Shown: one piece after another, positions 1 through 64,000 of the stretch | How positions within the stretch are numbered: the first letter of the stretch is position 1 | Layout of the letters: every line of letters starts with the position of its first letter | DNA from: Escherichia coli | Lineage (GTDB): Bacteria > Pseudomonadota > Gammaproteobacteria > Enterobacterales > Enterobacteriaceae | Length of the DNA: 64,000 bases | Assembly (NCBI RefSeq): GCF_044647545.1 | Contig: NZ_CP172818.1 | Reading direction: 5' to 3' (one strand) | Made by a program: the position numbers and the translations under genes | Notes under the pieces: generated by a model | Databases searched by the model: none | Told to the model about the DNA's origin: nothing | Seen by the model: only the letters and a program-made list of their open reading frames with translations

Positions 1-1093
1 GCTGTTAGGGATTCTGATGTTGCTATCGTGGTTCCTGGCCGCGCATATCCGTCGGCAAATGATGGGCATGGAGCCAAAGCAAATCGCACGCGTGGTCCGT
101 CAGCAAGAGGCGCTGTTTAGTTCGGTTTATGAAGGGCTCATTGCGGTGGATCCGCATGGTTACATTACCGCCATCAATCGTAACGCAAGAAAGATGCTGG
201 GTCTGAGTTCCCCCGGACGGCAATGGTTGGGTAAACCCATTGCTGAAGTGGTCAGGCCCGCCGATTTCTTTACCGAACAGATTGATGAAAAACGTCAGGA
301 TGTGGTGGCGAACTTTAACGGTCTGAGCGTTATTGCCAATCGGGAAGCTATTCGTTCAGGTGATGATTTGCTGGGGGCCATTATCAGCTTTCGTAGTAAA
401 GACGAAATTTCCACCCTCAATGCACAACTGACGCAAATTAAACAATACGTCGAGAGCCTGCGCACATTGCGACACGAGCATCTCAATTGGATGTCGACGC
501 TCAATGGTCTGTTGCAGATGAAAGAGTATGATCGCGTGTTGGCGATGGTGCAGGGGGAGTCTCAGGCCCAGCAACAGCTTATTGATAGCCTGCGCGAGGC
601 GTTTGCCGATCGCCAGGTGGCGGGGCTGCTTTTTGGTAAAGTGCAGCGCGCCCGCGAACTGGGGCTAAAAATGGTCATCGTCCCCGGAAGTCAGCTTTCG
701 CAACTGCCGCCAGGACTGGACAGCACCGAGTTTGCCGCCATTGTTGGCAATTTACTTGATAACGCCTTCGAAGCCAGCCTGCGTAGCGATGAAGGAAACA
801 AGATCGTTGAATTATTCCTCAGCGATGAAGGCGATGATGTGGTGATTGAAGTCGCCGATCAGGGCTGCGGCGTTCCAGAGTCTCTACGAGACAAAATATT
901 TGAGCAGGGTGTCAGTACGCGTGCTGACGAGCCCGGCGAACATGGCATTGGGTTGTACTTGATTGCCAGTTACGTAACGCGCTGCGGTGGTGTTATCACT
1001 CTCGAAGATAATGATCCCTGCGGTACCTTATTTTCAATCTATATTCCGAAAGTGAAACCTAATGACAGCTCCATTAACCCTATTGATCGTTGA
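1..1093 (+). CDS. dpiB: Sensor histidine kinase DpiB (CitA), C-terminal part; reading frame is open to the window start, so the gene is 5'-truncated
   Basis: ORF 17..1093 in frame back to position 2; translation carries a histidine-kinase/ATPase-like C-terminus (DNAFEAS, DQGCGVP, GIGLYL) and matches my memory of DpiB; overlaps the downstream response regulator. Confidence 0.85.
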   Translation, partial: LLGILMLLSWFLAAHIRRQMMGMEPKQIARVVRQQEALFSSVYEGLIAVDPHGYITAINRNARKMLGLSSPGRQWLGKPIAEVVRPADFFTEQIDEKRQDVVANFNGLSVIANREAIRSGDDLLGAIISFRSKDEISTLNAQLTQIKQYVESLRTLRHEHLNWMSTLNGLLQMKEYDRVLAMVQGESQAQQQLIDSLREAFADRQVAGLLFGKVQRARELGLKMVIVPGSQLSQLPPGLDSTEFAAIVGNLLDNAFEASLRSDEGNKIVELFLSDEGDDVVIEVADQGCGVPESLRDKIFEQGVSTRADEPGEHGIGLYLIASYVTRCGGVITLEDNDPCGTLFSIYIPKVKPNDSSINPIDR

Positions 1094-1742
1094 GGACGAA
1101 ACGCCGCTGGCAGAGATGCATGCGGAATATATTCGTCACATTCCCGGATTCAGTCAGATATTACTGGCGGGAAACCTGGCGCAGGCCCGAATGATGATCG
1201 AGCGTTTTAAGCCGGGGCTAATCTTGCTCGATAACTATCTTCCTGACGGTAGAGGGATTAATTTACTGCATGAACTGGTGCAGGCGCATTATCCCGGCGA
1301 CGTGGTGTTTACCACTGCAGCCAGCGATATGGAAACGGTGTCTGAAGCCGTACGTTGTGGTGTATTTGATTATCTCATTAAGCCCATTGCCTATGAACGG
1401 CTGGGGCAAACGCTAACCCGTTTCCGCCAGCGTAAACATATGCTGGAAAGTATTGATAGCGCCAGCCAGAAGCAAATCGATGAGATGTTTAATGCCTATG
1501 CTCGCGGTGAACCCAAAGACGAACTGCCGACCGGCATTGACCCCTTGACGCTAAACGCGGTGCGAAAACTGTTTAAAGAGCCTGGTGTCCAACATACGGC
1601 AGAAACGGTGGCGCAGGCACTGACCATCAGTCGCACCACTGCCAGGCGTTATCTTGAATATTGCGCCAGCCGCCATCTGATTATTGCTGAAATTGTTCAC
1701 GGCAAAGTTGGCAGACCGCAACGCATATACCACAGTGGGTGA
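1062..1742 (+). CDS. dpiA: Two-component response regulator DpiA (CitB), 226 aa
   Basis: ORF with receiver domain (LIVEDE..D) and C-terminal HTH; start overlaps dpiB by 32 nt. Confidence 0.9.
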   Translation: MTAPLTLLIVEDETPLAEMHAEYIRHIPGFSQILLAGNLAQARMMIERFKPGLILLDNYLPDGRGINLLHELVQAHYPGDVVFTTAASDMETVSEAVRCGVFDYLIKPIAYERLGQTLTRFRQRKHMLESIDSASQKQIDEMFNAYARGEPKDELPTGIDPLTLNAVRKLFKEPGVQHTAETVAQALTISRTTARRYLEYCASRHLIIAEIVHGKVGRPQRIYHSG

Positions 1743-1782
1743 CATGATAAAGCCGGAGGAAGCTTGCCTCCGGCATGACTAT

Positions 1783-3168
1783 TTACTTGCCTGTGACCGC
1801 GGCTGCCGTTCCTGGCACCATCAGCTCTGTAGCAACGATAACAATCACCAGCCCAACAAGCACCGGTACCGAGGTGCGTTTTACGACTTCAAATGGTGAG
1901 ATTTTCGCCATCCCGGCAACCGCAACGACTACGCCAGAAACGGGTGACAGGGTACGACCGAGGTTTGACGCCTGCAGCATTGGGATAGTCAAATACGCCG
2001 GGTTAATGCCGGAAGAGTGCGCCAGTTTCGGGATCATCTCAACAAACGCATAAAACGGCGCATTGCCTGAACCGGTCGTGACTGCCGCCAGCATTGTCAG
2101 GATCACTAATACCAGCATCAGGATGATACTCGCCGAACCAAACGAGGTGGCGATAGAAATCAGACTTTGAATAAAGCCGATGGTGCTAAGCCCCTGAGCG
2201 AATACCCCAGCGGCAACCAGCAGCATCACCACGTTAGCAAACGCATCGGCCATCCCGCGATAAGCCACTTCCAGACCAGAGAAAACTTTCTGGGTATTAA
2301 AGCTGCGGATGAACTCCAGAATGGAGGCAATCAGCATACAAATCACCAGAATAGTGATGATGTGTAATTGCGGACCCCATTTGCCGTCAAAAATCAGCAC
2401 TCCGATGATCGGCGTGAACGGCAAAATGGCATAAAACGCAGGAGCAGTAGTGGTGATTTCACTGACATCTAACATTTCATGAGAGATATGCTCTTTTTTA
2501 TCCAGATAACGTTGCCAGAAGAAGTGGGCGATCGCCATGCCGATAATTGCAGCAATTGAGATAGGCAGCGTCGTTTTGAAGGCGAAGTCAATCAGCGACA
2601 TTTCGGAAGCCTGCGCCGCCAGCACCACATCCCCTGAAGTCGGTGCGAGAATAATCGCCGCCGGGGAGGCACAAATAGCAGCAGCTGCACCACGGCTGAT
2701 ACCAACGTTTACCATCACCGGAAACAGGGTTGCCATCAGCAAAACACCCAGACCGGTTGCGGAAGAGACGGCCAGAGACATCAGACAGGCGACAAAATAG
2801 GCGGCAATCATCAGCAGGTAAGGGGAGTTAATATACTGCAATGGTTTTGACGCCAGCTTGACCACCATATCATTCGCGCCGATATGGGTCATGTAAGCGG
2901 CAAAGCCACACAGCATCATAATCATCATGCCGAGGTCGCCGCCGCGGCTCATTAGCAATATTTTAACGTATTCAACGATATCCGTGGCGCTGTAGCCTGT
3001 TGAAGCCTGGCTGGACGGTAACACTTTGTGCCCCATAATGGCACTGATAATCAGCAATAACAGGCCACCGACAAATAACACGCCAGTGGCGGAATACCCT
3101 TTAATGATGTAGCGAGCTACACCCACAATAACCATAACCCCAATAAGGAGTTCAATGAATGTCAGCAT
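1783..3168 (-). CDS. dcuC: Anaerobic C4-dicarboxylate transporter DcuC, 461 aa
   Basis: Long polytopic membrane ORF recognised as DcuC; position after dpiA as in E. coli. Confidence 0.9.
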   Translation of the reverse strand: MLTFIELLIGVMVIVGVARYIIKGYSATGVLFVGGLLLLIISAIMGHKVLPSSQASTGYSATDIVEYVKILLMSRGGDLGMMIMMLCGFAAYMTHIGANDMVVKLASKPLQYINSPYLLMIAAYFVACLMSLAVSSATGLGVLLMATLFPVMVNVGISRGAAAAICASPAAIILAPTSGDVVLAAQASEMSLIDFAFKTTLPISIAAIIGMAIAHFFWQRYLDKKEHISHEMLDVSEITTTAPAFYAILPFTPIIGVLIFDGKWGPQLHIITILVICMLIASILEFIRSFNTQKVFSGLEVAYRGMADAFANVVMLLVAAGVFAQGLSTIGFIQSLISIATSFGSASIILMLVLVILTMLAAVTTGSGNAPFYAFVEMIPKLAHSSGINPAYLTIPMLQASNLGRTLSPVSGVVVAVAGMAKISPFEVVKRTSVPVLVGLVIVIVATELMVPGTAAAVTGK

Positions 3169-3756
3169 AATTTTTCCTGTCTCCAGGCCCCAAAGTAAAT
3201 AATAAAAAATTCCTAAAAATTAAGGAAAAAATATGCCCAATAAATTGGCGGTGAATGCTGATTAAAATCAAGAAAAACTGCCATTAAGACATTGAAGTTG
3301 CTGTTTTTATACGTAGATAACAAAACGCATATTTAGCGGTTGGCAAATATCACATAATAATGTGTGTAAATTGATGGTGGATTGATGCAAATTTGTTAAT
3401 TGCAATGGTGTTAGCTGCGGCCATGCGCTCAAAAAATAATCTAATATGAGCATGGGTTGACGATATATATTATATACTTCGTTAAGATGATTGTTGTATC
3501 TCGTTAAAAAATAAAATAATTTTTCCTTGATTGCATTTTGTCATCAAAAAAGACTTGGTTTTTCTTTTTTGACTATTCCCATCGCAGAAAACGACGCATC
3601 ATCTTTAATCGATGCGCGGAAATATTTAACTTAAACAAGCGGAAATAAATAGAGCAGCTATTCAGATTATTTTTTATGTTGGGGCTATTAAGGTTATGTT
3701 AATTGTAGCTTTGCTATGCTAGTAGTAGATTTTTGATAAATGTTTAATGGTCACAA

Positions 3757-4317
3757 ATGAACGTGAGTAAATATGTCGCTATATTTTTCTTTGTTTTTAT
3801 TCAGTTAATCAGTGTTGGTAAAGTTTTTGCTAACGCTGATGAGTGGATGACAACGTTTAGAGAAAATATTGCACAAACCTGGCAACAGCCAGAACATTAT
3901 GATTTATATATTCCTGCCATCACCTGGCATGCGCGTTTTGCCTATGACAAAGAAAAAACCGATCGCTATAACGAGCGACCGTGGGGCGGCGGTTTTGGTC
4001 AGTCGCGTTGGGATGAAAAAGGAAACTGGCATGGCCTGTATGCCATGGCATTTAAGGACTCGTGGAACAAATGGGAACCGATTGCCGGATACGGATGGGA
4101 AAGTACCTGGCGACCGCTGGCGGATGAAAATTTTCATTTAGGCCTGGGATTTACCGCTGGCGTAACGGCGCGCGATAACTGGAATTACATCCCTCTTCCG
4201 GTTCTACTGCCATTGGCCTCTGTGGGGTATGGCCCCGCGACGTTTCAGATGACCTACATTCCGGGTACCTACAACAATGGCAATGTGTACTTTGCCTGGA
4301 TGCGCTTTCAGTTTTGA
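3757..4317 (+). CDS. pagP: Lipid A palmitoyltransferase PagP (CrcA), 186 aa outer-membrane beta-barrel
   Basis: ORF with N-terminal signal peptide, recognised as PagP; preceded by a long AT-rich intergenic region. Confidence 0.9.
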
Positions 4318-4491
4318 GACAAATGAAGTTTTAGTAAATTCTTTAAAATCAACCACTAAAATAATTAACATCAAAAATAACGCGACTTTTATCACTTTTT
4401 AGTAAAGTTGCACTGGACAAAGCGTACCACAATTGGTGTACTGGTAACCGACACAGCATTTGTGTCTATTTTTCATGTAAAGGTAATTTTG

Positions 4492-4701
4492 ATGTCTAAG
4501 ATTAAAGGTAACGTTAAGTGGTTTAATGAGTCCAAAGGATTCGGTTTCATTACTCCGGAAGACGGCAGCAAAGACGTGTTCGTACACTTCTCTGCAATCC
4601 AGACTAATGGTTTTAAAACTCTTGCTGAAGGTCAGCGCGTAGAGTTCGAAATCACTAACGGTGCCAAAGGCCCTTCTGCTGCAAACGTAATCGCTCTGTA
4701 A
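4492..4701 (+). CDS. cspE: Cold-shock-like protein CspE, 69 aa
   Basis: Internal ATG of ORF 4408..4701 gives [20 protein letters not shown]..., the CspE sequence with RNP motifs; long 5' leader. Confidence 0.95.
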
Positions 4702-4721
4702 GATACGTCAGCAAGAATTCA

Positions 4722-4750
4722 AAACCCGCTTAATCAGCGGGTTTTTTTTG
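4722..4750 (+). terminator. Rho-independent terminator after cspE
   Basis: Hairpin aaaacccgct-taatc-agcgggtttttttt directly after the cspE stop. Confidence 0.75.
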
Positions 4751-4754
4751 GTCT

Positions 4755-5138
4755 TTAGTGTGCGGTTGAGGCGGAAAACAGCCAGAAAGCCAGTGCGGTC
4801 ATGGCAAAAGACCCCAGAAGGTTGACGAAAACGTTCAGTAACGCCCAGCCAAAGCGGCCCTCTTGTAACAAAAACACCACTTCTGCCGAAAATGTTGAGA
4901 AGGTTGTTAGACCGCCACAAAATCCGGTGGTGATTAATACTTTCCACACTGGATCAATGTTCGTCATCCTGCTAAACCAGGCGAATCCCATTCCTATGAT
5001 GAATGCCCCAATCAGGTTTGCAGCCAGCGTCCCCAACGGAATCGCCTGATGCAGCGGGTTAAATCGCATACTTAACAGCCATCTCGCCACGCTTCCCGTA
5101 CCACCGCCTATAAAAACTGCTAAAAGAAGTTGTAACAC
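4755..5138 (-). CDS. crcB: Fluoride channel CrcB/FluC, 127 aa
   Basis: Small four-TM membrane ORF recognised as CrcB. Confidence 0.9.
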
Positions 5139-5227
5139 TGCAAAATCCTGCTATTTGATTTGTATGAGTGATAAGTGTAACGCCGAATAATCGCCGTTGG
5201 CGAATTTTACGACTCTGACAGGAGGAG

Positions 5228-6022
5228 GTGGCAATGCTGGTTGCCGCAGGACAGTTTGCTGTTACATCTGTGTGGGAAAAGAACGCTGAGATTTGTGCCT
5301 CGTTGATGGCGCAGGCGGCGGAAAACGACGTTTCGCTGTTTGTCCTGCCGGAAGCATTGTTGGCGCGTGATGATCATGATGCAGATCTATCGGTTAAATC
5401 AGCACAGCTGCTGGAAGGCGAATTCCTCGGACGTTTACGGCGAGAAAGTAAACGTAACATGATGACGACAATTCTGACGATTCATGTTCCTTCAACGCCG
5501 GGGCGCGCATGGAATATGCTGGTGGCGCTACAGGCAGGAAACATCGTCGCCCGTTATGCCAAACTGCATCTCTATGATGCATTTGCCATTCAGGAATCAC
5601 GCCATGTTGATGCTGGTAATGAAATAGCTCCATTACTGGAGGTGGAAGGGATGAAGGTCGGTCTGATGACCTGTTATGACTTACGCTTTCCAGAGCTGGC
5701 GCTGGCACAGGCATTACAGGGAGCTGAAATCCTGGTACTTCCTGCCGCCTGGGTTCGCGGGCCGCTCAAAGAGCATCACTGGTCAACGTTGCTTGCCGCT
5801 CGTGCGCTGGATACCACCTGTTATATGGTGGCGGCGGGGGAGTGCGGGAACAAAAATATCGGGCAAAGCCGGATTATAGATCCCTTTGGCGTCACCATTG
5901 CGGCAGCGTCAGAAATGCCTTCACTCATTATGGCGGAAGTGACGCCCGAACGTGTGCGTCAGGTGCGCGCGCAACTGCCCGTCTTAAACAACCGTCGCTT
6001 TGCGCCGCCGCAATTATTATGA
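5228..6022 (+). CDS. ybeM: C-N hydrolase (nitrilase-superfamily) protein, YbeM-like, 264 aa, intact here; true start may be the ATG at 5234
   Basis: Single uninterrupted frame containing the Glu (LFVLPE), Lys (AKLHLYD) and Cys ([10 protein letters not shown]) catalytic-triad contexts; AGGAGG immediately upstream. Confidence 0.75.
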
Positions 6023-6150
6023 TGTTTTTTTACTCGGCGCTTGATTCACCTTGTTACAGATTGCTATTGTGTGCGCGCGTCGAATGACCGTTAATATTCT
6101 CTGGTTTTTAAGGCGCGTTCTGTTGCCGGTTATATGTCAAGAAGGTATCT

Positions 6151-6354
6151 ATGGGTGAGATTAGTATTACCAAACTGCTGGTAGTTGCGGCGCTGGTCGT
6201 TCTGCTGTTTGGGACTAAGAAGTTACGTACGCTGGGCGGAGACCTTGGAGCGGCCATTAAAGGGTTCAAGAAGGCGATGAATGATGACGATGCTGCGGCG
6301 AAAAAAGGCGCAGACGTTGATCTTCAGGCTGAAAAGCTCTCTCATAAAGAGTGA
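6151..6354 (+). CDS. tatE: Twin-arginine translocase subunit TatE, 67 aa
   Basis: Small ORF with N-terminal TM helix and charged tail, recognised as TatE. Confidence 0.9.
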
Positions 6355-6393
6355 CGTGGCGAGCAGGACGCTCCCTCAATATCTTGTTCGATA

Positions 6394-6426
6394 CAAAAAA
6401 CCCGCTTCAAAAAGCGGGTTTTTTAT
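6394..6426. terminator. Bidirectional intrinsic terminator between convergent tatE and lipA
   Basis: Hairpin cccgctt-caaaa-aagcggg flanked by an A-run on one side and a T-run on the other. Confidence 0.7.
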
Positions 6427-6454
6427 CAGACAGATGTAAGTAATTATTACAGGA

Positions 6455-7420
6455 TTACTTAACTTCCATCCCTTTCGCCTGCAAATCGGCGTGGTAAGAC
6501 GAGCGGACAAACGGACCGCATGCAGCATGGGTAAAGCCCATCGCCAGCGCTTCGGCTTTCATTTCGTCGAACTCATCCGGGCTAACGTAACGTTGAACCG
6601 GCAGGTGATGGCGGCTTGGCTGCAAATATTGCCCCAGCGTTAACATCGTCACACCATGACGGCGCAGGTCGCGCATTACCTCAATAATTTCTTCATTGGT
6701 TTCACCCAGACCCACCATCAGACCAGACTTGGTCGGGATTTCCGGATGCGCTTCTTTAAAGCGTTCCAGCAGCTTCAGCGACCAGTTGTAATCTGCACCA
6801 GGCCGTACCTGACGGTAAATACGCGGTACGTTTTCCAGGTTATGGTTGAACACATCTGGTGGTGTGGCGGTCAGAATATCCAGAGCACGATCCATACGAC
6901 CGCGGAAATCAGGCACCAGAGTTTCAATTTTGATTTGCGGGCTTTTTTCCCGAATGGCAGTAATGCAATCCGCAAAGTGCTGGGCACCGCCATCGCGCAG
7001 GTCATCACGGTCAACGGAGGTGATAACCACATAACGCAGCGCCATATCGGCAATGGTTTGCGCCAGTTTCACTGGTTCATTGGCATCCGGAGCTACCGGG
7101 CGACCGTGGGCAACGTCACAGAACGGACAACGGCGGGTACAAATAGCGCCGAGGATCATAAACGTTGCTGTGCCGTGGTTGAAGCATTCCGCCAGGTTAG
7201 GGCAGGAGGCTTCCTCGCAGACAGAATGCAGGCCATTTTTGCGCATTGCGGCTTTGATGCCCTGGATACGTGTAGAGTCCGCTGGAAGCTTGATTTTCAT
7301 CCATTCCGGCTTGCGCAGCAGGGCTTCGCGCTCTGTTGCCACGTTTTTAACCGGGATAAGGGCCATCTTATCGGCATCGCGGTATTTAACACCGCGTTCC
7401 ATCACAATGGGTTTACTCAT
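6455..7420 (-). CDS. lipA: Lipoyl synthase LipA, 321 aa
   Basis: Radical-SAM CxxxCxxC (CTRRCPFC) plus second cysteine cluster; recognised as LipA. Confidence 0.95.
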
Positions 7421-7628
7421 AGCGTGCGTGTTCCAGTTGCGAATTACGAAGGAAAGCGTTTCAATTCAATAGATTGTTGTAATTATCAACTATTTTTGAA
7501 TTAACGACTGGCAGTATATCATTGAAACGGACCTGAAAGCAGCCAAAGCGGTCGCGAAAATGTAAAATTGTTGTTGGATTGTGCCATTTTTTCGTTCTTC
7601 GCTGTGATCTGGCTGTAACAATACTTTT

Positions 7629-8582
7629 TCAAAATGCATTACGGATAACATCTATTACCCCGTGCAGGATGGGATCACGCAGGCTGAATTTGTTGTAGTG
7701 GATAGAGAAATCTATTTGCTCCTCATTTAAGGACGGAAAAGGCAGTTTTTCCAGCGGCCAGCAACGGCTAAACAGGTTATAAAAACGGCTGGGAATAATC
7801 GCTAACATGTCACTGTTGGCAACCAGTGCAGCGATTGTCAAAATGTTGTAGCTGGTGAAACTGATTTGCCGGTCCGGAAACATCTCTTGAACTCTCTGCC
7901 GCAGACCGCTGAAATTTTGCCCTTCCGGTAACAGGAGTATATGCGCAGCGTTGTCGATAGTCTCTCTGTCATCTTCTAAAGAGAGTAGTGGATTTCCCTC
8001 ACGGCAAATTAACACCATATTGTCGGTGAACAGAACATGATGTTGCACCGTACGATTGGTGCAAAACATGTTATCGATGATGAGATCGGTTTGAAACTGA
8101 CTGAGTTGGTTTTCCGCGTCGCTGATGGGGGGGTTGCGCAGTAAAAGCTGCGGATAGTGAGATTTAATCGCCCGATAGATGACAGGAAGGACCAGGGCTC
8201 CGACCGAGGGGGTGGTCGCAATAGTTATCGTTCGTTGCTTATCATAGCTTCCTTCGATATCCAGCGCGCCAAGAATGGACTCAAGGCCCTGACTGATATA
8301 CTCATGTAGATGCATCGCAAATGCGGTAGGAGTGACACCCTGGCCTTTGCGAATAAACAATGGGTCAGGGAATATAACGCGCAGTTTCTGAATAGACTGA
8401 CTGATTGCCGAGGGTGTCAGATTAAGCACTTTCGCTGCATTAACGATCCCTTTATGTACATATACAGCTTCAAAAATAGTCAGAAGGTTAAGATCAATAT
8501 TTCGTAAGGTTGTAAATATTTGTGGTTTACCTTCTGACGACTTTCTGCTTAAACAGGTTTCAATTTGATTATTACTATCCAC
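7629..8582 (-). CDS. ybeF: LysR-family transcriptional regulator YbeF, 317 aa
   Basis: N-terminal HTH (LNLLTIFEAVYVHKGIVNAAKVLNLTPSAISQSIQKLR) with LysR substrate-binding-like C-terminus. Confidence 0.85.
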   Translation of the reverse strand: MDSNNQIETCLSRKSSEGKPQIFTTLRNIDLNLLTIFEAVYVHKGIVNAAKVLNLTPSAISQSIQKLRVIFPDPLFIRKGQGVTPTAFAMHLHEYISQGLESILGALDIEGSYDKQRTITIATTPSVGALVLPVIYRAIKSHYPQLLLRNPPISDAENQLSQFQTDLIIDNMFCTNRTVQHHVLFTDNMVLICREGNPLLSLEDDRETIDNAAHILLLPEGQNFSGLRQRVQEMFPDRQISFTSYNILTIAALVANSDMLAIIPSRFYNLFSRCWPLEKLPFPSLNEEQIDFSIHYNKFSLRDPILHGVIDVIRNAF

Positions 8583-8841
8583 GCACTTACTCCAATTTTA
8601 TTCATGGAAAAATAATATTAAAAAAAATTACAATAATCTTATGTCTAATTGGAACGGAACGCTTTTGCTCACCATAATCAACTATTTCAATAAGTTAATC
8701 AATGGGGTGAGTTACGGAGCAAGGCGTAGCATCGCATTTCTGCTAGTGATAAAGAAAATATACAAACGCGAAGGAGATGTAAAGCATTAGCAGGTATTAT
8801 GAGTAATGACCCAGTGTAAATTGGGCCATTGATGTATGCAA

Positions 8842-9483
8842 TTAAGCGGTAATATATTCGAAGTCAGGATTGTTTAGTAGCGCTAAAATATTTTCCAGTA
8901 AACGCGGTGCAATATTATTAGTCGTCGCTTCGGGTTTCCATTGTGATATTTTAGCCATTTCCATTCCGGCATACCCACAAGGATTAATACGTAAAAATGG
9001 TGAAAGATCCATATTGACGTTTAATGCCAGACCGTGGAATGAACAACCGCGTCGAATACGTAAACCCAGTGAGCAAATTTTCTTTTCCCCGACATAGACA
9101 CCAGGCGCGTCAGCCCGAGGATGCGCTTCTATACCCAGTTCAGCCAGGGTATTCACCACTGTTTGCTCAAGCAAGGTTACCAGTTCACGCACACCGAGTT
9201 TACGGCGTTTCAGGTTAAGCAACACATACATCACCTGTTGCCCCGGCCCGTGATAAGTCACCTGCCCACCGCGATCGCTCTTAATCACCGGAATATCACC
9301 CGGCATTAAAATGTGCTCCGCTTTTCCTGCCTGCCCTTGGGTAAATACCGGATAGTGCTCGACCAGCCAGATTTCATCAAGGGTACTTTCATCGCGGGTA
9401 TCGGTGAATTCATGCATAGCCTGGGAGATTGGCTCGTAAGGCTGAAGACCGAGCTGGCGGACAAGAATTTTATCCTGATACAA
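8842..9483 (-). CDS. lipB: Octanoyltransferase LipB, 213 aa
   Basis: Recognised as LipB; lies in the conserved lipB-ybeD-dacA arrangement. Confidence 0.9.
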
Positions 9484-9583
9484 AACGGCATCTCCGTGGA
9501 GAATGAGTAAAAGTGGGGGAAAAGTATATCACAGCGAGGAGAGGGGAGTTACCCGACCAGGAGCCGGGTAACGGAGAAGCGAG

Positions 9584-9847
9584 TTACAGAACCATGCGGA
9601 CAATATCGATTTTGCCCAGTTCTTCATACAGTGTTTCAACCTGCTCGATATGAGTCGCGTTGATAGTGATAGATACCGAGTGGTAGTTGCCTTTGCTGCT
9701 TGGTTTTACCGTTGGGGTGTAGTCACCTGGCGCATGGCGCTGTACCACTTCAACCACCTGATCAACCAGCTCAGGTAACGCCTGCCCCATAACTTTGTAA
9801 GTAAAAGGAGTAGGGAATTCAAGCAGTTCGTTAAGTTTGGTTTTCAT
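9584..9847 (-). CDS. ybeD: UPF0250 protein YbeD, 87 aa
   Basis: Small conserved ORF between lipB and dacA recognised as YbeD. Confidence 0.85.
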
Positions 9848-9868
9848 GTCAGCTCCGGCGTAACGTAA

Positions 9869-9905
9869 TTAAATAGCAACTCCCGCCAGAAGGCGGGAGT
9901 TTTTT
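9869..9905. terminator. Hairpin with T-run between dacA and ybeD (likely dacA terminator or attenuating structure)
   Basis: ctcccgcc-agaa-ggcgggag followed by TTTTTT on the + strand; strand assignment ambiguous. Confidence 0.5.
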
Positions 9906-9956
9906 ACTGATGCTTAGTATATGGGGACGGAAATTACACTTTCAAGTGTTCGATTT

Positions 9957-11168
9957 TTAACCAAACCAGTGATGGAACATTAATTTAATGTAATCAATGA
10001 TTTTGCCGAAGAAGTTGCCTTCCGGGATTTCTTGCAGCACAACCAGCGGGCGTTGTTCGATCGTTTTGCCATCAAGCTGGAAGTTGATAGTACCGACGAC
10101 CTGATTCTTTTGCAGCGGCGCATGCAATTCACTGCTGTTCAGCACATAGCTGGCTTTCAGATCTTTCATGCGGCCACGCGGAATGGTCAGATACACGTCT
10201 TTATCAACACCTAACGAAGCGCGATCAGAATCACCAAACCAAACCGGTTCAGAGGCGAACTCTTTACCTACTTTCAGTGGGTTAACGGTTTCGAAGAAAC
10301 GGAAGCCCCAGGTTAGCAGTTTTTTACTTTCGGCTTCACGGCCTTTAAAAGTACGTCCGCCCATCACCGCAGAGATCAAGCGCATCTGGCCTTCAGTCGC
10401 AGAAGCAACAAGGTTGTAACCTGCTTTGTCAGTGTGTCCGGTTTTGATGCCGTCGACATTCAGGCTGTTATCCCATAACAGGCCGTTACGGTTCAGCTGG
10501 CGAATACCGTTAAACGTAAATTCTTTTTCTTTATAGATCGAGTATTCATTCGGTACGTCACGGATCAACGCCTGGCCGATCAGCGCCATATCTCGCGCGG
10601 AGCTGTACTGACCATCAGCATCCAGACCATGTACCGTCTGGAAGTGGGTATTTTTCAGGCCCAGGGCGTTAACGTAGCTGTTCATCAAGCCAACAAAAGC
10701 GTCCTGGCTACCAGCGGCAAAATCGGCCATGGCGACACAAGCATCGTTACCCGATTGCAGGTTAATACCGCGGATTAGCTGAGAAACCGGAACCTGCATG
10801 CCCGGTTTGAGGAACATCAGTGAAGAACCTTTAAACACCGGGTTACCGGTGGCCCATGCGTCGTTGCCGATAGTGACTAAATCAGTTTCTTTAAATTTAC
10901 CGGCTTTCATTGCCTGGCCGATAACGTAACTGGTCATCATTTTGGTCAGGCTGGCAGGATCGCGGCGGACATCTGCGTTCTGTTCGGCGAGCACTTTGCC
11001 GGAGTTATAGTCAATCAGGATGTAGGACTCCGCATCGATCTGCGGTACACCCGGGATCATAGTTTTGATATTCAGGTCATCGGCATGTGCAGCAGAGATA
11101 AAGGCTGTGCAAAGAGCCGTGGTGAGCGCCAGGCGCTTCATGATACGAGCGGAAAAAATGGTATTCAT
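9957..11168 (-). CDS. dacA: D-alanyl-D-alanine carboxypeptidase DacA (PBP5), 403 aa
   Basis: Signal peptide, SxxK (SLTK) active-site motif, C-terminal amphipathic anchor. Confidence 0.95.
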
Positions 11169-11307
11169 GGTCTGAACTACGACATCCGTGATGGAATTAA
11201 AAAAAGTGCCCTACTATAGCAAATGCACTACCGGCAGGCATCTGACTTTCCGCGTGACTTTGTTAACGTCATTTACAGAAATTGACACATCAGATGCCTG
11301 CTTTACG

Positions 11308-12396
11308 CTACTGCGCGGTGGTAATAAATGACTGTAATTGGGCTTCGGTTTGCAAACGTTGCTGCAAGGTACTGGCTTCGGCTTTGCTGGCGAATGGGCC
11401 AAGCTGGATCCGCCAGACCGCGCCATTTTGAGTTACGCGACCGGGGACGCCGAACTTCTGTCCCAGTTGCTGTTGGTACTGTTGCGCACGAGCCTGATCG
11501 CTAACGGCCCCGACTTGCACCATAAAGTTGCCGCTGGCGCTTTGTGAGGCGGCTTGCGGTGTCACCATTGCAGGCGAGGTTGCAGGCGTTGTCGAGGGGG
11601 CTGTAACAACGGGCTGTGGTGCAGGTGTTGGTTCGCTGCCTTCCAGAACACCAGGCGCTAAGGTCGTTGGTGCACCGAGGAAACCGCTGCTGGTTACCGG
11701 CGCGCCGGTCGGATCTTCGCTTTTTAGCGTCGAATTACTGACCGGAAGAATGTCACCCTGCGGGCCAGACACTGAACTTGTTCCCGCGCCGCCGCTTAAA
11801 TCGGGAGGTGCAGGCAGGGCGTAAGTCTGTTTAGCAACTGTGGTACAGGCCATACCAGGACCAGAAAGCGAACCATCCTGGGCGACAATAATCGGATCGA
11901 TACGAACTTTGGTGTTGTTTGACGTGTTAAGACGGTCAGCTGCCGCGCGAGAAAGCGAAATAACGCGGTCGTTGCCGTAAGGACCGCGATCATTAATGCG
12001 CACCACGATCATTCGCCCGTTAGCCAGGTTAGTGATTCTGGCGTAGCTGGGGATCGGAAGCGTTGGATGGGCCGCCGTCAGCTGTGTCGGATCGAAAGCT
12101 TCGCCAGAGGCCGTCAGGTTACTGCCGGGTTCGGCATCATAGATTGCCGCCAGTCCCGCCTGGCTAAATCGAGACGGATCCTGCACGATTTTGTAGCTTT
12201 TACCGTCGCGCTGGTAATCCTGATTTGCCGTCGCGTTCAGTGGTTCGAAACGCGGGTCCGCCCCGCTAATTTCAACTATGGGGCCGTTACATACCGCAGG
12301 CTGCGGTACACTTACCGTCTGTTGCTGACCATCATCGCTTGTACATGCCGCGAGCATTCCTGCCGCGATGCAGATCCCGAGCCACTGCTTACGCAT
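11308..12396 (-). CDS. rlpA: Septal-ring lytic transglycosylase RlpA, 362 aa lipoprotein
   Basis: Lipobox (LAAC), Pro/Thr/Ala-rich linker, C-terminal SPOR-like region. Confidence 0.9.
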   Translation of the reverse strand: MRKQWLGICIAAGMLAACTSDDGQQQTVSVPQPAVCNGPIVEISGADPRFEPLNATANQDYQRDGKSYKIVQDPSRFSQAGLAAIYDAEPGSNLTASGEAFDPTQLTAAHPTLPIPSYARITNLANGRMIVVRINDRGPYGNDRVISLSRAAADRLNTSNNTKVRIDPIIVAQDGSLSGPGMACTTVAKQTYALPAPPDLSGGAGTSSVSGPQGDILPVSNSTLKSEDPTGAPVTSSGFLGAPTTLAPGVLEGSEPTPAPQPVVTAPSTTPATSPAMVTPQAASQSASGNFMVQVGAVSDQARAQQYQQQLGQKFGVPGRVTQNGAVWRIQLGPFASKAEASTLQQRLQTEAQLQSFITTAQ

Positions 12397-12406
12397 TGCG
12401 CACCTC

Positions 12407-13519
12407 TTACACGCTTTTCGACAACATTTTCCTGTGGGTGTGGATTGACATTACAATCCCGAACCCAGCCATCAGCACAATTAGCGCCGATCCTCCATAA
12501 CTGACCAGTGGGAGCGGAACCCCTACAACCGGCAGAATACCGCTTACCATACCAATATTTACGAAGACATAAACGAATAATATCAGCATTAAGCCGCCAG
12601 CCATGACGCGACCAAAGGTGGTTTGCGCTCTGGCGGCTATCCACAGCCCGCGCATGATCAGCAGAATGTAAAGAGCGAGCAGAATCAAAATGCCCACTAA
12701 TCCCAGCTCTTCCGCCAGTACCGCGAAGATAAAGTCGGTATGGCGTTCGGGGAGAAATTCAAGCTGTGACTGAGTGCCATGCAGCCAGCCTTTGCCGCGT
12801 AATCCGCCGGAGCCAATAGCAATTTTAGACTGAATAATGTGATAGCCCGCGCCGAGTGGGTCTGATTCCGGGTCCAGGAGCATCATTACGCGCTGGCGCT
12901 GGTAATCATGCATCAGGAAGAACCACAGAATCGGAATGAACGCCGCTACCAGCACTACTGCGACGCCAATCAGACGCCAGCTAAGGCCAGAGAGGAACAG
13001 TACAAACAGACCGGAAAGCGCAACGAGGATTGATGTTCCCAGGTCAGGCTGTGCAGCCACCAGCAGCGTGGGCATAAATATCAGCACCAGCGCGATAGCT
13101 GTATTCTTCAATGAAGGTGGGCAAACGTCGCGGTTGATAAAGCGTGCAACCATCAGTGGTACGGCTATCTTGGCAATTTCCGACGGTTGAAAACGAACAA
13201 TACCGAGGTCCAGCCAGCGTTGAGCGCCTTTAGAGATGGCACCGAAAGCATCTACCGCCACCAGCAAAATAATACAGATGATATAGAGATAGGGGGCCCA
13301 GCCTTCATAAACGCGTGGAGGAATTTGCGCCATCACCACCATGATGACCAGACCCATCGCAATCTGGCCGATTTTACGCTCCATCATGCCAATATCCTGA
13401 CCGCTGGCGCTCCAGATAACCAGGGCGCTGTAAACCAGCAATGCCAGTAAGATCAGCAGCATTGTGGGATCGAGATGGACTTTATCCCAGAATGTTTTTT
13501 TATTCGGATTATCCGTCAT
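12407..13519 (-). CDS. mrdB: Peptidoglycan glycosyltransferase RodA (MrdB), 370 aa SEDS protein
   Basis: Polytopic membrane ORF recognised as RodA; start abuts the mrdA stop. Confidence 0.95.
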
Positions 13520-13521
13520 GA

Positions 13522-15423
13522 TTAATGGTCCTCCGCTGCGGCAACCGCTGGATTTTCCGCAGGCAGATCGGTGTTGTTATCACCCAGCATAATGTGGTCG
13601 AGGATCTGGCGCATCAGCGTACCAACCGCCGGACCCGCGCCACCGTTCTCCAGAATCATGGCGACAGCCACTTGCGGATTGTTGTATGGCGCAAAGGCGG
13701 TCATCAGTTTGTGGTCACGTAAACGCTCGGCAATTTTGTGCGCATTATAGGTTTCGTTCGCTTTCAGGCCGAAGACCTGAGCCGTACCGGATTTTGCTGC
13801 AATTTTGTACGGTGCGCTGGCAAAGTATTTATGCGCCGTACCGTTAGGGCGGTTAGCAACACCGTACATACCGTCTTTTGCCAGCTCCCAGTAACCGGAA
13901 TGAATATCGCCGACGGGCGGTTCATGCGGTTGTACCCATGGCACCTGTTTGCCGTCTTCGGCGGTGCTCATCAGCAAATGCGGAACCTTCACGATACCGT
14001 CATTAATCAGGATCATCAGTGCCTTACTCATCTGGATTGGGGTCGCTGTCCAGTAACCCTGACCGATACCAACCGGAATGGTGTCACCCTGATACCACGG
14101 TTTTTTAAAGCGTTTCTGTTTCCATTCGCGGGTAGGCATGTTGCCGGAACGTTCTTCCGCCAGGTCGATACCGGTGTAATGACCATAACCGAATTTACCC
14201 ATCCATTCGGAGAGGCGATCGATTCCCATATCGTAGGCCACCTGATAGAAGAAGGTATCCGCAGATTCTTCCAGCGATCTTGTGACATTCAGACGCCCGT
14301 GGCCCCATTTTTTCCAGTCACGATAACGTTTTTCTGAACCTGGCAGTTGCCACCAGCCTGGGTCAAACAGCGTCGTATTGCGCGTGATCACCCCGGCACT
14401 CAATGCCGAAACCGCAACATAGGGTTTAACTGTAGACGCGGGAGGATAAACTCCCTGTGTGGCGCGGTTCACCAGCGGTGTATTCGGGTCGTTCAGCAAG
14501 GCGGAATAATCTTTGCTGGAGATACCGTCAACAAACAGGTTTGGGTCATAACTAGGCGTGGAAACCAGCGCCAACACCCCACCTGTACGCGGATCGGTGA
14601 CTACCACAGCTGCGCGGCTACCCGCCAGCAGCGTTTCAATATATTGCTGGAGTTTGAGATCCAGCGTCAGGTAAATATCGTGTCCGGCTTGCGGTGGTAC
14701 TTCTTTTAACTGGCGGATAACACGCCCACGGTTGTTAACTTCAACCTCTTCATAACCAGTCTGACCGTGCAGCACGTCTTCATAGTAACGCTCAATGCCC
14801 AGCTTACCTATATCATGCGTTGCCGCATAGTTGGCCAGTTTGCCGTCATTATTCAGGCGTTCGACGTCTTTATCGTTGATTTTCGACACATAGCCGATGA
14901 CGTGGGTCAACGCCGAACCGTAAGGATAGTAACGACGTTTATAGCCTTTAACTTCAACACCCGGAAAACGGTACTGATTGACGGCAAAGCGAGCTACTTG
15001 TACTTCGGTCAGGTTAGTTTTCACCGGAATAGAGGTGAAACGGTGTGAACGTGCGCGCTCTTTTCGGAATGCAGCAATATCATCATCGGTCAGATCAACC
15101 ACGCTGCGCAAAGCGTCCAGCGTTTGCTGCACATTATCGACTTTCTCCGGCATCATTTCTATCTGGTAGATAGTGCGGTTGAGAGCCAGAGGGATACCGT
15201 TACGGTCGTAGATAATGCCGCGGCTGGGTGCGATAGGCACCAGCTTAATGCGGTTTTCATTAGAGCGGGTCTGGTAGTCGGTAAAGCGAACAATTTGCAG
15301 ATTATACAGGTTGGCGATAAGCACGCCGGTCAGCAGCAAAATCCCCAAAAAGGCGACCAGCGCCCGGCGCACAAACAGCGCGGACTCTGCCGTATAGTCG
15401 CGAAAAGAGTTCTGTAGTTTCAT
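13522..15423 (-). CDS. mrdA: Penicillin-binding protein 2 (MrdA), 633 aa
   Basis: N-terminal TM anchor and transpeptidase motifs (STVK, SGT, KSGT); recognised as PBP2. Confidence 0.95.
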
Positions 15424-15453
15424 CCGCTGCGTTTTCTACTCAAAGCTCACTTA

Positions 15454-15921
15454 TCACTCACGGTGATAAGGATGGTTGGTGGTGATGCTCCACGCCCGGT
15501 ACAGACTCTCTGCGACCAGCACGCGAACCAGCGGATGGGGGAGGGTAAGCGCCGACAGCGACCAGCTCTGCTCCGCCGCCGCTTTACAGGCAGGCGACAA
15601 CCCTTCAGGCCCGCCAATCAGTAGACTGACGTCGCGACCATCCAGCTTCCAGCGTTCCAGCTCAGCGGCTAACTGCGGCGTATCCCAGGGCTTGCCTGGA
15701 ATATCGAGGGTGACAATGCGGTTTTTGCCTGCGGCCGCCAACATCTGCTCACCCTCTTTGTCGAGTATGCGCTTGATGTCCGCATTCTTGCCGCGTTTTC
15801 CGGCCGGAATTTCAATCAGCTCGAAGGGCATATCTTTCGGAAAACGACGCAGGTACTCGGTAAAACCGGTTTGTACCCAGTCCGGCATTTTCGTTCCCAC
15901 GGCGACAAGTTGCAGCTTCAC
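15454..15921 (-). CDS. rlmH: 23S rRNA (pseudouridine1915-N3)-methyltransferase RlmH, 155 aa
   Basis: Recognised as RlmH (YbeA); SPOUT-like size and position. Confidence 0.9.
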
Positions 15922-15924
15922 GCA

Positions 15925-16260
<336 letters not shown>

Positions 16261-16501
16261 TCAAATAGATAAAAATGGTCTGTCAGTATACCTGAACCAG
16301 AGGCGATTTCGGGACAATTGTCGCCGAATCGGCTTTCGAAAGTGGGCTATCATCCCACCCCGCGCCGCAGATTGCATCGCCATTTTTGTAAAACAATTTC
16401 TACAAAGTCGTGTCTGGCGAAAAAAGTCTGGCTGCGGAGAATATCAGCCTGCCCGGGGCTGTCAATGGTCGTTGCGGCTTACCCGTAAAAAAACAGAAAA
16501 G

Positions 16502-17113
16502 TCATGCATTCTCGACCCCGATGGCACGGCTATTGAGGACGCGTAGCGTCGCGAATTTTTGGTTGATATCAATGGCGCTCCAACACCCCTGGTCAACGCG
16601 AAAATGCCACATAGCCTCGGCAGGCATGCCAATTAAACGAGCGATTAACAGACTCAGTACACCCTGATGGCTGACGACTAAAATATTCTGATAGTGCTGA
16701 AATTCACTAAGCCTTGCGATAAACCGTTCCACACGTTGTGAAAATGCCTGAAATCCTTCACCGTTCGTGGGGATAGCATGCTGCCAGTCATTGCACCACG
16801 CGCTATAGTTTTCGGCATCTTCTTGCATGAGGTCGCGATGATGTCGCATCTCCCAGTCGCCAAAAAACATTTCGTTGAGTTCAGGGATGATTTGCACGGG
16901 GAGCTGGCGATCACTGAGAACCCGTCGAGCGGTATGCTGTGCCCGTTCCAGTTCACTGCATAAAACCAGGTCAAAGGAAACACCATGTAGCAGCGTATGC
17001 AGATTTTGCGCTTGCTCAATACCGCGCGCCGTCAGGGGAGTGGGCGCATGACCGCTGTACAGACCATCGACATTCGCTTGCGTTTCGCCATGACGAATTA
17101 ACCACAGTCGCAT
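16502..17113 (-). CDS. cobC: Adenosylcobalamin/alpha-ribazole phosphatase CobC (PhpB), about 203 aa
   Basis: Histidine-phosphatase RHGE motif at the N-terminus (MRLWLIRHGETQ); start trimmed one codon from the ORF track. Confidence 0.85.
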   Translation of the reverse strand: MRLWLIRHGETQANVDGLYSGHAPTPLTARGIEQAQNLHTLLHGVSFDLVLCSELERAQHTARRVLSDRQLPVQIIPELNEMFFGDWEMRHHRDLMQEDAENYSAWCNDWQHAIPTNGEGFQAFSQRVERFIARLSEFQHYQNILVVSHQGVLSLLIARLIGMPAEAMWHFRVDQGCWSAIDINQKFATLRVLNSRAIGVENA

Positions 17114-17136
17114 CATGCCCTCCGTAACGACAGGTA

Positions 17137-17778
17137 TCAGCGATACAAGCCTTGTTGGTTAATGTAAGTCAGTACCGGTTCCGGCAATAAATCCTCACAC
17201 GATTCACCGTTTTGCAAACGTTCGCGGATGATGGTCGCCGAGATGTTAAACCACGGCGTTTCAGCCAGATAAATTTTACCGGCAGGCTGAAGGTGAAGAT
17301 CTTCCGGGTTATGTGTCAAATGATCTTCCAGCCATTGCTGGTATTGCGGTTGCGCCATTTCAAGTGGGTAACCTGGACGCCGACAGACGATCAAATGTGC
17401 ATTGTCGAGTATCGTTTCGTATTCGTACCAGGTCGGAAAGGTCAGCAATGAATCCTGACCTATAATAAACGCCAGCGGCACGTCCGGCCCTTGTTCCTGC
17501 CGCCACTCTTTCAGTGTTTGCGCAGTGTAAGAAGGGGCATTGCGCTTTAGCTCGCGTTCATCAAGAGTAAATAATGGCTTGTCGGCAATCGCCAGTTCAA
17601 GCATGTGTTTACGCTGTACGCTGTTCGCTTCCGGCTGGGGACGATGCGGAGGAACATTATTAGGGATGATTGTGACCCGCGTCAGACCAATCAAATTCGC
17701 CAGCGTTTCCACGGGTTTAAGATGACCATAGTGCACCGGATCAAAGGTGCCACCAAACAGAGCCTGTAAAGATTTCAT
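17137..17778 (-). CDS. nadD: Nicotinate-nucleotide adenylyltransferase NadD, 213 aa
   Basis: [11 protein letters not shown] nucleotidyltransferase motif. Confidence 0.9.
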
Positions 17779-17779
17779 A

Positions 17780-18811
17780 TCAACCGTCGATAAATACGTC
17801 CGCCAGGGGTTTATGGCACAACAGAAGAGATAACCCTTCCAGCTCTGCCCACACTGACTGACCGTAATCTTGTTTGAGGGTGAGTTCCGTTCGTGTCAGG
17901 AGTTGCACGGCCTGACGTAACTGCGGCTGGCTTAAGCGATTTAACGCCTCGCCCATCATGCCCCGGCGGTTCTGCCATACCCGATGCTTATCAAACAATG
18001 CTCGCAGTGGCGTATGGGCAGACTGGCGTTTCAGGTTAACCAGTAACAACAGTTCACGTTGTAATGTGCGCAACAAAATAACCGGTTCGCTGCCTTCCAG
18101 ACGCAGTTGCTGAAGAATATGCAACGCGCGCTTACTTTTTCCCATCAACAAAGCATCAACCCAATGAAAAGGGGTGAAATGCGCGGCATCATTCACCGCC
18201 TGTTCAACGCGAGGTAATGTCAGTTTGCCGTCTGGCCAGAGTAGCGATAAACGCTCCAGTGCCTGAGCCAGCGCCAGCAGGTTACCTTCATAACAGTAGC
18301 AGAGCACCTGATTCGCCGCGTCATCCAGTTCTAAGTTGAGCTGTTTTGCGCGCGCAGCAACCCAGCGGGGAAGCTGAGCCTGCTCCGGCGTCTGACAGGT
18401 CACCTGCACGCTGCGATTCGCAAGAGCAGTAAACCAGGCGGCATTTTCTTGCGCTTTGCTTAATTTATTACCGCGGACGATCAACAGCAGGTCGTCATGC
18501 AGAAGTCCGGTGAGTGTGAGAAGTTGTTCATTGATCGCCGCATTCGGTCCGTTTTCTGGTAACAACAGCAATAGCGTTTGTCGACTGGCAAACAGACTCA
18601 TGGCCTGGCATAACGAAAAGATCGCATTCCAGTCAGTGTTGGGATCAATGGAAAAAGTGTGGTGTTCTTCGAATCCTTGTACCGCAGCTACCTGACGAAT
18701 AGCGTCCTGGCTTTCCTGCAATAACAGAGGATCGTTACCAAGTAAAAGATACGCCGCGCGCAGCCCTTCATTGAGCTGCGCGCGGAGTTGTTCCGGGTAC
18801 AACCGAATCAT
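17780..18811 (-). CDS. holA: DNA polymerase III delta subunit HolA, 343 aa
   Basis: Recognised as HolA; start overlaps the lptE stop by 1 nt. Confidence 0.9.
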
Positions 18812-19392
18812 CAGTTACCCAGCGTGGTAGAGACGCGTGCAGGCGTTGCCGGAGTATCCGTTGTGGTCGACGTCTGTTCTTCGTCGGAACGAATATCCGC
18901 AGCACGGATGCTTGGCAGCTTACGAATCAGCTGTTCGGCAGCACGGTCGTACATCTCTTTTACGATCATGTCTTGTTCGTTATCTTTCGCTAACGCCATT
19001 TGCGGGTTATCGAAGAACGAACGGAAGACTTTGGCGCTAATCGGGTAGATGTCACGGCCGGGGATCAACACGGTCGCATTGACCGTCATGATCATCTGAT
19101 ACTCTGCTGTTTGACCGTTACGGAATACCGATGCGGTATCTTTCGCGATGCTCACTTTACCCAAACGCAGGGATGGAACGTCCTTACGCGTGGTTTCTTT
19201 ATCAAGCAACTCGACACCATTCAGACGTAACTGGTTACGCACCGCACGGCTTAATGGCCCGTTCGGATCGCCTGAGTCCAGGATCATGACCTTCATAGTG
19301 GAAGGAACCTGCGTGGTATCACGCAGATGCCAGCCACACCCGGCGGTGATTAACACCGCCAGAGATAACAACAATGTTGCCAGATATCGCAC
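18811..19392 (-). CDS. lptE: LPS-assembly lipoprotein LptE (RlpB), 193 aa
   Basis: Lipobox (ITAGC); recognised as LptE. Confidence 0.9.
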
Positions 19393-19406
19393 GCTTCCTC
19401 CCGCGC

Positions 19407-21989
19407 TTAGCCAACGACCAGATTGAGGAGTTTACCGGGTACGTAAATCACTTTACGCACGGTAACGCCATCAAGATATTTTGCTACCAGATGTTCCTGG
19501 CCAGCACGTTCGCGAACCTGTTCTTCCGTTGCGTCCACCGGAACGGTGATTTTTGCACGGACTTTACCGTTAACCTGCACCACGACCAGCGTGGAGTCTT
19601 CCACCATCGCTTTTTCGTCGGCAACCGGCCACGGCGCGTTGTCGATATCGCCTTCGCCTTTCAGTTCCTGCCACAGCGTGAAGCAGATGTGCGGGGTGAA
19701 CGGGTTAAGCATACGGACAACGGCCAGCAGTGCTTCCTGCATCAGGGCGCGGTCCTGCTCGCCATCGGTCGGTGCTTTCGCCAGTTTGTTCATCAGCTCC
19801 ATAATCGCCGCAATTGCGGTGTTGAAGGTCTGACGACGGCCGATATCATCGGTCACTTTAGCGATCGTTTTATGCACATCGCGACGCAGCGCTTTCTGAT
19901 CTTCAGTCAGCGCATCAACGTTCAGTGCTGCAACATCACCTTTCGCTGTGTGCTCGTAAACCAGTTTCCAGACACGTTTCAGGAAGCGGTTAGCCCCTTC
20001 CACGCCGGATTCCTGCCATTCGAGAGTCATATCAGCCGGAGAAGCAAACATCATAAACAGACGAACGGTGTCCGCGCCGTAACGTTCAACCATCACCTGC
20101 GGGTCGATACCGTTGTTCTTCGACTTGGACATTTTGCTCATGCCGGTATAAACCAGTTCATGGCCTGCCGCATCTTTCGCTTTCACGATACGGCCTTTCT
20201 CGTCACGTTCAACGATAGCATCAACCGGGGAAACCCAGTTACGTTCGCCGTTTTCGCCAACATAGTAGAAGGCATCTGCCAGCACCATACCCTGACACAG
20301 CAACTGTTTTGCTGGTTCGTCAGAGTTCACCATGCCTGCATCACGCATCAGTTTGTGGAAGAAGCGGAAGTAGAGCAGGTGCATAATGGCGTGTTCGATA
20401 CCACCAATGTAGATATCCACCGGCAGCCAGTAGTTAGCCGCTTTGGAATCCAGCATACCTTCTTTGTACTCCGGGCAAGTGTAGCGCGCATAGTACCAGG
20501 AGGACTCCATAAAGGTGTCGAAAGTGTCGGTTTCACGCAGCGCTGGCATACCGTTAACGGTAGTTTTTGCCCACTCCGGATCTGCTTTAATCGGGCTGGT
20601 AATGCCGTCCATCACCACATCTTCCGGCAGGATCACCGGCAGCTGGTCGTCCGGGGTCGGCATTACGGTACCGTCTTCCAGCGTCACCATCGGAATCGGC
20701 GCGCCCCAGTAACGCTGACGAGAAACACCCCAGTCGCGCAGGCGGTAGTTCACTTTACGCTCGCCAACGCCCATCGCAGTCAGTTTATCGGCGATGGCGT
20801 TGAAGGCCGCTTCATGGTCAAGACCGTTGAACTCGCCAGAGTTGAACAGCACGCCTTTTTCAGTCAGGGCTTGCTGAGAAAGATCTGGCTCAGAGCCGTC
20901 AGCTGCCAGGATAACCGGTTTGATATTCAGGCCGTATTTAGAGGCAAACTCGTAGTCGCGCTGGTCGTGACCCGGAACCGCCATAACTGCGCCCGTGCCG
21001 TATTCCATCAATACGAAGTTTGCTGCCCAAACGGGAATTTCTTCGCCCGTTAATGGGTGAACCGCTTTAAAGCCAGTATCGACGCCTTTTTTCTCCATCG
21101 TCGCCATTTCAGCTTCGGCAACTTTGGTGTTACGGCATTCGTCAATAAAGGCCGCCAGTTCAGGATTATTTTCCGCCGCTTTCTGCGCCAGCGGATGACC
21201 CGCCGCTACCGCCAGGTAGGTACAACCCATAAAGGTGTCCGGACGGGTAGTGTAAACGGTCAGCGTGTTGTCATAGTCGTTAACGTTGAAGGTGATTTCC
21301 ACGCCTTCGGAACGACCGATCCAGTTACGCTGCATGGTTTTAACGGTGTCTGGCCAGTGATCCAGTTTATCCAGATCGTTAAGCAGCTCGTCAGCGTAAG
21401 CGGTGATTTTGATAAACCACTGCGGGATCTCTTTACGTTCAACTTTGGTATCGCAGCGCCAGCAGCAGCCGTCGATAACTTGTTCGTTCGCCAGTACGGT
21501 CTGGTCGTTCGGGCACCAGTTGACCGCAGAAGTCTTTTTATATACCAGGCCTTTTTTATACAGCTCGGTGAAGAATTTCTGTTCCCAACGGTAGTATTCC
21601 GGCGTACAGGTTGCCAGCTCGCGGCTCCAGTCATAACCAAAGCCCAGCATTTTGAGCTGGTTTTTCATGTATGCGATGTTGTCGTACGTCCACGGTGCCG
21701 GAGCGGTGTTGTTTTTTACCGCCGCGCCTTCCGCAGGCAGACCAAATGCGTCCCAGCCAATCGGCTGCAGAACGTTTTTGCCCAGCATGCGCTGGTAACG
21801 GGCGATCACGTCACCGATGGTGTAGTTACGTACGTGGCCCATGTGTAGTCGACCAGAAGGATAGGGAAGCATAGACAGGCAGTAATACTTCTCTTTGCTC
21901 TCGTCTTCGGTTACTTCAAATGTGCGCTTCTCATCCCAATGAAGCTGTACTTTGGATTCTATCTCTTCCGGGCGGTATTGCTCTTGCAT
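19407..21989 (-). CDS. leuS: Leucyl-tRNA synthetase LeuS, 860 aa (ORF track extends 47 codons further upstream; MQEQYRPEE is the likely true start)
   Basis: Class I aaRS HMGH (HMGHVRNY) and KMSKS (KMSKSKNN) motifs. Confidence 0.95.
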
Positions 21990-22223
21990 GGCAGCCAGTG
22001 GTCCTGTTTTCAATACGGCTACAAATGTAGCGTTGAGGTGGTTTTTCAGATCCGCATAGCATAGCCCAAACGTCCGCGTCAAAACAGCCTTTCGCGCACT
22101 CGACGTTGAAATGATGCCCGGATTATTCATACATTAATTTACAGAGTTTGTGGGCGTATTAGCAAAGCAAGGAACAAAGAACGTCTATTATTATAGTCAG
22201 TTAACGACCCGGGAGATGAAACG

Positions 22224-22706
22224 ATGAACAAGGTTGCTCAATATTACCGTGAACTGGTCGCGTCACTGAGCGAACGCCTGCGTAATGGCGAACGTGATAT
22301 CGACGCACTGGTGGAACAGGCGCGCGAGCGCGTAATAAAAACAGGGGAGTTAACGCGAACCGAGGTCGATGAGCTGACGCGAGCTGTCAGACGTGACCTG
22401 GAAGAGTTCGCCATGAGCTATGAAGAGAGCCTGAAAGAAGAATCTGACAGCGTCTTTATGCGGGTGATTAAAGAAAGCTTGTGGCAGGAGCTGGCAGACA
22501 TCACCGATAAAACGCAGCTTGAATGGCGCGAAGTTTTCCAGGACCTCAATCATCATGGGGTTTATCACAGCGGAGAAGTGGTAGGGCTGGGAAATCTGGT
22601 CTGCGAGAAATGTCACTTCCATCTCCCGATCTACACACCGGAAGTGCTGACGCTATGCCCGAAATGTGGTCATGACCAGTTCCAGAGACGCCCGTTCGAG
22701 CCTTAA
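22224..22706 (+). CDS. ybeL: YbeL, 160 aa, C-terminal zinc-ribbon-like protein of unknown function
   Basis: Two CxxC pairs (CEKCHF ... CPKCGH) at the C-terminus; recognised as YbeL. Confidence 0.85.
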   Translation: MNKVAQYYRELVASLSERLRNGERDIDALVEQARERVIKTGELTRTEVDELTRAVRRDLEEFAMSYEESLKEESDSVFMRVIKESLWQELADITDKTQLEWREVFQDLNHHGVYHSGEVVGLGNLVCEKCHFHLPIYTPEVLTLCPKCGHDQFQRRPFEP

Positions 22707-22775
22707 TGGTCTGATTTCGCACAGCAATAAAGATATATGGGCCGAATAAAATTCCCCGGCCCTTGTTTTTATCTC

Positions 22776-23759
22776 TTACAGTAAATCTTCAATCTCACGG
22801 ATTTTTTGACTGACATCCCTGGTACCGGATGACTGAGCTTTACGATACAGATCGAGAGCCTGTCGGAGATCGACAGGTCTTCCTTCTCCGTAATGATACA
22901 TAATGGCAAGGTTATACCAGGCAGTGGCATTATCGCATTCAGCGGCTTTCGTAAACCATTCAAAGGCGGCCTGATAATCTTTCTCAACGCCTTGTCCATG
23001 TTTATACATATAACCGATGTTGACGTAAGCGCCGACGCTTTCCTGAGCGGCAGCCTTCAGATACCAGTACATCGCTTGCTTATAGTCCTGGTCCACCCCT
23101 TCGCCAGCGTTATAATCCCATGCAATTTGAAACTGGGCATGCCGATTACCCTGCTGTGCGCTTTTCAAATACCAGAATGCGGCGAGTGTCTTATTTTGAG
23201 CAACGCCTTCTCCGTCTTTATAGAGATCGGCCAGGTTGTCTTGCGCGTAACTATGGCCTTGTAATGCAGCTTGTTTGTACCAGAAAAATGCCAGCGCATA
23301 GTCTTGTGCGACTCCGTTGCCATTTCTGTACATCCACCCAAGATTATTTTGCGCATAAGACATTCCGCTCTCCGCGGCTATCTGATACCAGGCAACCGCT
23401 TCTTTATAGTTGGGGTCTTCTCCACGATCCTGTATCCAGCCAAGGGCGTTGGAAGCGAAAGTATGGCCTTGTAGGGCAGCTTTTTTCAGCCAAAAGATGG
23501 CTTGCCCATTATCTTTATGACGGCTTTTATCCTCGGTATACTTTTGCCCTAAGGAATATTGTGCTTCACAATGACCTTGCTCAGCGGCAAGCTTCAGCCA
23601 GTAAAAGGCCTTTTCGTCGTCCGGAGAGTCAATTGCGCTATCGCGATTATAATAAAACCCAATAATATATTGAGCCTCGCAATCGCCTTTTTCAGCACGT
23701 TCGATAATCTCATCTATTGATAAATTATCGCAGCAACTTGACGTAAAAATCATTATCAT
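22776..23759 (-). CDS. ybeQ: Sel1-repeat (TPR-like) protein YbeQ, about 325 aa
   Basis: About eight tandem ~36-aa repeats with the Sel1 signature (AxxWYxKAAxQGxxxAQxxLGxxY); no obvious signal peptide; exact start (23759 vs 23753) uncertain. Confidence 0.85.
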   Translation of the reverse strand: MIMIFTSSCCDNLSIDEIIERAEKGDCEAQYIIGFYYNRDSAIDSPDDEKAFYWLKLAAEQGHCEAQYSLGQKYTEDKSRHKDNGQAIFWLKKAALQGHTFASNALGWIQDRGEDPNYKEAVAWYQIAAESGMSYAQNNLGWMYRNGNGVAQDYALAFFWYKQAALQGHSYAQDNLADLYKDGEGVAQNKTLAAFWYLKSAQQGNRHAQFQIAWDYNAGEGVDQDYKQAMYWYLKAAAQESVGAYVNIGYMYKHGQGVEKDYQAAFEWFTKAAECDNATAWYNLAIMYHYGEGRPVDLRQALDLYRKAQSSGTRDVSQKIREIEDLL

Positions 23760-23916
23760 TTCCTTATGGTTGCATATAAAGCATATTATATTTTTATGTG
23801 TTCCATTTTTGCGTAAGCCTTATTTTATGCGTATTATGTTGCGTCAGAAAAGTATAAATAAATGAGCCTCGCAACGTGGTTAATATTCATTGAATGAATA
23901 TTTAAGGATAAATTAT

Positions 23917-24624
23917 ATGGACATGGAGTCGCAAAAAATATTGTTTGCACTTTCCACTCCGATGGAAATACGCAATGAATGCTGTTTACCTTCGCATTCA
24001 TCCCCCAAAATGTATTTAGGTACACGCTTTTTTGACCTTTCTTCCTCCTGGGGAATTGATGACCGTGATGACCTGCTGCGCACAATTCACCGAATGATCG
24101 ATAACGGTCATGCCGCTCGGTTGGCAGGGCTTTATCACCGCTGGTTTCGTTATTCTCCGTGTGAATGGCGTGACTATCTTGCTGAACTAAATGAGCAAGG
24201 TCAGGCTTATGCGCAATTTGTCGCCAGCACCGCCGAATGCTGTGGCGAAGGGGGAATCAAAGCCTGGGATTATGTCCGGATGGGTTTTTTAAGCCGAATG
24301 GGCGTACTTAATAACTGGTTGAGTGAAGAAGAAAGCCTGTGGATCCAGTCGCGCATTCATCTACGGGCTCTACGTTATTATAGTAACTGGCAGCAATACT
24401 TTGCCGGTTATACCTTTGGTCGGCAATATTGGCAGTCTCCCGAGGATGATGATCTGCCTTTATTACGTGAATTCTTAGCGCGTAAAGAATACGACGATTC
24501 CGGCAATGATATGTTTTATCAATTATTTGCCAGTGACGATGCATATTACGCGACCTTACCCTGGCAACCACTGGCTGACTACCCCACATGCCCGGAAACG
24601 CTTAAGGATATGAGCGACCTATGA
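23917..24624 (+). CDS. ybeR: YbeR, 235 aa, DUF1266-like protein (family name from memory); paralogue of YbeU
   Basis: Start chosen at internal ATG so length matches the YbeU paralogue; shares [20 protein letters not shown] and ATLPWQPL...LKD(M/V)SDL with YbeU. Confidence 0.8.
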
Positions 24625-26048
24625 AAAATTGCTGGAAGATTCTCGAAATAGAGGAAACGACTGACGTCGATATTATCCGCCGCGCTTATCTGGCGCTGTT
24701 ACCGTCCTTTCATCCAGAAACCGATCCGCAGGGTTTTAAACAACTTCGTCAGGCGTATGAGGACGCGCTACGGATTGCGCAGTCGCCTGCTAAATCTGTT
24801 TGGCAACCAGAAGAACATGAAGTTGCAGAACATGAAATTCTGCTCGCCTTTCGTGCGTTACTCGCCTCTGATAGCGAACGTTTTCTGCCCTCTGCCTGGC
24901 AGCGATTCATTCAGCAATTAAATTATTGCTCGATGGAAGATATTGATGAATTACGCTGGTCGCTGTGCACAATAGCCATGAACACTGCCCATTTATCCTT
25001 CGAGTGCGTGGTGTTATTAGCAGAAAGATTGCGGTGGTTGCAGGAGGAAAACGTCGGGGAAATAGACGAAGAAGAACTGGAATCCTTTTTATATGCCATT
25101 GCGAAGGGGAATGTTTTTAACTTCCAGACCATTCTGCATCTGCCCGTTGCCGTACAAAATGACACCATTGATTTTTACCAAATGTTCGCTCGGATTTGGT
25201 CATCGCATCCAGAATGGCTGACATTGTATTTAGCGCAACATCGCGCAGTGATTATCCCCGATGATGCAAATTTGCACAGAAATTTACTCCGCTGGTATAG
25301 CACAAGCCGTCTGGATATCCCCGAACTTCTGGATTACGCCCGGTCGTGGCGGGAAGCTGAACCTGATAATGAAGATGCGCGTTATTATGAATACGCGCAA
25401 CGCGTCTATTGTGGAGAAGGCGAAAGCCTGCTGGCAGAACTTTGTGACTACTGGCGCGAGTATCCCTCCACCCAGGCGGATGCTTTAATGTTGCAATGGT
25501 GCCGTCAGCATCGGGTCGATTATTACCCGTTAGTGGTGATGATGATTGAAGCGCGTGATCTGGTTAACGATCAGGGAAAACCGCTACTTTATGTCCCTGG
25601 TGACAGCGCTCGTACGCGTTTTCATTTATACGAAATACTCAGTGATGAAAAACTCTCTGCGCTGGGGCGTTCTCTGGTCGAGATGGTTTTGCACAAAGGA
25701 CGTAAGCCGCGGATCTCACTCACGCGTGATACAGAACATACCTTATGGTCATTATATCTAGTTGCCAAACAATTAGTGCAGGCCAGCCAACCGACAGAAG
25801 AATCATTAATGCCGATTGTGAGCCGCCTTGATGCAGAAGATCGTTGTCCTCTGGAAGCATTAATTATTCGACGGTTATTAATTCAGGCGGCGAATTTTAC
25901 CGAGAAGCAAACCGTCGAACCGGAGCCGCAACCGCAGTCGATGCCCGTTGACGATGGTGGGCCGGGCTGTCTGGGCGTCATCAAAATTATTTTCTACATT
26001 TTTATCTTTGCCGGTTTAATAGGGAAAATACTCCATCTGTTCGGGTGA
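24621..26048 (+). CDS. djlB: J-domain co-chaperone DjlB (YbeS), 475 aa, with C-terminal hydrophobic anchor
   Basis: N-terminal J-like domain ([33 protein letters not shown]), C-terminal hydrophobic segment ([21 protein letters not shown]); start overlaps ybeR stop as ATGA. Confidence 0.85.
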
Positions 26049-26057
26049 CAGTCGACG

Positions 26058-26612
26058 TTAATGTGCGGGAAGCCCGGCAAGTAATCTTTCCGCGTTTTTG
26101 TAATGTTGTTTGGCGGCCAGTTTTAACCATTTTTGAGATTCATAATGGTTAACATTAATACCTGAGCCATTTCTGTAGATCAAACCCAAAGTATATTGAG
26201 CATGAGCATACCCTTGTTCAGCTGCTTCCTTATACCAGAGAATTGCTTTACGGGTATCGGGTTTGACCCCCAGACCTTTGAGGTAGATCCACCCCAGTTT
26301 ACTTTGCGCGCGTGGATTTTCCTGTTCCGCTGATTGCTCATACCAGTATCTCGCCTGTGTATAATCCAGTGGTTTACCGTCGCTACCATGAAGATAAAAT
26401 TCTCCAAGGCGATATTGCGACGTTGAGTGACCATGAATCGCGGAAAGCTCCGTGGCTGCCGTGGTGAATGGAAGACTGCCCGGTGAGCTTAAATAATCAA
26501 AGGCATAATTCGCCATGGCTTTATCACGCAACGTCGTTTTCTTGGGTTGGCTAATACAGGTTATTGCTGCAACTATAAATATTGCGAATGTATACATTAA
26601 TTTTTTATTCAT
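26058..26612 (-). CDS. ybeT: Sel1-repeat protein YbeT, 184 aa, with N-terminal signal-peptide-like segment
   Basis: Hydrophobic N-terminus ([21 protein letters not shown]) followed by about three Sel1 repeats. Confidence 0.85.
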
Positions 26613-26713
26613 GTGTGAATGCTTCGATTTTCTTTTTATTTTGAAAGCGTCAAGTTTATACTCATCAATAATAAAAAAGTAGTCAGTTAATGCACTTAAG
26701 GGATTATTAACAA

Positions 26714-27421
26714 ATGAATAAGGAAGAACAATATCTTCTTTTTGCGCTTTCTACGCCCATGGAAATACTTAATCAGGGTTGCAAGCCCGCGCATGACTCG
26801 CCAAAAATGTATACCGGGATAAAAGAATTCGATCTCTCATCATCCTGGGGAATAAATAATCGTGATGATTTAATTCAGACTATTTATCAGATGACCGATG
26901 ATGGTCATGCCAATGATTTAGCTGGCTTATATCTGACATGGCATCGCTCTTCCCCTGAAGAGTGGAAAGCATTAAATGCTGGTGGCTCGGAGAGAGGGTT
27001 GATTTATACCCAATTCGTTGCCCAAACCGCTATGTGTTGTGGGGAAGGGGGAATCAAAGCCTGGGATTATGTGCGGATGGGTTTTTTATCACGGGTTGGT
27101 GTGCTCAACAAGTGGCTGACGGAAGACGAGAGTTTATGGCTGCAATCGCGCGTCTATATACGAGCACACCATTACTATCACAGCTGGATGCACTATTTTT
27201 CCGCCTATTCGTTAGGGCGTCTCTACTGGCAATCTTCTCAGTGCGAAGACAACGCTTCGCTACGCGAGGCGCTAACCCTGTACAAATACGATAGCGCCGG
27301 GAGTCGGATGTTCGAAGAGCTGGCAGCGGGAAGCGACCGTTTCTATGCCACGCTTCCCTGGCAGCCATTAACTGTCCAGCCTGAATGCCCGGTAACGCTT
27401 AAGGATGTGAGCGACCTATGA
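26714..27421 (+). CDS. ybeU: YbeU, 235 aa, DUF1266-like protein; paralogue of YbeR
   Basis: Collinear similarity to YbeR over the full length. Confidence 0.85.
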
Positions 27422-28869
27422 AAACATGTTGGCAAATCCTCGAAATTGAAAGCACGACGCAAATAGACATTATCCGCCAGGCTTATCTTGTTCGCTTACC
27501 GTTGTGTCATCCCGAAACCGATCCGCAGGGGTTTAAAGCATTACGCCAGGCCTATGAAGAGGCGCTGCGACTGGCGGTAAATCCTGTCGAGGAGGCAGAT
27601 GATGAAGAAAAAGATGCCGCCGCTGAACATGAAATACTACGTGCATTCAGGGCATTACTGGATTCTGAAAGTGATCGTTTTCAGCCCTCCGCCTGGCAGA
27701 AATTTATTCAGCAATTAAATACCTGGAACATGGAGGATGTCGATCAATTACGCTGGCCGCTGTGTGCAGTCGCTATAGAAGCGCGATATCTTTCATTAAA
27801 TTGTGCTTCTTTGCTGGCAGAGCGTTTGAACTGGCATTCGTTTAATGACAGCGAAGGAATGGATGAGGAAGAAAGGGAGGCTTTTCTTGAGGCCATTCAG
27901 GCTGGTGATTGTTTCGATTTCCTTAGCCTTCTGGAATATCCCGTCGCGTTGCAGAACCAGACTGTTGAGTATTACTTCGCGCTGGAACGCTGCTGCCGTT
28001 ACCATCCTGACTATGTCACTGCGTTTATGGCAATGGAAGGTCCGTGGTTCATTCCTGATGATGTCAAGTTACATCGCAAACTGTTGCGCTGGTACAGCTC
28101 GGTGAAAACAGGTATGGCGGAACTTATTCCTGTTGCCCAACAGTGGCAAGCAGAAAATCCAGAAAGCGAAGATGCCCGTTATTACCAGTGTGCGCAACGG
28201 TTGTACTGTGGCGAGGGGGAAAGCCTGCTTGCCGATCTCTGCGCATACCGGGAGAGTTACCCATCTACACAAGCTGATAATTTGTTGTTGCAGTGGAGCA
28301 AGCGTCATTGCCCGGATTATTTCGCGTTATTAGTGATGGTTATCGAAGCGCGAAGCATGATAGATGCGCAAGGTCAACCGTTGAAATATGTTCCTGGTGA
28401 GAGCGCCCGGACGCGGCTGTTATGGGCGGAAATTTTACATAGCGGAAAATTATCGCCGTTAGGTCAATCGTTTATTGAGTCGTTATTCTTCAAGCGCAAA
28501 GCATGGGCATGGTGGAAATCGAGAGTCGGTAGCGAGACAGAACAAGATTCACCGTTACTGGATTTGTATCGGGTAGCGGAACAGGTTGTGCTGGAAGCGT
28601 TCCCGAAACAAGAGATGCTGGCCCGTCTTAATACAAGGCTGGAAGGTGGAGATGCTCATCCATTAGAGGCCATTATCACGCGGATGCTGTTGACGAAAGT
28701 GAAACTCGAGCCGGAGGATGAAGATGTCGATGAGCCAACACCTGAAAACCACGAAGAAAAAAATGATGAGGATGAAAAACCACAGAGCATTACCAGCATT
28801 ATCAAAATCAGCTTAACGGTGCTGGTGATAGGTTATGCTCTCGGAAAAATCGCGATGTTGTTTAGCTGA
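27418..28869 (+). CDS. djlC: J-domain co-chaperone DjlC (YbeV), 483 aa, with acidic tail and C-terminal hydrophobic anchor
   Basis: J-like domain ([13 protein letters not shown]), acidic stretch ([24 protein letters not shown]), terminal hydrophobic helix; start overlaps ybeU stop as ATGA. Confidence 0.85.
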
Positions 28870-28928
28870 GGATGTGTTTTTTGCGCCGATGCCGGATGCA
28901 GCGTTTATGCCGCATCCGGCAGCCGTGT
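28870..28928. repeat. REP (repetitive extragenic palindrome) element between convergent djlC and hscC
   Basis: gccgatgccggatgcagcgtttatgccgcatccggcagcc palindrome typical of E. coli REP units. Confidence 0.6.
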
Positions 28929-30599
28929 TTAAGGGATCTCAATAGCCAAATAATCGCTCGCCCGTCGCCGAACTTCATCGACGCGGGCCATATCGTTTGA
29001 CTGCAACGCCGCATCAAAATCGGTGATCACCCGGCCGATCTCTTCTCGCTCGTCACCCAGCGCCCGCGCCCACAACTCTTCCAGTTTGGCCTTAAAGGTG
29101 CGGTTGATGAGCATATCGCGCGGATAAATTTTCAATGCGGATAACCGCGTCCGACTCTCTTCAATCTGCTGTGCGCTCAATGTTACAGGACTGTGATTAA
29201 TGACTCTGGACTTAACGCTGCCGTCTTCCAGAAGCACGTCAACTTCAAGCAACCCGTTGATATCATAACTAAAGCGAATATCAATCGACTGATAAGCCCC
29301 GGTTTTCTTCAACGGCACATCGAAGGATTCCACCAGAATGTTATTTTTAACTTTGTGGTTTTCTCCCTGATAGACGTTAACCGTAATTGAATCCTGTTCC
29401 CGGTGCATGGTCGAGTAAGTTTCTACACGCGACACCGGTACAGTGGTGTTTCGTTCAATAATCGGCGAGAAAATGCCGGAAACGCCCTGGCGGTTAACTT
29501 CAACACCCAACGAGTAAGGGCAAATATCAGTGAGGATCACCTCTTCAATATCTTCACTGCGTAAGCGGCAGGCGGCCTGGATTGCTGCGCCCAGCGCGAC
29601 AATGGTGCTCGGATCGTAACTTTGATACGGTAATTTGCCAAACAGACGCACGGCGATTCGCTGCACCAGCGGCATTTGTGATGCGCCGCCAACCAGCACC
29701 AGACTGTCGATTTGACTTGGCTTCAGACGTGCATCGCGCAACGCCTGTTCAATCGGTACTCGCAAGCGATTGAGCAGCGGCAACCACAAATCTTCCAGTT
29801 CGTTCTCGTAAAATTCGCACTCACGCGTTTCTTCCTGACACTGCCAGCTAATTTGCAGCGGTAATTGATTGCTGCATTTTGCCGCTTCCACGCTGGTGTA
29901 CAGGGCTGCCAGCTCACTTTCGTTGAGCATGTTTTTAGCCACTGCGGCGCGTTTTAAAACTTCATCCACCAGCATATGAGTAAAATCTTCGCCGCCAAGA
30001 AAGTTGTCGCCAGCGGAGGCGTGAACTTCAATCACCGGCGTGGCGTATTCGAGCACCGTGACGTCAAACGTGCCGCCACCGAGATCAAAAACCAGCGAGC
30101 GGGTATTTTGTTGCGTATGCAGGCCATATGCCATCGCAGCTGCTGTGGGTTCATTAATTAAGCGTACCGCATTTAACCCGGCTAACTCCGCTGCTAAACG
30201 GGTATGCTTGCGTTGTTCATCGCTGAAATAAGCCGGAACGGAGATCACCACATCTTTAATCGGACGTTGCAGAAATTCTTCGGCATCTTCTTTTAATGAG
30301 CGTAATACCAAAGAGGACAGTTCTGGCGCGTTAAATGTGTCGCTGCCTAACCGCCAGTTGGTATTACTGCCCATTGCACGTTTAAATAACGCTGCCGTTT
30401 TATCCGGATGCGAAGTACGCCGTGATACAGCCGGTTTTCCGACTAAAATATGATTATTTTCATCCATGCTAATTATGGATGGTGTTAAATATTCACCGAA
30501 CTTATTTGGAATTAATTGCGCGGCACCGTCTTTCCAGACGGCAATTAAACTATTGGTAGTACCGAGATCGATACCAATGGCGAGTTCTGCATTATCCAT
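28929..30599 (-). CDS. hscC: Hsp70-family chaperone HscC (Hsc62), 556 aa
   Basis: Hsp70 ATPase signatures (IGIDLGTTNS, DLGGGTFD, VLVGGASQMP) and substrate-binding domain. Confidence 0.9.
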   Translation of the reverse strand: MDNAELAIGIDLGTTNSLIAVWKDGAAQLIPNKFGEYLTPSIISMDENNHILVGKPAVSRRTSHPDKTAALFKRAMGSNTNWRLGSDTFNAPELSSLVLRSLKEDAEEFLQRPIKDVVISVPAYFSDEQRKHTRLAAELAGLNAVRLINEPTAAAMAYGLHTQQNTRSLVFDLGGGTFDVTVLEYATPVIEVHASAGDNFLGGEDFTHMLVDEVLKRAAVAKNMLNESELAALYTSVEAAKCSNQLPLQISWQCQEETRECEFYENELEDLWLPLLNRLRVPIEQALRDARLKPSQIDSLVLVGGASQMPLVQRIAVRLFGKLPYQSYDPSTIVALGAAIQAACRLRSEDIEEVILTDICPYSLGVEVNRQGVSGIFSPIIERNTTVPVSRVETYSTMHREQDSITVNVYQGENHKVKNNILVESFDVPLKKTGAYQSIDIRFSYDINGLLEVDVLLEDGSVKSRVINHSPVTLSAQQIEESRTRLSALKIYPRDMLINRTFKAKLEELWARALGDEREEIGRVITDFDAALQSNDMARVDEVRRRASDYLAIEIP

Positions 30600-30682
30600 T
30601 GCATTTATATCTTGAAAGAAAAAGAGATAAACAGATTAAGACCACCCAGGTAACGCGTGGTGATCTTAATCAATGACGTGTG

Positions 30683-31618
30683 TTAAGCGTAAAATTTCAG
30701 ACGATCGGCCAGTAAATCAACAAAGCCCTGACGATCAACATCGACCATTACAGTGGCATTCGGTTTATTGCCAGTCAGATAATAATAATCAACAACCGTC
30801 ATACCCTGGGTATATTTCCCTTGTGTTTCCACGCCAACCCAGCGCTCAACAGTGGTAAACAACTCCGGTTTTAACAGCCAGGCGATGGTGCATGGGTCAT
30901 GCAGCGGTGCGCCGACAAAGCCCCATTTTTCGTCTTTATGATATTCGAGGAAGAAATCCAGCAGTTCGGCAACAATGGTTGAAACAGGGTTGCCAATCGC
31001 GCGGAAACGCTCAGTGTCTTCAACGTGGATTTGTGCTTTGTGAGTAACATCCAGACCGGCCATCACCACCGGAATTCCTGACTGGAAGACAATTTCTGCC
31101 GCTTCCGGGTCAACGTAAATATTAAATTCAGCCGCAGGCGTCCAGTTACCAAGCCCCATTGCGCCGCCCATAATCACGATACGGGCAATTTTGCTATGCA
31201 GTTCCGGGTGGCTATTGAGCAGCAAGGCAACGTTCGTTTGCGGTCCGGTAGAAACAATGGTGACAGGTTCCGCACTTTCACGCAGCGTTTTCGCCATCAG
31301 CTCCACCGCCGTACAGTTTTGCGGTGCGAACGTCGGTTCCGGTAATGCAGGGCCGTCGAGACCGCTTTCGCCGTGCACATTGTCCGCGATAATCAAATCA
31401 CGCATTAATGGTTTTACCGCACCGCTTGCTACCGGAATATCGGTGCGATTAAGCAAGGTCAGCATACGCAGAACATTGCGTAAGGTTTTTTCTGGTGTCT
31501 GGTTTCCGGCGGAAGACGTAATTGCTTTGACATCAAGCTCTGGTGAGGCGAGGGCGAGAACGATTGCGATAGCGTCATCATGACCAGGGTCGCAATCTAA
31601 CAGAATTGGCAGTGCCAT
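30683..31618 (-). CDS. rihA: Pyrimidine-specific ribonucleoside hydrolase RihA, 311 aa
   Basis: Nucleoside hydrolase N-terminal DxDxxxDD motif (DCDPGHDDA); start set at [15 protein letters not shown]. Confidence 0.9.
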
Positions 31619-31735
31619 TGTTGCTCCTTGTTGTGTGCTTCTTTGCGACAAGGGTACCGCCAGGATGTAACAGATACGAGGAGCGAAACGATAAAGCGTG
31701 AGATGGCGCGCACTTGGGTATGCGCGCCAGAGTGA

Positions 31736-32461
31736 TTAATGCAGGATTTTTGCGAGGAAGTCTTTTGCGCGGTCCGATTTCGGATCATCGAAGAAAGCGT
31801 CTTTCGGCGAGTCTTCGACAATTTTACCCTCGTCCATAAAGATCACCCGATTCGCCACTTTACGGGCAAAGCCCATTTCGTGGGTCACCACCATCATGGT
31901 CATTCCTTCGTTCGCCAGTTCCACCATCACGTCCAGCACTTCGTTGATCATCTCCGGATCCAGCGCCGATGTCGGTTCGTCGAACAGCATCGCGATAGGA
32001 TCCATGCACAATGCGCGAGCGATCGCCACACGCTGCTGCTGACCGCCGGAAAGCTGCGCCGGAAACTTATTGGCATGAGCGGAAAGCCCGACGCGCTCCA
32101 GCAATTTCAATGCTTTTTCACGAGCGGGGGCTTTATCGCGTTTAAGCACTTTCACCTGCGCCAGGGTCAGGTTTTCAATAATCGACAAATGGGGGAACAA
32201 CTCGAAATGCTGGAACACCATCCCGACGCGGGAACGCAGCTTTGCCAGATCGGTTTTCTTATCGTTAACCACGATACCATCGACGGTAATTTCACCTTGC
32301 TGCACCGGTTCGAGGCCGTTGACGGTTTTAATCAGCGTTGATTTGCCGGAACCAGACGGGCCGCAAACCACCACCACTTCGCCTTTTTTCACTTCGGTTG
32401 AGCAGTCGGTCAGCACCTGAAAGTGACCATACCATTTTGAAACATTTTTCAGGGTAATCAT
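31736..32461 (-). CDS. gltL: Glutamate/aspartate ABC transporter ATP-binding protein GltL, 241 aa
   Basis: Walker A (GPSGSGKST), ABC signature (LSGGQQQR), Walker B ([10 protein letters not shown]). Confidence 0.95.
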
Positions 32462-33135
32462 TATGCTGTCCTTCTTTTCAAGTAGCTGACCAACAACGAT
32501 GCGCTAAGGCTAATAACGAAATAAACAAATCCGGCAAACAGGATCATCTCGACCTGCGTACCATCACGCTCACCAATGGTTGAGGCGGTACGGAAGAAAT
32601 CGGCCAGAGATAACACATACACCAGTGAGGTATCCTGGAACAGTACGATGCCCTGAGTGAGCAGAAGCGGCACCATCGCGCGGAAAGCCTGCGGCAGAAT
32701 AATCAGTTTCATCGACTGCCAGTGAGTCATCCCCAACGCCAGCGCGGCGCTCGACTGACCACGGGAAATACTTTGAATACCGGCACGGATAATCTCTGAA
32801 TAGTAGGCCGCTTCAAACATCGAAAACGCCACCATCGCCGAGATTAAACGGATATCATTTTTTGGCGATAATCCCAGCACGTTTTGCAGAAAACCCGGCA
32901 CAATCAGGTAAAACCACAGCAAAACCATAACTAAAGGAATCGAGCGGAATACGTTAACGTAGGCTTTGGCAAACCACGCTACGGGCGCAAAGCTGGACAA
33001 GCGCATCACCGCCAGCATGGTGCCCCACAAAATACCAATCACGACTGCCGTGACGGTGATTTTCAGGGTGATCACCAGCCCATCCAGCAGATACGGCAGG
33101 GAAGGAACAATGGAACTCCAGTCAAACTCGTACAT
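32461..33135 (-). CDS. gltK: Glutamate/aspartate ABC transporter permease GltK, 224 aa
   Basis: Polytopic permease; start overlaps the gltJ stop and the stop overlaps the gltL start. Confidence 0.9.
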
Positions 33136-33875
33136 TATTTGCCCCCCATGTTGCCGGGCAGGCGAACTTTACGTTCAACCAGCGTCATCACCAGCATGAT
33201 AAAAGCGTTAATCAACACATACGCAAGCGTAATGGCGGTAAACGACTCCCAGGCGTGAGCGGAGTAATCGAGTAATTTACCCGCCTGCGCCGCCATATCT
33301 ACCAGACCGATAGTCGAGGCGATGGCGGAGTTTTTCACCAGGTTCATCATCTCGGAGGTCATCGGCGGGACGATAACGCGATAAGCGTTAGGCAACAGTA
33401 CGTAGCGGTAAGCCTGCGGTAGCGTCAGCCCCATCGCCAGCGCGGCATTCTTCTGCCCACGCGGCAGCGACTGAATAGCGGCGCGTACCTGTTCGCAAAC
33501 ACGGGCGGCGGTAAACAGCCCCAGGCAAAGCATGGATGAAAGGAAAAACTGAATATTGGGATCCAGCTCGGCCTTAAACCACATGCCGATTTTCTCCGGC
33601 AGCAGCTCCGGGATCACCAGATACCAGGTAAAGAATTGCACAATCAACGGCACGTTGCGGAACAGTTCGACATACAACGTACCCAGACCGGAGAGAAAAC
33701 GGTTTGGAACGGTACGTAAAATGCCGAAAAATGAACCGACGAGGAAAGCGATAATCCAGGCGCAGATCGACAAAGCGATCGTCACCTGAAAGCCACTCCA
33801 GATCCAACCAAGATAGGTGGTGTTGCCGAACGGGGCTTGTTGTAAAAAAATACCCCAGTTCCAGTCTATAGACAT
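33135..33875 (-). CDS. gltJ: Glutamate/aspartate ABC transporter permease GltJ, 246 aa
   Basis: Polytopic permease recognised as GltJ. Confidence 0.9.
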
Positions 33876-33879
33876 AAAT

Positions 33880-34043
33880 CTACTCCAGAAAAAAGAGGGT
33901 AGCAGCGTTAACTGCTACCCTCGAAGATTGTTACCCAGCGTATTGCGGTTTTCAGGCCCGATGGGGAACGACCACCAGGCGTATAGTCTGTCCGTGCTAC
34001 GTAACAATCGAGAGGGCTGGAATTTCCGCCCCTGGTTCTTGTA
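33880..34043 (-). ncRNA. sroC: Candidate sRNA SroC in the gltI-gltJ intergenic region
   Basis: Position matches the known SroC locus; on the minus strand a strong hairpin (gagggtagcag-ttaac-gctgctaccctc) plus a T-run ends just upstream of the gltJ RBS; SroC sequence itself not verified from memory. Confidence 0.5.
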
Positions 34044-34044
34044 A

Positions 34045-34953
34045 TTAGTTCAGTGCCTTGTCATTCGGTTCTTTGAACAGTGCTTTCATTTCGTCTGACA
34101 GTTCGAAATTCATGTTCAGGTTTTTCGGCGGAATTGGGTTTTTGAACCACTTATCAAACCATTTTTCCGCTTCACCGGAGGTCTGCACCTGAGCGATAGT
34201 GTCATCCATCAGCTTTTTGAACTGCGGATCGTCTTTACGCAACATGCAACCGTAGGCTTCCTGAGACTGCGGCTTGCCGACGATTTCCCAGTTGTCTGGT
34301 TTCTTCGCTTTCGCACGTTCACCGGCCAGCAGGGCATCATCCATCATAAAGGCAACGGCACGACCGCTTTCCAGGGTGCGGAAAGAGTCACCGTGATCTT
34401 TGGCGCTGATGATGCGCATGTTCATTTTTTGCTCTTCATTCAGTTTGTTGAGCAAAACTTCAGAGGTGGTGCCGGAAGTGACTACGACGGCTTTGTCTTT
34501 CAGATCGGCAAAATCTTTAATATCGCCGCCTTTTTTTGTCAGCAGGCGCGTACCGACCACGAAAATAGTGTCGGAGAAAGCCGCCTGTTTTTGGCGTTCG
34601 ACGTTGTTGGTGGTAGAACCGCATTCAAAATCGAAAGTGCCGTTTTGCAGCAGTGGAATACGGTTTTGTGAGGTGATCGGAATCAATTTCACCTGTAAGT
34701 CTGGTTTGTTGAGTTTCTTTTTCACTGCTTCAACAATGGCGTTGGAGTAATCCTGCGAGTAGCCCACCACTTTTTGCTGATTGTCGTAATAAGAGAAAGG
34801 TACTGAAGATTCACGGTGACCGACGACAATCACGCCGTTTTTGGCGATTTTGTCCAGCGTGCTGCCTGCTGCCGGGGCGGCGTCATCTGCCTGTGCCAGT
34901 CCTGCGGAAAGCGCCAGGGCCAGGATTGCTGTGGCAGGTTTACGTAATTGCAT
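34045..34953 (-). CDS. gltI: Glutamate/aspartate periplasmic binding protein GltI, about 302 aa
   Basis: Signal peptide plus solute-binding protein fold; start set at second ATG (MQLRKPATA). Confidence 0.9.
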   Translation of the reverse strand: MQLRKPATAILALALSAGLAQADDAAPAAGSTLDKIAKNGVIVVGHRESSVPFSYYDNQQKVVGYSQDYSNAIVEAVKKKLNKPDLQVKLIPITSQNRIPLLQNGTFDFECGSTTNNVERQKQAAFSDTIFVVGTRLLTKKGGDIKDFADLKDKAVVVTSGTTSEVLLNKLNEEQKMNMRIISAKDHGDSFRTLESGRAVAFMMDDALLAGERAKAKKPDNWEIVGKPQSQEAYGCMLRKDDPQFKKLMDDTIAQVQTSGEAEKWFDKWFKNPIPPKNLNMNFELSDEMKALFKEPNDKALN

Positions 34954-35050
34954 ATCCAACTCCTTTATCTTCTGCGTTAAAAACGCATGGATACCCGTTG
35001 TGAGTGTTTGTGTTGTTATCTCTGCGACTTTTTGTGCGGTTGTGTTTTGG

Positions 35051-35082
<32 letters not shown>

Positions 35083-35689
35083 TTAGGTAACATTTAGTTT
35101 GGATAAATGTAAAGGTATTGCTGTTTTATTGTTTGTTTTTGCGAGATGCGCCGCACCATTCCGAAGCAAAATTCTTAAACTGCACCTTTTTGGTGCTACC
35201 GCTGATTTGTGGTGGTGCAACCCGGTTGCGTCGCGGTTGATTTCATTGCTTACACAGTAAATAAAGCAACTTACATGCCAAAAAATACTTAGGGGTGCAT
35301 TAATTACGATTGTAATTTCAGTTTGAAAAAGTCATATTTCGGACAGTGTTAACTTTTCGGTGTGGGAATTTTGCCGGGATGATAACTACACACGGGAAAA
35401 TGTTTTTTACTAGTCTTTTCAAGGAAAAATCACTTTATGTCTGCATCTTCGGTTAAGCCGTTAAATGTTCAATTACCCGCAATAACCCTGATCCTTTTTG
35501 CGCTCTGTGTTGGGATATTTTGTTACCTCGCACAATGGATGAGTTACAAAAAAGTCAATAAATCCGCACTCATCCATCTCGGCGCTAACTTTCTCTCTCT
35601 CACGTTGTCGGGTAAACCCTGGCGTTTATTTAGCAGTGTCTTTTTACAGTATTTTTTCTCTTTTATAGATATATATTTTTGCACTCTGG

Positions 35690-36790
35690 TTAGGGGGGAG
35701 GGGGGGAAGGGAAAATGGGGAAAAGGGGATCCCTATTGTTTGCCTTTTTCTCTCGGGTTTGTGTGGTGAGCACATCGTCTTGTGTTATGCGCGAAAAAAA
35801 AGAGAAAAGATAGATAGGTGGGGGGGCCGGGGGAAAAAAGGAAAAAAAGGGGGGGCGGTAAGAAAAAAACACTTCTTTAGGGGGGAGAACACAATAAAAA
35901 ACAGCGGCGAGGTTTTTTCCTTTTTGGTGGGGTGGCGCTAACGTTGTGTTGCGGCCCGGGAAAAAGAGAAAAAAAAAGCCTCTTCAATGGCGGGGCCGTG
36001 GGTGGGGGGGGGGGTTGGGTGGGGGGGGGCCCGGTTAGGTGGGACAAAACCGTTTCGTAAGGAAGGGCGAGTTTTTTGTGGCTCTTCTTTTCTCCGGCGG
36101 GGTATTTCGGGTGTGCAGCAGCAGAATGATGAAAAATTTTTTTAAAATAGGGGAAAACCGCGTGAAAAGTTTTTTTCCCAGGAGAATAAACAAAAGGAGC
36201 GAAAAAAAAAACAACAATTTAGGGGGGAGGGCAAAGCCCCCACCGAAACATTATCCGCTCCGGTAAGTCGTGAGGAGGCCAGTGGTGATTTACTCGCTGA
36301 GATTGCCGATAACCATGATATGGCGATCAATCGGGATGGTAATACGTTATATGCCGCAAATGAAAACACGAACAGTATTTTTTTTTTCGACCTCGGACAA
36401 AAGAAAATCTCCCATACTTTTATACCGCCCATAGCAAAAAAAAAAAAACACAAAAATTGTGGGGTCTGTAAAAATAAGGGGGTAAGATGGCGGTGGTTAA
36501 GCCCGAAAAAAAGGTTTTTTTATCCACTTTTATTTAAAATGAATGCGTGATCGTTAATAAAGGGGCGGAGGGGGGGGATAATTCAGTCAATAACCACCTG
36601 CACACATCCTGACAGTTTTATCCTCTCGTGGAATGAAAAAAAAGCTGGGTGAATAATGCAACCAATAAAATGTATTTATTCATCTATTGATTTATTAACT
36701 TATAAGGAAGGAGATGCCGCCCGAAAAAAAAAAAACGGGGGGGGGAGGAGGGGAAAAAGACGCCCGTGTGATATTACTCTCCGCGGTAAA
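35690..36790. other. Low-complexity purine-rich block with long poly-G and poly-A runs; no coherent coding frame; probable artefact or degraded DNA
   Basis: Runs such as gggggggaggggggg, gtggggggggggggttgggtggggggggg, aaaaaaaaaaaac and gggggggggagg; every overlapping ORF translates to low-complexity G/K/F/P-rich peptides. Confidence 0.8.
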
Positions 36791-37423
36791 AAAACATTGT
36801 TGATACCGCTTGGATTGAGAGAAAGCATATTCGAATCAATAACATCACGAATCATAAAGTAGAATTTCCCACATGTGATGGGTGTGGTGTCGTTGTTGTG
36901 ATGGGAGTATGATAACGAAAAAATAATAGTATTTTTATCGATAATATCGAGGGTATACGAGTAAAAGTTTAAGGATAGAAAAAAAAGAAGCAAAGATCAA
37001 AAGGGAGTGGTGAAACCGTTATCTCTATTAGGTTGAGAGGCAGGAGTGTAAATAGTTGTGTTTTGGTCTGGATGGCAAAGGGATTGTAACCTTTTTTAAT
37101 ATAAAGCCGGGGAAAAGATTGGCGGTTTTTCTCCCCATAACTTTTATTCTTCTCTGTTTTTCAGCGGATGGTAGAAAGATATTTGTTATGGCGAAGAACG
37201 GGTTAATCCAAATGGACAGGACGCGCTCGCTTGATCCGCAGGCAATTATTCGGCATCCCCAATATGGTGATGTGGCTTGTATCCCTGAACCGTAAGAAAA
37301 AGGGGCATGATAATCACGCCCGAAGTAATGAGAAAGTACGTTTTGTTGATACCGGATGCGGTGTTAACGGTTTATTTAGCCTGCAAAAATGATGCAATTT
37401 TGCAGGCCAGCGCATCATTTACA

Positions 37424-38965
37424 TCAACGTTTACGTCGCTGACGCAGACTCATCAACACAGCGGCAAAACCAAACAGCGCCGTAAGCACCCACAGCGGCC
37501 AGTTGCCGGTACGTGCGTACGGTGTGAGTCCGGTAGTCGGCGTCACGTTAGTGGTCAACACTTCGCGGGTGAACTGCGGGATCATTGCCTGAATCTCACC
37601 CTGCGGGCCAATCACCGCCGTAATACCGTTGTTGGTGCTACGCAGCAATGGGCGCGCCAGCTCCAACGCACGCATTCGCGCCATCTGGAAGTGCTGCCAT
37701 GGACCAATAGACTTACCAAACCACGCATCGTTGGAGATAGTCAGCAGATAGTCGGTATCCGGGCGGAAGTTATCGCGCACTTGCTCGCCGAGAATGATCT
37801 CGTAGCAAATAGCCGCAGTAAGCTCAATACCATTTACCGACAGCGGCGGCTGGATATATGGCCCACGGCTGAACGACGACATCGGCAGATCAAAGAACGG
37901 TGCTAACGGACGCAGAATCGACTCCAGCGGGACAAACTCGCCAAACGGCACCAGATGGTTTTTGTTATAGCGATCGGCTGATTCATAGCTGTACGGTGCG
38001 CCTTTACCCAGTGTGATGATGGTGTTGTAGGTATCGTAGCGGTTCTGCTTATTGAGACGCGCGTCGACAATCCCGGTGACCAGCGAGCTACCTTTATCGC
38101 GCAACTCACCGTCCAGAGCTTTGAGGAACGGTTGCTGATTAATTTCCAGATCGGTTATCGCCGACTCCGGCCAGATAATCAACGATGATTTGCCCATCAG
38201 CGGTGCCGTTGCGTTGTAGTAAATCTTCAGCGTATTAAGAAGCTGGCCTTCGTCCCATTTCAGCGATTGCGGAATATCGCCCTGAACCATCGAAACCTGA
38301 ATGGTTTTCTCCGGTTGCGGGGTAAACCACTGGATGTAACGCAGCGGGAAGGGTAGGGCAAACAGCACGACGGCCACCACCAGCGGACGCCAGTTGCGTT
38401 TGACTAACGCCAGTGCCAGCAGGCCGCTAACCATCATAAGCAGGAAGTTAATGGCTTCCACGCCCATTAGCGGTGCCAGCCCTTTTAACGGGCCATCAAT
38501 CTGGCTATAGCCGAACTGTAACCACGGGAAGCCAGTCAGCACCCAACCGCGCAGAAACTCGGTCACTTGCCAGAGAGCAGGAGCGGCAATCGCCACGCGC
38601 AGCCAGGTGGTTTTCGGCCACAGACGCGACAGCACGCCAGCAAACAGTCCGGTATACAGCGACAAATACGCCGCCAGCAGTACCACCAGGAAGATGTTAA
38701 CCGGGCCAGGCATTCCGCCAAAGGTCGCGATGCTGACATAGACCCAGTTAATACCGCTGCCAAAGAGACCAAATCCCCAGCAAAAGCCAATAGCGGCAGA
38801 CTGGAGTGGACGGCGGTTAAAGGTCAGCGCCTGAAGCCCCATCAGCGAAATAATCGCCGCAGGCCAGACATCGTAAGGAGAGAAGGCCAGCGTTCCGCAG
38901 GCACCGAATAATAACGCCAGCAGCAGGCGAATGCGCTGGCGTTCAATTAATGAGGCAAAAGCCAT
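37424..38965 (-). CDS. lnt: Apolipoprotein N-acyltransferase Lnt (CutE), about 512 aa
   Basis: N-terminal multi-TM region and C-terminal nitrilase-like domain; recognised as Lnt. Confidence 0.9.
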
Positions 38966-38989
38966 GTAGTTATCTATCCAGTTTCGGTT

Positions 38990-39868
38990 TTATTCATCCA
39001 GCTTCGGCTGGGGTGAGTCATCCGGGATTTTGACATGAACCTGAATAATACGCCGACTGTCGGCCATCGCCACTTTGAACTGGTAACCGTCGATGTCGAT
39101 GGTTTCGCCACGCGCCGGAAGATGCCCAAATGCCTGCATCACCAGACCACCGATAGTGTCAACCTCTTCATCGCTAAAGTGGGTACCGAACGCTTCGTTG
39201 AAGTCTTCAATGGAAGCCAGTGCGCGCACGGTCCAGGTATGACGACTCAACTGACGGAAGTCGATATCATCTTCTTCGTCATACTCGTCTTCAATCTCAC
39301 CAACAATCAGTTCCAGGATGTCTTCAATGGTCACCAGACCGGAAACCCCACCGAATTCGTCAATGACGATCGCCATGTGGTAACGCTGAGAGCGAAACTC
39401 TTTCAGCATCCGGTCTACGCGCTTACTTTCAGGAACGACAACCGCCTGACGTAACACTTTGTCCATGCTGAAGGCTTCAGCATCGCTGCGCATAAACGGC
39501 AGCAAGTCTTTCGCCATCAGAATCCCTTCAATGTGATCTTTGTCTTCGCTAATCACCGGGAAACGTGAGTGGGCGGACTCGATGATGACATCAAGGCATT
39601 CGTCCAGTGTCTGGTTGCGTTTCAGGGTAATCATCTGGGAGCGGGGGATCATGATGTCGCGGACGCGTTGGTCTGCGATGTCCATCACCCCTTCGAGCAT
39701 ATCGCGCGTATCTTCGTCGATAAGGTCGTTCTGCCCGGAATCACGGATCAGCGCCAGCAGTTCGTCACGGTTTTTCGGTTCACCGTGGAAAAGTTGGCTG
39801 AGTAACAGGGAGAAAAATCCCTTCTTGTTGCTTATCGTGTCACTACTGTGTGAATTGTCGTCGCTCAT
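38990..39868 (-). CDS. corC: Mg/Co efflux-associated CBS-domain protein CorC (YbeX), 292 aa
   Basis: CBS pair plus CorC/HlyC C-terminal domain; recognised as YbeX. Confidence 0.9.
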
Positions 39869-39957
39869 GGCGTCGTATGGGTTCTCATGTTAGTTAATCA
39901 AAACGCCGTCGTTAATCACCAACGGCGGGGACGTCTGCCAGTCAAATGCCTGGCAAA

Positions 39958-40425
39958 TTATTCTTTCTCGGCAATGTACGGATCCTCATAGCCCAGAGCA
40001 AGCATAATCTCTGTTTCGAGGGCTTCCATTTCTTCTGCTTCGTCATCTTCGATGTGATCGTAACCTAACAAATGCAGACTGCCGTGCACCACCATATGCG
40101 CCCAGTGCGCCTCCAGTGGTTTGCCTTGCTCCTGAGCTTCCTTCTCAACCACCTGACGGCAGATAACCAGATCGCCCAGTAGCGACATTTCCATGCCAGG
40201 CGGCACTTCAAACGGGAAGGAGAGCACGTTGGTCGGCTTATCCTTACCGCGATAGGTCAGATTCAGACTGTGGCTTTCGGCGGTATCGACCACGCGAATA
40301 GTCACTTCCGACTCTTCCTGAAACTGCGGGATCACCGCATTCAGCCATGTCTGAAACTGGCTCTCTTCCGGTAACCCGGAATTATCTTCACATGCCAGTT
40401 GTAAATCGAGGATCACCTGACTCAT
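39958..40425 (-). CDS. ybeY: Endoribonuclease YbeY, 155 aa
   Basis: HxxxH...H zinc motif ([11 protein letters not shown]). Confidence 0.9.
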
Positions 40426-41501
40426 TTTTGTTCCTGTTCTTCGCGCTTGCGTTCTGCTGCCAGCGCCGCTTTACGTTTTTGTTCGGCTTCTTCCCAGGCT
40501 TCATAAGCGTTAACGATACGCGCCACCACCGGGTGACGAACCACGTCTTCGCTGTGGAAGAAGTTAAAGCTGATCTCTTCAACATCGGCCAGCACTTCGA
40601 TGGCGTGACGCAAGCCTGACTTGGTATTACGCGGCAGGTCGATCTGTGTGACGTCGCCGGTGATAACCGCTTTTGAGTTAAAACCGATACGGGTCAGGAA
40701 CATCTTCATCTGTTCGATGGTGGTGTTCTGGCTCTCATCGAGAATGATAAACGCGTCGTTCAGCGTACGACCACGCATATAGGCCAGCGGCGCGACTTCA
40801 ATAACGTTGCGCTCAATCAGTTTCTCGACTTTCTCAAAGCCCAGCATTTCAAACAGCGCGTCGTACAGTGGGCGCAAATACGGGTCTACTTTCTGGCTTA
40901 AATCGCCAGGCAGGAAGCCCAGTTTCTCACCGGCTTCTACCGCCGGACGAGTCAGCAGAATACGGCGAATTTCCTGACGCTCCAGGGCATCAACTGCCGC
41001 AGCCACTGCCAGGTAGGTTTTACCCGTACCCGCCGGGCCAACGCCGAAGGTGATGTCATGGTCGAGAATATTGGCGATGTACTGCGCCTGGTTTGGCGTG
41101 CGCGGCTTGATTACGCCGCGTTTGGTTTTGATATTGACCGCTTTGCCGTACTCCGGCACGCTCTCCGCGCTTTGCTCCAGTACCCGCGCTTCTTTAATCG
41201 CAAGGTGGATCTGTTCCGGTTCGATATCCTGAATCTGACCACGCATCGGGGCAGTATCGACATACAGGCTACGCAGAATGTCTGCCGCAGCGGTGACGCA
41301 AATCGGACGGCCGGTCAGTTTAAAGTGGTTATCGCGGCGATTGATCTCGATGCCGAGACGGCGTTCGAGCTGCTTGATGTTGTCATCAAACGGGCCGCAC
41401 AGGCTCAACAGACGCGCATTGTCTGCTGGCTCCAGGGTGATTTCGCGAGTGTCTATGTTCAAACCGTTCCTCTTATCTGTATGCCGCCGGAAGCTGAACA
41501 T
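40422..41501 (-). CDS. ybeZ: PhoH-like ATPase YbeZ, up to 359 aa (annotated start may be shorter)
   Basis: Walker A (GPAGTGKT); stop overlaps the ybeY start by 4 nt. Confidence 0.85.
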
Positions 41502-41614
41502 TCACCGGCCTATAAGGAAATTATTCACGCCACAGGAAAAAGGCGCAAGCATTGCGATAAAGATGGGGATAAAGAGAGAAAAAACAAGGCCCACCGGAAC
41601 GGCGGGCCTGAGAA

Positions 41615-43039
41615 TTACGGCTGATAATAACCCACGCCAAGGTCGTTTTCTTTGCGGGTACGGGCAATCACCGATTCCGGCGTTTCTGCCACGCGCAGAC
41701 CCATTTCATCTTCAGTACGCACCACTTTACCGCGCAGAGAGTTCGGGTAGACGTCGGTAATTTCTACATCGACGAATTTACCGATCATATCTGGCGTGCC
41801 TTCAAAGTTGACCACGCGGTTATTTTCAGTGCGACCGGAAAGCTCCATGATGCTCTTACGCGATGTACCTTCTACCAGAATACGCTGGGTGGTGCCGAGC
41901 ATCCGGCGGCTCCATGCCATTGCTTGCTGATTAATACGTTCTTGCAGAATATACAGACGCTGCTTCTTCTCTTCTTCCGGAACATCATCAACCATATCGG
42001 CGGCTGGTGTACCTGGACGTGCAGAGAAGATAAAGCTGTAGCTCATGTCGAAATTGACGTCGGCAATCAGCTTCATCGTTTTCTCGAAGTCTTCGGTGGT
42101 TTCGCCAGGGAAGCCAACGATGAAGTCAGAACTGATCTGAATATCCGGACGCGCCGCACGCAGTTTACGGATGATCGCTTTGTACTCCAGCGCTGTATGG
42201 GTACGTCCCATCAGGTTCAGAATGCGATCGGAACCGCTCTGTACCGGCAGATGCAGGAAGCTCACCAGCTCCGGCGTGTCGCGATACACTTCGATGATAT
42301 CGTCGGTGAATTCGATCGGATGGCTGGTGGTAAAGCGAATACGATCGATCCCGTCGATCGCCGCAACCAGACGCAGCAGATCGGCAAACGATCCGGTGGT
42401 GCCGTCGTAGTTTTCACCACGCCAGGCGTTCACGTTCTGACCGAGCAGGTTGACTTCACGCACGCCCTGAGCCGCAAGCTGGGCAATTTCAAACAGAATA
42501 TCGTCGGACGGACGGCTTACCTCTTCACCACGGGTGTAAGGCACCACGCAGTAGGTGCAATATTTATTGCAGCCTTCCATGATGGAGACAAACGCGGTCG
42601 GCCCTTCGGCGCGCGGTTCTGGCAGACGGTCAAACTTCTCGATTTCCGGGAAGCTGATATCTACAACCGGGCTGCGGTCGCCGCGCACGGAGTTGATCAT
42701 CTCCGGCAGACGGTGCAGCGTTTGCGGCCCAAAAATAATATCGACATAGTGGGCGCGCTGGCGAATGTGCTCGCCTTCTTGCGATGCCACGCAGCCGCCG
42801 ACGCCGATTATCAGGTCTGGATTCTTCTCTTTTAACAGTTTCCAGCGACCCAACTGATGGAAGACTTTTTCCTGAGCCTTCTCGCGGATTGAGCAGGTGT
42901 TCAGCAGCAGCACATCCGCTTCTTCCGCCACGTCGGTCAGTTGATAGCCGTGGGTGGCATCCAGCAGATCGGCCATCTTCGATGAATCGTACTCGTTCAT
43001 CTGACAGCCCCAGGTTTTAATATGGAGTTTTTTGGTCAT
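41615..43039 (-). CDS. miaB: tRNA-2-methylthio-N6-isopentenyladenosine synthase MiaB, 474 aa
   Basis: Radical-SAM CxxxCxxC (CNKYCTYC), N-terminal MTTase cysteines, TRAM C-terminus. Confidence 0.95.
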
Positions 43040-43184
43040 CGACTTGCTCTTGCGAAATAGTAGCCAGGAATGCAGGGCGCATAGTGTAATGCTTTGCTGC
43101 CGTTGTGACCAGTATGAGCGTTATCAGCCCTTGGGGGTAAAAATCCTGTAAACTTAAAGCATATTGCTAACAGGATGATTGACC

Positions 43185-44360
43185 ATGACAAATCAACCAA
43201 CGGAAATTGCCATTGTCGGCGGAGGAATGGTCGGCGGCGCACTGGCGCTGGGGCTGGCACAGCACGGATTTGCGGTAACGGTGATCGAGCACGCAGAACC
43301 TGCACCGTTTGTCGCTGACAGCCAGCCTGACGTGCGGATCTCGGCGATTAGTGCGGCTTCGGTATCATTGCTTAAAGGTTTAGGCATCTGGGACGCGGTA
43401 CAGGCTATGCGTTGCCATCCTTACCGCAGACTGGAAACGTGGGAGTGGGAAACGGCGCATGTGGTGTTTGACGCCGCTGAACTTAAGCTACCGTTGCTTG
43501 GCTACATGGTGGAAAACACTGTCCTGCAACAGGCGCTGTGGCAGGCGCTGGAAGCGCATCCGAAAGTAACGTTACGTGTGCCAGGCTCGCTGATTGCATT
43601 ACATCGAGATAATGATCTTCAGGAGCTGGAGCTGAAAGGCGGTGAAGTGATCCAGGCGAAGCTGGTGATTGGCGCTGACGGTGCAAATTCGCAGGTGCGG
43701 CAAATGGCGGGAATTGGCGTTCATGCCTGGCAGTATGCGCAGTCGTGTATGTTGATTAGCGTACAGTGCGAGAATGATCCCGGCGACAGCACCTGGCAGC
43801 AGTTTACTCCGGACGGGCCGCGTGCGTTTTTGCCGCTGTTTGATAACTGGGCGTCGCTGGTGTGGTATGACTCTCCGGCGCGTATTCGCCAGTTGCAGAA
43901 TATGAATATGGCGCAGCTCCAGGCGGAAATCGCGAAGCATTTCCCGTCGCGTCTGGGTTACGTGACACCGCTTGCCGCTGGTGCGTTTCCGCTGACACGT
44001 CGCCATGCGTTGCAGTATGTGCAACCAGGGCTTACGCTGGTGGGCGATGCCGCGCACACCATTCATCCGTTGGCGGGGCAGGGGGTTAACCTCGGTTATC
44101 GCGATGTTGATGCGCTGATTGACGTTCTGGTGAATGCCCGCAGCTACGGTGAAGCGTGGGCCAGTTATCCTGTCCTCAAGCGTTACCAGATGCGGCGTAT
44201 GGCGGATAACTTCATTATGCAAAGCGGTATGGATTTGTTTTATGCCGGATTCAGCAATAATCTGCCACCACTGCGTTTTATGCGTAATCTCGGATTAATG
44301 GCGGCGGAGCGTGCTGGCGTGTTGAAACGTCAGGCGCTGAAATATGCGTTAGGGTTGTAG
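43185..44360 (+). CDS. ubiF: 2-octaprenyl-3-methyl-6-methoxy-1,4-benzoquinol hydroxylase UbiF, about 391 aa
   Basis: FAD-binding GxGxxG (IVGGGMVGG); start set two codons into the ORF. Confidence 0.9.
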   Translation: MTNQPTEIAIVGGGMVGGALALGLAQHGFAVTVIEHAEPAPFVADSQPDVRISAISAASVSLLKGLGIWDAVQAMRCHPYRRLETWEWETAHVVFDAAELKLPLLGYMVENTVLQQALWQALEAHPKVTLRVPGSLIALHRDNDLQELELKGGEVIQAKLVIGADGANSQVRQMAGIGVHAWQYAQSCMLISVQCENDPGDSTWQQFTPDGPRAFLPLFDNWASLVWYDSPARIRQLQNMNMAQLQAEIAKHFPSRLGYVTPLAAGAFPLTRRHALQYVQPGLTLVGDAAHTIHPLAGQGVNLGYRDVDALIDVLVNARSYGEAWASYPVLKRYQMRRMADNFIMQSGMDLFYAGFSNNLPPLRFMRNLGLMAAERAGVLKRQALKYALGL

Positions 44361-44364
44361 CCTT

Positions 44365-44460
44365 ACAACATTGCCGGATGCATGCCAACCGTAGGTCGGA
44401 TAAGACGCGTCAGCGTCGCATCCGACTTTGAAGGATAAGACGTGTCAACATCGCATTCGA
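44365..44460. repeat. Cluster of REP-like palindromic units downstream of ubiF
   Basis: gccggatgcatgcc...taggtcggataagacgcgtcagcgtcgcatccgac...ggataagacgtgtcaacatcgcattcgac. Confidence 0.6.
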
Positions 44461-44479
44461 CATTGAATATACGCAGAAA

Positions 44480-44510
44480 AGCAAAAAGCTCGCCGAAGCG
44501 AGCTTTTTTA
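44480..44510 (-). terminator. Intrinsic terminator of the metT tRNA operon
   Basis: agctcgc-ttcg-gcgagct hairpin followed by a T-run on the minus strand, just distal to the last tRNA. Confidence 0.7.
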
Positions 44511-44513
44511 ATG

Positions 44514-44588
44514 TGGCTGGGGTACGAGGATTCGAACCTCGGAATGCCGGAATCAGAATCCGGTGCCTTACCGCTTGGCGATACCCCA
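44514..44588 (-). tRNA. glnX: tRNA-Gln (anticodon CUG)
   Basis: Reverse complement is a 75-nt tRNA-Gln (UGGGGUAUCGCC...GGAUUCUGAUUCC...CCAGCCA). Confidence 0.9.
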
Positions 44589-44625
44589 ACTGGGTGCACT
44601 TACAAGGTAAGCGTCTTGAATAAAT

Positions 44626-44700
44626 TGGCTGGGGTACGAGGATTCGAACCTCGGAATGCCGGAATCAGAATCCGGTGCCTTACCGCTTGGCGATACCCCA
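44626..44700 (-). tRNA. glnV: tRNA-Gln (anticodon CUG)
   Basis: Identical copy of the preceding tRNA-Gln(CUG). Confidence 0.9.
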
Positions 44701-44748
44701 ACAAATTGGTTTTTGAATTTGCCGAACTTATTCGACACATTCAGAATT

Positions 44749-44825
44749 TGGTGGCTACGACGGGATTCGAACCTGTGACCCCATCATTATGAGTGATGTG
44801 CTCTAACCAACTGAGCTACGTAGCC
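44749..44825 (-). tRNA. metU: tRNA-Met elongator (anticodon CAU)
   Basis: Reverse complement is a 77-nt elongator tRNA-Met (GGCUACGUAGCUCAGUUGG...CUCAUAA...CCA). Confidence 0.9.
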
Positions 44826-44840
44826 AGATTGTTTCTTCGA

Positions 44841-44915
44841 TGGCTGGGGTACCTGGATTCGAACCAGGGAATGCCGGTATCAAAAACCGGTGCCTTACCG
44901 CTTGGCGATACCCCA
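44841..44915 (-). tRNA. glnW: tRNA-Gln (anticodon UUG)
   Basis: tRNA-Gln variant with anticodon loop GGUUUUUGAUACC and acceptor/T-arm differences from the CUG copies. Confidence 0.9.
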
Positions 44916-44949
44916 ATAACCGGGCGGTGAACCGCTTACTCGAAGAAGA

Positions 44950-45024
44950 TGGCTGGGGTACCTGGATTCGAACCAGGGAATGCCGGTATCAAAAACCGGT
45001 GCCTTACCGCTTGGCGATACCCCA
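44950..45024 (-). tRNA. glnU: tRNA-Gln (anticodon UUG)
   Basis: Identical copy of the preceding tRNA-Gln(UUG). Confidence 0.9.
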
Positions 45025-45047
45025 TCCGTACAACGCTTTCTGGTGAA

Positions 45048-45132
45048 TGGTGCGGGAGGCGAGACTTGAACTCGCACACCTTGCGGCGCCAGAACCTAAA
45101 TCTGGTGCGTCTACCAATTTCGCCACTCCCGC
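45048..45132 (-). tRNA. leuW: tRNA-Leu (long variable arm; leuW-type)
   Basis: 85-nt class II tRNA (GCGGGAGUGGCGAAAUUGGUAGACGCACCAGAUUUAGGUUCUGGCGCCGCAAGGUGUGCGAGUUCAAGUCUCGCCUCCCGCACCA). Confidence 0.9.
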
Positions 45133-45140
45133 AAAAAAGA

Positions 45141-45217
45141 TGGTGGCTACGACGGGATTCGAACCTGTGACCCCATCATTATGAGTGATGTGCTCTAACC
45201 AACTGAGCTACGTAGCC
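45141..45217 (-). tRNA. metT: tRNA-Met elongator (anticodon CAU)
   Basis: Identical to the metU copy; first gene of the operon. Confidence 0.9.
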
Positions 45218-45244
45218 ATCTTTTTTTTCGCGATACCTTATCGG

Positions 45245-45295
45245 CGTTGCGGGGCGCATTATGCGTATAGAGCCTTGCAGCGTCAACCTCTTTTT
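45245..45295 (-). promoter_or_regulatory. Putative sigma70 promoter of the metT tRNA operon with GC-rich discriminator
   Basis: On the minus strand: TTGACG ... CATAAT-like -10 ... GCGCCCCGC discriminator about 25-70 nt upstream of metT. Confidence 0.5.
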
Positions 45296-45586
45296 CAAGG
45301 AAAATTGCTCGAAAGTGACTGTTTGGTTAGGTTGCGAACAGCGTGGCGCTATATTCGTCAATTATTGTTTACTTTGTGTTTTTTCCCCACCCTACAGCCA
45401 TTCTTTTGTCATACAGGATGAAATTCGGAATTCAACAATAGTGGTGGGAAATTAATCTATGAAATACTCCCTTCAACAACACAGGATTACCTCATTTCTA
45501 CCACACATTTATTAGGAATACTATCTTTTATACATTATTACTTAAACCTCCAACCAAACCGAAAAAAATATTTTTTAAAATTAAAA

Positions 45587-45645
<59 letters not shown>

Positions 45646-45744
45646 GAAGCGTGGCCTACAGTGATGAATTGTCAAACAGTGATGTGGCAAACCCGGAACA
45701 TTTCCTTACTGCATATCAGAATCAACAAGCACCTCAATAACTGA

Positions 45745-45781
45745 AACAGCCCCGGATTTTACCGGGGCTGTTTCGCATTTC
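45745..45781 (-). terminator. Probable intrinsic terminator downstream of asnB
   Basis: cagccccgg-atttta-ccggggctg hairpin adjacent to the asnB stop; weak T-run. Confidence 0.5.
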
Positions 45782-47446
45782 TTACTTGTACGCCGACTGG
45801 TGAACACCAACCGCACGACCAGATGGATCGTCCATTTTTTTGAACGCTTCATCCCATTCGATCGCTTTAGCGGAAGAACACGCGACGGAAGGACCGCCCG
45901 GCACGCACTCAGCGGCGCTCGGAAGCGGGAACAGTTCTTCAAAGATCTCGCGGTACAGATACGCTTCTTTGGACGTCGGCGTGTTGTACGGGAAGCGGAA
46001 GCGGGCAGTTTCCAGCTGTTGATCAGAAACCTGCTGCGCCGCCACTTCTTTCAGGGTGTCGATCCAACTGTAACCGACGCCATCGGAGAACTGCTCTTTC
46101 TGCCGCCAGGCCACGCTTGCGGGCAGATACGCTTCAAAACATTCACGCAGGATGTGTTTTTCCATTTTGCCGTTACCGCACATTTTATCCTGTGGGTTAA
46201 TGCGCATCGCCACGTCGAGGAATTTTTTGTCGAGGAACGGAACGCGTGCTTCCACGCCCCAGGCGGACATCGCTTTGTTGGCACGCGCGCAGTCATACAT
46301 ATGCAGGGCCAGCAGTTTACGCACCGTCTCTTCATGCAGTTCTTTGGCATTCGGCGCTTTGTGGAAGTATAGATAACCGCCAAACACTTCATCAGATCCT
46401 TCACCGGACAGCACCATTTTAATGCCCATCGCCTTGATCTTACGCGACATTAAATACATCGGTGTTGAAGCGCGAATAGTGGTCACATCATAGGTTTCGA
46501 TGTGGTAAATCACGTCGCGGATGGCGTCCAGACCTTCCTGTACAGTGAAGTGAATTTCATGATGCACAGTGCCCAGATGGTTTGCCACTTCCTGGGCTGC
46601 CTTCAGATCCGGTGAACCCGGCAGACCTACAGCAAAGGAGTGCAGCTGCGGCCACCAGGCTTCAGAGCGTTCCTGATCTTCCACGCGACGGGCGGCGTAT
46701 TTCTTGGTGATAGCGGAAATGATTGAGGAATCCAGGCCACCAGATAGCAGCACACCGTAAGGCACATCAGACATCAGATGGCTTTTAACGGAATCTTCCA
46801 GTGCCTGACGCAGCTCGTTTTTGTCGGTCACGTTATCTTTCACCGCATCGTAGTCGAACCAGTCGCGATGATAATAAGAACGGATTTCGCCGTCCTGACT
46901 CCACAAATAGCTCCCCGCCGGAAACTCTTTAATCGTGCGGCAAACTGGCACGAGGGCTTTCATTTCTGAGGCCACATACAGCTGACCGTGTTCGTCATAG
47001 CCCATATACAGTGGGATGATCCCCAGATGGTCGCGACCAATCAGATATGCATCTTTTTCGCTGTCGTACAGGGCAAAGGCAAACATGCCCTGCAAGTCGT
47101 CGAGAAATTCCGGCCCTTTTTCCTGATACAGCGCGAGGATCACTTCACAGTCAGACCCGGTCTGGAATTGGTAACGATCGCCATATTCAGCGCGCAATGC
47201 CTGGTGGTTGTAGATTTCACCGTTTACTGCCAGCACATGAGTTTTTTGTTGGTTGTAGAGAGGTTGCGCCCCCGCGTTAACGTCAACAATTGACAGACGT
47301 TCGTGGGCGAGAATGGCGTTATCGCTGGCATAAATACCGGACCAGTCCGGGCCACGATGACGCATCAGGCGTGACAGCTCGAGTGCTTTCTTACGCAGCT
47401 CAACTGCGTCTGTTTTGATATCGAATACGCCAAAAATTGAACACAT
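45782..47446 (-). CDS. asnB: Asparagine synthetase B (glutamine-hydrolysing) AsnB, 554 aa
   Basis: N-terminal MCSIFGVFD nucleophile cysteine, PP-loop SGGLDSS; ORF track starts 21 codons upstream of the likely true start. Confidence 0.95.
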   Translation of the reverse strand: MCSIFGVFDIKTDAVELRKKALELSRLMRHRGPDWSGIYASDNAILAHERLSIVDVNAGAQPLYNQQKTHVLAVNGEIYNHQALRAEYGDRYQFQTGSDCEVILALYQEKGPEFLDDLQGMFAFALYDSEKDAYLIGRDHLGIIPLYMGYDEHGQLYVASEMKALVPVCRTIKEFPAGSYLWSQDGEIRSYYHRDWFDYDAVKDNVTDKNELRQALEDSVKSHLMSDVPYGVLLSGGLDSSIISAITKKYAARRVEDQERSEAWWPQLHSFAVGLPGSPDLKAAQEVANHLGTVHHEIHFTVQEGLDAIRDVIYHIETYDVTTIRASTPMYLMSRKIKAMGIKMVLSGEGSDEVFGGYLYFHKAPNAKELHEETVRKLLALHMYDCARANKAMSAWGVEARVPFLDKKFLDVAMRINPQDKMCGNGKMEKHILRECFEAYLPASVAWRQKEQFSDGVGYSWIDTLKEVAAQQVSDQQLETARFRFPYNTPTSKEAYLYREIFEELFPLPSAAECVPGGPSVACSSAKAIEWDEAFKKMDDPSGRAVGVHQSAYK

Positions 47447-47659
47447 AACCTTCTCCGTTAACCTGGTATTTGTTGCTTGTTGTGTTTGCTTGTTTAAAAA
47501 ATGCCGCAAAGCAGCACGGTGCGCAAGCGATTTGGCGGTGGAAAAATAAAAAACGTAATGGCGATTGCTGATTTGTGAAAAAGGATAGGGTGTGGTGGCG
47601 TATTTATTGATGGATCGATAATTTTTGACGGGTTTTATTGAATAGGATGATTTTAATGA

Positions 47660-47698
47660 TGGCTAAAATAAGAAACCACGCCCTGAGGCGTGGTTGCT
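47660..47698 (-). terminator. Intrinsic terminator after umpH
   Basis: aaccacgccctgaggcgtggtt hairpin followed on the minus strand by a T-rich run. Confidence 0.65.
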
Positions 47699-47700
47699 AT

Positions 47701-48453
47701 TCAGATAACGTCGATTTCAGCGACCGACGGGTAAATCCAGCTTGGGCGGAACGGCATACTGTCGATATCGTCGAGCGATGAAACACCAGAAAGCACCAGA
47801 ATCGTCTCCAGACCCGCCTGGAAGCCCGCCAGAATATCGGTACGCAGGTTATCGCCGACAATCACCGTTTCTTCCGAATGCGCCTGCATTTTGTTTAATG
47901 CCGCGCGGATGATCCACGGACTCGGTTTACCAACATAGAACGGTTTACGCCCGGAGATTTTTTCGATCCCTGCACACAACGCGCCACAGGCCGGATAAAA
48001 ACCGCGCCCGTGGGTGTCCGGGTTGGTGGCGATAAAGCGTGCACCGTTAGCGACGAAATAGGCTGCTTTATGCATCATGTCCCAGTTGTAGGAACGCGTT
48101 TCACCAACAATCACGAAATCAGGGTTCACATCGGTAATAGTGAAACCGGCTTTGTACAGTTCATGAATCAGTGCGCCTTCGCCCACCACATACGCTTTCT
48201 TGCCTTCCTGGCGACGCAGGAAATCGGCGGTCGCCATTGCAGAGGTATAAAACACGCTGTCAGGTACATCGACACCGGCAGTGGCAAAGCGGTTCGCCAG
48301 ATCTTGCCCGGTCTGCGAAGGATAGTTGGTCAGCAACACCAGCGGCAGGCCTTTATCCATAATCCCGTGCAAAAATTCCGCTGCACCCGGTACGGCGACG
48401 TTATCGTGCATCAGCACGCCGTCGATATCGCAAATTACATTTTTAATGGTCAT
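47701..48453 (-). CDS. umpH: UMP phosphatase UmpH (NagD), 250 aa HAD-family
   Basis: HAD motif I DIDGVL near the N-terminus; last gene of the nag cluster. Confidence 0.9.
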   Translation of the reverse strand: MTIKNVICDIDGVLMHDNVAVPGAAEFLHGIMDKGLPLVLLTNYPSQTGQDLANRFATAGVDVPDSVFYTSAMATADFLRRQEGKKAYVVGEGALIHELYKAGFTITDVNPDFVIVGETRSYNWDMMHKAAYFVANGARFIATNPDTHGRGFYPACGALCAGIEKISGRKPFYVGKPSPWIIRAALNKMQAHSEETVIVGDNLRTDILAGFQAGLETILVLSGVSSLDDIDSMPFRPSWIYPSVAEIDVI

Positions 48454-48500
48454 GGACTACCCAGAATATTGACAACAATAAGCGCCACTATAAAAGCACA

Positions 48501-49721
48501 TTAATTTTCCAGCAAATGCTGGAGCAAAATACCGTTGAGCATGGCGCGTTTTACCAGCGCAAAAGCGCCGATTGCCGAGCGGTGATCCAGCTCAGAACGT
48601 ACCACCGGCAGATTAGTGCGAAACGCCTTCAGCGCCTGGGTATTAATGCAGCTTTCAATAGCAGGGAGCAGCACTTTATCGGCTTCGGTGATTTCACCAG
48701 CAATAACAATTTTTTGCGGGTTAAATAAGTTGATAGCAATGGCGATGGTTTTACCCAGATGACGACCGACATATTCAATCACTTCCGACGCCAGGCTATC
48801 GCCCTTGTTCGCGGCTTTGCAGATAGTTTTGATGGTGCAGTCGTCCAGCGGCACGCGGCTCTGGTAGCCCTGCTTTAACAGATTCAACACCCGTTGTTCA
48901 ATGGCAGCGTTGGCGGCGATAGTTTCCAGGCAGCCAAAGTTGCCGCAGTGGCAGCGTTCACCCAGCGGTTCGACCTGAATATGGCCAATTTCACCGACGT
49001 TGCCGTTGCGCCCGATAAAAATTCGCCCGTTAGAGATAATCCCGGCCCCGGTTCCACGATGGACACGCACCAGAATGGAGTCTTCGCAATCCTGACTTGC
49101 ACCGAAGTAGTGCTCTGCCAGCGCCAGACTGCGGATATCGTGGCCGACAAAACAGGTCACTTTAAAACGTTCTTCCAGTGCTTCTACCAGCCCCCAGTTT
49201 TCTACCTGAATATGCGGCATGTAATGAATTTTGCCGCTGTCCGGGTCAACAAGTCCTGGCAGGATCACGGAAATGGCGATCAGCTCGCGCAGTTTGCGCT
49301 GGTAGCTATCAATAAACTGAGCAATGGCGTTAAGCAGGGCATGTTCCAGCGTCTGCTGGGTACGTTCCGGCAGCGGGTAATGTTCTTCTGCCAGCACTTT
49401 GCTACTAAGATCAAACAGAGTGATGGTGGCGTCGTGACGACCAAGCCGTACGCCGATTGCGTGGAAATTGCGGGTTTCGGTGACGATAGAGATAGCGCGG
49501 CGGCCCCCGGTGGAGGCCTGCTGATCAACTTCTTTGATCAGCCCGCGTTCGATAAGCTGACGCGTAATTTTGGTTACGCTGGCGGGGGCAAGCTGACTTT
49601 GCTCGGCAATCTGAATCCGCGAGATTGGTCCGTACTGGTCAATCAGGCGATAAACCGCCGCGCTGTTAAGCTGTTTTACGAGATCAACATTACCTATCTG
49701 AGCTTGTCCGCCTGGTGTCAT
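48501..49721 (-). CDS. nagC: N-acetylglucosamine repressor NagC, 406 aa ROK family
   Basis: N-terminal HTH plus ROK sugar-kinase-like domain with CxCGxxGC zinc motif (CHCGNFGC). Confidence 0.95.
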   Translation of the reverse strand: MTPGGQAQIGNVDLVKQLNSAAVYRLIDQYGPISRIQIAEQSQLAPASVTKITRQLIERGLIKEVDQQASTGGRRAISIVTETRNFHAIGVRLGRHDATITLFDLSSKVLAEEHYPLPERTQQTLEHALLNAIAQFIDSYQRKLRELIAISVILPGLVDPDSGKIHYMPHIQVENWGLVEALEERFKVTCFVGHDIRSLALAEHYFGASQDCEDSILVRVHRGTGAGIISNGRIFIGRNGNVGEIGHIQVEPLGERCHCGNFGCLETIAANAAIEQRVLNLLKQGYQSRVPLDDCTIKTICKAANKGDSLASEVIEYVGRHLGKTIAIAINLFNPQKIVIAGEITEADKVLLPAIESCINTQALKAFRTNLPVVRSELDHRSAIGAFALVKRAMLNGILLQHLLEN

Positions 49722-49729
49722 ACTTTCTC

Positions 49730-51738
<2,009 letters not shown>

Positions 51739-52070
51739 TATTCACCTCAATAAGTAAAATGTAAGCCGTTGGCGGATTAGGCATCTTTAAGCGTAACCTG
51801 GATTTGCGCAGACAGGCGTCAATCCGACCTGATTTTTTGAATGATAAAATAAGTTTTCTGGTTTAGCCAGTAAAAGGGAGTGATGATAACGATATTTGGT
51901 GACAAAACTCACAAAAGACACGCGTTTAATTTGCGATACGAATTAAATTTTCACACACTCTGTAGCAGATGATCTAACAATCTGATTACAGAACATCGGC
52001 AGTACAATTTGCAGCAAAATAAAAATACGGCTTTAAATGAGCCAAATAGGGTTCTCGTAGGGGGAATAAG
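51739..52070. promoter_or_regulatory. Divergent nagB/nagE control region (NagC operators and CRP site expected)
   Basis: 332-bp AT-rich intergenic region between divergent nagB and nagE; individual operators not mapped by eye. Confidence 0.55.
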
Positions 52071-54017
52071 ATGAATATTTTAGGTTTTTTCCAGCGACTC
52101 GGTAGGGCGTTACAGCTCCCTATCGCGGTGCTGCCGGTGGCGGCGCTGTTGCTGCGATTCGGTCAGCCAGATTTACTTAACGTTGCGTTTATTGCCCAGG
52201 CGGGCGGTGCGATTTTTGATAACCTCGCATTAATCTTCGCCATCGGTGTGGCATCCAGCTGGTCGAAAGACAGCGCAGGTGCGGCGGCACTGGCGGGTGC
52301 GGTAGGTTACTTTGTGTTAACCAAAGCGATGGTTACCATCAACCCAGAAATTAACATGGGTGTACTGGCGGGTATCATTACCGGTCTGGTTGGTGGCGCA
52401 GCTTATAACCGTTGGTCCGATATTAAACTGCCGGACTTCCTGAGTTTCTTCGGCGGCAAACGCTTTGTGCCGATTGCCACCGGCTTCTTCTGCCTGGTGC
52501 TGGCGGCCATTTTTGGTTACGTCTGGCCGCCGGTACAGCACGCTATCCATGCAGGCGGCGAGTGGATCGTTTCTGCGGGCGCGCTGGGTTCCGGTATCTT
52601 TGGTTTCATCAACCGTCTGCTGATCCCAACCGGTCTGCATCAGGTGCTGAACACCATCGCCTGGTTCCAGATTGGTGAATTCACCAACGCGGCGGGTACG
52701 GTTTTCCACGGTGATATCAACCGCTTCTATGCCGGTGACGGCACCGCGGGGATGTTCATGTCCGGCTTCTTCCCGATCATGATGTTCGGTCTGCCGGGTG
52801 CGGCGCTGGCGATGTACTTCGCAGCACCGAAAGAGCGCCGTCCGATGGTTGGCGGGATGTTGCTTTCTGTTGCTGTTACTGCGTTCCTGACCGGTGTGAC
52901 TGAGCCGCTGGAATTCCTGTTCATGTTCCTTGCACCGCTGCTGTACCTCCTGCACGCACTGCTGACCGGTATCAGCCTGTTTGTGGCAACGTTGCTGGGT
53001 ATCCATGCCGGCTTCTCTTTCTCTGCGGGGGCTATCGACTACGCGTTGATGTATAACCTGCCGGCCGCCAGCCAGAACGTCTGGATGCTGCTGGTGATGG
53101 GGGTTGTCTTCTTCGCTATCTACTTCGTGGTGTTCAGTTTGGTTATCCGCATGTTCAACCTGAAAACGCCGGGTCGTGAAGATAAAGAAGACGAGATCGT
53201 TACTGAAGAGGCTAACAGCAATACTGAAGAAGGTCTCAATCAACTGGCAACCAACTATATTGCTGCGGTTGGCGGCACTGACAACCTGAAAGCAATTGAC
53301 GCCTGTATCACCCGTCTGCGCCTTACAGTGGCTGACTCTGCCCGCGTTAACGATACGATGTGTAAACGTCTGGGTGCTTCTGGGGTAGTGAAACTGAACA
53401 AACAGACTATTCAGGTGATTGTTGGCGCGAAAGCAGAATCCATCGGCGATGCGATGAAGAAAGTCGTTGCCCGTGGTCCGGTAGCCGCTGCGTCAGCTGA
53501 AACTGCGCCTGCAACTGCCGCGCCTGTAGCAAAACCGCAGGCTGTACCAAACGCGGTGTCTGTCGCGGAGCTGGTATCGCCGATTACCGGTGATGTTGTG
53601 GCACTGGATCAGGTTCCTGACGAAGCATTCGCCAGCAAAGCGGTGGGTGACGGTGTGGCGGTGAAACCGACAGATAAAATCGTCGTATCACCAGCCGCAG
53701 GGACTATCGTGAAAATCTTCAACACCAACCACGCATTCTGCCTGGAAACTGAAAAAGGCGCGGAGATTGTCGTCCATATGGGTATCGACACCGTAGCGCT
53801 GGAAGGTAAAGGCTTTAAACGTCTGGTGGAAGAGGGCGCGCAAGTAAGCGCAGGGCAACCGATTCTGGAAATGGATCTGGATTATCTGAACGAAAACGCC
53901 CGCTCGATGATTAGCCCGGTGGTTTGCAGCAATATCGACGATTTCAGCGGCTTGATCATTAAAGCTCAGGGCCATGTCGTGGCGGGTCAAACGCCGCTGT
54001 ATGAAATCAAAAAGTAA
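52071..54017 (+). CDS. nagE: PTS N-acetylglucosamine-specific EIICBA component NagE, 648 aa
   Basis: Polytopic EIIC, EIIB cysteine motif (ACITRLR), EIIA domain; Ala/Pro-rich linkers. Confidence 0.95.
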   Translation: MNILGFFQRLGRALQLPIAVLPVAALLLRFGQPDLLNVAFIAQAGGAIFDNLALIFAIGVASSWSKDSAGAAALAGAVGYFVLTKAMVTINPEINMGVLAGIITGLVGGAAYNRWSDIKLPDFLSFFGGKRFVPIATGFFCLVLAAIFGYVWPPVQHAIHAGGEWIVSAGALGSGIFGFINRLLIPTGLHQVLNTIAWFQIGEFTNAAGTVFHGDINRFYAGDGTAGMFMSGFFPIMMFGLPGAALAMYFAAPKERRPMVGGMLLSVAVTAFLTGVTEPLEFLFMFLAPLLYLLHALLTGISLFVATLLGIHAGFSFSAGAIDYALMYNLPAASQNVWMLLVMGVVFFAIYFVVFSLVIRMFNLKTPGREDKEDEIVTEEANSNTEEGLNQLATNYIAAVGGTDNLKAIDACITRLRLTVADSARVNDTMCKRLGASGVVKLNKQTIQVIVGAKAESIGDAMKKVVARGPVAAASAETAPATAAPVAKPQAVPNAVSVAELVSPITGDVVALDQVPDEAFASKAVGDGVAVKPTDKIVVSPAAGTIVKIFNTNHAFCLETEKGAEIVVHMGIDTVALEGKGFKRLVEEGAQVSAGQPILEMDLDYLNENARSMISPVVCSNIDDFSGLIIKAQGHVVAGQTPLYEIKK

Positions 54018-54024
54018 TCTGCTT

Positions 54025-54058
54025 TATGCCTGATGCGACGCTTGAGCGTCGCATCCAA
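54025..54058. repeat. REP-like palindrome after nagE
   Basis: gcctgatgcgacgcttgagcgtcgcatcc. Confidence 0.5.
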
Positions 54059-54219
54059 CAATGACAAGCGGTGGAGATCTTCTCTGTCGCTTTTTTTTTC
54101 ATCAATCATCCCCATAATCTCAGTGAGATTTTCGATTTTCACTAACTAACAGTTGTCAGCCTGTCCCGCTTATAAGATCATACGCCGTTATACGTTGTTT
54201 ACGCTTTGAGGAATCCACG

Positions 54220-55884
54220 ATGAGTGAGGCAGAAGCCCGCCCGACTAACTTTATTCGTCAGATCATCGATGAAGATCTGGCCAGTGGTAAGCACACCACA
54301 GTACACACCCGTTTCCCGCCGGAGCCGAATGGCTATCTGCATATTGGCCATGCGAAATCTATCTGCCTGAACTTCGGGATCGCCCAGGACTATAAAGGCC
54401 AGTGCAACCTGCGTTTCGACGACACTAACCCGGTAAAAGAAGATATCGAGTATGTTGAGTCGATCAAAAACGACGTTGAGTGGTTAGGTTTTCACTGGTC
54501 TGGTAACGTCCGTTACTCCTCCGATTATTTTGATCAGCTCCACGCCTATGCGATCGAACTGATCAATAAAGGCCTGGCGTACGTTGATGAACTGACACCG
54601 GAACAGATCCGCGAATACCGCGGCACCCTGACGCAGCCGGGTAAAAACAGCCCGTACCGCGACCGCAGCGTTGAAGAGAACCTGGCGCTGTTCGAGAAAA
54701 TGCGTACCGGCGGTTTTGAAGAAGGTAAAGCCTGCCTGCGTGCGAAGATCGACATGGCTTCGCCGTTTATCGTGATGCGCGATCCGGTGCTGTACCGCAT
54801 TAAGTTTGCTGAACACCACCAGACTGGCAACAAGTGGTGCATCTACCCGATGTACGACTTTACCCACTGCATCAGCGATGCGCTGGAAGGTATTACGCAC
54901 TCTCTGTGTACGCTTGAGTTCCAGGACAACCGTCGCCTGTACGACTGGGTGCTGGACAACATCACCATTCCTGTTCACCCGCGCCAGTACGAATTCTCGC
55001 GCCTGAATCTGGAATACACTGTGATGTCCAAGCGTAAGCTGAACCTGCTGGTGACCGACAAGCACGTTGAAGGCTGGGATGACCCGCGTATGCCGACCAT
55101 TTCCGGTCTGCGTCGTCGTGGTTACACTGCGGCTTCTATTCGTGAGTTCTGCAAACGCATCGGCGTGACCAAGCAGGACAACACCATTGAGATGGCGTCG
55201 CTGGAATCCTGCATCCGTGAAGATCTCAACGAAAACGCCCCGCGCGCAATGGCGGTTATCGATCCGGTGAAACTGGTTATCGAAAACTATCAGGGCGAAG
55301 GCGAAATGGTTACCATGCCGAACCATCCGAACAAACCGGAAATGGGGAGCCGTCAGGTGCCGTTTAGCGGTGAGATTTGGATCGATCGCGCCGATTTCCG
55401 CGAAGAAGCTAACAAGCAGTACAAACGTCTGGTGCTGGGTAAAGAAGTGCGTCTGCGTAATGCTTACGTCATTAAGGCAGAACGCGTGGAGAAAGATGCC
55501 GAAGGCAATATCACCACCATCTTCTGTACTTATGACGCCGACACCTTAAGCAAAGATCCGGCAGATGGTCGTAAAGTCAAAGGCGTTATTCACTGGGTGA
55601 GCGCGGCACATGCGCTGCCGGTTGAAATCCGTTTGTATGACCGTCTGTTCAGCGTGCCGAACCCTGGTGCTGCGGATGATTTCCTGTCGGTGATTAACCC
55701 GGAATCGCTGGTGATCAAACAGGGCTTTGCTGAACCGTCGCTGAAAGATGCGGTAGCGGGTAAAGCATTCCAGTTTGAGCGTGAAGGTTACTTCTGTCTC
55801 GACAGCCGCCATTCTACGGCGGAAAAACCGGTATTTAACCGCACCGTTGGGTTGCGTGATACCTGGGCGAAAGTAGGCGAGTAA
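54220..55884 (+). CDS. glnS: Glutaminyl-tRNA synthetase GlnS, 554 aa
   Basis: Class I HIGH (HIGHAKS) and MSK (VMSKRK) motifs. Confidence 0.95.
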
Positions 55885-55892
55885 GTTTACGT

Positions 55893-55925
55893 TGTCGGAT
55901 AGAGCGTTCACGCCGCATCCGGCAA
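55893..55925. repeat. REP-like palindrome after glnS
   Basis: gcgttcacgccgcatccggc. Confidence 0.5.
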
Positions 55926-55943
55926 AAAATAGCAAACAAACCC

Positions 55944-55972
55944 AAACGCCGCGCTCCGCGGCGTTTTTTTTC
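55944..55972 (+). terminator. Rho-independent terminator of glnS
   Basis: aacgccgcg-ctc-cgcggcgtt followed by TTTTTTTT. Confidence 0.75.
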
Positions 55973-56324
55973 TGCTTTTCTTCGCGAATTAATTCCGCTT
56001 CGTAATTTATTCATAAAGCAAATTTAAAATTACAAATCATAATTAAATAAAATGTAACCGCTTTCATCTTGCTGGAAATTCACGCATTTTTTCTTCAACA
56101 CACCTTTCAACTACAACTTAAGCCTTGTAACAAAAATCATCAAAATATGTGCGGTTGCTCATGTTCTTACATTCTGGTTACAGAAAGAGATTGATAATTC
56201 GCGTCGCGAAAAATAGTCTGTTCCTGTAGTCAGCGAGACTTTTCTCAACGCTACTTTTTTAATTTTTATTTTTTTCGCTGTTCACCTTTGGTGCAGCAAT
56301 TTATACGTCAAAGAGGATTAACCC

Positions 56325-57731
56325 ATGCGTGCGTTTAGTGGCAAACGTAGTACGCTGGCGCTGGCTATCGCCGGTGTTACAGCAATGTCGGGCTTTGTGG
56401 CAATGCCAGAGGCTCGCGCCGAAGGATTCTTCGAAGATTCAACCTTAACCGGCGGTATCTATTACTGGCAGCGTGAACGTGACCGTAAAGATGTTACCGA
56501 CGGCGACAAATATAAAACCAACCTTTCTCACTCCACCTGGAACGCTAATCTCGATTTTCAGTCTGGCTATGCCGCTGATATGTTCGGTCTGGATATTGCC
56601 GCGTTTACAGCGATTGAAATGGCAGAAAACGGCGACAGCTCTCACCCGAACGAAATCGCGTTTTCAAAAAGTAATAAAGCCTATGACGAAGACTGGTCCG
56701 GCGATAAAAGCGGTATAAGCCTGTATAAAGCAGCGGCCAAATTTAAATACGGTCCGGTATGGGCGAGGGCAGGTTATATTCAGCCAACCGGTCAGACGCT
56801 GTTAGCGCCACACTGGAGCTTTATGCCGGGTACTTATCAGGGGGCGGAGGCCGGGGCGAATTTTGATTACGGCGATGCTGGTGCGTTGAGTTTCTCCTAC
56901 ATGTGGACCAACGAATACAAAGCACCGTGGCATCTGGAAATGGATGAGTTTTATCAGAACGATAAAACCACCAAAGTTGATTATCTGCACTCCATCGGTG
57001 CGAAGTACGACTTCAAAAATAACTTTGTACTGGAAGCAGCGTTTGGTCAGGCGGAAGGGTATATCGATCAATACTTTGCCAAAGCCAGCTACAAATTTGA
57101 TATCGCCGGTAGCCCGTTAACCACCAGCTACCAGTTCTACGGTACGCGCGATAAAGTTGACGATCGCAGCGTCAACGATCTTTATGACGGCACCGCCTGG
57201 CTGCAGGCGTTGACCTTTGGTTACCGGGCGGCTGACGTAGTGGATTTGCGCCTCGAAGGTACCTGGGTTAAGGCTGACGGTCAGCAGGGATACTTCCTGC
57301 AACGTATGACTCCAACCTACGCTTCCTCCAACGGCCGCCTGGATATCTGGTGGGATAACCGTTCCGACTTCAACGCTAACGGCGAAAAAGCGGTCTTCTT
57401 CGGTGCGATGTATGACCTGAAAAACTGGAATCTTCCAGGCTTCGCCATCGGCGCTTCCTACGTTTACGCATGGGATGCTAAACCCGCTACCTGGCAGAGC
57501 AATCCGGATGCGTACTACGACAAAAACCGGACTATTGAAGAGTCTGCCTACAGCCTGGATGCGGTCTACACCATTCAGGACGGTCGCGCCAAAGGCACGA
57601 TGTTCAAACTGCACTTCACCGAATACGACAACCACTCCGACATCCCAAGCTGGGGCGGTGGTTACGGCAACATCTTCCAGGATGAGCGTGACGTGAAATT
57701 TATGGTAATCGCACCATTCACCATCTTCTGA
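56325..57731 (+). CDS. chiP: Chitoporin ChiP (YbfM), 468 aa outer-membrane porin
   Basis: Signal peptide and C-terminal aromatic residue (...PFTIF); long AT-rich leader upstream, as expected for the ChiX-regulated mRNA. Confidence 0.9.
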
Positions 57732-57780
57732 TGCCCGACGCGGCAGGTTTTGTGCCTGCCGCACGTTTGAGGAATTTGCT

Positions 57781-58107
57781 ATGAAAAAACTGATTCTCAT
57801 CGCCATAATGGCATCGGGGCTGGTAGCTTGTGCGCAATCAACCGCGCCACAGGAAGACAGTCGTCTGAAAGAGGCATACAGCGCCTGTATCAACACCGCA
57901 CAAGGTTCGCCAGAAAAAATTGAAGCCTGCCAGAGCGTGTTAAACGTGCTGAAGAAAGAGAAACAACATCAGCAGTTTGCCGACCAGGAAAGTGTCCGCG
58001 TACTGGATTATCAGCAGTGTCTGCGCGCAACGCAAACCGGAAATGATCAGGCGGTGAAAGCCGATTGTGATAAGGTCTGGCAGGAAATTCGCAGTAATAA
58101 CAAATAA
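57781..58107 (+). CDS. chiQ: Lipoprotein ChiQ (YbfN), 108 aa
   Basis: Lipobox (LVAC); downstream of chiP in the same orientation. Confidence 0.85.
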   Translation: MKKLILIAIMASGLVACAQSTAPQEDSRLKEAYSACINTAQGSPEKIEACQSVLNVLKKEKQHQQFADQESVRVLDYQQCLRATQTGNDQAVKADCDKVWQEIRSNNK

Positions 58108-58147
58108 GTGAGAGCTGTAACTCTCGCTTTTCTTATTTCCCTTGCAT

Positions 58148-58180
58148 AAAAAAGCCAACCCGCAGGTTGGCTTTTCTCGT
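58148..58180. terminator. Bidirectional terminator between convergent chiQ and fur
   Basis: aaaaaagccaacc-cgca-ggttggcttttct hairpin flanked by A and T runs. Confidence 0.65.
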
Positions 58181-58190
58181 TCAGGCTGGC

Positions 58191-58637
58191 TTATTTGCCT
58201 TCGTGCGCGTGCTCATCTTCGCGGCAATCGCCTTCGGCACAGTGACCGTAAAGATAGAGACTGTGGTTAGTCAGGCGAATGCCATGTTTTGCGGCAATTT
58301 CACGCTGACGCGCTTCGATGGAATCATCACTAAATTCGATTACCTTGCCGCAGTCGAGGCAGATCAGGTGATCGTGGTGATGTTGCTGTGTCAGTTCAAA
58401 TACGGATTTACCGCCTTCAAAATTGTGGCGGGTGACGATACCAGCGTCGTCAAACTGGTTCAGTACGCGATATACCGTAGCCAGACCAATTTCTTCACCC
58501 ATATCGATCAGACGTTTGTATAAATCTTCCGCACTGACGTGATGGTTGTCCGGCTCCTGAAGAACTTCCAGGATTTTTAAACGAGGAAGCGTTACTTTCA
58601 GGCCAGCTTTCTTTAGGGCGGTATTGTTATCAGTCAT
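58191..58637 (-). CDS. fur: Ferric uptake regulator Fur, 148 aa
   Basis: Recognised as Fur (MTDNNTALKKAGLKVTLPRLKILEVL...); C-terminal His/Cys metal sites. Confidence 0.95.
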   Translation of the reverse strand: MTDNNTALKKAGLKVTLPRLKILEVLQEPDNHHVSAEDLYKRLIDMGEEIGLATVYRVLNQFDDAGIVTRHNFEGGKSVFELTQQHHHDHLICLDCGKVIEFSDDSIEARQREIAAKHGIRLTNHSLYLYGHCAEGDCREDEHAHEGK

Positions 58638-58925
58638 GCGGAATCTGTCCTGTTACTAAGCGGTTCACTTCATTAGAAGAAGTGACAGAATTTGCTCTTG
58701 AGATAATGCGTATCATTATAGAATTGCCACGCCTAAATGAAAACCACAAGTCCCTGGCAAATATTGTTAATAAAAACGTGGCACAGCTTACATTTACAAC
58801 GGCAAGGCCACTTGAACACCGGGACATTGTACAGGTACAACAGCAAAAGTTACAAATTTGTAGCAATTATTTTGATTGGCATTATCTATTAATACGGCGT
58901 AGACATGAGTCTACGCCGCATCACA

Positions 58926-59456
58926 TCAGGCATTGAGAATTTCGTCGAGATGCAGCTCTTCAGAAATTTGTTTAACCCATTTTTCTACACGTTCAGCGGT
59001 CAGTTCCGGCTGACGATCTTCGTCGATAGCCAGACCGACAAAGTGGTCATCATCAGCCAGACCTTTTGACGCTTCGAAGTGGTAGCCCGCAGTTGGCCAG
59101 TGACCAACGATAGTTGCGCCGCGCGGTTCAATGATGTCGCGGATGGTGCCCAATGCATCGCAGAAGTATTCTGCGTAATCTTCCTGGTCGCCACAACCAA
59201 ACAGCGCAACCAGTTTACCATTAAAATCAATCTCTTCGAGAGTCGGGAAGAAGTCATCCCAGTCACACTGCGCTTCGCCGTAATACCAGGTTGGGATGCC
59301 CAGCAGCAGAATGTCATAAGCTTCCAGATCTTCTTTGCTGCTTTTTGCAATGTCATGGACATCGGCAACGTCTTTACCAAGCTGTTTTTGAATCATTTTT
59401 GCGATATTTTCGGTATTACCGGTGTCGCTGCCGAAAAAGATGCCAGTGATAGCCAT
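58926..59456 (-). CDS. fldA: Flavodoxin 1 FldA, 176 aa
   Basis: FMN-binding loop SDTGNTE near the N-terminus ([16 protein letters not shown]); ORF track extends upstream of the true start. Confidence 0.9.
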
Positions 59457-59595
59457 GAGTGAAATAACCTCTTGAAACTTATTGAAATGGGGGTGGAAAA
59501 TTGCCCACGGATAAAGGCAATCATAGCAGAACAGGCAGTCTTGCGGAATCAGCAAACGAGCAGGACTGCACACTGTGCTACATGAAAGTGGAAAT

Positions 59596-59889
59596 TTAAA
59601 CGATGCCCTGACTACGCAGCGCCGCCAGTTGCTGCATTAACATCTCTTCGATCAGTTCGCTACGGCTCATATTGCGCGACTCCGCCAGCTCGTTCAGTGC
59701 CTCGACAGCTTCCGCGTTCAGCTTCAGTTCGACACGCTTAAGGCCACGTACTTTGTCGCGTTTTAGTTGGTTACGTTTATTAATACGCAGCTGTTCATCG
59801 CGCGAAAGCGGATTAGTTTTCGGTCGTCCCGGTCGACGCTCGTGCGCGAACAGATCTAATGTCGTACGGTCCGTTTGTTCTTTGGCCAT
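59596..59889 (-). CDS. ybfE: YbfE, about 97 aa, small basic protein (LexA-regulated in E. coli)
   Basis: Start set at [14 protein letters not shown]; Arg/Lys-rich, CopG/RHH-like C-terminus. Confidence 0.75.
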
Positions 59890-60028
59890 GATCTTGGTGA
59901 CTTCGGGGGAAACAATCAGCCAGGCCTCTGCCCGGATGGATAGCGCGCCATAATACATCAGCGTGAGGAGTCACGCCAACGTCCACGCGCGGAAAGCGAC
60001 GCGGACGCTGGGTTTTTAATCAGTTGCG

Positions 60029-60793
60029 TTAATCATTGAGATAGCGACGGATAGCGCGTAATACCGCATCCGGTTTTTCAGCATGGACCCAGTGACCCGC
60101 GCCTGCAATCACATGCGCCCGAGCCTGTGGAAATTGTGCCAGTAAATCATCACGGTACTGCTCGCTAACATACGGAGAATTGCCGCCAGGGATAAACAGG
60201 GTAGGATGATCCCATGCCGGGATTTTCTCCCAACCCACAATATGCGGATACTGATCCCACAATACTGGCACGTTAAAGCGCCACTCCCCGTCAACAAAAG
60301 ATTTCAACAGAAACTGAATCACCCCTTCTTCATTAAGATGCTGGCGCATTATTGCCGCTGCTTGCTGGCGTGTTTGTGCGTCTGATTCACTGACTGCGTT
60401 GATGGCCGCGAAAATCTCATCATGACGGCGTACGTGATAGTCGACCGGCGCAATATCAATCGCCACCAGCTTGTCAATGCGATCGGGGGCTAGTGCAGTA
60501 AGAGCCATTACCGCTTTACCGCCCATTGAGTGACCGATAAATGTTGCTTTGTCGATCTGCTGTGCATCCAGGGTATCAACAAGATCCTGCGCCATCGCCG
60601 GGTAATTCATTACCGGATCTCTCGGTGAAAGACCGTGGTTACGCATATCAACCTGGATGATATTGTGATCGTTTACCAGATCGCGAGCCAGTACGCCAAG
60701 GTTGTCGAGGCTGCCAAACAGACCATGGACAAGAACGATGGGAGAATTATTGTGCTGGTTTTGTGCAGTTTGCGCGCGGATATTCAATTTCAT
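60029..60793 (-). CDS. ybfF: Esterase YbfF, 254 aa alpha/beta hydrolase
   Basis: GxSxG nucleophile elbow (GHSMGG); recognised as YbfF. Confidence 0.9.
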   Translation of the reverse strand: MKLNIRAQTAQNQHNNSPIVLVHGLFGSLDNLGVLARDLVNDHNIIQVDMRNHGLSPRDPVMNYPAMAQDLVDTLDAQQIDKATFIGHSMGGKAVMALTALAPDRIDKLVAIDIAPVDYHVRRHDEIFAAINAVSESDAQTRQQAAAIMRQHLNEEGVIQFLLKSFVDGEWRFNVPVLWDQYPHIVGWEKIPAWDHPTLFIPGGNSPYVSEQYRDDLLAQFPQARAHVIAGAGHWVHAEKPDAVLRAIRRYLND

Positions 60794-60977
60794 GGCAAAG
60801 TTCTTTTTTTCGCGTTGTCGGGTTAGGGTATTATGTTGACCATTGTGCCACAGGGCTGCAACAAATAAGGTTTATTCCGAGTTTTTCTGCAAGCCAGGCT
60901 TGACGCTATCCGCTGCCGGGATTTATTCATATACTCCTGGCGACTTGTATTCAGCTAAGACACTGCACTGGATTAAG

Positions 60978-61523
60978 ATGAAAACGATTGAAGTTGATGA
61001 TGAACTCTACAGCTATATTGCCAGCCACACTAAGCATATCGGCGAGAGCGCATCCGACATTTTACGGCGTATGTTGAAATTTTCCGCCGCATCACAGCCT
61101 GCTGCTCCGGTGACGAAAGAGGTTCGCGTTGCGTCACCTGCTATCGTCGAAGCGAAGCCGGTCAAAACGATTAAAGACAAGGTTCGCGCAATGCGTGAAC
61201 TTCTGCTTTCGGATGAATACGCAGAGCAAAAGCGAGCGGTCAATCGCTTTATGCTGCTGTTGTCTACACTATATTCTCTTGACGCCCAGGCGTTTGCCGA
61301 AGCAACGGAATCGTTGCACGGTCGTACACGCGTTTACTTTGCGGCAGATGAACAAACGCTGCTGAAAAATGGTAATCAGACCAAGCCGAAACATGTGCCT
61401 GGTACGCCGTATTGGGTGATCACCAACACCAACACCGGCCGTAAATGCAGCATGATCGAACACATCATGCAGTCGATGCAATTCCCGGCGGAATTGATTG
61501 AGAAGGTTTGCGGAACTATCTAA
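60978..61523 (+). CDS. seqA: Replication-initiation negative regulator SeqA, 181 aa
   Basis: Starts [17 protein letters not shown]; ORF track extends upstream of the true start. Confidence 0.9.
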
Positions 61524-61548
61524 AACGTTGCAGACAAAGGACAAAGCA

Positions 61549-63189
61549 ATGGCAATCCACAATCGTGCAGGCCAACCTGCACAACAGAGTGATTTGATTA
61601 ACGTCGCCCAACTGACGGCGCAATATTATGTACTGAAACCAGAAGCAGGGAATGCGGAGCACGCGGTGAAATTCGGTACTTCCGGTCACCGTGGCAGTGC
61701 AGCGCGCCACAGCTTTAACGAGCCGCACATTCTGGCGATCGCTCAGGCAATTGCTGAAGAACGTGCGAAAAACGGCATCACTGGCCCTTGCTATGTGGGT
61801 AAAGATACTCACGCCCTGTCCGAGCCTGCGTTCATTTCCGTTCTGGAAGTGCTGGCAGCGAACGGCGTTGATGTTATTGTGCAGGAAAACAATGGCTTCA
61901 CTCCAACGCCTGCCGTTTCCAATGCCATCCTGGTTCACAATAAAAAAGGTGGCCCGCTGGCAGACGGTATCGTGATTACACCGTCCCATAACCCGCCGGA
62001 AGATGGTGGTATCAAGTACAACCCGCCAAATGGCGGCCCGGCTGATACCAACGTCACTAAAGTGGTGGAAGACAGGGCCAACGCACTGATGGCCGATGGC
62101 CTGAAAGGTGTGAAGCGTATCTCCCTCGACGAAGCGATGGCATCCGGTCATGTGAAAGAGCAGGATCTGGTGCAGCCGTTTGTGGAAGGTCTGGCCGATA
62201 TCGTTGATATGGCGGCGATTCAGAAAGCGGGCCTGACGCTGGGCGTTGATCCGCTGGGCGGTTCCGGTATCGAATACTGGAAGCGTATTGGCGAGTATTA
62301 CAACCTTAACCTGACCATCGTTAACGATCAGGTCGATCAAACCTTCCGCTTTATGCACCTCGATAAAGACGGCGCGATCCGTATGGACTGCTCCTCCGAG
62401 TGTGCGATGGCGGGTCTGCTGGCACTGCGTGATAAGTTCGATCTGGCGTTTGCTAACGACCCGGATTATGACCGTCACGGTATCGTCACTCCGGCAGGTT
62501 TGATGAATCCGAACCACTACCTGGCGGTGGCGATCAATTACCTGTTCCAGCATCGTCCGCAGTGGGGCAAAGATGTTGCCGTTGGTAAAACGCTGGTTTC
62601 TTCTGCGATGATCGACCGTGTGGTCAATGATTTGGGCCGCAGGCTGGTGGAAGTGCCGGTAGGCTTCAAATGGTTTGTTGATGGCCTGTTCGACGGCAGC
62701 TTCGGCTTTGGCGGCGAAGAGAGCGCAGGGGCTTCCTTCCTGCGTTTCGACGGCACGCCGTGGTCCACCGACAAAGACGGCATCATTATGTGTCTGCTGG
62801 CGGCGGAAATCACCGCTGTCACCGGTAAGAACCCGCAGGAACACTACAACGAACTGGCAAAACGCTTTGGTGCGCCGAGCTACAACCGTTTGCAGGCAGC
62901 TGCGACTTCCGCACAAAAAGCGGCGCTGTCTAAGCTGTCTCCGGAAATGGTGAGCGCCAGCACCCTGGCAGGTGACCCGATCACCGCGCGCCTGACTGCT
63001 GCTCCGGGCAACGGTGCTTCTATTGGCGGTCTGAAAGTGATGACTGACAACGGCTGGTTCGCCGCGCGTCCGTCAGGCACAGAAGACGCATACAAAATCT
63101 ACTGCGAAAGCTTCCTCGGGGAAGAACATCGCAAGCAGATTGAGAAAGAAGCGGTTGAGATTGTTAGCGAAGTTCTGAAAAACGCGTAA
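61549..63189 (+). CDS. pgm: Phosphoglucomutase Pgm, 546 aa
   Basis: Active-site serine loop (TPSHNP), Mg-binding DPDYDR-like motif; start at MAIHNRAGQ. Confidence 0.95.
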
Positions 63190-63204
63190 ACACATTTAAT
63201 AAGA

Positions 63205-63235
63205 AAAAGGGCGGTCAGAAGATCGCCCTTTTTTA
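63205..63235 (+). terminator. Rho-independent terminator of pgm
   Basis: aaagggcg-gtcagaagat-cgccctttttt. Confidence 0.7.
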
Positions 63236-63345
63236 CTTATGACTGCCTGATGCGCTACGCTTATCAGGCTTGGGAAGATGGTGCAATATATTGAATTTAC
63301 GCGATTTTGTAGGCCGGATAAGGCGTTCACGCCGCATCCGGCATG
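63236..63345. repeat. REP element cluster between pgm and ybfP
   Basis: gcctgatgcgctacgcttatcaggc ... gccggataaggcgttcacgccgcatccggc. Confidence 0.6.
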
Positions 63346-63393
63346 AACAACGAGCACTTTGCCAACAAACTGAATAGCTCAAGGGAATTCAAA

Positions 63394-63888
63394 ATGAAGA
63401 CCAAAAGGAGTCTGGTCGTCAGAGTGGCATTAATTACCGCCACACTACTGCTGACAGCATGCGCCCAACCTGAACAATCATCATTAGCTGGTGACTGGTT
63501 ACTGACCCCTAAAGATAAAACCAGAGGATTAACGGGGAGCATTGCGGTAAATATTGCGCCTTCCCGGTGTAAGACAAATTGCCGTGGCGATAACTTACCT
63601 GATAATACCCGCCGCTGGCAGTTGTCAGGCGGGAACGAAAAAGAACTTACTTATCTTCATGATATGTCAGCACAAGAAAAGACCGGTTTAAATCCTGAAT
63701 GGCAATGCTACACCTCATTTTTTATGGGGATTTGCCAGGGTAAGCCCGGCACTCGACCGATAGTTAATGAGGATTATGTCAGCGAAAGCGGATTTTTTGG
63801 CTCGATGATGCATGTCGGGATTATTGAGTTGCGACGCTGTCAGTCAGAAAATTGCCAGCAAGAATTGAAAGCGATAAACACACATTAA
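63394..63888 (+). CDS. ybfP: Lipoprotein YbfP, about 164 aa
   Basis: Signal peptide with lipobox (LLTAC); start at MKTKRSLVV. Confidence 0.8.
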   Translation: MKTKRSLVVRVALITATLLLTACAQPEQSSLAGDWLLTPKDKTRGLTGSIAVNIAPSRCKTNCRGDNLPDNTRRWQLSGGNEKELTYLHDMSAQEKTGLNPEWQCYTSFFMGICQGKPGTRPIVNEDYVSESGFFGSMMHVGIIELRRCQSENCQQELKAINTH

Positions 63889-64000
63889 AATAGCGAGTCC
63901 GGGAATGAAACCCGGACCTGAACATGTCTTATTGCGTGATTGTTTCTTTCATTTGATACTGCATTTCCCAGAGTTCAGTAAGCGAAATAACTTTTCTTGT

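Follow-up and report, generated by a model that had tools for sequence, protein, structure and literature searches.

The stretch of DNA analysed here (the window) comprises 64,000 nucleotides of Escherichia coli and is colinear with positions 652,801-716,018 of K-12 MG1655, at about 97-98% identity (97.8% over 35 kb). Near its beginning we identified ybeM in the gene order pagP-cspE-crcB-ybeM-tatE-lipA, which is also that of MG1655 and other records, and the gene is thus in the orthologous position. The ORF listing of the window gives a single uninterrupted frame, 5228..6022 on the plus strand, of 264 amino acids counted from a GTG. No stop or frameshift was found inside this ORF, and RefSeq has a CDS with 100% identical DNA that it annotates as intact (WP_001330455.1, deaminated glutathione amidase, FDAARGOS_497). 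The features at the start of the gene are:

5220..5228, plus strand: Shine-Dalgarno run AGGAGGAGG (window sequence), followed by TGGCA and then by ATG 5234
5228..5233, plus strand: GTG GCA, the two extra codons of the 264-codon frame; the GTG overlaps the Shine-Dalgarno run
5234..6022, plus strand: ybeM CDS, intact, 262 codons plus stop; the RefSeq CDS of FDAARGOS_497 maps here

The GTG at 5228 is formed with the final G of AGGAGGAGG, and as a start codon it would leave a spacing of just 2 nt; the distance from AGGAGG to ATG 5234 is 5 nt. Because GTG 5228 sits within the Shine-Dalgarno run, ATG 5234 is favoured. It is the likely start of ybeM, giving a protein of 262 amino acids, and the codons GTG GCA are probably not translated. 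The ybeM annotations in RefSeq (FDAARGOS_497) and in MG1655 both begin at the ATG. A first-pass annotation of this DNA had described an uninterrupted frame of 264 codons at 5228-6022. The frame itself agrees with the ORF listing and with the intact RefSeq CDS, and the start moves from GTG 5228 to ATG 5234, which makes the gene two codons shorter. For annotation purposes, ybeM should be called from ATG 5234 and named deaminated glutathione amidase.

The encoded protein is a member of the nitrilase / C-N hydrolase superfamily. The Pfam model PF00795 (CN_hydrolase) matches residues 5-247 across profile positions 2-255 of 256, with 142 bits against a cut-off of 23.2 (E = 2.9e-41); essentially the whole domain is matched, far beyond chance. 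The NCBIfam model for deaminated glutathione (dGSH) amidase, NF033621, is matched over profile positions 2-260 of 260 with 450.7 bits, where the cut-off curated by NCBI is 355. YbeM falls far under the cut-offs of the other models for nitrilase-superfamily families. The window protein is the same as the RefSeq protein WP_001330455.1 of this family (identical CDS DNA, the crcB-ybeM-tatE-lipA locus and a full-length model match), and we found no difference between the two. Among solved structures, worm NitFhit (Nit domain; 1EMS, 9.4e-30) is the closest, followed by yeast Nit2 (4H5U, 8.8e-27).

Alignment with these proteins locates the catalytic residues at the following codons:

5351..5353, plus strand: catalytic Glu40, aligned to NitFhit Glu54, in the context LPE40A
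5561..5563, plus strand: catalytic Lys110, aligned to NitFhit Lys127, in the context YAK110LH
5594..5596, plus strand: Glu121, taken as the second Glu of a Glu-Lys-Glu-Cys tetrad, opposite a conserved 'ES' in NitFhit and yeast Nit2
5672..5674, plus strand: catalytic nucleophile Cys147, aligned to NitFhit Cys169, in the context MTC147YD

The role of Glu121 is one that we assume from general knowledge of the superfamily. Cys147 also lies opposite position 169 of yeast Nit2, where 4H5U has a Cys and the mutant 4HGD a Ser. The earlier reading that nitrilase-superfamily Glu/Lys/Cys contexts are retained is therefore borne out by the alignment with NitFhit E54/K127/C169 and with 4HGD.

We infer the substrate and chemistry of YbeM from its family and from published work on Nit1. 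Cys147 would attack the amide carbonyl of deaminated glutathione (2-oxoglutaryl-Cys-Gly) with the assistance of Glu40, Lys110 and Glu121, and a thioester intermediate would be resolved to 2-oxoglutarate and Cys-Gly. The reaction would be one of metabolite repair. Mammalian Nit1 and its yeast orthologue (Nit2) are described as splitting deaminated glutathione into 2-oxoglutarate and Cys-Gly (Peracchi et al., 2017, via PMC5714238 and PMC10452834). Deaminated glutathione is presented there as a by-product that transaminases form from glutathione, and its hydrolysis by Nit1 as metabolite repair (PMC5714238, PMC10452834).

YbeM has the fold family, the Glu-Lys-(Glu)-Cys residues of the alignment and the proposed reaction in common with NitFhit and yeast Nit2 (1EMS, 4H5U), although the sequence kinship is moderate (E about 1e-27 to 1e-30). 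Yeast Nit2 is longer, with loop insertions, and YbeM has neither the Fhit fusion nor a mitochondrial targeting peptide. The E. coli protein itself has reportedly been assayed as a dGSH amidase (UniProt entry for YbeM of O157:H7).

The superfamily and the catalytic residues are also shared with E. coli YafV and mammalian Nit2 (omega-amidase), but these form a separate subfamily with another preferred substrate, 2-oxoglutaramate. Specificity in the nitrilase superfamily is notoriously difficult to assign from sequence, YbeM has weak matches to many further family models, and mouse Nit2 (2W1V) is a clear relative at 3.4e-22. The intact YbeM could on these grounds be an omega-amidase of the Nit2/YafV type acting on 2-oxoglutaramate, or some other C-N hydrolase, rather than a dGSH amidase. 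We regard this as quite improbable: the YafV omega-amidase model NF007757 reaches 60.6 bits, below its cut-off of 249, which places YbeM outside that family, whereas the dGSH amidase model reaches 450.7 against 355. The omega-amidase structure scores behind the Nit1-type structures, which are the best PDB matches, and the omega-amidase role in E. coli is presumably filled by the separate yafV gene.

The MG1655 record (NC_000913.3) lists ybeM (b4581) among its pseudogenes (658031..658818, 788 nt), and in another K-12 record PGAP labels the gene 'frameshifted'. The two loci are orthologous, with shared neighbours and about 98.5% nucleotide identity within the gene. The lesion was placed by a three-way alignment of the window with MG1655, and the MG1655 pseudogene was translated in three frames. 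One position of the window defines it:

5433, plus strand: the G missing from K-12 MG1655, at the second position of codon 67 (CGT, Arg67), alignment column 295

At codon 67 the window reads GGACGTTTAC and MG1655 reads GGAC-TTTAC; the window does not carry the K-12-type allele. Frame 0 of MG1655 reaches a stop after 75 codons, with the remainder of the protein encoded in another frame. Of the catalytic residues, only Glu40 is left in the truncated product, and Lys110, Glu121 and Cys147 are lost. Deletion of this single G has deprived K-12 MG1655 and its relatives of the enzyme, the protein being cut off ahead of the Lys and the Cys. The tentative statement in the first-pass annotation that ybeM is annotated as a pseudogene or split gene in K-12 MG1655 is confirmed by the b4581 annotation and by the located 1-base deletion. 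The pseudogene call in MG1655 is unlikely to be a sequencing error, because 859 independent assemblies have the same deletion. The K-12 frameshift itself is not discussed in the papers found by a whole-word literature search for ybeM.

Two length differences separate the window from MG1655 at ybeM: the G at 5433 and one non-coding AGG unit (5220-5222). The Shine-Dalgarno sequence contains (AGG)3 in the window versus (AGG)2 in MG1655, a 3-nt indel (columns 82-84) that leaves the frame unaffected. (AGG)3 is also present in the closest relatives of the window (1051-bp matches), and a match length of 1048 bp in most other E. coli points to (AGG)2. When the MG1655 frame is repaired, 4 of 262 residues differ from the window protein (V33A, V37A, H124R and S230A), none of them catalytic. 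The 12 substitutions in all comprise 4 non-synonymous and 8 synonymous changes (pN/pS 0.16).

Over 5100-6150 the window shares 98.3% identity with K-12 records. No difference separates its first 25 kb from MS6198, ECONIH1 and further isolates (100% identity), a set that includes a strain named 'ST648', and the ST648-type clinical isolates that match over these 25 kb carry ybeM annotated as intact. It had been proposed that the sequence derives from a strain with a functional allele or differs from MG1655 at this locus; the 100% match to ST648-type genomes over 25 kb, with 97.8% to MG1655, agrees with this. The opposite outcome that had been named, a sequence identical to MG1655 in which ybeM is itself intact, was found on neither count. 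The contrast between an intact ybeM in the window and a broken one in K-12 is correct, but it is already known and annotated. Its importance is limited: it confirms a non-K-12 (ST648-type) E. coli with the usual allele of a metabolite-repair amidase, of which K-12 is a natural null.

Two garbled patches elsewhere in the window (about 35.0-37.4 kb and 45.47-45.65 kb) raise the question of whether the intact frame could be an artefact, that is, a K-12-like sequence whose frame was restored by a base insertion or miscall. The probability of this is negligible, and we rejected it: across 25 kb that include ybeM, several independent complete genomes match the window at 100%, 12 substitutions separate it from MG1655 in ybeM alone, and at least 3,533 genomes have the G.

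The frequency of the two alleles was determined across 5,426 complete E. coli genomes, and all but two have the ybeM locus (5,424). The exact MG1655 80-mer across the deletion occurs in 859 of the 5,424 genomes (about 16%), a count taken at a length for which the band of at least 99% identity can be reached by exact matches only. The exact 81-mer with the G occurs in 3,533 of the 5,424. The remaining genomes (about 1,030) differ by nearby SNPs, and those sampled had the 81-nt span with the G present. Genomes bearing the G include O157:H7, O111, ST131, ST648 and ETEC H10407. The intact gene is the common (majority) state in E. coli, and therefore the copy in the window is ordinary. We infer that the intact allele is also the ancestral one. 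One 92.8% match, annotated 'nitrilase-related', was set aside; it comes from a low-quality assembly in which all the neighbouring genes are frameshifted too.

Carriers of the deletion are not confined to laboratory strains: 8 of the 10 sampled are non-laboratory strains (human, faecal, farm and river-water). In the river-water isolate KMi006, ybeM is annotated as 'frameshifted', and over 3 kb the sequence matches that of MG1655 at 99.9%. Given this near-identity and the existence of natural carriers, shared descent is favoured, and the sequence comparison points to carriers that are related by descent rather than to a laboratory mutation. The position of the deleted G outside any homopolymer run speaks against codon 67 being a hot spot of recurrent slippage.

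On balance, we lean towards the view that the K-12 frameshift is a naturally circulating null allele, present in about 16% of complete genomes and belonging to a K-12-related phylogroup A lineage (river-water, farm and human). If so, E. coli would offer a natural contrast between knockout and wild type for testing the importance of dGSH repair in bacteria, and a large part of the metabolomics based on K-12 would have used a background null for dGSH amidase. The use of K-12 as a reference for glutathione-damage metabolism is also affected, as ybeM is broken there and in about one-sixth of sequenced E. coli.

A simple promoter and terminator scan of 4700-6500 detected neither a sigma-70 consensus nor any other convincing promoter in the 95-bp crcB-ybeM spacer, with sites no more numerous than in shuffled sequence. 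An Rfam scan of 3000-8000 (which would include, e.g., a fluoride riboswitch upstream of crcB) detected no family at ybeM or in the crcB-ybeM spacer. The sole Rfam match above threshold in 3000-8000 is a cspA-type thermoregulator (RF01766) at 4301-4749 on the plus strand, with 136 bits against a gathering threshold of 78. It spans both cspE and its 5' leader, in keeping with the cold-shock family to which the gene belongs.

The failure to find an upstream consensus promoter would fit a gene that is intact yet silent or decaying in the lineage of the window, and functionally equal to the K-12 pseudogene. The gene is also dispensable, because about 16% of E. coli genomes lack a working copy. Nevertheless, we consider silence or decay very improbable, since ybeM has a strong Shine-Dalgarno sequence at ideal spacing, keeps all of its catalytic residues, has the low pN/pS given above (0.16, from 12 substitutions), and is kept intact by the great majority of genomes in different pathotypes (O157:H7, O111, ST131, ST648 and ETEC H10407). 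In addition, transcript changes are reported for uropathogenic CFT073, with a 0.30-fold change in ybeM expression and a ChIP peak for NsrR at the gene (PMC5320621); ybeM is transcriptionally responsive in that strain and therefore expressed there. ybeM has been cloned from UTI89 (PMC6206680), and the work on uropathogenic strains treats it as an ordinary expressed gene (PMC5320621, PMC6206680).

We therefore hold with high confidence that 5234-6022 is the intact, common allele of ybeM in its crcB-tatE position on an ST648-type chromosome, and that it encodes a 262-amino-acid cytoplasmic amidase of the Nit1 branch.

Some other features of the window were observed in comparison with MS6198 and MG1655. 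Between 24.6 and 64 kb, the window differs from MS6198 by a single indel, apart from the two garbled patches and their edges. The first patch (about 35,020-37,420) lies in the interval between gltI and lnt, where MS6198 has an intact gene for a 625-amino-acid rhomboid-family intramembrane protease and MG1655 has IS5D. In the window this protease gene shows 20-40% mismatches per 100 bp relative to MS6198, biased to homopolymer runs of A, G and T, including a 28-nt poly(A) at 35,051-35,078. No long ORF was found in the patch, and no complete E. coli genome matches its version of 35,020-37,420 above 83.4%.

The second patch (45,468-45,650) is flanked by the metT tRNA cluster and asnB. In place of about 410 bp of MS6198, which comprise most of a gene for a 145-amino-acid hypothetical protein, the window has about 180 bp of AT-rich, low-complexity sequence with a 49-nt poly(A) run at 45588-45636. 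Both patches fall within segments that are absent from MG1655, and both are probably sequencing, assembly or data artefacts and not biology. Between asnB and umpH/nagD, at 47644-47673, the window is without about 170 bp of intergenic sequence that is present in MG1655 (699376-699546); this segment is probably a variable REP-type element.

Follow-up and report, generated by a model that had tools for sequence, protein, structure and literature searches.

Escherichia coli HscC (Hsc62) and the J-proteins DjlB (YbeS) and DjlC (YbeV/Hsc56) have been described as a specialised Hsp70 system (Kluck et al. 2002, as cited in the review PMC8215388). The ATPase activity of HscC is raised by DjlC but by none of DnaJ, CbpA and HscB (PMC8215388), and DjlC has been reported to be a tail-anchored protein (PMC8215388; PMC13254874). 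The HPE motif is considered to be the sole tolerated variant of the J-domain HPD motif and to be specific to HscC partners (PMC13254874). Mutants in hscC and in djlB djlC show Cd2+ and UV phenotypes, and in growing K-12 cells HscC, DjlB and DjlC are under the level of proteomic detection (PMC8215388). Alone among the Hsp70s of E. coli, HscC has been without a clearly understood cellular role for more than 20 years, and reviews up to 2026 still present it as part of an Hsp70/J pair.

Here, the hscC locus was analysed within a 64,000-nucleotide stretch (the window) of the E. coli contig NZ_CP172818.1 (assembly GCF_044647545.1). The locus is the already known HscC/DjlB/DjlC locus and its genes are already annotated; the region is 100 % identical to that of E. 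coli FDAARGOS_497, whose annotation carries these genes. The first-pass annotation of the window had recognized it as a specialised Hsp70 system with a duplicated module, and this is supported. The DUF1266 proteins encoded alongside the chaperone and its J-proteins appear to be an integral component of the HscC system that has apparently been under-described until now.

Organization of the hscC locus

All seven ORFs proposed between leuS/ybeL on one side and rihA/gltL on the other are present. The conserved left flank, ybeL (22224–22706, plus strand), encodes a DUF1451 zinc-ribbon protein according to Pfam and lies outside the system, as does the conserved right flank, rihA (30683–31618, minus strand); in island-free genomes (L001) ybeL directly abuts rihA. 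The outermost gene of the locus, ybeQ (22776–23753, minus strand, with an ORF extendable to 23759), is a lineage-restricted accessory gene for a cytoplasmic Sel1-repeat protein of 325 aa. Downstream of ybeQ on the same strand, a terminator-like GC-rich hairpin with a T-run (22739–22762; a consensus match only, with an 8-pair stem including 6 GC pairs) was the single element above shuffled expectation when the island was scanned for sigma-70 promoters and terminators, and no RNA family was found within the island using Rfam.

The plus-strand gene ybeR (23917–24624) encodes a 235 aa protein assigned to DUF1266 by Pfam, the putative partner of DjlB, and is followed by djlB (24621–26048, plus strand), whose product is a tail-anchored class C J-protein with an HPE J domain, a predicted TPR-like helical domain and a C-terminal transmembrane segment. 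The second such pair consists of ybeU (26714–27421, plus strand), encoding the 235 aa DUF1266 protein that is the putative partner of DjlC, and djlC (27418–28869, plus strand), encoding a tail-anchored HPE J-protein with a predicted TPR-like domain that published experiment identifies as an HscC co-chaperone. The two modules are separated by ybeT (26058–26612, minus strand), an Escherichia-specific insertion encoding a short Sel1-repeat protein of 184 aa, and the locus ends with hscC (28929–30599, minus strand), which encodes a specialised Hsp70 of 556 aa (Pfam HSP70, 1e-99).

The expected overlap of the DUF1266 and J-protein genes was confirmed as a 4-nt ATGA start/stop overlap at both the ybeR/djlB and the ybeU/djlC junctions. 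A REP element had likewise been predicted where djlC and hscC converge, and a REP palindrome (28884–28925) with an inverted pair (28891–28903 and 28908–28920) is found there; the REP core is matched 15 times across the window, where 2.8 matches would be expected. The island is indeed AT-richer than its surroundings: its GC fraction is 0.470, the flanks have 0.524 and 0.508 (47.0 % versus 51–52 %), and the value falls to 0.277 in both divergent intergenic regions, namely that between ybeQ and ybeR (23754–23916; 27.6 % GC), presumed to hold a promoter and an H-NS target, and the AT-rich one between ybeT and ybeU (26613–26713; 27.7 % GC).

HscC and its J-proteins

HscC matches DnaK structures (1e-92 over residues 6–466), the DnaKs being its closest solved relatives, and falls below the NCBIfam equivalog cut-offs for both DnaK (385 bits versus 648) and HscA (379 versus 709). 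Its length varies between 555 and 566 aa across loci, and the HscC C-termini examined have no EEVD-like tail.

DjlB and DjlC are 49 % identical and show a weak match to Pfam DnaJ (1e-3), which reaches 7e-6 in homologues and is present at E≤0.1 in all 11 aligned J partners. HPE is invariant in 11 of 11 aligned partners and in both of the Firmicute fusions described below, and the canonical HPD was not encountered among them. The J-domain helices of DjlC are predicted at residues 3–8, 16–29 and 36–54 (268–273, 281–294 and 301–319 in the fused model). Both proteins end in a hydrophobic anchor (DjlB 449–467, mean hydropathy 2.37; DjlC 464–482, mean 1.99), and membrane anchoring is conserved, by a tail-anchor transmembrane segment in the short J forms and by a DUF805 domain in the forms of approximately 900 aa. 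The family PF27158 (DjlB_C_2nd) is recorded on DjlB homologues; no TPR match was obtained with Pfam in DjlB, DjlC or the long proteobacterial J forms, and Firmicute relatives carry TPR matches alongside PF27158. From the predicted model we infer that the central domain of DjlB and DjlC is TPR-like, the likeness being one of fold only.

The DUF1266 and Sel1 proteins

YbeR and YbeU are 62 % identical and match Pfam DUF1266 (PF06889) at 2e-47 and 3e-44, respectively, the latter over model positions 2–175 of 175. YbeU has an all-alpha fold with no solved homologue, and a set of polar and aromatic positions in the domain does not vary (H65, D118, R121, R127, E139 and several Trp). The conserved C-terminal tail K-P-x-S-L...D-W-S of DUF1266 coincides with the region where ribosomes bind for the next gene. 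DUF1266 is not exclusive to the HscC system, since it also occurs in Hsp70-free architectures, including proteins that carry it in tandem or joined to Cu_amine_oxidN1, SLH or LRR domains. In a single-chain AlphaFold model of a DUF1266–DjlC fusion, DUF1266 is predicted to form a stable, well-folded domain packed against DjlC, an association that the covalent linker may favour. Gene order, natural fusions and this one model together suggest a physical complex between DUF1266 and the J-protein.

YbeQ and YbeT both match Pfam Sel1, with approximately 35 % identity within the repeats. YbeQ is without a hydrophobic segment, and YbeT, which carries an N-terminal hydrophobic signal or anchor, is probably extracytoplasmic. 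NCBIfam and PADLOC scans of all seven island proteins yielded generic Sel1 and Hsp70 matches only: the Sel1 proteins match MerG, MotX, ExoR and AlgK partially, all below the NCBIfam cut-offs, and among the PADLOC defence models they gave spurious matches to PtuA (E 5e-4 to 2e-3, none of the stretches passing by itself), the other five proteins matching no defence-system model.

The distribution of the two Sel1 genes is narrow. ybeQ is confined to Escherichia, Salmonella and Citrobacter, and ybeT to the first of these; in Salmonella and Citrobacter, where ybeT is missing, djlB and the second DUF1266 gene lie 12–73 bp apart. Klebsiella spallanzanii has neither Sel1 gene. Among approximately 40 loci compared, no Sel1 gene lies beside the cluster outside the Escherichia/Salmonella/Citrobacter clade. 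The clade-specific ybeQ and the Escherichia-specific ybeT are most likely later additions and not core parts. Of the repeated Sel1–DUF1266–J module initially proposed, the duplication of the DUF1266/J pair stands, and the treatment of YbeQ and YbeT as equivalent copies does not. The idea that these proteins replace the roughly 400 extra residues of the long J-proteins was rejected, as Pfam shows no TPR or Sel1 there. The searched literature, which did not cover Barriot et al. (2020), a work that might note the DUF1266 neighbourhood, assigns no function to YbeR, YbeU, YbeQ, YbeT or the module as a whole.

Conservation of the three-gene unit

The conserved unit consists of three genes, encoding a DUF1266 protein, a membrane J-protein and HscC, and is retained across phyla, down to approximately 21 % identity. 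The locus scan was based on alignment A7, alignment A6 being too diverse, and co-occurrence was scored starting from DUF1266 loci. The order DUF1266, J-protein (with a start/stop overlap) and convergent HscC was observed in 38–39 of about 40 informative loci, and in 39 of them hscC and the J gene converge. Such loci occur in Escherichia, Klebsiella, Rahnella, Pragia, Erwinia, Yersinia, Limnobaculum, Brenneria, Gilliamella and many Pseudomonas, and also around DUF1266 relatives of just 21–25 % identity. The flanks vary between genera and are steady within Pseudomonas, and a separate tandem duplication (DUF1266–J–DUF1266–J–HscC) is present in another assembly. It had been suggested that the seven genes travel as a unit; this neighbourhood comparison shows that only the DUF1266/J/HscC triad is kept.

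In Firmicutes the components are found joined. In the fusion protein P0243 (497 aa), an HPE J domain is joined to TPR repeats and DUF1266, and P0267 from Bacillus sp. FJAT-52991 (777 aa) unites DUF1266 with an HPE J domain and DjlB_C_2nd/TPR. The P0267 gene overlaps the end of a gene for a 567 aa Hsp70, which shares 45 % identity with HscC along its full length. Two sets of genes located between the J gene and hscC were considered as clients and rejected as unrelated metabolic insertions, namely the dehydrogenases of Pragia, Limnobaculum and Leminorella, and the MFS transporter and M20 peptidase of locus L004.

Inheritance, variation and expression

Among 5426 complete E. coli genomes, hscC is present in approximately 4400 and the full island in 3669; the locus has been lost by deletion in about 19 % and halved in about 13 %. 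In the single-module variants exactly one repeat unit of 2.8 kb is gone, a pattern consistent with unequal recombination of the paralogous modules. No integrase, transposase, tRNA or direct-repeat border was found between ybeL and rihA, and neither genuine phages nor mobilisable plasmids contain the cluster, its occurrence on plasmids being confined to Erwinia persicina megaplasmids. Because sister genera share the site, mobility genes are lacking and phages and plasmids do not carry the cluster, its absence in E. coli is attributed to deletion. What genome scanning should take from this is that the island-like locus is old, vertically inherited and deletion-prone, and not a mobile element.

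These data divide the accessory character ascribed to the locus, which holds for presence/absence polymorphism in E. coli and fails for horizontal acquisition. The suggested variable hotspot was not found, as the cluster adjoins ybeL in Escherichia species, Salmonella, Citrobacter and Klebsiella, without mobility genes. Nor is it the only accessory-like cluster in the window, since the gltI–lnt spacer is variable too, with at least 80 % coverage in just 1071 of 5426 genomes.

Positional orthologues of the duplicated modules are closer to each other than the paralogues are, and the DUF1266/J pair was most likely duplicated before the Escherichia/Salmonella/Citrobacter split. Between E. coli and Salmonella, identity amounts to 48–56 % for the Djl proteins, 64–65 % for DUF1266 and 53 % for YbeQ, as compared with 91–96 % for the flanks. 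Within E. coli, the island genes are under moderate purifying selection (dN/dS 0.13–0.18), and pseudogenes of the locus occur in several lineages. The cluster is H-NS-silenced and its expression is very low: mutation of hns in E. coli 042 strongly derepresses the DUF1266 gene (PMC7582179), overexpression of SlyA raises ybeT 4.1-fold, and the ybeU–djlC operon, a listed member of the H-NS regulon, rises 2.8-fold in response to SlyA (PMC5797941).

Proposed function and alternative explanations

The best explanation of these observations, and a probable one, is that HscC, a Djl J-protein and a DUF1266 protein constitute a three-part chaperone machine tethered to the inner membrane, in which the adaptor pairs share HscC. 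HscC would be the single ATPase motor common to both pairs, switched on by the HPE-type J domain of membrane-anchored DjlB or DjlC, whose large cytosolic domain may provide a TPR-like helical scaffold serving as a client platform. Through translational coupling, YbeR and YbeU would be made in stoichiometric amounts with the J-protein, and they most likely sit on its helical domain as subunits that select clients or regulate. Because the DUF1266/J pair is duplicated, two diverged adaptor pairs would feed one HscC, presumably differing in client range. More tentatively, DUF1266 may be a third subunit that docks on the TPR-like domain of HPE-type membrane J-proteins, in a tripartite machine that spans Firmicutes, where its parts are fused, and Gammaproteobacteria; paralogous DUF1266/J pairs would then diversify the specificity of one Hsp70. 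The K-P-x-S-L...D-W-S tail was considered as a candidate TPR-docking peptide, though, as noted above, it also coincides with a ribosome-binding region.

The evidence from gene order and fusions would also fit if YbeR and YbeU were dedicated clients or regulated targets of HscC–Djl, remodelled or held at the membrane in the manner of IscU, the dedicated client of HscA/HscB. The invariant polar and aromatic residues, which hint that the domain itself has an activity or a ligand site, and the occurrence of DUF1266 in non-Hsp70 contexts point in the same direction. However, translational coupling and covalent J/TPR fusion are more typical of subunits, and the fused model presents a stable, well-folded domain packed on DjlC, so that a client role is regarded as unlikely.

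It is improbable that the E. coli cluster is a cryptic, decaying remnant without current function, in which adjacency reflects ancestry only. The pseudogenes, the complete loss in about 19 % of genomes, and the H-NS silencing with undetectable protein levels are set against the purifying selection on intact copies (dN/dS as given above), the retention of the triad across Proteobacteria and Firmicutes, and the published Cd2+ and UV phenotypes of hscC and djlB djlC mutants. Very improbable is a seven-gene accessory island that moves as a unit, occupies a variable hotspot and possibly acts in defence or conflict. Its presence/absence and size polymorphism in E. coli, lower GC content with AT-rich H-NS/SlyA-controlled promoter regions, adaptor proteins that evolve fast relative to the flanks, and an adaptor pair duplicated more than once would all suit such an island. 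Nevertheless, the Sel1 genes are missing from every locus beyond Escherichia/Salmonella/Citrobacter, sister genera share the chromosomal site and flanking synteny is stable in Pseudomonas. Moreover, integrase, transposase and tRNA borders are lacking, real phages do not carry the cluster, plasmid copies are confined to the E. persicina megaplasmids, PADLOC gave no meaningful match and dN/dS is well below 1.

Should the HPE J-proteins depend on DUF1266 as an obligatory partner and carry a TPR-like platform, concrete handles on the role of HscC would be gained, and it would be understandable if work on HscC and DjlC without DUF1266 had missed specificity.

Comparison with known systems

The published HscC/Djl system and the one analysed here are the same, sharing the HPE motif, the tail anchor and the dedicated Hsp70 partner. 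However, in the portions available of the published accounts it is a two-component Hsp70/J pair with no mention of YbeR or YbeU, whereas the present analysis points to DUF1266 as a third component, co-inherited throughout the loci compared and sometimes fused, and to a TPR-like central domain in the Djl proteins.

The HscA–HscB (Hsc66–Hsc20) system resembles it in comprising a specialised Hsp70 with its own exclusive J-protein, a co-encoded partner or client and no need for GrpE, but it is soluble, its client IscU is known and HscB has the canonical HPD. DjlA–DnaK is similar in that a J-protein tethered to the inner membrane localises Hsp70 activity there; unlike DjlB and DjlC, DjlA has an N-terminal anchor and a C-terminal J domain with canonical HPD, its partner is DnaK and no DUF1266 protein is involved. 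The TPR-plus-J co-chaperones DNAJC3/p58IPK and DNAJC7 and the Hsp70-docking membrane TPR receptors Tom70 and Sec72 share no sequence homology with DjlB and DjlC, the likeness being at the fold level on a predicted model. These eukaryotic systems have no equivalent of DUF1266, and in DjlB and DjlC the domain order is J, TPR-like and transmembrane, the J domain is of the HPE type and the partner is an HscC-type Hsp70.

The E. coli locus

Positions 22200-31700 of the window share 100 % identity with E. coli FDAARGOS_497, in which the matching stretch is annotated as ybeL, ybeQ, ybeR, djlB, ybeT, ybeU, djlC, hscC and rihA. The first-pass annotation described the genes between ybeL and rihA (22776-30599) as an AT-rich accessory island containing a twice-repeated Sel1, DUF1266 and J-protein module next to hscC, and the sequence features behind this description were confirmed. 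ORF calling reproduced the gene positions, ATGA overlaps are present at both DUF1266/J junctions, a REP inverted pair is located between djlC and the convergent hscC, and the module duplication is reflected in the identity of YbeR to YbeU (62 %) and of DjlB to DjlC (49 %). The island has a GC content of 47.0 % (flanks, 52.4 and 50.8 %), which falls to approximately 27.7 % in the two divergent intergenic regions. Pfam searches identified DUF1266 in YbeR and YbeU, Sel1 in YbeQ and YbeT, and HSP70 in HscC, with only a weak DnaJ match in DjlB and DjlC. YbeQ and YbeT have the Sel1 repeats alone in common (~35 % identity) and are unlike in size and topology; YbeT, but not YbeQ, contains an N-terminal hydrophobic segment and is probably located outside the cytoplasm.

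Presence, loss and mobility

Of 5426 complete E. coli genomes, approximately 4400 contain hscC, 3669 the full island arrangement and approximately 700 a reduced version, and in approximately 1000 genomes ybeL and rihA are separated by just 44 bp. The cluster also adjoins ybeL in other Escherichia species, Klebsiella spallanzanii, Salmonella and Citrobacter, contains no mobility genes and was not found on genuine phages; therefore, its absence from some E. coli strains reflects loss rather than non-acquisition. In genomes without the island, as in E. coli GABEEC10 (empty-site locus L001, 2008-2051), the 44-bp spacer is a REP-like hairpin unrelated to both island borders, and thus the deletion runs from stop codon to stop codon and takes in all of the intergenic content. 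The only plasmid-borne cases seen were in Erwinia persicina, where the DUF1266 gene is carried on non-mobilizable megaplasmids of 130-165 kb (matches H63-H66), and draft contigs of this species (L014 and L025) contain the full DUF1266/J/HscC triad. The E. coli 'plasmid' matches to the cluster were rejected, as the records are chromosome-sized.

Conservation of the triad

A profile of YbeR/YbeU relatives matched 1075 cluster representatives, and a scan limited to a single genome from each species yielded 45 loci, whose ORFs were called and compared with the E. coli proteins. In 38-39 of approximately 40 informative loci, a DUF1266 gene is followed, with a start/stop overlap, by a J-protein gene and a convergent hscC, and the flanks are unrelated from genus to genus. 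The triad is also present around DUF1266 relatives of just 21-25 % identity. No Sel1 gene was detected within 10 kb in any scanned locus outside Escherichia, so the notion of a repeated or travelling unit that includes Sel1 was not borne out. ybeT is missing from Salmonella and Citrobacter, which contain ybeQ and both DUF1266/J pairs, and Klebsiella has a single pair without a Sel1 gene. Positional orthologues are closer than paralogues; hence, the pair duplication predates the Escherichia/Salmonella/Citrobacter split. A separate tandem duplication, DUF1266-J (873 aa)-DUF1266-J (905 aa)-HscC with one HscC, was found in GCA_019703835.1 (L061, 3409-12215); its J-proteins are of the long type, and it mirrors the E. 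coli layout without any Sel1 gene.

Individual loci contain further genes. In Escherichia sp. MOD1-EC7003 (L006, 3648-5003), the ybeL-ybeQ interval contains two additional split J-protein-like ORFs (93 and 344 aa), which may be left over from a third DUF1266/J module. In Salmonella enterica (L051, 12951-14189), a 412-aa gene without a Pfam match lies between hscC and rihA and is missing in the E. coli and Citrobacter loci.

J-proteins, fusions and structure predictions

Outside the Escherichia/Salmonella/Citrobacter/Klebsiella group, the J-proteins are approximately 900 aa long; the shared N-terminal region is followed by an additional helical extension, and at the C-terminus a DUF805 membrane domain takes the place of the single tail-anchor helix of the short forms. 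In the aligned J partners the J-domain tripeptide is invariably HPE, not HPD, a substitution described in a 2026 review as the sole tolerated variant and as specific to HscC partners (PMC13254874). Two Firmicute-type proteins fuse parts of the triad: P0243 has an HPE J domain and TPR repeats together with DUF1266, and P0267 (Bacillus sp. FJAT-52991) combines its HPE J domain with DjlB_C_2nd/TPR, a hydrophobic segment and DUF1266. The end of an Hsp70 gene overlaps the P0267 gene, and this Hsp70 shares 45 % identity with HscC over the full length, the HscC-specific C-terminus included. Many Paenibacillus, Brevibacillus and Clostridium proteins also unite DnaJ and PF27158 with genuine TPR Pfam families. 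The partnership therefore spans phyla.

The YbeU model is a confident all-alpha domain (pLDDT 91.9), for which no solved homologue was found. DUF1266, a linker and the first ~430 residues of the J-protein were also modelled as one chain with a paired alignment from 21 loci (pLDDT 82.7, pTM 0.76). Since DjlC contributes at most ~62 % of the residues, this pTM requires confident placement of YbeU relative to DjlC; judged from pLDDT and pTM, the predicted placement against DjlC is suggestive only.

Evolutionary tempo and regulation

When E. coli is compared with Salmonella or Citrobacter, identity is 91-96 % for the flanking genes, 82-83 % for HscC, 64-69 % for the DUF1266 proteins, 53-60 % for YbeQ and 48-57 % for the J-proteins. 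In comparisons within E. coli, the island genes have dN/dS values of 0.13-0.18 and the flanks of 0-0.08; the adaptors thus change rapidly, but the selection on them is purifying. According to published transcriptome data, ybeT and ybeU-djlC belong to the SlyA and H-NS regulons (PMC5797941), and hns mutants of strain 042 show strong derepression of a DUF1266 gene (PMC7582179). HscC, DjlB and DjlC are below the detection level in growing K-12 (PMC8215388).

The gltI-lnt spacer

Comparison with NZ_CP033850.1 covered 22200-31700 and 33460-38917 and revealed identity throughout, except for a block at 34900-37420 between gltI (34045-34959) and lnt (37424-38965). This block shows 59-75 % identity in sub-blocks, with indels, is depleted of C (GC skew up to +0.28, GC ~41 %) and contains long homopolymer runs (A28, G-runs). 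The 625-aa rhomboid-family protease ORF of NZ_CP033850.1 is destroyed in it, and no remaining ORF exceeds 110 aa. The block resembles corrupted or artificial sequence more than it does a natural allele. The spacer in natural genomes is itself an accessory insertion, with at least 80 % coverage in only 1071 of the 5426 E. coli genomes. The sroC sRNA (33887-34049, minus strand; Rfam RF00369, 172.6 bits), from the gltI-gltJ spacer, is present and ordinary.

Interpretation

The locus is best read as encoding a membrane-tethered three-part Hsp70 machine. HscC would act as its motor, the HPE J-protein, with a TPR-like platform, as its membrane adaptor, and DUF1266 as a stoichiometric partner for the selection or regulation of clients; duplicated DUF1266/J pairs would be served by one HscC. 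The Sel1 proteins are best regarded as late, lineage-specific additions outside this core. The first-pass interpretation is supported only in part. The main rival explanation holds that DUF1266 is itself a dedicated client of the HscC system; readings of the locus as a defence island or as a decaying remnant are less likely. The searched literature, coverage of which is incomplete, yielded no description of a role for YbeR, YbeU, YbeQ or YbeT. The locus itself is already known; the useful new point is that its conserved extra component is DUF1266, not Sel1.

Follow-up and report, generated by a model that had tools for sequence, protein, structure and literature searches.

ybeQ and ybeT are known, uncharacterised Sel1-repeat genes that lie beside the HscC chaperone genes of Escherichia coli; both they and their neighbours are already annotated, in more than 5,400 E. 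coli genomes. The reading preferred here, with a probability of roughly 0.55, is that they are accessory Sel1 genes of the HscC island whose products, a cytoplasmic YbeQ and a membrane-anchored YbeT, serve as optional adaptors. The two proteins differ at their N-termini, and the conserved chaperone core is found across many Gammaproteobacteria with no Sel1 gene beside it.

The window is a stretch of 64,000 nucleotides from contig NZ_CP172818.1, 100% identical to E. coli strain FDAARGOS_497, in which the ybeQ-hscC accessory island sits between ybeL and rihA. ybeQ is divergent from the ybeR-djlB pair, ybeT is divergent from ybeU-djlC, and hscC adjoins. The features are as follows.

22739..22762, minus strand: terminator-like hairpin followed by a T-rich tail (8-pair stem with 6 GC pairs), a candidate from a consensus scan only
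22776..23753, minus strand: ybeQ, 325 aa, 8 Sel1 repeats (ORF, RefSeq, Pfam)
23754..23916, no strand: divergent promoter region between ybeQ and ybeR, 27.6% GC (computed)
23917..24624, plus strand: ybeR, DUF1266 protein; stop overlaps the djlB start by 4 nt
24621..26048, plus strand: djlB, J-domain protein with a C-terminal tail anchor (approximately residues 449-475)
26058..26612, minus strand: ybeT, 184 aa, 3 Sel1 repeats (ORF, RefSeq, Pfam)
26550..26600, minus strand: ybeT codons 5-21, conserved N-terminal hydrophobic segment, probable signal-anchor, preceded by MNKK
26613..26713, no strand: divergent promoter region between ybeT and ybeU, 27.7% GC (computed)
26714..27421, plus strand: ybeU, DUF1266 protein, 61% identical to YbeR; stop overlaps the djlC start by 4 nt
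27418..28869, plus strand: djlC, tail-anchored J-domain co-chaperone of HscC, 49% identical to DjlB
28929..30599, minus strand: hscC, specialised Hsp70

The ORF list places both genes where an earlier note on this DNA had put them and, together with RefSeq, confirms its statement that they run opposite in strand to ybeR-djlB and ybeU-djlC. The stop codons of djlB and ybeT are 9 nt apart, and ybeT has the lowest GC content of the island (43.4%; GC3 38.9%). The hairpin lies directly downstream of the ybeQ stop, within the convergent ybeL/ybeQ spacer; apart from this plausible terminator, promoter- and terminator-like sites in the consensus scan are no commoner than in shuffled sequence. An Rfam search gave no match, and the PADLOC anti-phage defence models gave no meaningful match to the seven island proteins. 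A gene called ybeQ in a Rickettsia toxin paper proved to be an unrelated annotation label.

YbeQ is the simpler case. The ORF taken from its first ATG spans 22776-23759 on the minus strand and encodes 327 aa; RefSeq starts at the second ATG (23753), two codons further on, which has an AAGGA Shine-Dalgarno sequence 8 nt upstream. Eight Sel1 repeats are recognised by Pfam PF08238 (E = 6e-62, 204.3 bits), and the protein is acidic (D+E 44 vs K+R 31). Its most hydrophobic 19-residue window reaches a Kyte-Doolittle mean of only 1.09, and a hydrophobic N-terminus is also missing from five YbeQ orthologues. Because no start codon lies between the preceding in-frame stop and the start of the ORF, a hidden signal peptide is excluded. 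The description of YbeQ as a protein of about 325 aa with about eight repeats and no export signal is thereby upheld, and this eight-repeat solenoid is predicted to be soluble and, by default, cytoplasmic.

The wider distribution of the genes separates them from the chaperone module. Of 78 loci fetched, approximately 70 are non-Escherichia gammaproteobacterial loci with a DjlB/C relative (Pseudomonas, Gilliamella, Pectobacterium, Yersinia and others). In all of these the J-protein gene has a DUF1266 gene as its neighbour, with HscC encoded next wherever the sequence reaches that far, while no Sel1 protein was found within 8 kb in any of them (phmmer E < 1e-5). In Enterobacteriaceae, the presence of one Sel1 gene does not depend on that of the other: locus L004 has ybeQ without ybeT, L002 and L092 have ybeT without ybeQ, and Klebsiella spallanzanii has neither. 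The idea that L002 holds the cassette in a new genomic context was rejected, since L092 and blastn lead back to the same ybeL-linked locus. The full island is present in 3654 of 5426 complete E. coli genomes; a single-cassette form keeps ybeT-ybeU-djlC-hscC, and the whole island is missing from approximately 20% of genomes, where ybeL lies directly next to rihA. Co-occurrence with the HscC/DjlB-C/DUF1266 module does not place the Sel1 proteins among its core components. The Sel1 genes are accessory; the conserved core consists of the DUF1266 protein, the J-protein and HscC.

What does tie the Sel1 genes to the module is regulation. Both have opposite-strand genes on both flanks, so each forms its own transcription unit; by geometry, this gives a positive answer to the question raised in the earlier note of whether they are independently transcribed. 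Each shares a divergent promoter region of approximately 28% GC with the neighbouring DUF1266/J-protein operon. The ybeQ/ybeR spacer is reported to bind H-NS and RpoD holoenzyme (PMC3946193), the ybeT and ybeU-djlC transcripts both appear in an H-NS regulon listing, and SlyA overexpression raises ybeT 4.1-fold and ybeU-djlC 2.8-fold (PMC5797941). An hns mutation raises a DUF1266 gene 308-fold (PMC7582179). The Sel1 genes and the chaperone module are linked, then, by shared AT-rich, H-NS-silenced promoter regions and by the SlyA induction of ybeT and ybeU-djlC. Adjacency and co-regulation inside an H-NS-silenced island could also be mere hitch-hiking.

YbeT is a basic protein (K+R 22 vs D+E 14) with three Sel1 repeats (PF08238, E = 1e-30, 105.4 bits); like YbeQ, it is above the Pfam gathering threshold of 30.7 bits. 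An older K-12 annotation names it a 'conserved outer membrane protein'. After MNKK comes a hydrophobic segment of 17 residues (residues 5-21), at the short end of transmembrane-helix lengths, with a Kyte-Doolittle mean of 2.23 and a Hessa-scale sum of -1.24 kcal/mol. The segment is kept in eight orthologues (Escherichia clades, L003, L002 and L092; 71-98% identity), always at 17 residues, with means of 2.2-2.8 and Hessa sums of -1.2 to -3.5 kcal/mol. Over codons 1-22 dN/dS is 0.16-0.31 on five to six synonymous differences, and the swaps are hydrophobic-for-hydrophobic; the low ratio indicates that the segment is translated and under purifying selection. The signal- or anchor-like hydrophobic start ascribed to this protein of 184 aa and about three repeats is thus real and conserved.

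The same data bear on a start at Met33, which would take the segment out of the protein and leave a soluble cytoplasmic Sel1 protein of 152 aa. One gene caller chooses Met33 for P0015 and P0011, some database entries do likewise, and the Shine-Dalgarno sequence before Met1 is weak. There is, however, no Shine-Dalgarno sequence at Met33 either, and the ORF from Met1 is intact in 8/8 orthologues, including the P0015 locus; with the substitution pattern of codons 1-22, this makes the shorter protein very improbable. The 168-aa 'truncated' YbeT entries lie at contig ends and were rejected as cases of anchor loss.

Whether the segment is a cleavable signal or an anchor depends on its distal end and on what follows. 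YbeT has a Sec-like n-region (MNKK, or MKRK in L002 and L092) and an uncharged hydrophobic core of 12-17 residues; YbeQ has neither. No AxA cleavage site occurs in the eight orthologues. Where the hydrophobic segment ends, the -3/-1 rule is obeyed only by C-I-S|Q, allowed in Escherichia and L003 and lost in L002 and L092, which have Phe at -1; the sites common to 8/8 orthologues are I-T-C|I/F, at the distal segment end, and I-V-A|, after residue 15 and deep in the core. A Sec-type cleavable signal is expected to be followed by a neutral or acidic mature start, as in six exported proteins of the same window with a net charge of 0 or below at the corresponding stretch, but the 10-15 residues after the YbeT segment carry a net charge of +1 to +3 in 8/8 orthologues. 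With no conserved AxA site, no lipobox and this positive charge, the segment is most likely an uncleaved or poorly cleaved inner-membrane anchor rather than a classical signal that releases a periplasmic protein. An alternative parse gives a 21-residue signal peptide, with MNKK as n-region, an h-region of 12 residues, ITCIS as c-region and cleavage at C-I-S|Q; on this parse, cleavage would be possible in E. coli itself.

A lipoprotein would be a further way to reach the envelope, with signal peptidase II cutting before Cys19 and the product sorted to the outer membrane. Cys19 is invariant in 8/8 orthologues amid variable neighbours, the n- and h-region before it are of the length usual in lipoprotein signals, and the old 'outer membrane protein' label would fit. 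The lipobox [LVI][ASTVI][GAS]C is nevertheless absent: the sequence reads A-I-T-C (F-I-T-C in L003), so that Thr occupies -1 and Ala or Phe -3, in a window where three lipoproteins have canonical boxes (ITAG|C, LAA|C and LVA|C). RefSeq does not name YbeT a lipoprotein, and lipoprotein sorting is improbable.

Which way the Sel1 domain faces is harder to read from the flanks of the segment. Two to three K/R precede the segment and three to four follow it, and the bias differs among orthologues: E. coli and four other orthologues have four after the segment vs two before, and in L002 and L092 the N-flank, at +3, is charged at least as strongly as the C-flank. Judged by residue counts, the flanking charges are balanced, or would even favour a cytoplasmic C-terminus. 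Our estimate for the Sel1 domain is approximately 55% periplasmic, 35% cytoplasmic and 10% not membrane-inserted. Outside the orthologues, the closest Sel1 relatives of YbeT comprise signal-less proteins, one protein with a clear signal peptide and zinc-ribbon-plus-transmembrane forms; being so mixed, they were dropped as a guide to the ancestral compartment. Neither ybeT nor ybeQ was found in the supplements of a membrane-proteomics study or of a proteome-wide topology analysis, and djlB, djlC and hscC were likewise not found in those of the former; HscC-system proteins are reported to be below detection (PMC8215388). The suggestion that the two Sel1 proteins differ in likely compartment survives in part: YbeQ is very probably soluble in the cytoplasm and YbeT very probably membrane-targeted, given that one lacks an export signal and the other has a conserved, translated hydrophobic segment, but the flank charges of YbeT give no side for it to face.

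There is close to an even chance that YbeT is exported, with the segment acting as an N-in/C-out signal, whether or not it is cleaved, and a periplasmic Sel1 domain, as for most studied bacterial Sel1 proteins; YbeT would then have a function coupled to that of HscC loosely or not at all. A KK or KRK n-region ahead of a hydrophobic core is the normal Sec layout, the charges of L002 and L092 agree with that orientation, and a chaperone core conserved without Sel1 genes fits a loose coupling. The most similar named NCBIfam Sel1 families, all far below the family cut-offs, are MerG, AlgK, MotX and ExoR, which are exported proteins. ybeT is listed among OmrA-affected genes, and many of the OmrA targets listed are envelope genes (PMC3318445); the label 'outer membrane protein' in the old annotation points the same way. 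Against export, the net +1 to +3 right after the segment is unusual for Sec substrates and no standard cleavage site is conserved, while co-regulation with ybeU-djlC and a ybeT-ybeU-djlC-hscC synteny conserved at 71% identity argue for some functional link.

In a less probable alternative, YbeT would be a type III (N-out/C-in) protein, with its basic Sel1 domain on the cytoplasmic face beside tail-anchored DjlC and HscC, where it could work as a membrane-bound TPR-like co-chaperone or client adaptor. The charge excess after the segment in E. coli and the four orthologues favours this tentative possibility, as does the fact that the remaining island products are all cytoplasmic or cytoplasm-facing; DjlC is strongly acidic in the linker that leads into its anchor and YbeT is basic, and ybeT is co-induced with ybeU-djlC. 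Translocation of an N-terminus with two or three lysines or arginines across the membrane (N-tail translocation) is disfavoured, however, and YbeT has just such an N-terminus; the charge bias is gone or reversed in L002 and L092. A model of YbeT fused to YbeU also lacks a confident interface: the AlphaFold2 linker fusion YbeT(22-184)-YbeU has a pTM of 0.56, a negative that from this fusion approach is uninformative, and YbeU alone reaches 0.90.

The proposal that Sel1 scaffolds facing different compartments beside the J-proteins make up a membrane-spanning chaperone/adaptor assembly finds no support in these results. [quoted passage not shown] The charges do not settle the side of YbeT, approximately 70 loci carry the module without Sel1, and ybeQ and ybeT vary independently. 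Most likely, YbeQ and YbeT are core parts neither of the chaperone machine nor of a membrane-spanning assembly.

In the preferred reading, the H-NS-silenced ybeQ-hscC island encodes a specialised Hsp70 system made up of HscC and the tail-anchored DjlB and DjlC, each of the two J-proteins translationally coupled to a DUF1266 protein. Both Sel1 genes would be additions made within Enterobacteriaceae, one at each DUF1266/J-protein promoter, a location from which each would be switched on together with that pair. YbeT, a three-repeat solenoid, would be held at the inner membrane by its N-terminal segment, and the two proteins would most likely be optional protein-binding adaptors for the two J-protein branches. 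It is unlikely, but conceivable, that the arrangement is more specific, with YbeT as an N-out/C-in, cytoplasm-facing adaptor and YbeQ as its soluble counterpart, each docking on its own J-protein/DUF1266 pair, possibly at the acidic membrane-adjacent DjlC segment or the HscC tail, and selecting HscC clients at the inner membrane. If true, such paired adaptors would give bacteria an equivalent of the TPR co-chaperones that partner membrane J-proteins in eukaryotes.

Both genes, with their Sel1 repeats and the genes around them, were annotated before, and older annotations give YbeT a membrane-related label, so the observations matter little as such; about one E. coli genome in five dispenses with the island. 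Their value is for the poorly understood HscC system, in which a core of DUF1266 protein, J-protein and HscC can now be separated from enterobacterial Sel1 add-ons, and the topology of YbeT bears on whether contact between a Sel1 adaptor and the cytoplasmic chaperone is possible in the first place.

Among known systems, membrane-associated TPR partners of Hsp70/J-protein machines are familiar from eukaryotes (Sec72 with Sec63, Tom70, Hop/CHIP), as is Sel1L/Hrd3 in ERAD. The island resembles them in placing a helical-repeat scaffold beside an Hsp70 and a membrane-anchored J-protein, a likeness by analogy only, with no homology of YbeQ or YbeT beyond the repeat class. Closer by repeat family are the exported Sel1 proteins, namely Helicobacter pylori HcpC (1OUV), E. 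coli EsiB (4BWR), AlgK, MotX, ExoR and MerG, which carry canonical signal peptides or lipoboxes. Among PDB entries, YbeT is matched best by EsiB and other Sel1 structures, yet the likeness to this group is at repeat level only, with NCBIfam scores far below the cut-offs; YbeT has no canonical signal peptide or lipobox, and YbeQ no signal of any kind. YbeQ (b0644) and YbeT (b0647) of E. coli K-12 are the same genes at the same locus, with approximately 96-99% nucleotide identity and matching RefSeq names; the differences are strain-level substitutions only, such as T8 here for the I8 of the commonest YbeT allele. The Sel1 genes lie inside the cluster of the HscC-DjlB/DjlC system (Kluck 2002; Peschke 2018), sharing its promoter regions and its H-NS/SlyA control. 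The review of that system makes no mention of Sel1, TPR or ybeQ (PMC8215388). As published, the system includes neither Sel1 nor DUF1266 proteins; here, the DUF1266 proteins belong to the conserved core and the Sel1 proteins lie outside it.

The block between ybeL and rihA carries two Sel1-repeat genes, ybeQ and ybeT, each beside a pair of DUF1266 and J-protein genes. The RefSeq gene order is leuS (-), ybeL (+), ybeQ (-), ybeR (+), djlB (+), ybeT (-), ybeU (+), djlC (+), hscC (-), rihA (-), and the part of the window around ybeQ and ybeT is E. coli chromosome with 100% identity to strain FDAARGOS_497. Positions come from a six-frame list of ORFs, which gives the same genes as RefSeq, and domains from Pfam:

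22776-23759, minus strand, ybeQ, ORF with 8 Sel1 repeats
23917-24624, plus strand, ybeR, ORF with DUF1266
24621-26048, plus strand, djlB, ORF with a weak DnaJ domain
26058-26612, minus strand, ybeT, ORF with 3 Sel1 repeats
26714-27421, plus strand, ybeU, ORF with DUF1266
27418-28869, plus strand, djlC, ORF with a weak DnaJ domain
28929-30599, minus strand, hscC, ORF with HSP70

YbeR and YbeU share 61% identity, DjlB and DjlC 49%, and each pair has one Sel1 gene directed away from it; the layout looks like the product of a tandem duplication of the DUF1266/J-protein pair. Between YbeQ and YbeT the resemblance is confined to the repeat level (~35% whatever the register). In the J-domains of DjlB (24621-24770) and DjlC (27418-27567) HPE replaces the canonical HPD, with H31, P32 and E33 invariant among 16 aligned family members, ~900-aa relatives included. 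The convergent stops of djlB and ybeT are 9 nt apart (26049-26057), a spacing that is the same in orthologues; a consensus scan found no terminator-like site in this gap, and in the E. coli deletion variant L087 the final 126 nt of djlB still adjoin ybeT.

The earlier note, which rightly describes two genes already known, held that YbeQ has no export signal and that YbeT starts with a hydrophobic, signal-like stretch. Both observations stand. The most hydrophobic 19-residue window of YbeQ averages 1.09, nothing like the YbeT segment; a hidden upstream signal is discounted because the ORF begins at the first start codon past a stop. An AAGGA box lies 8 nt 5′ of the annotated ATG, and all five orthologues examined are missing an N-terminal hydrophobic stretch. 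That YbeQ is cytoplasmic is a safe prediction.

YbeT residues 5-21 form a hydrophobic run free of charged residues (Kyte-Doolittle mean 2.23; Hessa-scale sum -1.24 kcal/mol). Eight orthologues were compared: two alleles from E. coli, one each from three further Escherichia lineages (L007-L009), one from a metagenomic relative (L003, 83% identity) and two from contigs of one enterobacterium (L002 and L092, ~71%). The Met1 reading frame and the hydrophobic 17-mer are kept in all eight, substitutions in the segment swap one hydrophobic residue for another, and codons 1-22 show 5-6 synonymous differences from the window sequence, with dN/dS of 0.16-0.31. By these comparisons the segment is a real, selected portion of the protein. 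Database entries that start YbeT at Met33 or residue 17 were traced to gene-caller choices or contig ends.

The type of signal was judged by textbook rules, with six exported proteins encoded in the window (three signal peptides, three lipoproteins) as controls. For E. coli itself, an n(4)-h(12)-c(5) signal peptide cleaved after Ser21 is possible. The site C-I-S↓Q, which follows residue 21, fits the -3/-1 rule in Escherichia, and L002 and L092 have Phe at -1. Two sites fit this rule in all eight sequences, I-T-C↓I/F and I-V-A↓, the latter following residue 15 and so well inside the hydrophobic core; an AxA site is absent. Cys19 is invariant, and the surrounding A/F-I-T-C, with Thr at -1, departs from the lipobox [LVI][ASTVI][GAS]C; LptE and the two other window lipoproteins have canonical lipoboxes. 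In each of the eight orthologues, the 10-15 residues past the segment have a net charge between +1 and +3, against 0 or below in the six controls. K/R residues number 2-3 before and 3-4 after the segment, with a bias that varies among orthologues, leaving its predicted orientation ambiguous under the positive-inside rule. Taken together, the cleavage-site, lipobox, post-segment charge and positive-inside results favour reading the segment as an uncleaved anchor over a signal peptide of the classical, cleaved kind. The safe prediction is that YbeT is membrane-targeted via this conserved N-terminal segment, which is probably uncleaved. We give a periplasmic Sel1 domain a probability of about 0.55, with a cytoplasmic position as the less likely alternative. 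An older K-12 annotation reads "conserved outer membrane protein" (quoted in PMC5797941), and supplementary data from a membrane-proteome and a topology study gave no experimental localisation of YbeT or YbeQ. The stretch of YbeT directly after the segment is basic, whereas the DjlC linker before its membrane anchor (28770-28869, residues ~430-460) is extremely acidic; they would complement each other only with both on the cytoplasmic face.

Whether ybeQ and ybeT are independently transcribed can be answered in outline: each forms its own transcription unit, because the flanking genes lie on the other strand. Each Sel1 gene shares with its DUF1266/J-protein operon a short divergent spacer of ~28% GC, within an island of 43-49% GC flanked by 52-53%. 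The ybeQ/ybeR spacer carries RpoD holoenzyme and H-NS sites by Genomic SELEX (PMC3946193). With SlyA overexpressed, ybeT rises 4.1-fold and ybeU-djlC 2.8-fold, and the listed H-NS regulon includes both (PMC5797941); in strain 042, an hns mutation derepresses one DUF1266 gene 308-fold (PMC7582179). The order ybeT-ybeU-djlC-hscC is kept at 71% protein identity. Spacer sharing, co-regulation and synteny are evidence of a link between Sel1 gene and chaperone module. In a TraDIS challenge with the BtuB/SdaC-dependent phage Arnold, ybeT was among the top enriched genes, and a clean Keio ybeT deletion behaved as wild type (bioRxiv 10.1101/2025.12.01.691526); a published list of OmrA-affected genes includes ybeT, btuB and sdaC (PMC3318445).

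Across Enterobacteriaceae, ybeQ and ybeT vary independently by gene content: L004, whose leuS is 87% identical to that of the window, has ybeQ and lacks ybeT, L002 and L092 have ybeT-ybeU-djlC-hscC and lack ybeQ and ybeR, and Klebsiella spallanzanii has neither Sel1 gene. Within E. coli the whole ybeQ-hscC block (22707-30682) is accessory. Among 5426 complete genomes, the full island is present in 3654 (about two thirds), 80% or more of ybeT is retained in 4256 and as much of ybeQ in 3852, and in roughly one fifth ybeL adjoins rihA with the entire island gone. A recurrent form has ybeQ-ybeR-djlB eroded and ybeT-ybeU-djlC-hscC kept, and single strains show IS-mediated island deletions (IS1, ISEc33). 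Between ybeL and ybeQ, Escherichia sp. MOD1-EC7003 has additional DjlB/DjlC-like fragments (93 and 344 aa; L007 944-2299), perhaps left over from a third cassette. In L092 (5761-8081) a divergent 447-aa DjlB-like gene without a DUF1266 partner adjoins ybeL; next come a gene for a 319-aa protein that has a clear signal peptide, alaE, a RibD_C gene and then ybeT-ybeU-djlC-hscC.

The membrane-spanning chaperone assembly proposed earlier finds no support in DjlB/DjlC anatomy or in comparative genomics. The two chains terminate at their tail anchors (…GKILHLFG and …GKIAMLFS), so essentially nothing is exposed to the periplasm. A fusion model of YbeT(22-184), linker and YbeU (pTM 0.56) gave no confident placement of the two proteins relative to each other and bears neither way on interaction; YbeT residues 22-60 had low to moderate confidence, with the Sel1 solenoid from ~residue 63. 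Searched against 1.84 billion protein representatives, DjlC has a narrow family (113 at E ≤ 1e-10), most relatives being ~900 aa long, several with a C-terminal DUF805 membrane domain. Outside Enterobacteriaceae (P0076-P0113; L011-L083), ~900 aa is the length of most relatives, and this multi-pass domain replaces the single tail anchor in several. Scanning 100,044 species genomes gave 78 loci, in Escherichia, K. spallanzanii, Pragia, Limnobaculum, Pectobacterium, Brenneria, Rahnella, Yersinia nurmii, Budvicia, Gilliamella and ~45 Pseudomonas, and phmmer with YbeQ and YbeT queries (E < 1e-5) found no Sel1 ORF within 8 kb of any non-Escherichia locus. Given this result and their patchy presence, the Sel1 proteins are lineage-specific accessories outside the conserved machine: at most optional, co-regulated adaptors of two J-protein branches.

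What is conserved across Gammaproteobacteria is a three-gene core of DUF1266, DjlB/C-like J-protein and convergent HscC (window 23917-30599; L006, L010-L084). A DUF1266 gene stands directly upstream of the J-protein gene in 78/78 loci, its stop usually overlapping the J-protein start, and a convergent HscC gene follows wherever the stretch is long enough (L072 and L084 end short). In the known system DjlC stimulates the ATPase of HscC, hscC mutants and djlB djlC mutants are Cd2+ sensitive, and HscC, DjlB and DjlC fall under the proteomic detection limit (PMC8215388). That review mentions neither Sel1 nor DUF1266 proteins; from the conserved core, DUF1266 appears to be a part of the HscC system that has gone unrecognised.

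Follow-up and report, generated by a model that had tools for sequence, protein, structure and literature searches.

The ybeR-djlB and ybeU-djlC gene pairs of Escherichia coli belong to a three-gene module that is conserved across Gammaproteobacteria and consists of a cytosolic DUF1266 protein of ~235 aa, a class C J-protein that is anchored in the membrane and combines an HPE motif with a helical, TPR-like body, and an adjacent Hsp70 of the HscC type. We put at roughly 60% the probability that DUF1266, Djl and HscC act as one unit in which the first two genes are translated in a coupled fashion, the DUF1266 protein docks onto the J-protein, and the pair selects substrates for the Hsp70. The genes themselves are already annotated; the functional linkage between DUF1266 and HscC appears to be new. 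A literature search with HscC, DUF1266, ybeU, ybeR, Hsc62 and Hsc56 retrieved no link between DUF1266 and HscC, mention of DUF1266 in the searched literature was confined to one transcriptome table, and ybeR/ybeU and ybeQ/ybeT have 0 occurrences in PMC8215388.

A duplicated gene unit next to hscC

The window, that is, the whole stretch of 64,000 nucleotides analysed (E. coli GCF_044647545.1, NZ_CP172818.1), is the leuS–rihA region. The region is 100% identical to that of E. coli NZ_CP033850, for which the RefSeq annotation gives the same gene names. The principal features are:

22776..23759, minus strand: ybeQ, Sel1-repeat protein of 327 aa with 8 repeats and without a signal peptide; adjoins cassette 1 in divergent orientation
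23760..23916: AT-rich divergent control region between ybeQ and ybeR (GC 0.37 at 23500-23999)
23917..24624, plus strand: ybeR, DUF1266 protein of 235 aa (Pfam PF06889, E 1.7e-47)
24621..26048, plus strand: djlB, class C J-protein of 475 aa, with the J domain at residues 1 to ~60, a helical/TPR-like middle and a C-terminal tail anchor
26058..26612, minus strand: ybeT, Sel1-repeat protein of 184 aa with 3 repeats; divergent neighbour of cassette 2
26714..27421, plus strand: ybeU, DUF1266 protein of 235 aa
27418..28869, plus strand: djlC (ybeV/hsc56/hscD), tail-anchored J-protein of 483 aa
28890..28921: REP-like palindrome separating djlC from hscC, which converge (inverted repeat, 13 nt arms, 92% complementary)
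28929..30599, minus strand: hscC, specialised Hsp70 of 556 aa (Pfam HSP70, E 1e-117; RefSeq annotation)

An earlier note on this DNA had described ybeR-djlB (23917-26048) and ybeU-djlC (26714-28869) as collinear paralogous pairs, and the open reading frames, together with the pairwise DNA and protein alignments that it had proposed as a check, bear this out: YbeR and YbeU align over 235 aa without gaps at 61% protein identity, and DjlB and DjlC align over their full length at 49%. The long identical stretches ascribed to YbeR and YbeU were found as stated in the protein alignment, among them a common 28-residue stretch and TLKD(M/V)SDL. The duplicated unit exceeds the pair of genes, each copy including a divergent Sel1-repeat gene, ybeQ in one case and ybeT in the other. 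Both products score above the Pfam Sel1 (PF08238) threshold (YbeQ: E 6e-62, 204 bits, 8 repeats; YbeT: E 1e-30, 105 bits, 3 repeats) and are 33-37% identical across the repeats; the N-terminus of YbeT is hydrophobic and signal-like. The two cassettes are copies of an old duplicated unit that encodes a Sel1-repeat protein, a DUF1266 protein and a J-protein. Both lie beside hscC, which is directly downstream of djlC on the opposite strand. Neither HscC as the partner of DjlC nor the Sel1 genes as part of the duplicated unit figured in the earlier note.

The locus is known to be silenced by H-NS, and co-regulation by H-NS and SlyA has been described (PMC3946193, PMC5797941, PMC7582179). In particular, an H-NS site and constitutive promoters are listed for the region between ybeQ and ybeR (PMC3946193), and ybeT is a member of the H-NS regulon that is induced 4.1-fold by SlyA (PMC5797941). 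Our scans for promoter and terminator consensus sequences yielded fewer hits than, or no more hits than, shuffled sequences. The locus is dispensable: of the complete E. coli genomes, 68% have cassette 1 and 79% have cassette 2, and frameshift alleles of ybeU exist.

The three protein components

The following motifs were mapped in the two J-proteins:

24711..24719, plus strand: HPE motif of DjlB at residues 31-33, where HPD would be canonical
27508..27516, plus strand: HPE motif of DjlC, residues 31-33
25965..26045, plus strand: hydrophobic tail anchor at the C-terminus of DjlB (27 residues, from translation)
28789..28866, plus strand: C-terminal tail anchor of DjlC (26 residues, from translation)

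The identity of DjlB and DjlC extends over their full length. For the N-terminal J-like domains ascribed to them, the matches to the Pfam DnaJ profile (PF00226) are weak and fall below the cutoff of 27.8 bits (21.8 bits, E 2e-4, for DjlB and 17.8 bits for DjlC), and the HPD tripeptide is absent from both, being represented by HPE there and in nearly all homologues. HPE in these proteins is reported to be the one tolerated replacement of HPD (PMC13254874), and in the modelled DjlC it lies between two helices (residues 16-25 and 36-54). A distant Djl homologue, from locus L083, scores 36.2 bits against the same profile. A hydrophobic stretch of 20-25 residues is present at the extreme C-terminus of both proteins, in agreement with their description as tail-anchored; for DjlC, membrane insertion was demonstrated by experiment (Peschke 2018, cited in PMC8215388), and the anchor sits in the inner membrane. 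In homologues from other genera than Escherichia and Klebsiella, a DUF805 membrane domain takes the place of the tail anchor. Comparison of the DjlC model with known structures suggests that the core is TPR-like, the body resembling TPR scaffolds; TPR are undetectable by sequence in Djl proteins, and a PDB sequence search returned no relative of DjlC. Locus L087 has fusions of Djl-like proteins with Sel1 repeats.

HscC is 100% identical to the RefSeq-annotated protein and scores below the NCBIfam equivalog cutoffs for DnaK and HscA; a homologue search with HscC retrieved close enterobacterial relatives only. Its ATPase is reported to be stimulated by DjlC (Kluck 2002, cited in PMC8215388), and HscC is presumably the ATPase partner of DjlB as well. 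Loss of hscC, or of djlB and djlC together, causes sensitivity to Cd2+; sensitivities to Cd2+ and to UV are the only phenotypes reported for HscC (PMC8215388).

YbeR and YbeU match PF06889 with 162.3 and 151.9 bits, respectively (cutoff 27), over the whole 175-position profile. The model of YbeU is a confident, all-helical fold; a PDB sequence search detected no relative of DUF1266, and structure comparison of the YbeU model revealed no convincing solved relative. Four polar residues are invariant in DUF1266 (R50, R121, R127 and E139) and three more are nearly so (H65, D118 and R150). In multidomain proteins, DUF1266 is fused to TPR, Cu_amine_oxidN1, DUF2510 or Peptidase_M54, the TPR fusions being unrelated proteins; none of the 20 multidomain DUF1266 proteins is a fusion with DnaJ.

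Conservation of the module across Gammaproteobacteria

The comparison set comprised 78 genomic loci, with 9 named genera, and a further 9 loci, metagenomic or from assemblies, that are more distant. The order DUF1266 (plus), J-protein (plus), Hsp70 is found in the 78 loci, which belong to Escherichia, Klebsiella, Rahnella, Erwinia, Pectobacterium, Pseudomonas, Gilliamella, Marinobacter and Bowmanella. An HPE-type J-protein gene directly follows the YbeU-like DUF1266 gene in all 91 of the 91 junctions, and an Hsp70 of the HscC type adjoins the pair wherever the flanking sequence of a related locus is long enough. The same holds for every distant single-domain DUF1266 protein sampled, with 24-40% identity (P0122, P0124 plus neighbour P0160, P0167, P0169, P0171, P0175, P0189, P0204), which are followed by an HPE-type J-protein and accompanied by an Hsp70 where the contig permits. 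This invariant order, with the Hsp70 adjacent, points to DUF1266 as a third, conserved member of the HscC system. No fourth flanking gene family is common across the genera. One hit (H20) considered as a candidate hybrid cassette was rejected, its arrangement being normal.

A predicted DUF1266–J-protein complex and the role of DUF1266

The functional tie between DUF1266 and the J-protein asserted in the earlier note is upheld by this adjacency and by an ATGA overlap at 86 of the 91 junctions. Its stronger claim, a physical complex, fared less well. An AlphaFold2 model of YbeU joined by a linker to DjlC(1-430) (690 residues; paired alignment, 25 pairs) reached a pTM of 0.76, compared with ~0.55 as a rough estimate for unplaced bodies, and a pLDDT of 82, and the pTM suggests docking; this support is indirect, being a single pTM value, without PAE, from a linker-fused chain. 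The least confident part of the model is the J domain (pLDDT 54-76).

Under the favoured reading, ribosomes that terminate on the DUF1266 gene would re-initiate at the overlapping ATG, such that one mRNA would give rise to the DUF1266 protein and the J-protein in close proximity and at a constant ratio. At the membrane, the DUF1266 protein would dock onto the helical/TPR-like body of the Djl protein with which it is paired, and the complex would serve as the substrate-selecting part of the machine, with DUF1266 either being itself presented to HscC or serving other clients as their adaptor. ATP hydrolysis by HscC would subsequently be set off by the HPE J domain.

A less probable although credible alternative is that DUF1266 is a dedicated client that, by analogy with IscU, would be bound transiently by Djl, handed to HscC and remodelled, for example, with its activity being switched at the membrane. 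HscA, HscB and IscU provide the precedent of a specialised Hsp70/J pair that has one dedicated client, encoded in its vicinity; the invariant and nearly invariant polar residues suggest that DUF1266 has its own functional site and is more than a scaffold, and the occurrence of DUF1266 in other contexts (with TPR, Cu_amine_oxidN1 and Peptidase_M54) fits a module with its own activity. However, tight 1:1 coupling to the J-protein is more typical of subunits, and the pTM of the fused model suggests defined docking, though this is compatible with a client too.

A broader scenario, to which we assign a somewhat lower likelihood, is that the triad is not a housekeeping system but a horizontally mobile, H-NS-silenced, membrane-anchored surveillance or stress module, in which DUF1266 would be a sensor/effector with a new fold gated by the Hsp70 cycle and the Sel1/TPR parts would read the trigger, be it damage to the envelope, metals or an invading element. 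In a scan against PADLOC-DB v2, YbeR, YbeU, DjlB, DjlC and HscC were without a match, and the Sel1 proteins matched PtuA marginally, driven by the repeats (E 5e-4 and 2e-3; no passing stretch); a literature search produced no link between HscC and phage defence. Two candidates were set aside, namely, the Hsp70-containing conflict systems of PMC7159879, which are centred on a GTPase/tubulin, unlike the ybeR–hscC locus, and ybeT, a hit in a phage TraDIS screen the knockout of which behaves as wild type.

It is improbable that DUF1266 is a modulator akin to CbpM that would sit on the J domain or an adjacent region and restrain the recruitment of HscC until a signal arrives. The CbpA-CbpM pair, a J-protein and its specific inhibitor encoded in one operon of gamma-proteobacteria (PMC8215388), is a precedent, and the cognate pairing kept after duplication (YbeR with DjlB, YbeU with DjlC) would suit a specific regulator. 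Against this, YbeR and YbeU show no homology to CbpM, or to IscU/NifU, Pfam giving DUF1266 alone; the gene order is opposite to that of cbpA-cbpM; and a clamp on the J domain would predict something other than the low pLDDT of that domain in the fused model.

The ATGA overlap and probable translational coupling

The overlaps and the tract with which they are compared below are:

24621..24624, plus strand: ATGA stop/start overlap of ybeR and djlB (from sequence)
27418..27421, plus strand: ATGA stop/start overlap of ybeU and djlC (from sequence)
24232..24291, plus strand: ybeR codons 106-125, with a 14-residue core motif; 97% identical in nucleotides to the corresponding ybeU codons
27029..27088, plus strand: ybeU codons 106-125, the near-identical counterpart of the ybeR tract

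Both junctions read cctATGAaaa, identically in the two cassettes as had been reported, with an overlap of 4 nt in which the upstream TGA and the downstream ATG are counted as having three shared bases; the near-identity of the surrounding nucleotides is likewise confirmed, at 26/27. Mean nucleotide identity between the copies is 63% for the DUF1266 genes and 57% for the J genes, and outside the junction only ~50% of identical residues are encoded by identical codons. The two clear peaks of nucleotide identity are the junction and codons 106-125 of ybeR/ybeU, the latter of which looks to be in part a short E. coli-specific gene-conversion tract.

Across the homologues, ATGA is retained at ~94% of the junctions, with DUF1266 proteins down to 24-26% identity to YbeU: 81 of the 84 junctions in the main set (the other 3 being TAATG) and, as four-base overlaps, 5 of 7 further distant ones (the other 2 having gaps of 3-4 bases). 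The last sense codon varies (TCA, CTA, GAA, TTA, GCA, ACA), the A before TGA being always present. The DUF1266 and J genes are probably translationally coupled, and ybeR-djlB and ybeU-djlC (hscD) are transcription units in the published operon assignments (PMC3946193, PMC5797941). Because any change of the overlap harms one of the genes, retention of ATGA is proof of purifying selection on both but not, in itself, of selection for coupling. When four junctions were folded as RNA, the result was no structure beyond shuffled controls (z-scores -0.9 to +0.5), so that coupling by unmasking of an occluded start is unsupported, and a Shine-Dalgarno-like AAGGA lies 12-13 nt upstream of the start, a greater distance than is optimal. 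A genomic SELEX study (PMC3946193) lists a promoter inside the ybeR-djlB unit, between the two genes, and strict co-expression is therefore not required. Of the stoichiometric co-expression proposed in the earlier note, the shared transcription unit and the conserved overlap stand, but the overlap is mutationally locked and the internal promoter is on record for ybeR-djlB.

The four-base ATGA is the commonest overlap class in bacterial genomes. It seems doubtful, nevertheless, that the overlap is plain operon compaction within a shared pathway, kept as mutations harm a gene and implying neither stoichiometry nor a complex: the absence of a junction structure or strong SD signal, the internal promoter and the 5 of 91 junctions that now are TAATG or short gaps with the pair kept all agree with this, but the overlap persists where the proteins are only 24-40% identical and the flanking codons have changed, the gene order is invariant, and the fused model suggests docking.

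Relationship to known chaperone systems

The published HscC-DjlC system (Hsc62-Hsc56; Kluck et al. 2002, Yoshimune et al. 2002) involves the same genes, with DjlB as a paralogue of DjlC at 49-50% identity and both J-proteins having HPE and a tail anchor and being encoded beside hscC; as published, it has two components, whereas here DUF1266 is a conserved third. HscA-HscB-IscU likewise brings together a specialised Hsp70, a class C J-protein and a small dedicated partner in one locus, but DUF1266 is not homologous to IscU, nor is the Djl body to the HscB C-domain, and the HscC system differs in being membrane-anchored and in the overlap of the DUF1266 gene with the J gene. CbpA-CbpM also includes a small co-encoded protein specific to one J-protein and conserved in gamma-proteobacteria; apart from the differences in gene order and domain content, the Hsp70 partner here is HscC and not DnaK. 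The likeness to eukaryotic TPR-containing class C J-proteins (DNAJC3/P58IPK, DNAJC7/TPR2) is structural only: in Djl proteins, the J domain is N-terminal with HPE instead of HPD, a membrane anchor is present, and TPR escape detection by sequence.

For HscC, the third Hsp70 of E. coli, the link to DUF1266 offers a testable lead on a role that has been obscure since 2002; should DUF1266 be an obligate partner or a dedicated client, the question of what HscC does would become directly testable. If correct, this reading would provide the first functional context for the widespread DUF1266 family, for which there is a confident model without a solved structural relative, and would add a bacterial three-part specialised Hsp70 system alongside HscA-HscB-IscU.

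A duplicated DUF1266-J-protein unit adjoining hscC

The region corresponds to the leuS/ybeL to rihA/gltL interval of the E. coli chromosome; an 8-kb query matches NZ_CP033850 at 100% identity, and the RefSeq gene names there are those used in the earlier note.

Features of the locus
22776-23759, minus strand: ybeQ, Sel1-repeat gene, in the duplicated unit
23917-24624, plus strand: ybeR, DUF1266 protein, 235 aa
24621-26048, plus strand: djlB, J-protein
26058-26612, minus strand: ybeT, Sel1-repeat gene, in the duplicated unit
26714-27421, plus strand: ybeU, DUF1266 protein, 235 aa
27418-28869, plus strand: djlC, J-protein
28890-28921, between the convergent djlC and hscC: REP-like palindrome with 13-nt arms, TGCCGGATGCAGC / GCCGCATCCGGCA
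28929-30599, minus strand: hscC, Hsp70 partner gene, adjoining the cassettes

The paralogy of the ybeR-djlB and ybeU-djlC cassettes is real and well above chance: YbeR and YbeU align without gaps at 61% identity and contain the identical stretches quoted previously, full-length alignment of DjlB with DjlC gives 49% identity, and both junctions share the ATGA overlap in the context cctATGAaaa. The J-like domains match Pfam weakly and have HPE in place of HPD. Missing from the earlier description were hscC and the divergent Sel1-repeat gene that the duplicated unit also holds on each side.

In a codon-aware alignment, the nucleotide identity between the cassettes is 63% for the DUF1266 genes and 57% for the J genes, and where the residues match, the codon is the same in only about half of the cases, which makes the duplication an old one. 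Two tracts stand out from this background: the last ten codons together with the junction (93%), in agreement with the reported near-identity of the junction nucleotides, and 60 nt covering codons 106-125 of ybeR and ybeU (97%; 24232-24291 and 27029-27088). Where other Escherichia species have CGAATGGGGTTTCTG in ybeU, E. coli ybeU carries the ybeR-like CGGATGGGTTTTTTA; part of the codon 106-125 tract thus points to a putative short gene-conversion patch between ybeR and ybeU in E. coli. In Klebsiella, ATGA and the peptide LKDVSDL are retained at the junction, with differences at synonymous sites.

Conservation of the DUF1266-J-Hsp70 module

When YbeU was searched with HMMER against 1.8 billion representative proteins, a subfamily of single-domain DUF1266 proteins (~230-270 aa, 24-40% identity) emerged, along with many multidomain proteins. 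An alignment of this subfamily, scanned against a single genome for each species, yielded 78 loci from Escherichia, Klebsiella, Rahnella, Erwinia, Pectobacterium, about 55 Pseudomonas species, Gilliamella, Marinobacter and Bowmanella, all ORFs of which were classified against the seven E. coli proteins listed above. The order DUF1266(+), J-protein(+), HscC-type Hsp70 is found in every one of these loci with sufficient flank, the Hsp70 gene being convergent to the DUF1266-J pair except in Marinobacter. Nine more distant DUF1266 proteins, each looked up individually, all show the same arrangement, and the proteins encoded downstream of more distant DUF1266 genes contain HPE J domains. The DUF1266-J pair was duplicated independently in two of the compared loci (L004, L087). 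Comparison of the loci across genera revealed no common flanking gene family beyond the module.

Sel1 genes adjoin the module only in Escherichia. In the metagenomic locus L087, the Djl-like proteins (1361-3586 and 6765-9119) end in 4-5 Sel1 repeats that replace the membrane anchor, which ties YbeQ and YbeT to the DUF1266-Djl-HscC system. [quoted passage not shown]

Several individual loci deserve mention. In Escherichia sp. MOD1-EC7003 (L005, 3624-5003), an extra Djl-like J gene upstream of ybeQ is split into two ORFs and looks like a decaying third copy. A ybeU fragment 97% identical to that of E. coli, at the end of a contig labelled Paenibacillus sp. (L009, NZ_WTWY01000015.1), is probably contamination of that assembly. 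HscC homologues (loci L003-L082) have a semi-conserved acidic and hydrophobic C-terminal tail, ...LD(E/Q)L(R)(L/F/Y), which in E. coli reads ...DYLAIEIP (28929-28960); speculatively, this tail might serve to dock the TPR-like Djl body, in analogy to EEVD tails. In locus L012, the J-protein and Hsp70 genes converge and share four bases (4780-4783), a palindromic CTAG that supplies the stop codon on each strand. The same double-stop overlap occurs in many Pseudomonas loci (e.g. L015, L017 and L018), and gene pairs overlapped in this manner have zero intergenic space for a terminator.

The ATGA junction and the predicted complex

The ATGA overlap is present at 81 of 84 DUF1266-to-J junctions, the remaining three, from Pectobacterium, being TAATG; at seven further junctions from more distant relatives, the genes overlap by four bases in five cases and are separated by 3-4 bases in two. 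The last sense codon varies between lineages (Ser TCA, Leu CTA/TTA, Glu GAA, Ala GCA, Thr ACA), always with a final A before TGA; the overlap therefore persists even as the C-terminal residues vary. Three points caution against over-reading it: overlaps of the ATGA type are frequent and preserve themselves, no RNA structure signal was found at the junction, and a genomic SELEX study (PMC3946193) lists an 'internal promoter' within the ybeR-djlB operon, between the two genes. If real, this promoter could allow djlB expression without coupling to ybeR.

From the overlaps, the earlier note proposed coupled, stoichiometric expression and a physical complex. Coupled, cognate expression is supported; for the complex, the support is indirect and comes from a model in which YbeU was fused to DjlC(1-430) via a 25-residue Gly/Ser linker and 25 cognate DUF1266/J pairs were supplied as a paired alignment. 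The 690-residue model has a mean pLDDT of 82.4 (linker below 50, J domain 54-76, remainder of DjlC mostly close to 90) and a pTM of 0.76. By a rough estimate, a pTM near 0.55 would be expected for two confidently folded bodies (235 and about 370 residues) left unplaced relative to each other; the model thus appears to put YbeU against DjlC with some confidence, a placement read indirectly, from the pTM.

Beyond the observed anatomy and conservation of the module, we infer a chain of events in which a single mRNA would be translated with termination-reinitiation at ATGA, so that the DUF1266 and Djl proteins would be made together, in a fixed ratio and near each other. At the inner membrane, DUF1266 would bind the helical body of its cognate Djl protein, and the HPE J domain would then recruit and fire HscC. 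Among three candidate roles for DUF1266, we rank a stable adaptor subunit first; a dedicated client, analogous to IscU, comes second, and a modulator, analogous to CbpM, would be the least favored. 

Dispensability, regulation and relation to known HscC biology

Among 5,426 complete E. coli genomes, ybeU-djlC is present in 79% and ybeR-djlB in 68%, and both are absent in about 19%; the locus is dispensable. In the complete genome NZ_OZ043763, ybeR is gone entirely, together with part of ybeQ and most of djlB. Frameshifted ybeU alleles of 193 aa are found in several E. coli assemblies (P0031, P0070 and other proteins), and a Salmonella isolate with a ybeU frameshift has also been reported. The silencing and accessory nature of the locus prompted consideration of a role as a defense system; no PADLOC model matched, and no support was found in the literature searched. 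A TraDIS screen for phage Arnold resistance had ybeT among its top hits, but the Keio knockout was like wild type (bioRxiv 10.1101/2025.12.01.691526).

The genes and the DjlC-HscC relationship are already known. DjlC stimulates the HscC ATPase, and DjlB is only assumed to do likewise; strains lacking hscC, or both djlB and djlC, are sensitive to Cd2+, and those lacking hscC are sensitive to UV as well (PMC8215388). In exponential growth, HscC, DjlB and DjlC are below detection (PMC8215388, PMC13254874). The locus is silent in laboratory culture and is silenced by H-NS, with a site in the ybeQ<>ybeR intergenic region (PMC3946193); ybeT and 'ybeU-hscD' (hscD being another name for djlC) are induced on SlyA over-expression (PMC5797941), and in an hns mutant of EAEC strain 042 at 25 °C one DUF1266 gene is up about 300-fold (PMC7582179). 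A comparative paper refers in passing to the five proteins as a cassette. The reviews of HscC/Djl and the papers on regulation of the locus cited here make no mention of DUF1266 proteins as part of the HscC system, and the term DUF1266 appears in a single paper of the literature searched, in a transcriptome table; nothing found there describes DUF1266 as a third HscC-system component that is conserved across Gammaproteobacteria and coupled by an overlap. The linkage of DUF1266 to HscC provides a concrete experimental way into HscC function.

Follow-up and report, generated by a model that had tools for sequence, protein, structure and literature searches.

The window analysed here, 64,000 nucleotides of an Escherichia coli contig (NZ_CP172818.1, assembly GCF_044647545.1), carries the gene order leuS–ybeL–ybeQ–ybeR–djlB–ybeT–ybeU–djlC–hscC–rihA. 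Annotated E. coli chromosomes, in which RefSeq uses the names djlB and djlC, match 9 kb of it at 100% identity, and the genes show zero differences from those encoding the known E. coli co-chaperones DjlB (YbeS) and DjlC (YbeV, Hsc56) and their partner HscC (Hsc62). The features considered below are listed in order of position; hydrophobic segments were scored by the Kyte-Doolittle scale in a 19-residue window (KD19), with 1.6 as the cut-off, and model-based values for DjlC refer to an AlphaFold2 model with a mean pLDDT of 85.8.

22776..23753, minus strand: ybeQ, Sel1 repeats, divergent from ybeR
23917..24624, plus strand: ybeR, DUF1266; stop codon overlaps the djlB start (ATGA)
24621..26048, plus strand: djlB (ybeS) coding sequence, 475 aa, with J-domain, all-helical DjlB_C_2nd domain and tail anchor (open reading frame and RefSeq annotation)
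24711..24719, plus strand: codons CAT CCA GAA for DjlB H31-P32-E33, the HPD-equivalent loop
25968..26042, plus strand: DjlB hydrophobic segment C450-F474 (tail anchor), KD19 maximum 2.37 in the window starting at residue 450
26058..26612, minus strand: ybeT, Sel1 repeats, divergent from ybeU
26714..27421, plus strand: ybeU, DUF1266; stop codon overlaps the djlC start (ATGA)
27418..28869, plus strand: djlC (ybeV) coding sequence, 483 aa (RefSeq annotation)
27508..27516, plus strand: codons CAT CCC GAA for DjlC H31-P32-E33, the HPD-equivalent loop
28708..28776, plus strand: DjlC acidic linker E431-E453, predicted to be disordered (pLDDT <50 over 432-455)
28789..28863, plus strand: DjlC hydrophobic segment I458-F482 (tail anchor), KD19 1.99 in the window starting at residue 464; helix 458-482 in the model
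28929..30599, minus strand: hscC, specialised Hsp70 partner, convergent with djlC (annotation; Pfam HSP70, E=1e-117)

DjlC is 49% identical to DjlB and YbeU 61% identical to YbeR, and a conserved DUF1266 gene appears to be translationally coupled to the J-protein gene. The hscC gene lies 60 bp downstream of djlC. A role of this cluster in anti-phage defence was considered and dismissed: PADLOC returned no match for DjlB, DjlC, YbeR, YbeU or HscC, and the Sel1 proteins gave merely marginal, repeat-type matches to PtuA.

The sequence-only reading had claimed that in both J-domain loops HPE replaces the invariant HPD, and its coordinates and sequences proved exact. In a MAFFT alignment with canonical J-domains the HPE of DjlB and DjlC falls exactly under H33-P34-D35 of DnaJ, of which it is the functional equivalent; phmmer searches of the PDB, whose matches were mostly J-domains, albeit weak (E between 0.003 and 1), align it to the HPD of these structures. 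The AlphaFold2 model of DjlC agrees, with a helix at 16-29, a loop at 30-35 that contains HPE and a second helix at 36-54 (pLDDT 90-95), which puts the tripeptide in the loop of the hairpin formed by helices II and III. Pfam detects the DnaJ domain in residues 4-47 of DjlB (E=2e-4, 21.8 bits) and also in DjlC (E=3.5e-3, 17.8 bits), both below the gathering score of 27.8 bits, and a precomputed PF00226 match exists for some of their homologues. DjlC contains a second tripeptide, an HPD at residues 196-198, which could be discarded as the J loop: it sits at a helix junction within the PF27158 helical domain, its equivalent in DjlB is HPE, it is not conserved over 42 relatives, and the only J stretch seen by Pfam is 4-47.

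The two proteins share with the canonical J-domain (PF00226) of DnaJ and CbpA the helix II–loop–helix III arrangement with an H-P-acidic tripeptide in the loop, and they retain the equivalents of DnaJ R22, Y25, F47, K48, A53, Y54 and E55. They differ from it by Glu in place of Asp35, by the loss of the basic K26 and R27 of helix II (DjlB has L/A at these positions and DjlC L/V), by a shorter loop after the tripeptide, by the lack of a clear match to helix IV (the Pfam profile is covered over positions 2-51 of 63) and by the partner, which is HscC and not DnaK.

The departure from the invariant His-Pro-Asp is not a chance feature to judge by its conservation, as HPE occupies the same place, residue 31, in 109/109 close homologues whose N-terminus is complete. 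The tripeptide forms part of a clade signature, HPExDPxGF, and ten residues (W5, Y23, H31, P32, E33, P36, G38, F39, R43 and Y46) show no variation in a set of 42 diverse sequences. Among the signature-bearing representatives listed (101 clusters at 50% identity) 86 carry HPE and 13 NPE, and SPE and RPD also occur. HPE as such occurs in ~1% of J-domains, with some 1,700 cases in prokaryotes and 1,200 in eukaryotes, the latter including sodium/calcium-exchanger fusions, according to Malinverni 2023 (PMC10410713). The eukaryotic proteins have unrelated architectures, and what sets the bacterial DjlB/DjlC clade apart from the other HPE proteins is the combination of HPExDPxGF, the PF27158 domain and the linkage to HscC.

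The second domain, PF27158 (DjlB_C_2nd), is carried by the cluster representative that is 95% identical to DjlC (P0001) and by one of the DjlB type (P0043). According to the model it may be described as all-helical and, weakly, as TPR-like at most: a PDB fold search with the DjlC model returned nothing at E ≤ 0.001, and its top hits, weakly matching solenoids of TPR-like type (APC/C subunits, NlpI and the middle domain of Hip), had E ≥ 0.09 and TM ≤ 0.24. None of the NCBIfam family models matched DjlB, DjlC or YbeR.

At the other end of the proteins, the claim that each finishes with a single hydrophobic helix is borne out by the KD19 maxima and the DjlC model helix given above and by the retention of the hydrophobic tail in 78 of the 82 full-length homologues. 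Outside the tails the best KD19 window in either protein is ≤1.53, and a single residue follows the segment in both, so that DjlB and DjlC have one C-terminal transmembrane segment with neither another hydrophobic segment nor a signal peptide. The strongly acidic stretch noticed before the tail of DjlC is also real, with 14 D/E in the 33 preceding residues vs 5 in DjlB. The suggested tail-anchored membrane localisation is right as well, and it is already in the literature: both proteins have been described as tail-anchored (Mayer 2021, PMC8215388), insertion of DjlC into the plasma membrane has been reported (Peschke 2018, as cited in PMC8215388), with DjlC being a DnaK-dependent client for this step (PMC8215388), and the tail of DjlB has been tried in yeast as a predicted tail anchor (PMC5525287). 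DjlA, likewise a class C J-domain protein, is similarly placed, being attached to the inner membrane while its J-domain lies in the cytoplasm. Its transmembrane segment is N-terminal, its J-domain, with the canonical HPD, is C-terminal, and its partner is DnaK. DjlB and DjlC are its reverse, with the J-domain N-terminal, the anchor C-terminal, HPE in the loop and HscC as the partner. The three proteins are listed together in PMC8215388.

HscC is, to our knowledge, the least understood bacterial Hsp70, with phenotypes limited to Cd2+ and UV and with no clients known to us. The association of the J-protein clade with this type of chaperone is evident from gene order, since in addition to hscC beside djlC, the distant signature-bearing relatives adjoin an HscC-type Hsp70 gene in 7/7 readable gene contexts, a small sample of hand-chosen loci. 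The relatives concerned range from 428 to 1161 aa, the longest being of the NPE type, and have TPR or multi-TM C-terminal parts, and the neighbouring Hsp70s have 563-567 aa. Aligned to DnaK, all these Hsp70s exhibit deletions of 76-101 and 208-211 together with D477S/T and D481N/S, and all keep K70, P143, D148, R167, Q378, L391, D393 and P419. E. coli HscC itself possesses the features listed for the HscC type in PMC8215388, i.e. it has the 76-101 and 208-211 deletions, carries an insertion within SBD-beta L1,2 and has a shorter lid and tail. In DnaK, R167 and Q378 form hydrogen bonds with DnaJ D35, and in the ATP-bound state R167 is paired with D481. R167 and Q378 are unchanged in E. coli HscC (as R146 and Q341) and in six other HscC-type neighbours, i.e. 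no compensatory change was found in HscC at the residues that contact DnaJ D35. The interface changes in E. coli HscC lie instead in the deleted loop 208-211, at D477 (S/T) and at D481 (N), the last being a position at which each of the seven HscC-type proteins examined, E. coli HscC among them, has N or S. As a separate observation, the 'essential' His of the tripeptide has been replaced in some lineages (NPE, also SPE and RPD) while the DnaK contacts of H33 and D35 stay invariant in the Hsp70.

The presence of HPE in DjlB and DjlC is likewise documented, by Malinverni 2023 (PNAS; PMC10410713), in a review (PMC10349383) and by Mayer 2026 (PMC13254874), where HPE is regarded as the only tolerated replacement of HPD. 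The literature we found thus records the variant but does not explain it, so that one half of the refuting condition named by the sequence-only reading, a literature that both documents and explains HPE, applies; it yielded no E→D mutagenesis data on the HPE loop. Functionally, the ATPase of HscC is reported to be specifically stimulated by DjlC (Kluck 2002, as cited in PMC8215388), cooperation of DjlB with HscC 'can be assumed' (PMC8215388), and deletion of djlB and djlC results in the same Cd2+ sensitivity as deletion of hscC (PMC8215388). The J-domain of DnaJ cannot be replaced by that of DjlC (PMC1906734), and the identity of the J-domain to DnaJ is only ~23% (PMC8215388). Because HPE and the tail anchor were both described before, the observation of these two features is correct but ordinary.

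We consider it likely that DjlB and DjlC are what they are known as, namely class C co-chaperones of HscC held at the membrane, in which HPE is an ancestral working loop and specificity is spread over the interface. The single C-terminal helix would hold both proteins in the inner membrane, and because the J-domain and the PF27158 domain would face the cytoplasm, HscC would be brought to the membrane, where its ATPase would be triggered. HPE would be the clade's working version of HPD, a conservative Asp-to-Glu change fixed in the ancestor of the HPExDPxGF lineage, which is genetically coupled to HscC-type Hsp70s. On the J-domain side the co-adapted interface would include the observed lack of the basic pair K26 and R27 of DnaJ helix II, and on the side of HscC the absence of the acidic loop corresponding to DnaK 208-211 and the change of D477 into S/T and of D481 into N. 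In this scheme the loop, its conservation and the gene linkage are read from sequence, and the stimulation of HscC by DjlC, the non-interchangeability with the DnaJ J-domain and the membrane insertion of DjlC are taken from the literature; that DjlB behaves like DjlC we infer.

The alternative that the Asp-to-Glu exchange is itself the principal specificity switch, in which the longer Glu fits HscC but not DnaK and so insulates the pair from DnaJ, CbpA and DjlA, appears unlikely to us. It draws on the invariance of HPE in the close family, on the co-occurrence of the xPE signature with HscC-type neighbours in every readable context, on the failed exchange of J-domains, and on the Asn of HscC at D481, which could alter the geometry around R167. 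Against it, DnaK and every HscC-type protein examined share the same two residues as partners of D35, the J-domain as well as the Hsp70 shows differences at several further positions of the interface, one relative that directly adjoins an HscC-type Hsp70 reads RPD, with Asp as the third residue, and the low identity to DnaJ leaves many candidate determinants. Because HscC keeps R167 and Q378 yet changes other positions of the J interface, HPE is probably not the sole determinant; Glu33 would be one piece of a co-adapted interface, over which, as we infer, partner specificity is most likely distributed.

Far less probable still is the view that the HPE domains are degenerate, J-like domains of 'type IV' that do not stimulate Hsp70, with DjlB and DjlC acting as membrane scaffolds or clients. 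The sub-threshold Pfam matches, the loss of even the His in distant relatives (NPE, SPE) and the dependence of DjlC on DnaK for its insertion all fit with it, as does the treatment of DjlB in a review (PMC10349383) under type IV J-proteins, a class with a mutated triad that is often regarded as inactive. DjlB and DjlC depart from the HPD consensus as do type IV proteins such as DNAJB13 (PMC13254874, PMC10349383). These, however, are presumed unable to stimulate Hsp70, whereas DjlC is reported to stimulate HscC specifically, and reviews add the shared Cd2+ sensitivity of the deletions; moreover, the loop and helices II and III are strictly conserved and the genes are tightly linked to that of an Hsp70.

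A broader proposal, that the xPE loop (HPExDPxGF) is a co-evolved, clade-wide hallmark of all J-proteins devoted to Hsp70s of the HscC type, is put forward tentatively, as a possibility we rate as rather doubtful. Such a hallmark would span tail-anchored, multi-TM and TPR-giant architectures. No paper describing it was found in a search that left aside the Barriot 2020 survey and the supplements of Malinverni 2023.

Taken as originally stated, the finding matters little, since what it says of DjlB and DjlC amounts to two facts of textbook level found again. What is added to the literature is the invariance of HPE in the close homologues, the HPExDPxGF signature, the HscC linkage of distant relatives, the NPE, SPE and RPD variants and the interface changes in HscC. 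On the mechanistic side, the question raised is how much Glu33 contributes to the exclusive pairing of DjlC with HscC. Should the NPE domains still activate their Hsp70, the J-domain trigger of HscC-type chaperones would be a relaxed or altered one. The linkage between xPE loops, NPE variants included, and HscC-type Hsp70s provides a handle on the specificity of J-domains for Hsp70s and on the function of HscC, and the coupled DUF1266 gene provides a second one.

The region was identified from its ORF map, a Pfam scan and annotated E. coli chromosomes that match it at 100% identity, and shows the gene order leuS, ybeL, ybeQ, ybeR, djlB, ybeT, ybeU, djlC, hscC, rihA, gltL. The span 24621-28869 considered in the sequence-only reading extends exactly from the djlB start to the djlC stop, and the two encoded J-domain proteins (475 aa in DjlB vs 483 aa in DjlC) share 49% identity along their whole length. 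The genes discussed here are:

ybeQ, minus strand, Sel1 repeats
ybeR, DUF1266
djlB, 24621-26048, plus strand, J-domain protein
ybeT, minus strand, Sel1
ybeU, DUF1266
djlC, 27418-28869, plus strand, J-domain protein
hscC, 28929-30599, minus strand, Hsp70

The sequence-only reading had proposed that both J-domains carry HPE in place of the canonical HPD, and the analysis confirmed this. The codons CAT CCA GAA in djlB (24711-24719) and CAT CCC GAA in djlC (27508-27516) encode His31-Pro32-Glu33, which in a MAFFT alignment falls directly under H33-P34-D35 of E. coli DnaJ (from MG1655), with the DnaJ anchors R22, A24, Y25, F47, K48, A53, Y54 and E55 conserved. A phmmer search of all PDB sequences returned mostly J-domains, with HPE aligned to their HPD. 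In the AlphaFold2 model of DjlC, built from a 42-sequence alignment (mean pLDDT 85.8), helices 16-29 and 36-54 are joined by a loop comprising residues 30-35, all at pLDDT 90-95, which places the tripeptide at the site expected for the J-domain catalytic loop. The Pfam DnaJ matches are weak (21.8 bits for DjlB and 17.8 bits for DjlC vs the gathering score of 27.8), in agreement with the reported ~23% identity to the J-domain of DnaJ (PMC8215388). DjlC also contains an HPD at residues 196-198 (28003-28011), which we considered as the true J-loop and ruled out: its place is within the helical second domain, the corresponding DjlB residues are HPE, and the tripeptide shows no conservation; it is probably coincidental.

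HPE was found at residue 31 in 109/109 close homologues with the N-terminus retained, among 120 sequences from Escherichia, Salmonella, Citrobacter and Enterobacter obtained in a search of 5.8 billion proteins. Its presence is more than chance, and the Glu is evidently being maintained, since one transversion in GAA suffices to yield Asp. In 42 diverse relatives W5, L8, Y23, H31, P32, E33, P36, G38, F39, L42, R43, A45, Y46 and A49 are invariant. The view of HPE as a functional equivalent of HPD holds as well, on the strength of literature reports taken together: DjlC is reported to stimulate the HscC ATPase specifically (PMC8215388), its J-domain reportedly cannot stand in for that of DnaJ (PMC1906734), and the djlB djlC double deletion confers the same Cd2+ sensitivity as deletion of hscC (PMC8215388).

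The HPE variant and the tail anchor of these proteins have both been published already. A total of 2,921 HPE J-domains (~1% of all) is given by Malinverni et al. (2023), who name DjlB and DjlC as examples and suggest "additional fine-tuning" (PMC10410713); HPE has been described as the one replacement of HPD that is tolerated (PMC13254874), and a 2023 review places DjlB among the J-proteins with a mutated triad (PMC10349383). Neither a test of an E33 mutant nor an explanation of HPE was found in the literature searched, which did not include Kluck 2002, Peschke 2018 and Barriot 2020.

The predicted tail anchoring was likewise supported. The top 19-residue Kyte-Doolittle window is located at the extreme C-terminus (2.37 in DjlB, 1.99 in DjlC), a single residue follows the hydrophobic stretch in both proteins, and no other window exceeds 1.6; the DjlC model exhibits a confident helix 458-482 preceded by a disordered segment 432-455. 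The acidic stretch claimed for DjlC coincides with this segment (14 D/E in 33 residues), whereas DjlB has only 5 D/E there. Such a tail is kept in 78/82 full-length close homologues. Both proteins have been described as tail-anchored, with DjlC inserting into the plasma membrane, and HscC was inferred to act at the membrane (Mayer 2021, PMC8215388, citing Peschke 2018 for the anchoring and insertion); the DjlB tail has been used in yeast as a predicted bacterial tail anchor (PMC5525287). A structural search with the central domain of the DjlC model revealed no significant match, the best being weak TPR-like solenoids (E at least 0.09).

An HMMER search run exhaustively against 1.84 billion representatives identified 2,137 relatives (E <= 0.001). 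Among the best 150 of these, 101 have the signature xP(E/D)x(D/N/E)PxGF, with the tripeptide HPE in 86, NPE in 13, and SPE and RPD in one each. Their architectures are diverse: some are ~890 aa long and have between one and three hydrophobic segments at the C-terminus, others comprise 1,000-1,400 aa, contain TPR repeats and lack membrane segments, and in one there are six membrane segments; PF27158 (DjlB_C_2nd), the helical domain after the J-domain, is common to all. In seven of the eight gene contexts examined an Hsp70 of 563-567 aa immediately adjoins the J-gene, and the eighth contig is too short to judge. All these Hsp70s are of the HscC type, with a 23-residue deletion of DnaK 76-101, the acidic loop 208-211 deleted, S/T at DnaK D477 and N/S at D481. 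Three relatives beside HscC-type Hsp70s (L006 2303-5788, L012 2887-5400 and L010 5639-6925, in the coordinates of these database loci) have NPE, SPE or RPD for HPE, so that the supposedly essential His is replaced and the signature is otherwise retained (xDPEGF...LR.AYE).

In the DnaK–DnaJ complex H33 bonds to the L391 carbonyl, P34 lies on P419, D35 forms hydrogen bonds with R167 and Q378, a bridge links K48 with D477, and R22, K26 and R27 of helix II bind the NBD (PMC8215388; PMC10349383). HscC keeps R167 (as R146), Q378 (as Q341), L391, D393 and P419, as do 6/6 other HscC-type proteins, whether the partner carries HPE, NPE, SPE or RPD; the change from Asp to Glu thus has no matching change in its direct partners. 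The differences lie elsewhere. On the J side, DnaJ K26/R27 correspond to L/A in DjlB and L/V in DjlC. On the HscC side, the 208-211 loop with the J-contact D211 is gone, as noted in PMC8215388, D477 is replaced by S (S444) and D481 by N (N448). The S/T and N/S replacements recur in 7/7 HscC-type Hsp70s examined, with R167 and Q378 invariant; in DnaK, D481 acts as a clamp on R167 in the ATP state and D477 is the salt-bridge partner of DnaJ K48 (PMC8215388). As to the suggestion that HPE could underlie specificity for HscC, these comparisons are most economically explained by a co-adapted J-domain/HscC interface, in which Glu33 would be one element and not a single-residue specificity switch; specificity is probably multi-determinant.

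In the segment 22776-28869 a module of three genes (a Sel1-repeat gene on the minus strand, a DUF1266 gene and a J-protein gene) has been duplicated in tandem, with ybeQ-ybeR-djlB and ybeT-ybeU-djlC as the two copies; YbeR and YbeU are 61% identical, DjlB and DjlC 49%, and the Sel1 repeats 33-37%. At the leuS-ybeL site a Salmonella-type contig (L009, 6001-13377) has three paralogues of the DjlB/C type, with lengths of 458, 477 and at least 490 aa. A DUF1266 gene precedes two of these, so enterobacteria differ in how many copies of the module they carry. The divergent Sel1/DUF1266 intergenic regions (23500-23999 and 26500-26999) are markedly AT-rich (GC 0.37-0.38 vs about 0.48-0.50 in the flanks) and could function as shared promoters or in silencing. 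At least 80% of the 9 kb region 22000-31000 is matched in one piece by only 3,655 of the 5,426 complete E. coli genomes, and many truncated or frameshifted DjlB/DjlC variants are present in the databases; this region seems to decay or rearrange readily.

The DUF1266 stop and the J-gene start overlap as ATGA at both E. coli junctions (24621-24624 and 27418-27421), and the same 4-base overlap (2906-2909) accompanies a DUF1266 gene kept in a distant metagenomic locus (L003), which suggests that the two genes are translationally coupled and that the partnership of DUF1266 and J-protein is conserved. In the literature searched, DUF1266 appears in one unrelated paper only. The remaining interest lies in the clade-wide linkage of xPE J-domains with HscC, in the NPE variants, and in the conserved DUF1266 gene, apparently translationally coupled to the J-gene.

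Follow-up and report, generated by a model that had tools for sequence, protein, structure and literature searches.

The 3′ end of sroC as a leaky Rho-independent terminator in front of gltJ in the gltIJKL operon of Escherichia coli

The gltI-gltJ spacer and its terminator hairpin

The analyzed window is a stretch of 64,000 nt of E. coli DNA (contig NZ_CP172818.1), which carries the gltIJKL genes on the minus strand. The first cistron of the operon, gltI (34045–34953), codes for the Glu/Asp-binding protein of the periplasm, and its mRNA is the host of the sRNA SroC. The list of open reading frames extends gltI to 34959 with a TTG start codon (34045–34959), whereas the K-12 annotation (909 nt) puts the ATG at 34953. 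The gltI region is 100% identical to the annotated gltI of many E. coli genomes. The stop codon TAA (34045–34047) is followed by gltJ (33135–33875, ATG at 33873–33875), which encodes a permease of 246 amino acids, by gltK (32461–33135), and by gltL (31736–32461). For these three genes, the open reading frames agree with the K-12 and the PGAP annotations. The spacer between gltI and gltJ begins directly after the TAA, comprises 169 nt (33876–34044), and is non-coding. This is exactly the span to which the original prediction had assigned a strong intrinsic terminator directly in front of the gltJ ribosome-binding site. gltJ is the first gene that needs read-through of the spacer, with gltK and gltL behind it.

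The minus strand was read directly from 33700 to 34250. The end of the spacer has the order ...CTTC GAGGGTAGCAGT TAAC GCTGCTACCCTC TTTTTT CT GGAG TAGATTT ATG, which in the RNA corresponds to ...CAAUCUUC-GAGGGUAGCAGU-UAAC-GCUGCUACCCUC-UUUUUU-CU-GGAG-UAGAUUU-AUG. The sequence, a terminator scan and folding all identified a hairpin of 12 bp at 33895–33922 (minus strand), with the 5′ arm GAGGGUAGCAGU at 33911–33922, the loop UAAC at 33907–33910 and the 3′ arm GCUGCUACCCUC at 33895–33906. It is followed by a tract of six U residues (33889–33894), which carries the mapped 3′ end of the RNA. The Shine-Dalgarno (SD) motif of gltJ, GGAG (33883–33886), is situated 2 nt past the U tract and 7 nt ahead of the ATG. 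The proposed succession of a hairpin and a T6 run directly 5′ of the gltJ ribosome-binding site was therefore confirmed to the base. The letters of the two arms had also been read correctly, but the pairing had to be corrected from arms of 11 and 12 nt with "ttaac" between them to 12 bp with the loop UAAC.

The hairpin was the best-ranked match of the terminator scan. Seven of its 12 pairs are G-C, and the apical pair is U.G. The U tract begins 0 nt past the stem, and the locus thus has the G+C-rich hairpin and the U tract of an intrinsic terminator. The free energy of the 28-nt hairpin alone was calculated to be -21.6 kcal/mol. The value for the 71-nt segment of terminator and ribosome-binding site was -29.6 kcal/mol, compared with -14.4 +/- 2.8 kcal/mol for shuffled sequences (z = -5.5), and none of 200 shuffles was as good. 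Within the window, a single copy of the 28-nt hairpin is present, and none would be expected even if 3 mismatches were allowed. In 5401 of 5421 complete E. coli genomes, the 66-nt module of terminator and ribosome-binding site is found in one copy with an identity of at least 99%. The combination of hairpin and T-run is far beyond chance expectation.

Another hairpin of about -8 kcal/mol is predicted at 33860–33889 (minus strand). In this structure UCUGG, which is made up of the U tract's end and the SD motif, pairs with CUGGA of gltJ codons 4–5, and GUAGAU pairs with GUCUAU around the gltJ AUG. The outer helix is 98.8% paired over 49 species, with one-sided (transition) changes only, and the 3′ side of the hairpin is constrained by the fixed D-W-N codons of gltJ. 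The predicted structure might sequester the SD motif and the AUG and lower the translation of gltJ.

Assignment to sroC and the 3′ end of the RNA

The whole window was scanned with Rfam at the gathering thresholds, and the family sroC (RF00369, cut-off 45 bits) was found at 33887–34049 on the minus strand with 172.6 bits and an E value of 2.5e-36, covering positions 1–163 of the 163 model positions. The 5′ end of this 163-nt sRNA lies 2 nt ahead of the gltI stop codon, and its 3′ end lies at or just past the U tract. In the curated record of K-12 MG1655, sroC (b4763) is annotated on the minus strand at 686681–686843, which corresponds to 33887–34049 of the window. The K-12 gene overlaps the final 5 nt of gltI and stops 11 nt short of the gltJ ATG, and the geometry in the window is the same. 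Comparison with the annotated SroC had been named as a check, and it revealed one substitution in 201 aligned nucleotides (200 of 201 identical). The difference is at SroC nt 75, which is G in the window and A in K-12, so that a pair in the stem of stem-loop 2 (SL2) is G.U and not A-U, and pairing is kept. SroC of Salmonella (Miyakoshi, Chao & Vogel 2015) and of K-12 are likewise encoded at this locus. They comprise 163 nt and begin at the stop codon of gltI, and their stem-loops, two GcvB sites and terminator with U tract recur in the window. The Rfam score, the position of b4763 on the same bases and the description in the literature all support the SroC architecture that had been recognized from the letters. 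Reference coordinates of SroC away from the spacer would have contradicted this assignment, but the Rfam match and K-12 b4763 both coincide with the spacer.

The label sroC is present in the curated K-12 record, but it is absent from PGAP-annotated E. coli genomes with a 100% identical sequence. The main value of the assignment is therefore one of annotation, as the gene, unlabelled by PGAP, can be given exact coordinates in the window. The anatomy, the family membership, the conservation and covariation, the complementarity to GcvB and the identity to K-12 were all established in the present analysis. The position of the 3′ end, the Rho-independence, the leakiness, the dependence on RNase E and Hfq and the sponge function come from published work on sequences that are identical or nearly so. 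All functional data stem from K-12 and Salmonella, and the strain of the window is known from its sequence.

Term-seq data for K-12 (Adams et al. 2021, supplements, PMC7815308) include a 3′ end at 686683 (minus strand), which was found in LB at an OD of 0.4 and is 14 nt 5′ of the gltJ start. A second 3′ end, at 686689 (minus strand), was found in another growth condition (PMC7815308). By the offset between K-12 and the window, 686683 corresponds to 33889, the last U, and 686689 to 33895, the last base of the stem. The Term-seq ends were measured in K-12, which is identical to the window across the terminator. The end at 686683 has a Rho score of 1.10 and, in the data from bicyclomycin treatment, is marked "No" as to a significant region of Rho termination (PMC7815308). 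Its intrinsic-terminator score is 3.71, just over the cut-off of 3.0, and values of at least 3.0 suggest intrinsic termination (PMC7815308). The published K-12 data thus place the mapped 3′ end in the U tract and show that it is insensitive to Rho inhibition. RNA 3′-end mapping was the other check proposed for the locus, and it found a Rho-independent end on the last U.

The coverage around 686683 in windows of 800 nt was 102 upstream and 82 downstream (PMC7815308). Downstream coverage was thus about 80% of upstream coverage, a steady-state proxy from K-12 that does not indicate a high termination efficiency. Because of the Rho score of 1.10, the intrinsic score of 3.71 and the coverage of 102/82, the site is classified as an intrinsic terminator at which, by the steady-state proxy, most of the signal continues downstream. 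The terminator was termed "leaky" by its authors (PMC4474525). Of the "strong intrinsic terminator" in the original prediction, the intrinsic nature and the stability of the hairpin were thus upheld, but not the functional strength; "strong" fits the thermodynamics of the hairpin, not the efficiency of termination.

When transcription ends at the Rho-independent terminator in the gltI-gltJ spacer, a monocistronic mRNA of gltI is formed together with SroC, and read-through leads to the gltIJKL transcript (PMC4474525, PMC9438474). No other route for the expression of gltJKL is evident. The proposed read-through control of gltJKL has two parts: read-through is necessary, but its control goes beyond the data and was raised as a possibility in PMC4474525. 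The main text of Adams et al. (2021) does not mention sroC, and the data are in the supplements (PMC7815308). In an mBio paper from 2016 (PMC4958250), gltI-sroC-gltJKL is named as a deletion genotype only, and the terminator is not mentioned.

Taken together, it is very nearly certain that the locus is the 3′ end of E. coli sroC, that is, a Rho-independent, leaky terminator within gltIJKL and directly 5′ of the gltJ ribosome-binding site. The family, this member and its location had all been described before, and the biology is at textbook level. A weak antisense 3′ end at K-12 686719 (plus strand, about 33925 on the plus strand of the window) was listed by Term-seq with about 965 reads, compared with 43,000–84,000 sense reads, in one condition. 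As it is located past the same hairpin, it hints at a slight bidirectional activity of the terminator.

Fold, conservation and pairing with GcvB

The minimum free energy (MFE) of the 163-nt SroC is -65.7 kcal/mol (z = -6.0), and the MFE fold consists of stem-loop 1 (SL1), a long-range helix around SL2, and the terminator. SL1 (nt 18–37) is located at 34013–34032 and SL2 (nt 70–94) at 33956–33980, both on the minus strand. Covariation was analyzed with 49 distinct spacers of standard length in one alignment, and the test structure was derived from the window sequence. Helix 1, which belongs to SL1, is 86.7% paired, with two-sided changes at 2 pairs, and helix 7, which belongs to SL2, is 96.4% paired, with two-sided changes at 6 of 9 pairs. 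In total, 17 pairs showed compensatory changes, with 150 cells changed on both sides. None of 500 shuffles reached this level, and slid controls yielded 7–9 pairs. In the terminator stem, 8 of 11 pairs never vary in the alignment of 49 species, and therefore the stem is backed by its invariance and by an apex that tolerates indels, not by covariation. The invariance itself says nothing for or against pairing. RNAalifold proposed a consensus pairing of CCCU with GGGG inside gltJ, which was treated as spurious because both sides are invariant.

For the analysis of conservation, 80 species-representative loci were fetched with the GltJ protein as a probe that is independent of the RNA. Of these, 79 were usable, and the gltI stop codon and the spacer were located in each. 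In 72 of 80 loci, the window included, the stem core GGGTAG/CTACCC is accompanied by both motifs for pairing with GcvB and by a run of at least six U residues. Wherever the distance was measured, the hairpin with its U run ends 10–15 nt ahead of the gltJ ATG, and GGAG, AGGA or GAGG is found at the SD position of gltJ in all 80 loci. The Rfam family sroC was detected in 24 of 34 sampled loci, which include every sampled genus of the Enterobacteriaceae except the unclassified isolate LSJC7. No match was found in the sampled loci of Serratia, Rahnella and Symbiopectobacterium.

The 49 aligned spacers share the invariant blocks GGACAGACUA, GG(U/C)CGUUCCCC, UCUU, and GGGUAG...CUACCC followed by the U tract. 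The UCUU block is part of the highly conserved flank CAAUCUUCGA. None of the 49 aligned species departs from the stem core GGGUAG/CUACCC, and the apex varies by indels that keep the hairpin. Within the spacer, conservation is highest in the terminator core beside the gltJ ribosome-binding site. In Salmonella and most other genera, the stem comprises 7–9 bp, has a loop of 3 nt (-10.4 kcal/mol) and is followed by U8, whereas in Escherichia an apical insertion of 7 nt has extended the stem to 12 bp (-21.6 kcal/mol), and the U tract is shorter (U6). This extension is specific to the lineage. The apices differ again in Kluyvera, Buttiauxella, Cedecea and Atlantibacter, but the hairpin is kept. The U runs of other species comprise 6–9 residues.

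Six loci have a hairpin without a U tract. In the four loci from Serratia grimesii, S. quinivorans, S. plymuthica and Serratia sp. H1w, both GcvB motifs are kept, but the hairpin has no U tract. In Rahnella inusitata and Enterobacterales bacterium AwEntero, only the motif CGUUCC is kept and the U tract is absent. The hairpin in front of the gltJ SD motif has a different sequence in all six loci, and they are below the Rfam threshold for sroC. Judged by these sequences, a SroC-like RNA in these species, if there is any, would need another mechanism of 3′-end formation.

Two other arrangements were also seen. In Cedecea colo (locus positions 1800–2000), and similarly in Enterobacter sp. R1, the terminator module is duplicated. 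In C. colo, the copy joined to the SroC body is degenerate (GAGGCUAGC) and has no U tract. It is followed by an insert of about 110 nt with a hairpin of its own and then by an intact GGGUAGC-GCU-GCUACCC with U6 directly 5′ of the gltJ SD motif. What was retained in this duplication is the juxtaposition of terminator and ribosome-binding site. In Enterobacteriaceae bacterium RIT691 (locus positions 1815–1935), the gap between SL2 and the terminator within SroC contains a repeat (...GTGAATCCCCGGGAGCATACAGGAGTATGTGACCGGGGTGAATG...) that, compared by eye with the ERIC consensus, looks ERIC/IRU-like.

SroC is produced by RNase E processing that depends on the 5′ end and involves Hfq, and it sets off the decay of GcvB by RNase E, which leads to the de-repression of opp, dpp, gltI and other mRNAs (PMC4474525). 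A review from 2022 gives the same account and adds the sponging of MgrR and the repression of fliE and flhBAE (PMC9438474). The complementarity of SroC to GcvB was assessed with searches for exact k-mers and with duplexes in 16-nt windows. These searches were adopted because full-length RNAduplex was uninformative: it gave -79 kcal/mol for SroC and GcvB, no better than shuffles (-73 +/- 6.6 kcal/mol). Two sites were identified. GGACAGAC (SroC nt 57–64, 33986–33993, minus strand) is complementary without a mismatch to 8 nt of K-12 GcvB (nt 156–163), and so is UCGUUCC (SroC nt 79–85, 33965–33971, minus strand), which is located in the loop of SL2, to 7 nt of GcvB (nt 13–19). UCGUUCC formed the best local 16-nt duplex with GcvB (-17.7 kcal/mol), and GGACAGAC was second (-16.2 kcal/mol). 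Both sites are invariant in 49 species. They agree with the two sites that were identified by probing and compensatory mutagenesis (PMC4474525), and GGACAGAC corresponds to the published GcvB site that was mutated at C63 of Salmonella SroC.

Pairing with MgrR was also considered as a cause of the invariant stem, but it was rejected, as the best MgrR duplexes are weak and located outside the terminator region. K-12 GcvB contains at nt 113–135 an internal hairpin, GGUAGC-AAA-GCUACC-U6, which has a 6-bp stem in common with the core of the SroC terminator (GGGUAGC/GCUACCC). As a consequence, each arm has its complement in the opposite arm of the other molecule. The common stem is probably a coincidence, since the Rfam consensus of GcvB is weakly conserved there.

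Proposed mechanism, alternative explanations and related systems

The mechanism that had been regarded as established E. coli biology has indeed been published (Miyakoshi 2015, PMC4474525). The RNase E processing of the 5′ end, which carries a 5′ monophosphate, the association with Hfq and the in vivo decay of GcvB are known from experiments with Salmonella and E. coli. On the basis of the sequence identity to K-12, it is reasonable to transfer these results to the window. Transcription would start at the gltI promoter, and some polymerases would halt at the hairpin and the U6 tract, yielding an mRNA with gltI only, while the remaining polymerases would read through and produce the gltJKL mRNA. 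The binding protein would thereby be made in excess of the membrane components, and we infer that such a differential stoichiometry could be the purpose of the leaky terminator. RNase E and Hfq would trim the terminated transcript from the 5′ side to 2 nt ahead of the gltI stop codon and thus generate the stable SroC of 163 nt. SroC would then pair with GcvB via GGACAGAC and UCGUUCC, and this would lead to the decay of GcvB by RNase E and to the de-repression of mRNAs for amino acid and peptide transporters, including gltI.

An addition to this mechanism, which is not exclusive with it, would be that the terminator is a regulated attenuator. A protein, an sRNA or a ribosome ending at the gltI stop codon would switch it via an alternative pairing, so that the expression of gltJKL and the release of SroC would be conditional and would not follow a fixed ratio. 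The invariance of GGGUAG/CUACCC and of the upstream CAAUCUUCGA in 49 species, while SL1 and SL2 covary freely, suggests a sequence-specific constraint, and GCCCUC (SroC nt 33–38) is complementary to GAGGGU of the 5′ arm and is paired in the predicted nascent fold of 150 nt. The discoverers of SroC also raised the possibility of regulated termination and asked whether read-through, and hence the levels of SroC and GcvB, is regulated (PMC4474525). However, the terminator fold is part of the MFE structure in 47 of 47 tested species, and forcing the pairing GCCCUC:GAGGGU costs a median of 6.9 kcal/mol (4.3–12.0 kcal/mol in the 47 species, 9.5 kcal/mol in the window). Both pairing partners are invariant, so that covariation is absent. 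Furthermore, no cis-regulatory family of Rfam matches the site, and the literature that was searched contains no report of condition-dependent read-through. We thus regard an attenuator as improbable, and any regulation of read-through is speculative. An antiterminator fold with a stability comparable to that of the terminator was looked for by folding at nascent lengths and by forced pairing in the 47 species, and none was found.

The other alternatives concern the origin of the 3′ end and the coding capacity of the spacer. The hairpin could be solely a 3′ barrier that stabilizes the RNA, with an end generated by endonuclease cleavage and exonuclease trimming, as for the REP elements in malE-malF. 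The second Term-seq end, at the stem base (K-12 686689, 33895 in the window), does show exonucleolytic trimming, and stabilizers of this kind are common in operons of ABC transporters (PMC4474525). A pure barrier would not need a U run, but a run of 6–9 residues after the stem is kept in about 72 of 80 species, and the main 3′ end lies on the last U and has an intrinsic-terminator score above 3. Moreover, read-through to the downstream rrnB terminator of a plasmid forms a separate band (PMC4474525), and therefore the site terminates part of the plasmid transcripts. The element is also single-copy and not REP-like, and a barrier without termination is accordingly very unlikely. A repeated palindrome of the REP type had been considered separately and was discarded, as the window contains a single copy with up to 3 mismatches allowed, and 5421 E. 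coli genomes have a median of one place each. Rho-dependent termination would be another source of the 3′ end, and an untranslated spacer of 169 nt could in principle load Rho. Yet the Rho score is 1.10 and the entry after bicyclomycin treatment is "No" (PMC7815308), and the spacer is highly structured (z = -6.0), not C-rich and unstructured, which makes this origin of the end barely conceivable. Just as improbable is a protein-coding function of the spacer on its plus strand, with the hairpin being incidental. The six-frame list does contain a matching open reading frame (33817–34044, 75 amino acids, GTG start codon), but many indels in close relatives are not multiples of three (for example, the 7-nt insertion at the apex and several 1-nt gaps), the conservation tracks the RNA helices with compensatory changes, and the opposite strand has a match to an Rfam sRNA over its full length.

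The terminator of SroC remains the preferred reading, and we consider it rather unlikely that the module has a second, undescribed function as well. This idea is based on the invariant GGGUAG/CUACCC and CAAUCUUCGA and on the spacing of 10–15 nt to the ATG in roughly 70 species, while the rest of SroC covaries. Such a function could consist in factor-dependent read-through, with Hfq or another RNA-binding protein, or in a coupling to gltI translation via GCCCUC:GAGGGU. Alternatively, the dual use of the U tract together with the SD/AUG hairpin at 33860–33889 could set the translation of gltJ on the read-through mRNA.

SroC shares several features with SdhX, NarS, MalH and OppZ, which are also Hfq sRNAs from 3′-UTRs that use the terminator of their host mRNA, are processed by RNase E and have a Rho-independent end with a U tail, and all five sRNAs act in the pathway of the parent operon (PMC9438474). 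In contrast to these sRNAs, SroC has another sRNA as its main target and thus is a sponge. In addition, most of them are located at the end of the transcription unit, whereas the terminator of SroC is internal to the operon, has to be passed for the transcription of gltJKL, and directly adjoins the SD motif of the following gene. Stabilizers at malE-malF and hisJ-hisQ are repeated elements without a U tract that block 3′ exonucleases. The SroC terminator differs from them in being single-copy, in the conservation of its U tract and in a 3′ end that has been mapped as Rho-independent. The REP or stem-loop stabilizers have the same place after the binding-protein cistron, and their presumed effect is also an excess of binding-protein mRNA (PMC4474525).

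Several observations were made in the neighborhood of the operon. A run of 28 A residues (35051–35078) is located just 5′ of gltI, and it is followed by about 1.8 kb (35080–36900) with many long homopolymers, such as G11, A13 and A12. The 1.8-kb segment is 81.7% identical, with 66 gap openings, to a gene of FDAARGOS_497 that is annotated as "rhomboid family intramembrane serine protease", and the adjoining gltI-gltJ region is 100% identical to FDAARGOS_497. The homopolymer-rich stretch, including the gltI promoter region, looks like a low-quality or corrupted assembly. K-12 has IS5D between gltI and lnt, whereas the window has no IS5 at about 34960–37600 but instead the degraded-looking region that resembles the rhomboid protease gene. 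At 4301–4749 (plus strand), the Rfam cspA-thermoregulator family was matched with 136 bits, and judged by the map position relative to K-12 this is probably a paralogue of the cspA family such as cspE. Seven tRNA genes are clustered at 44517–45217 on the minus strand, and a run of 49 A residues (45588–45636) lies beside this cluster.
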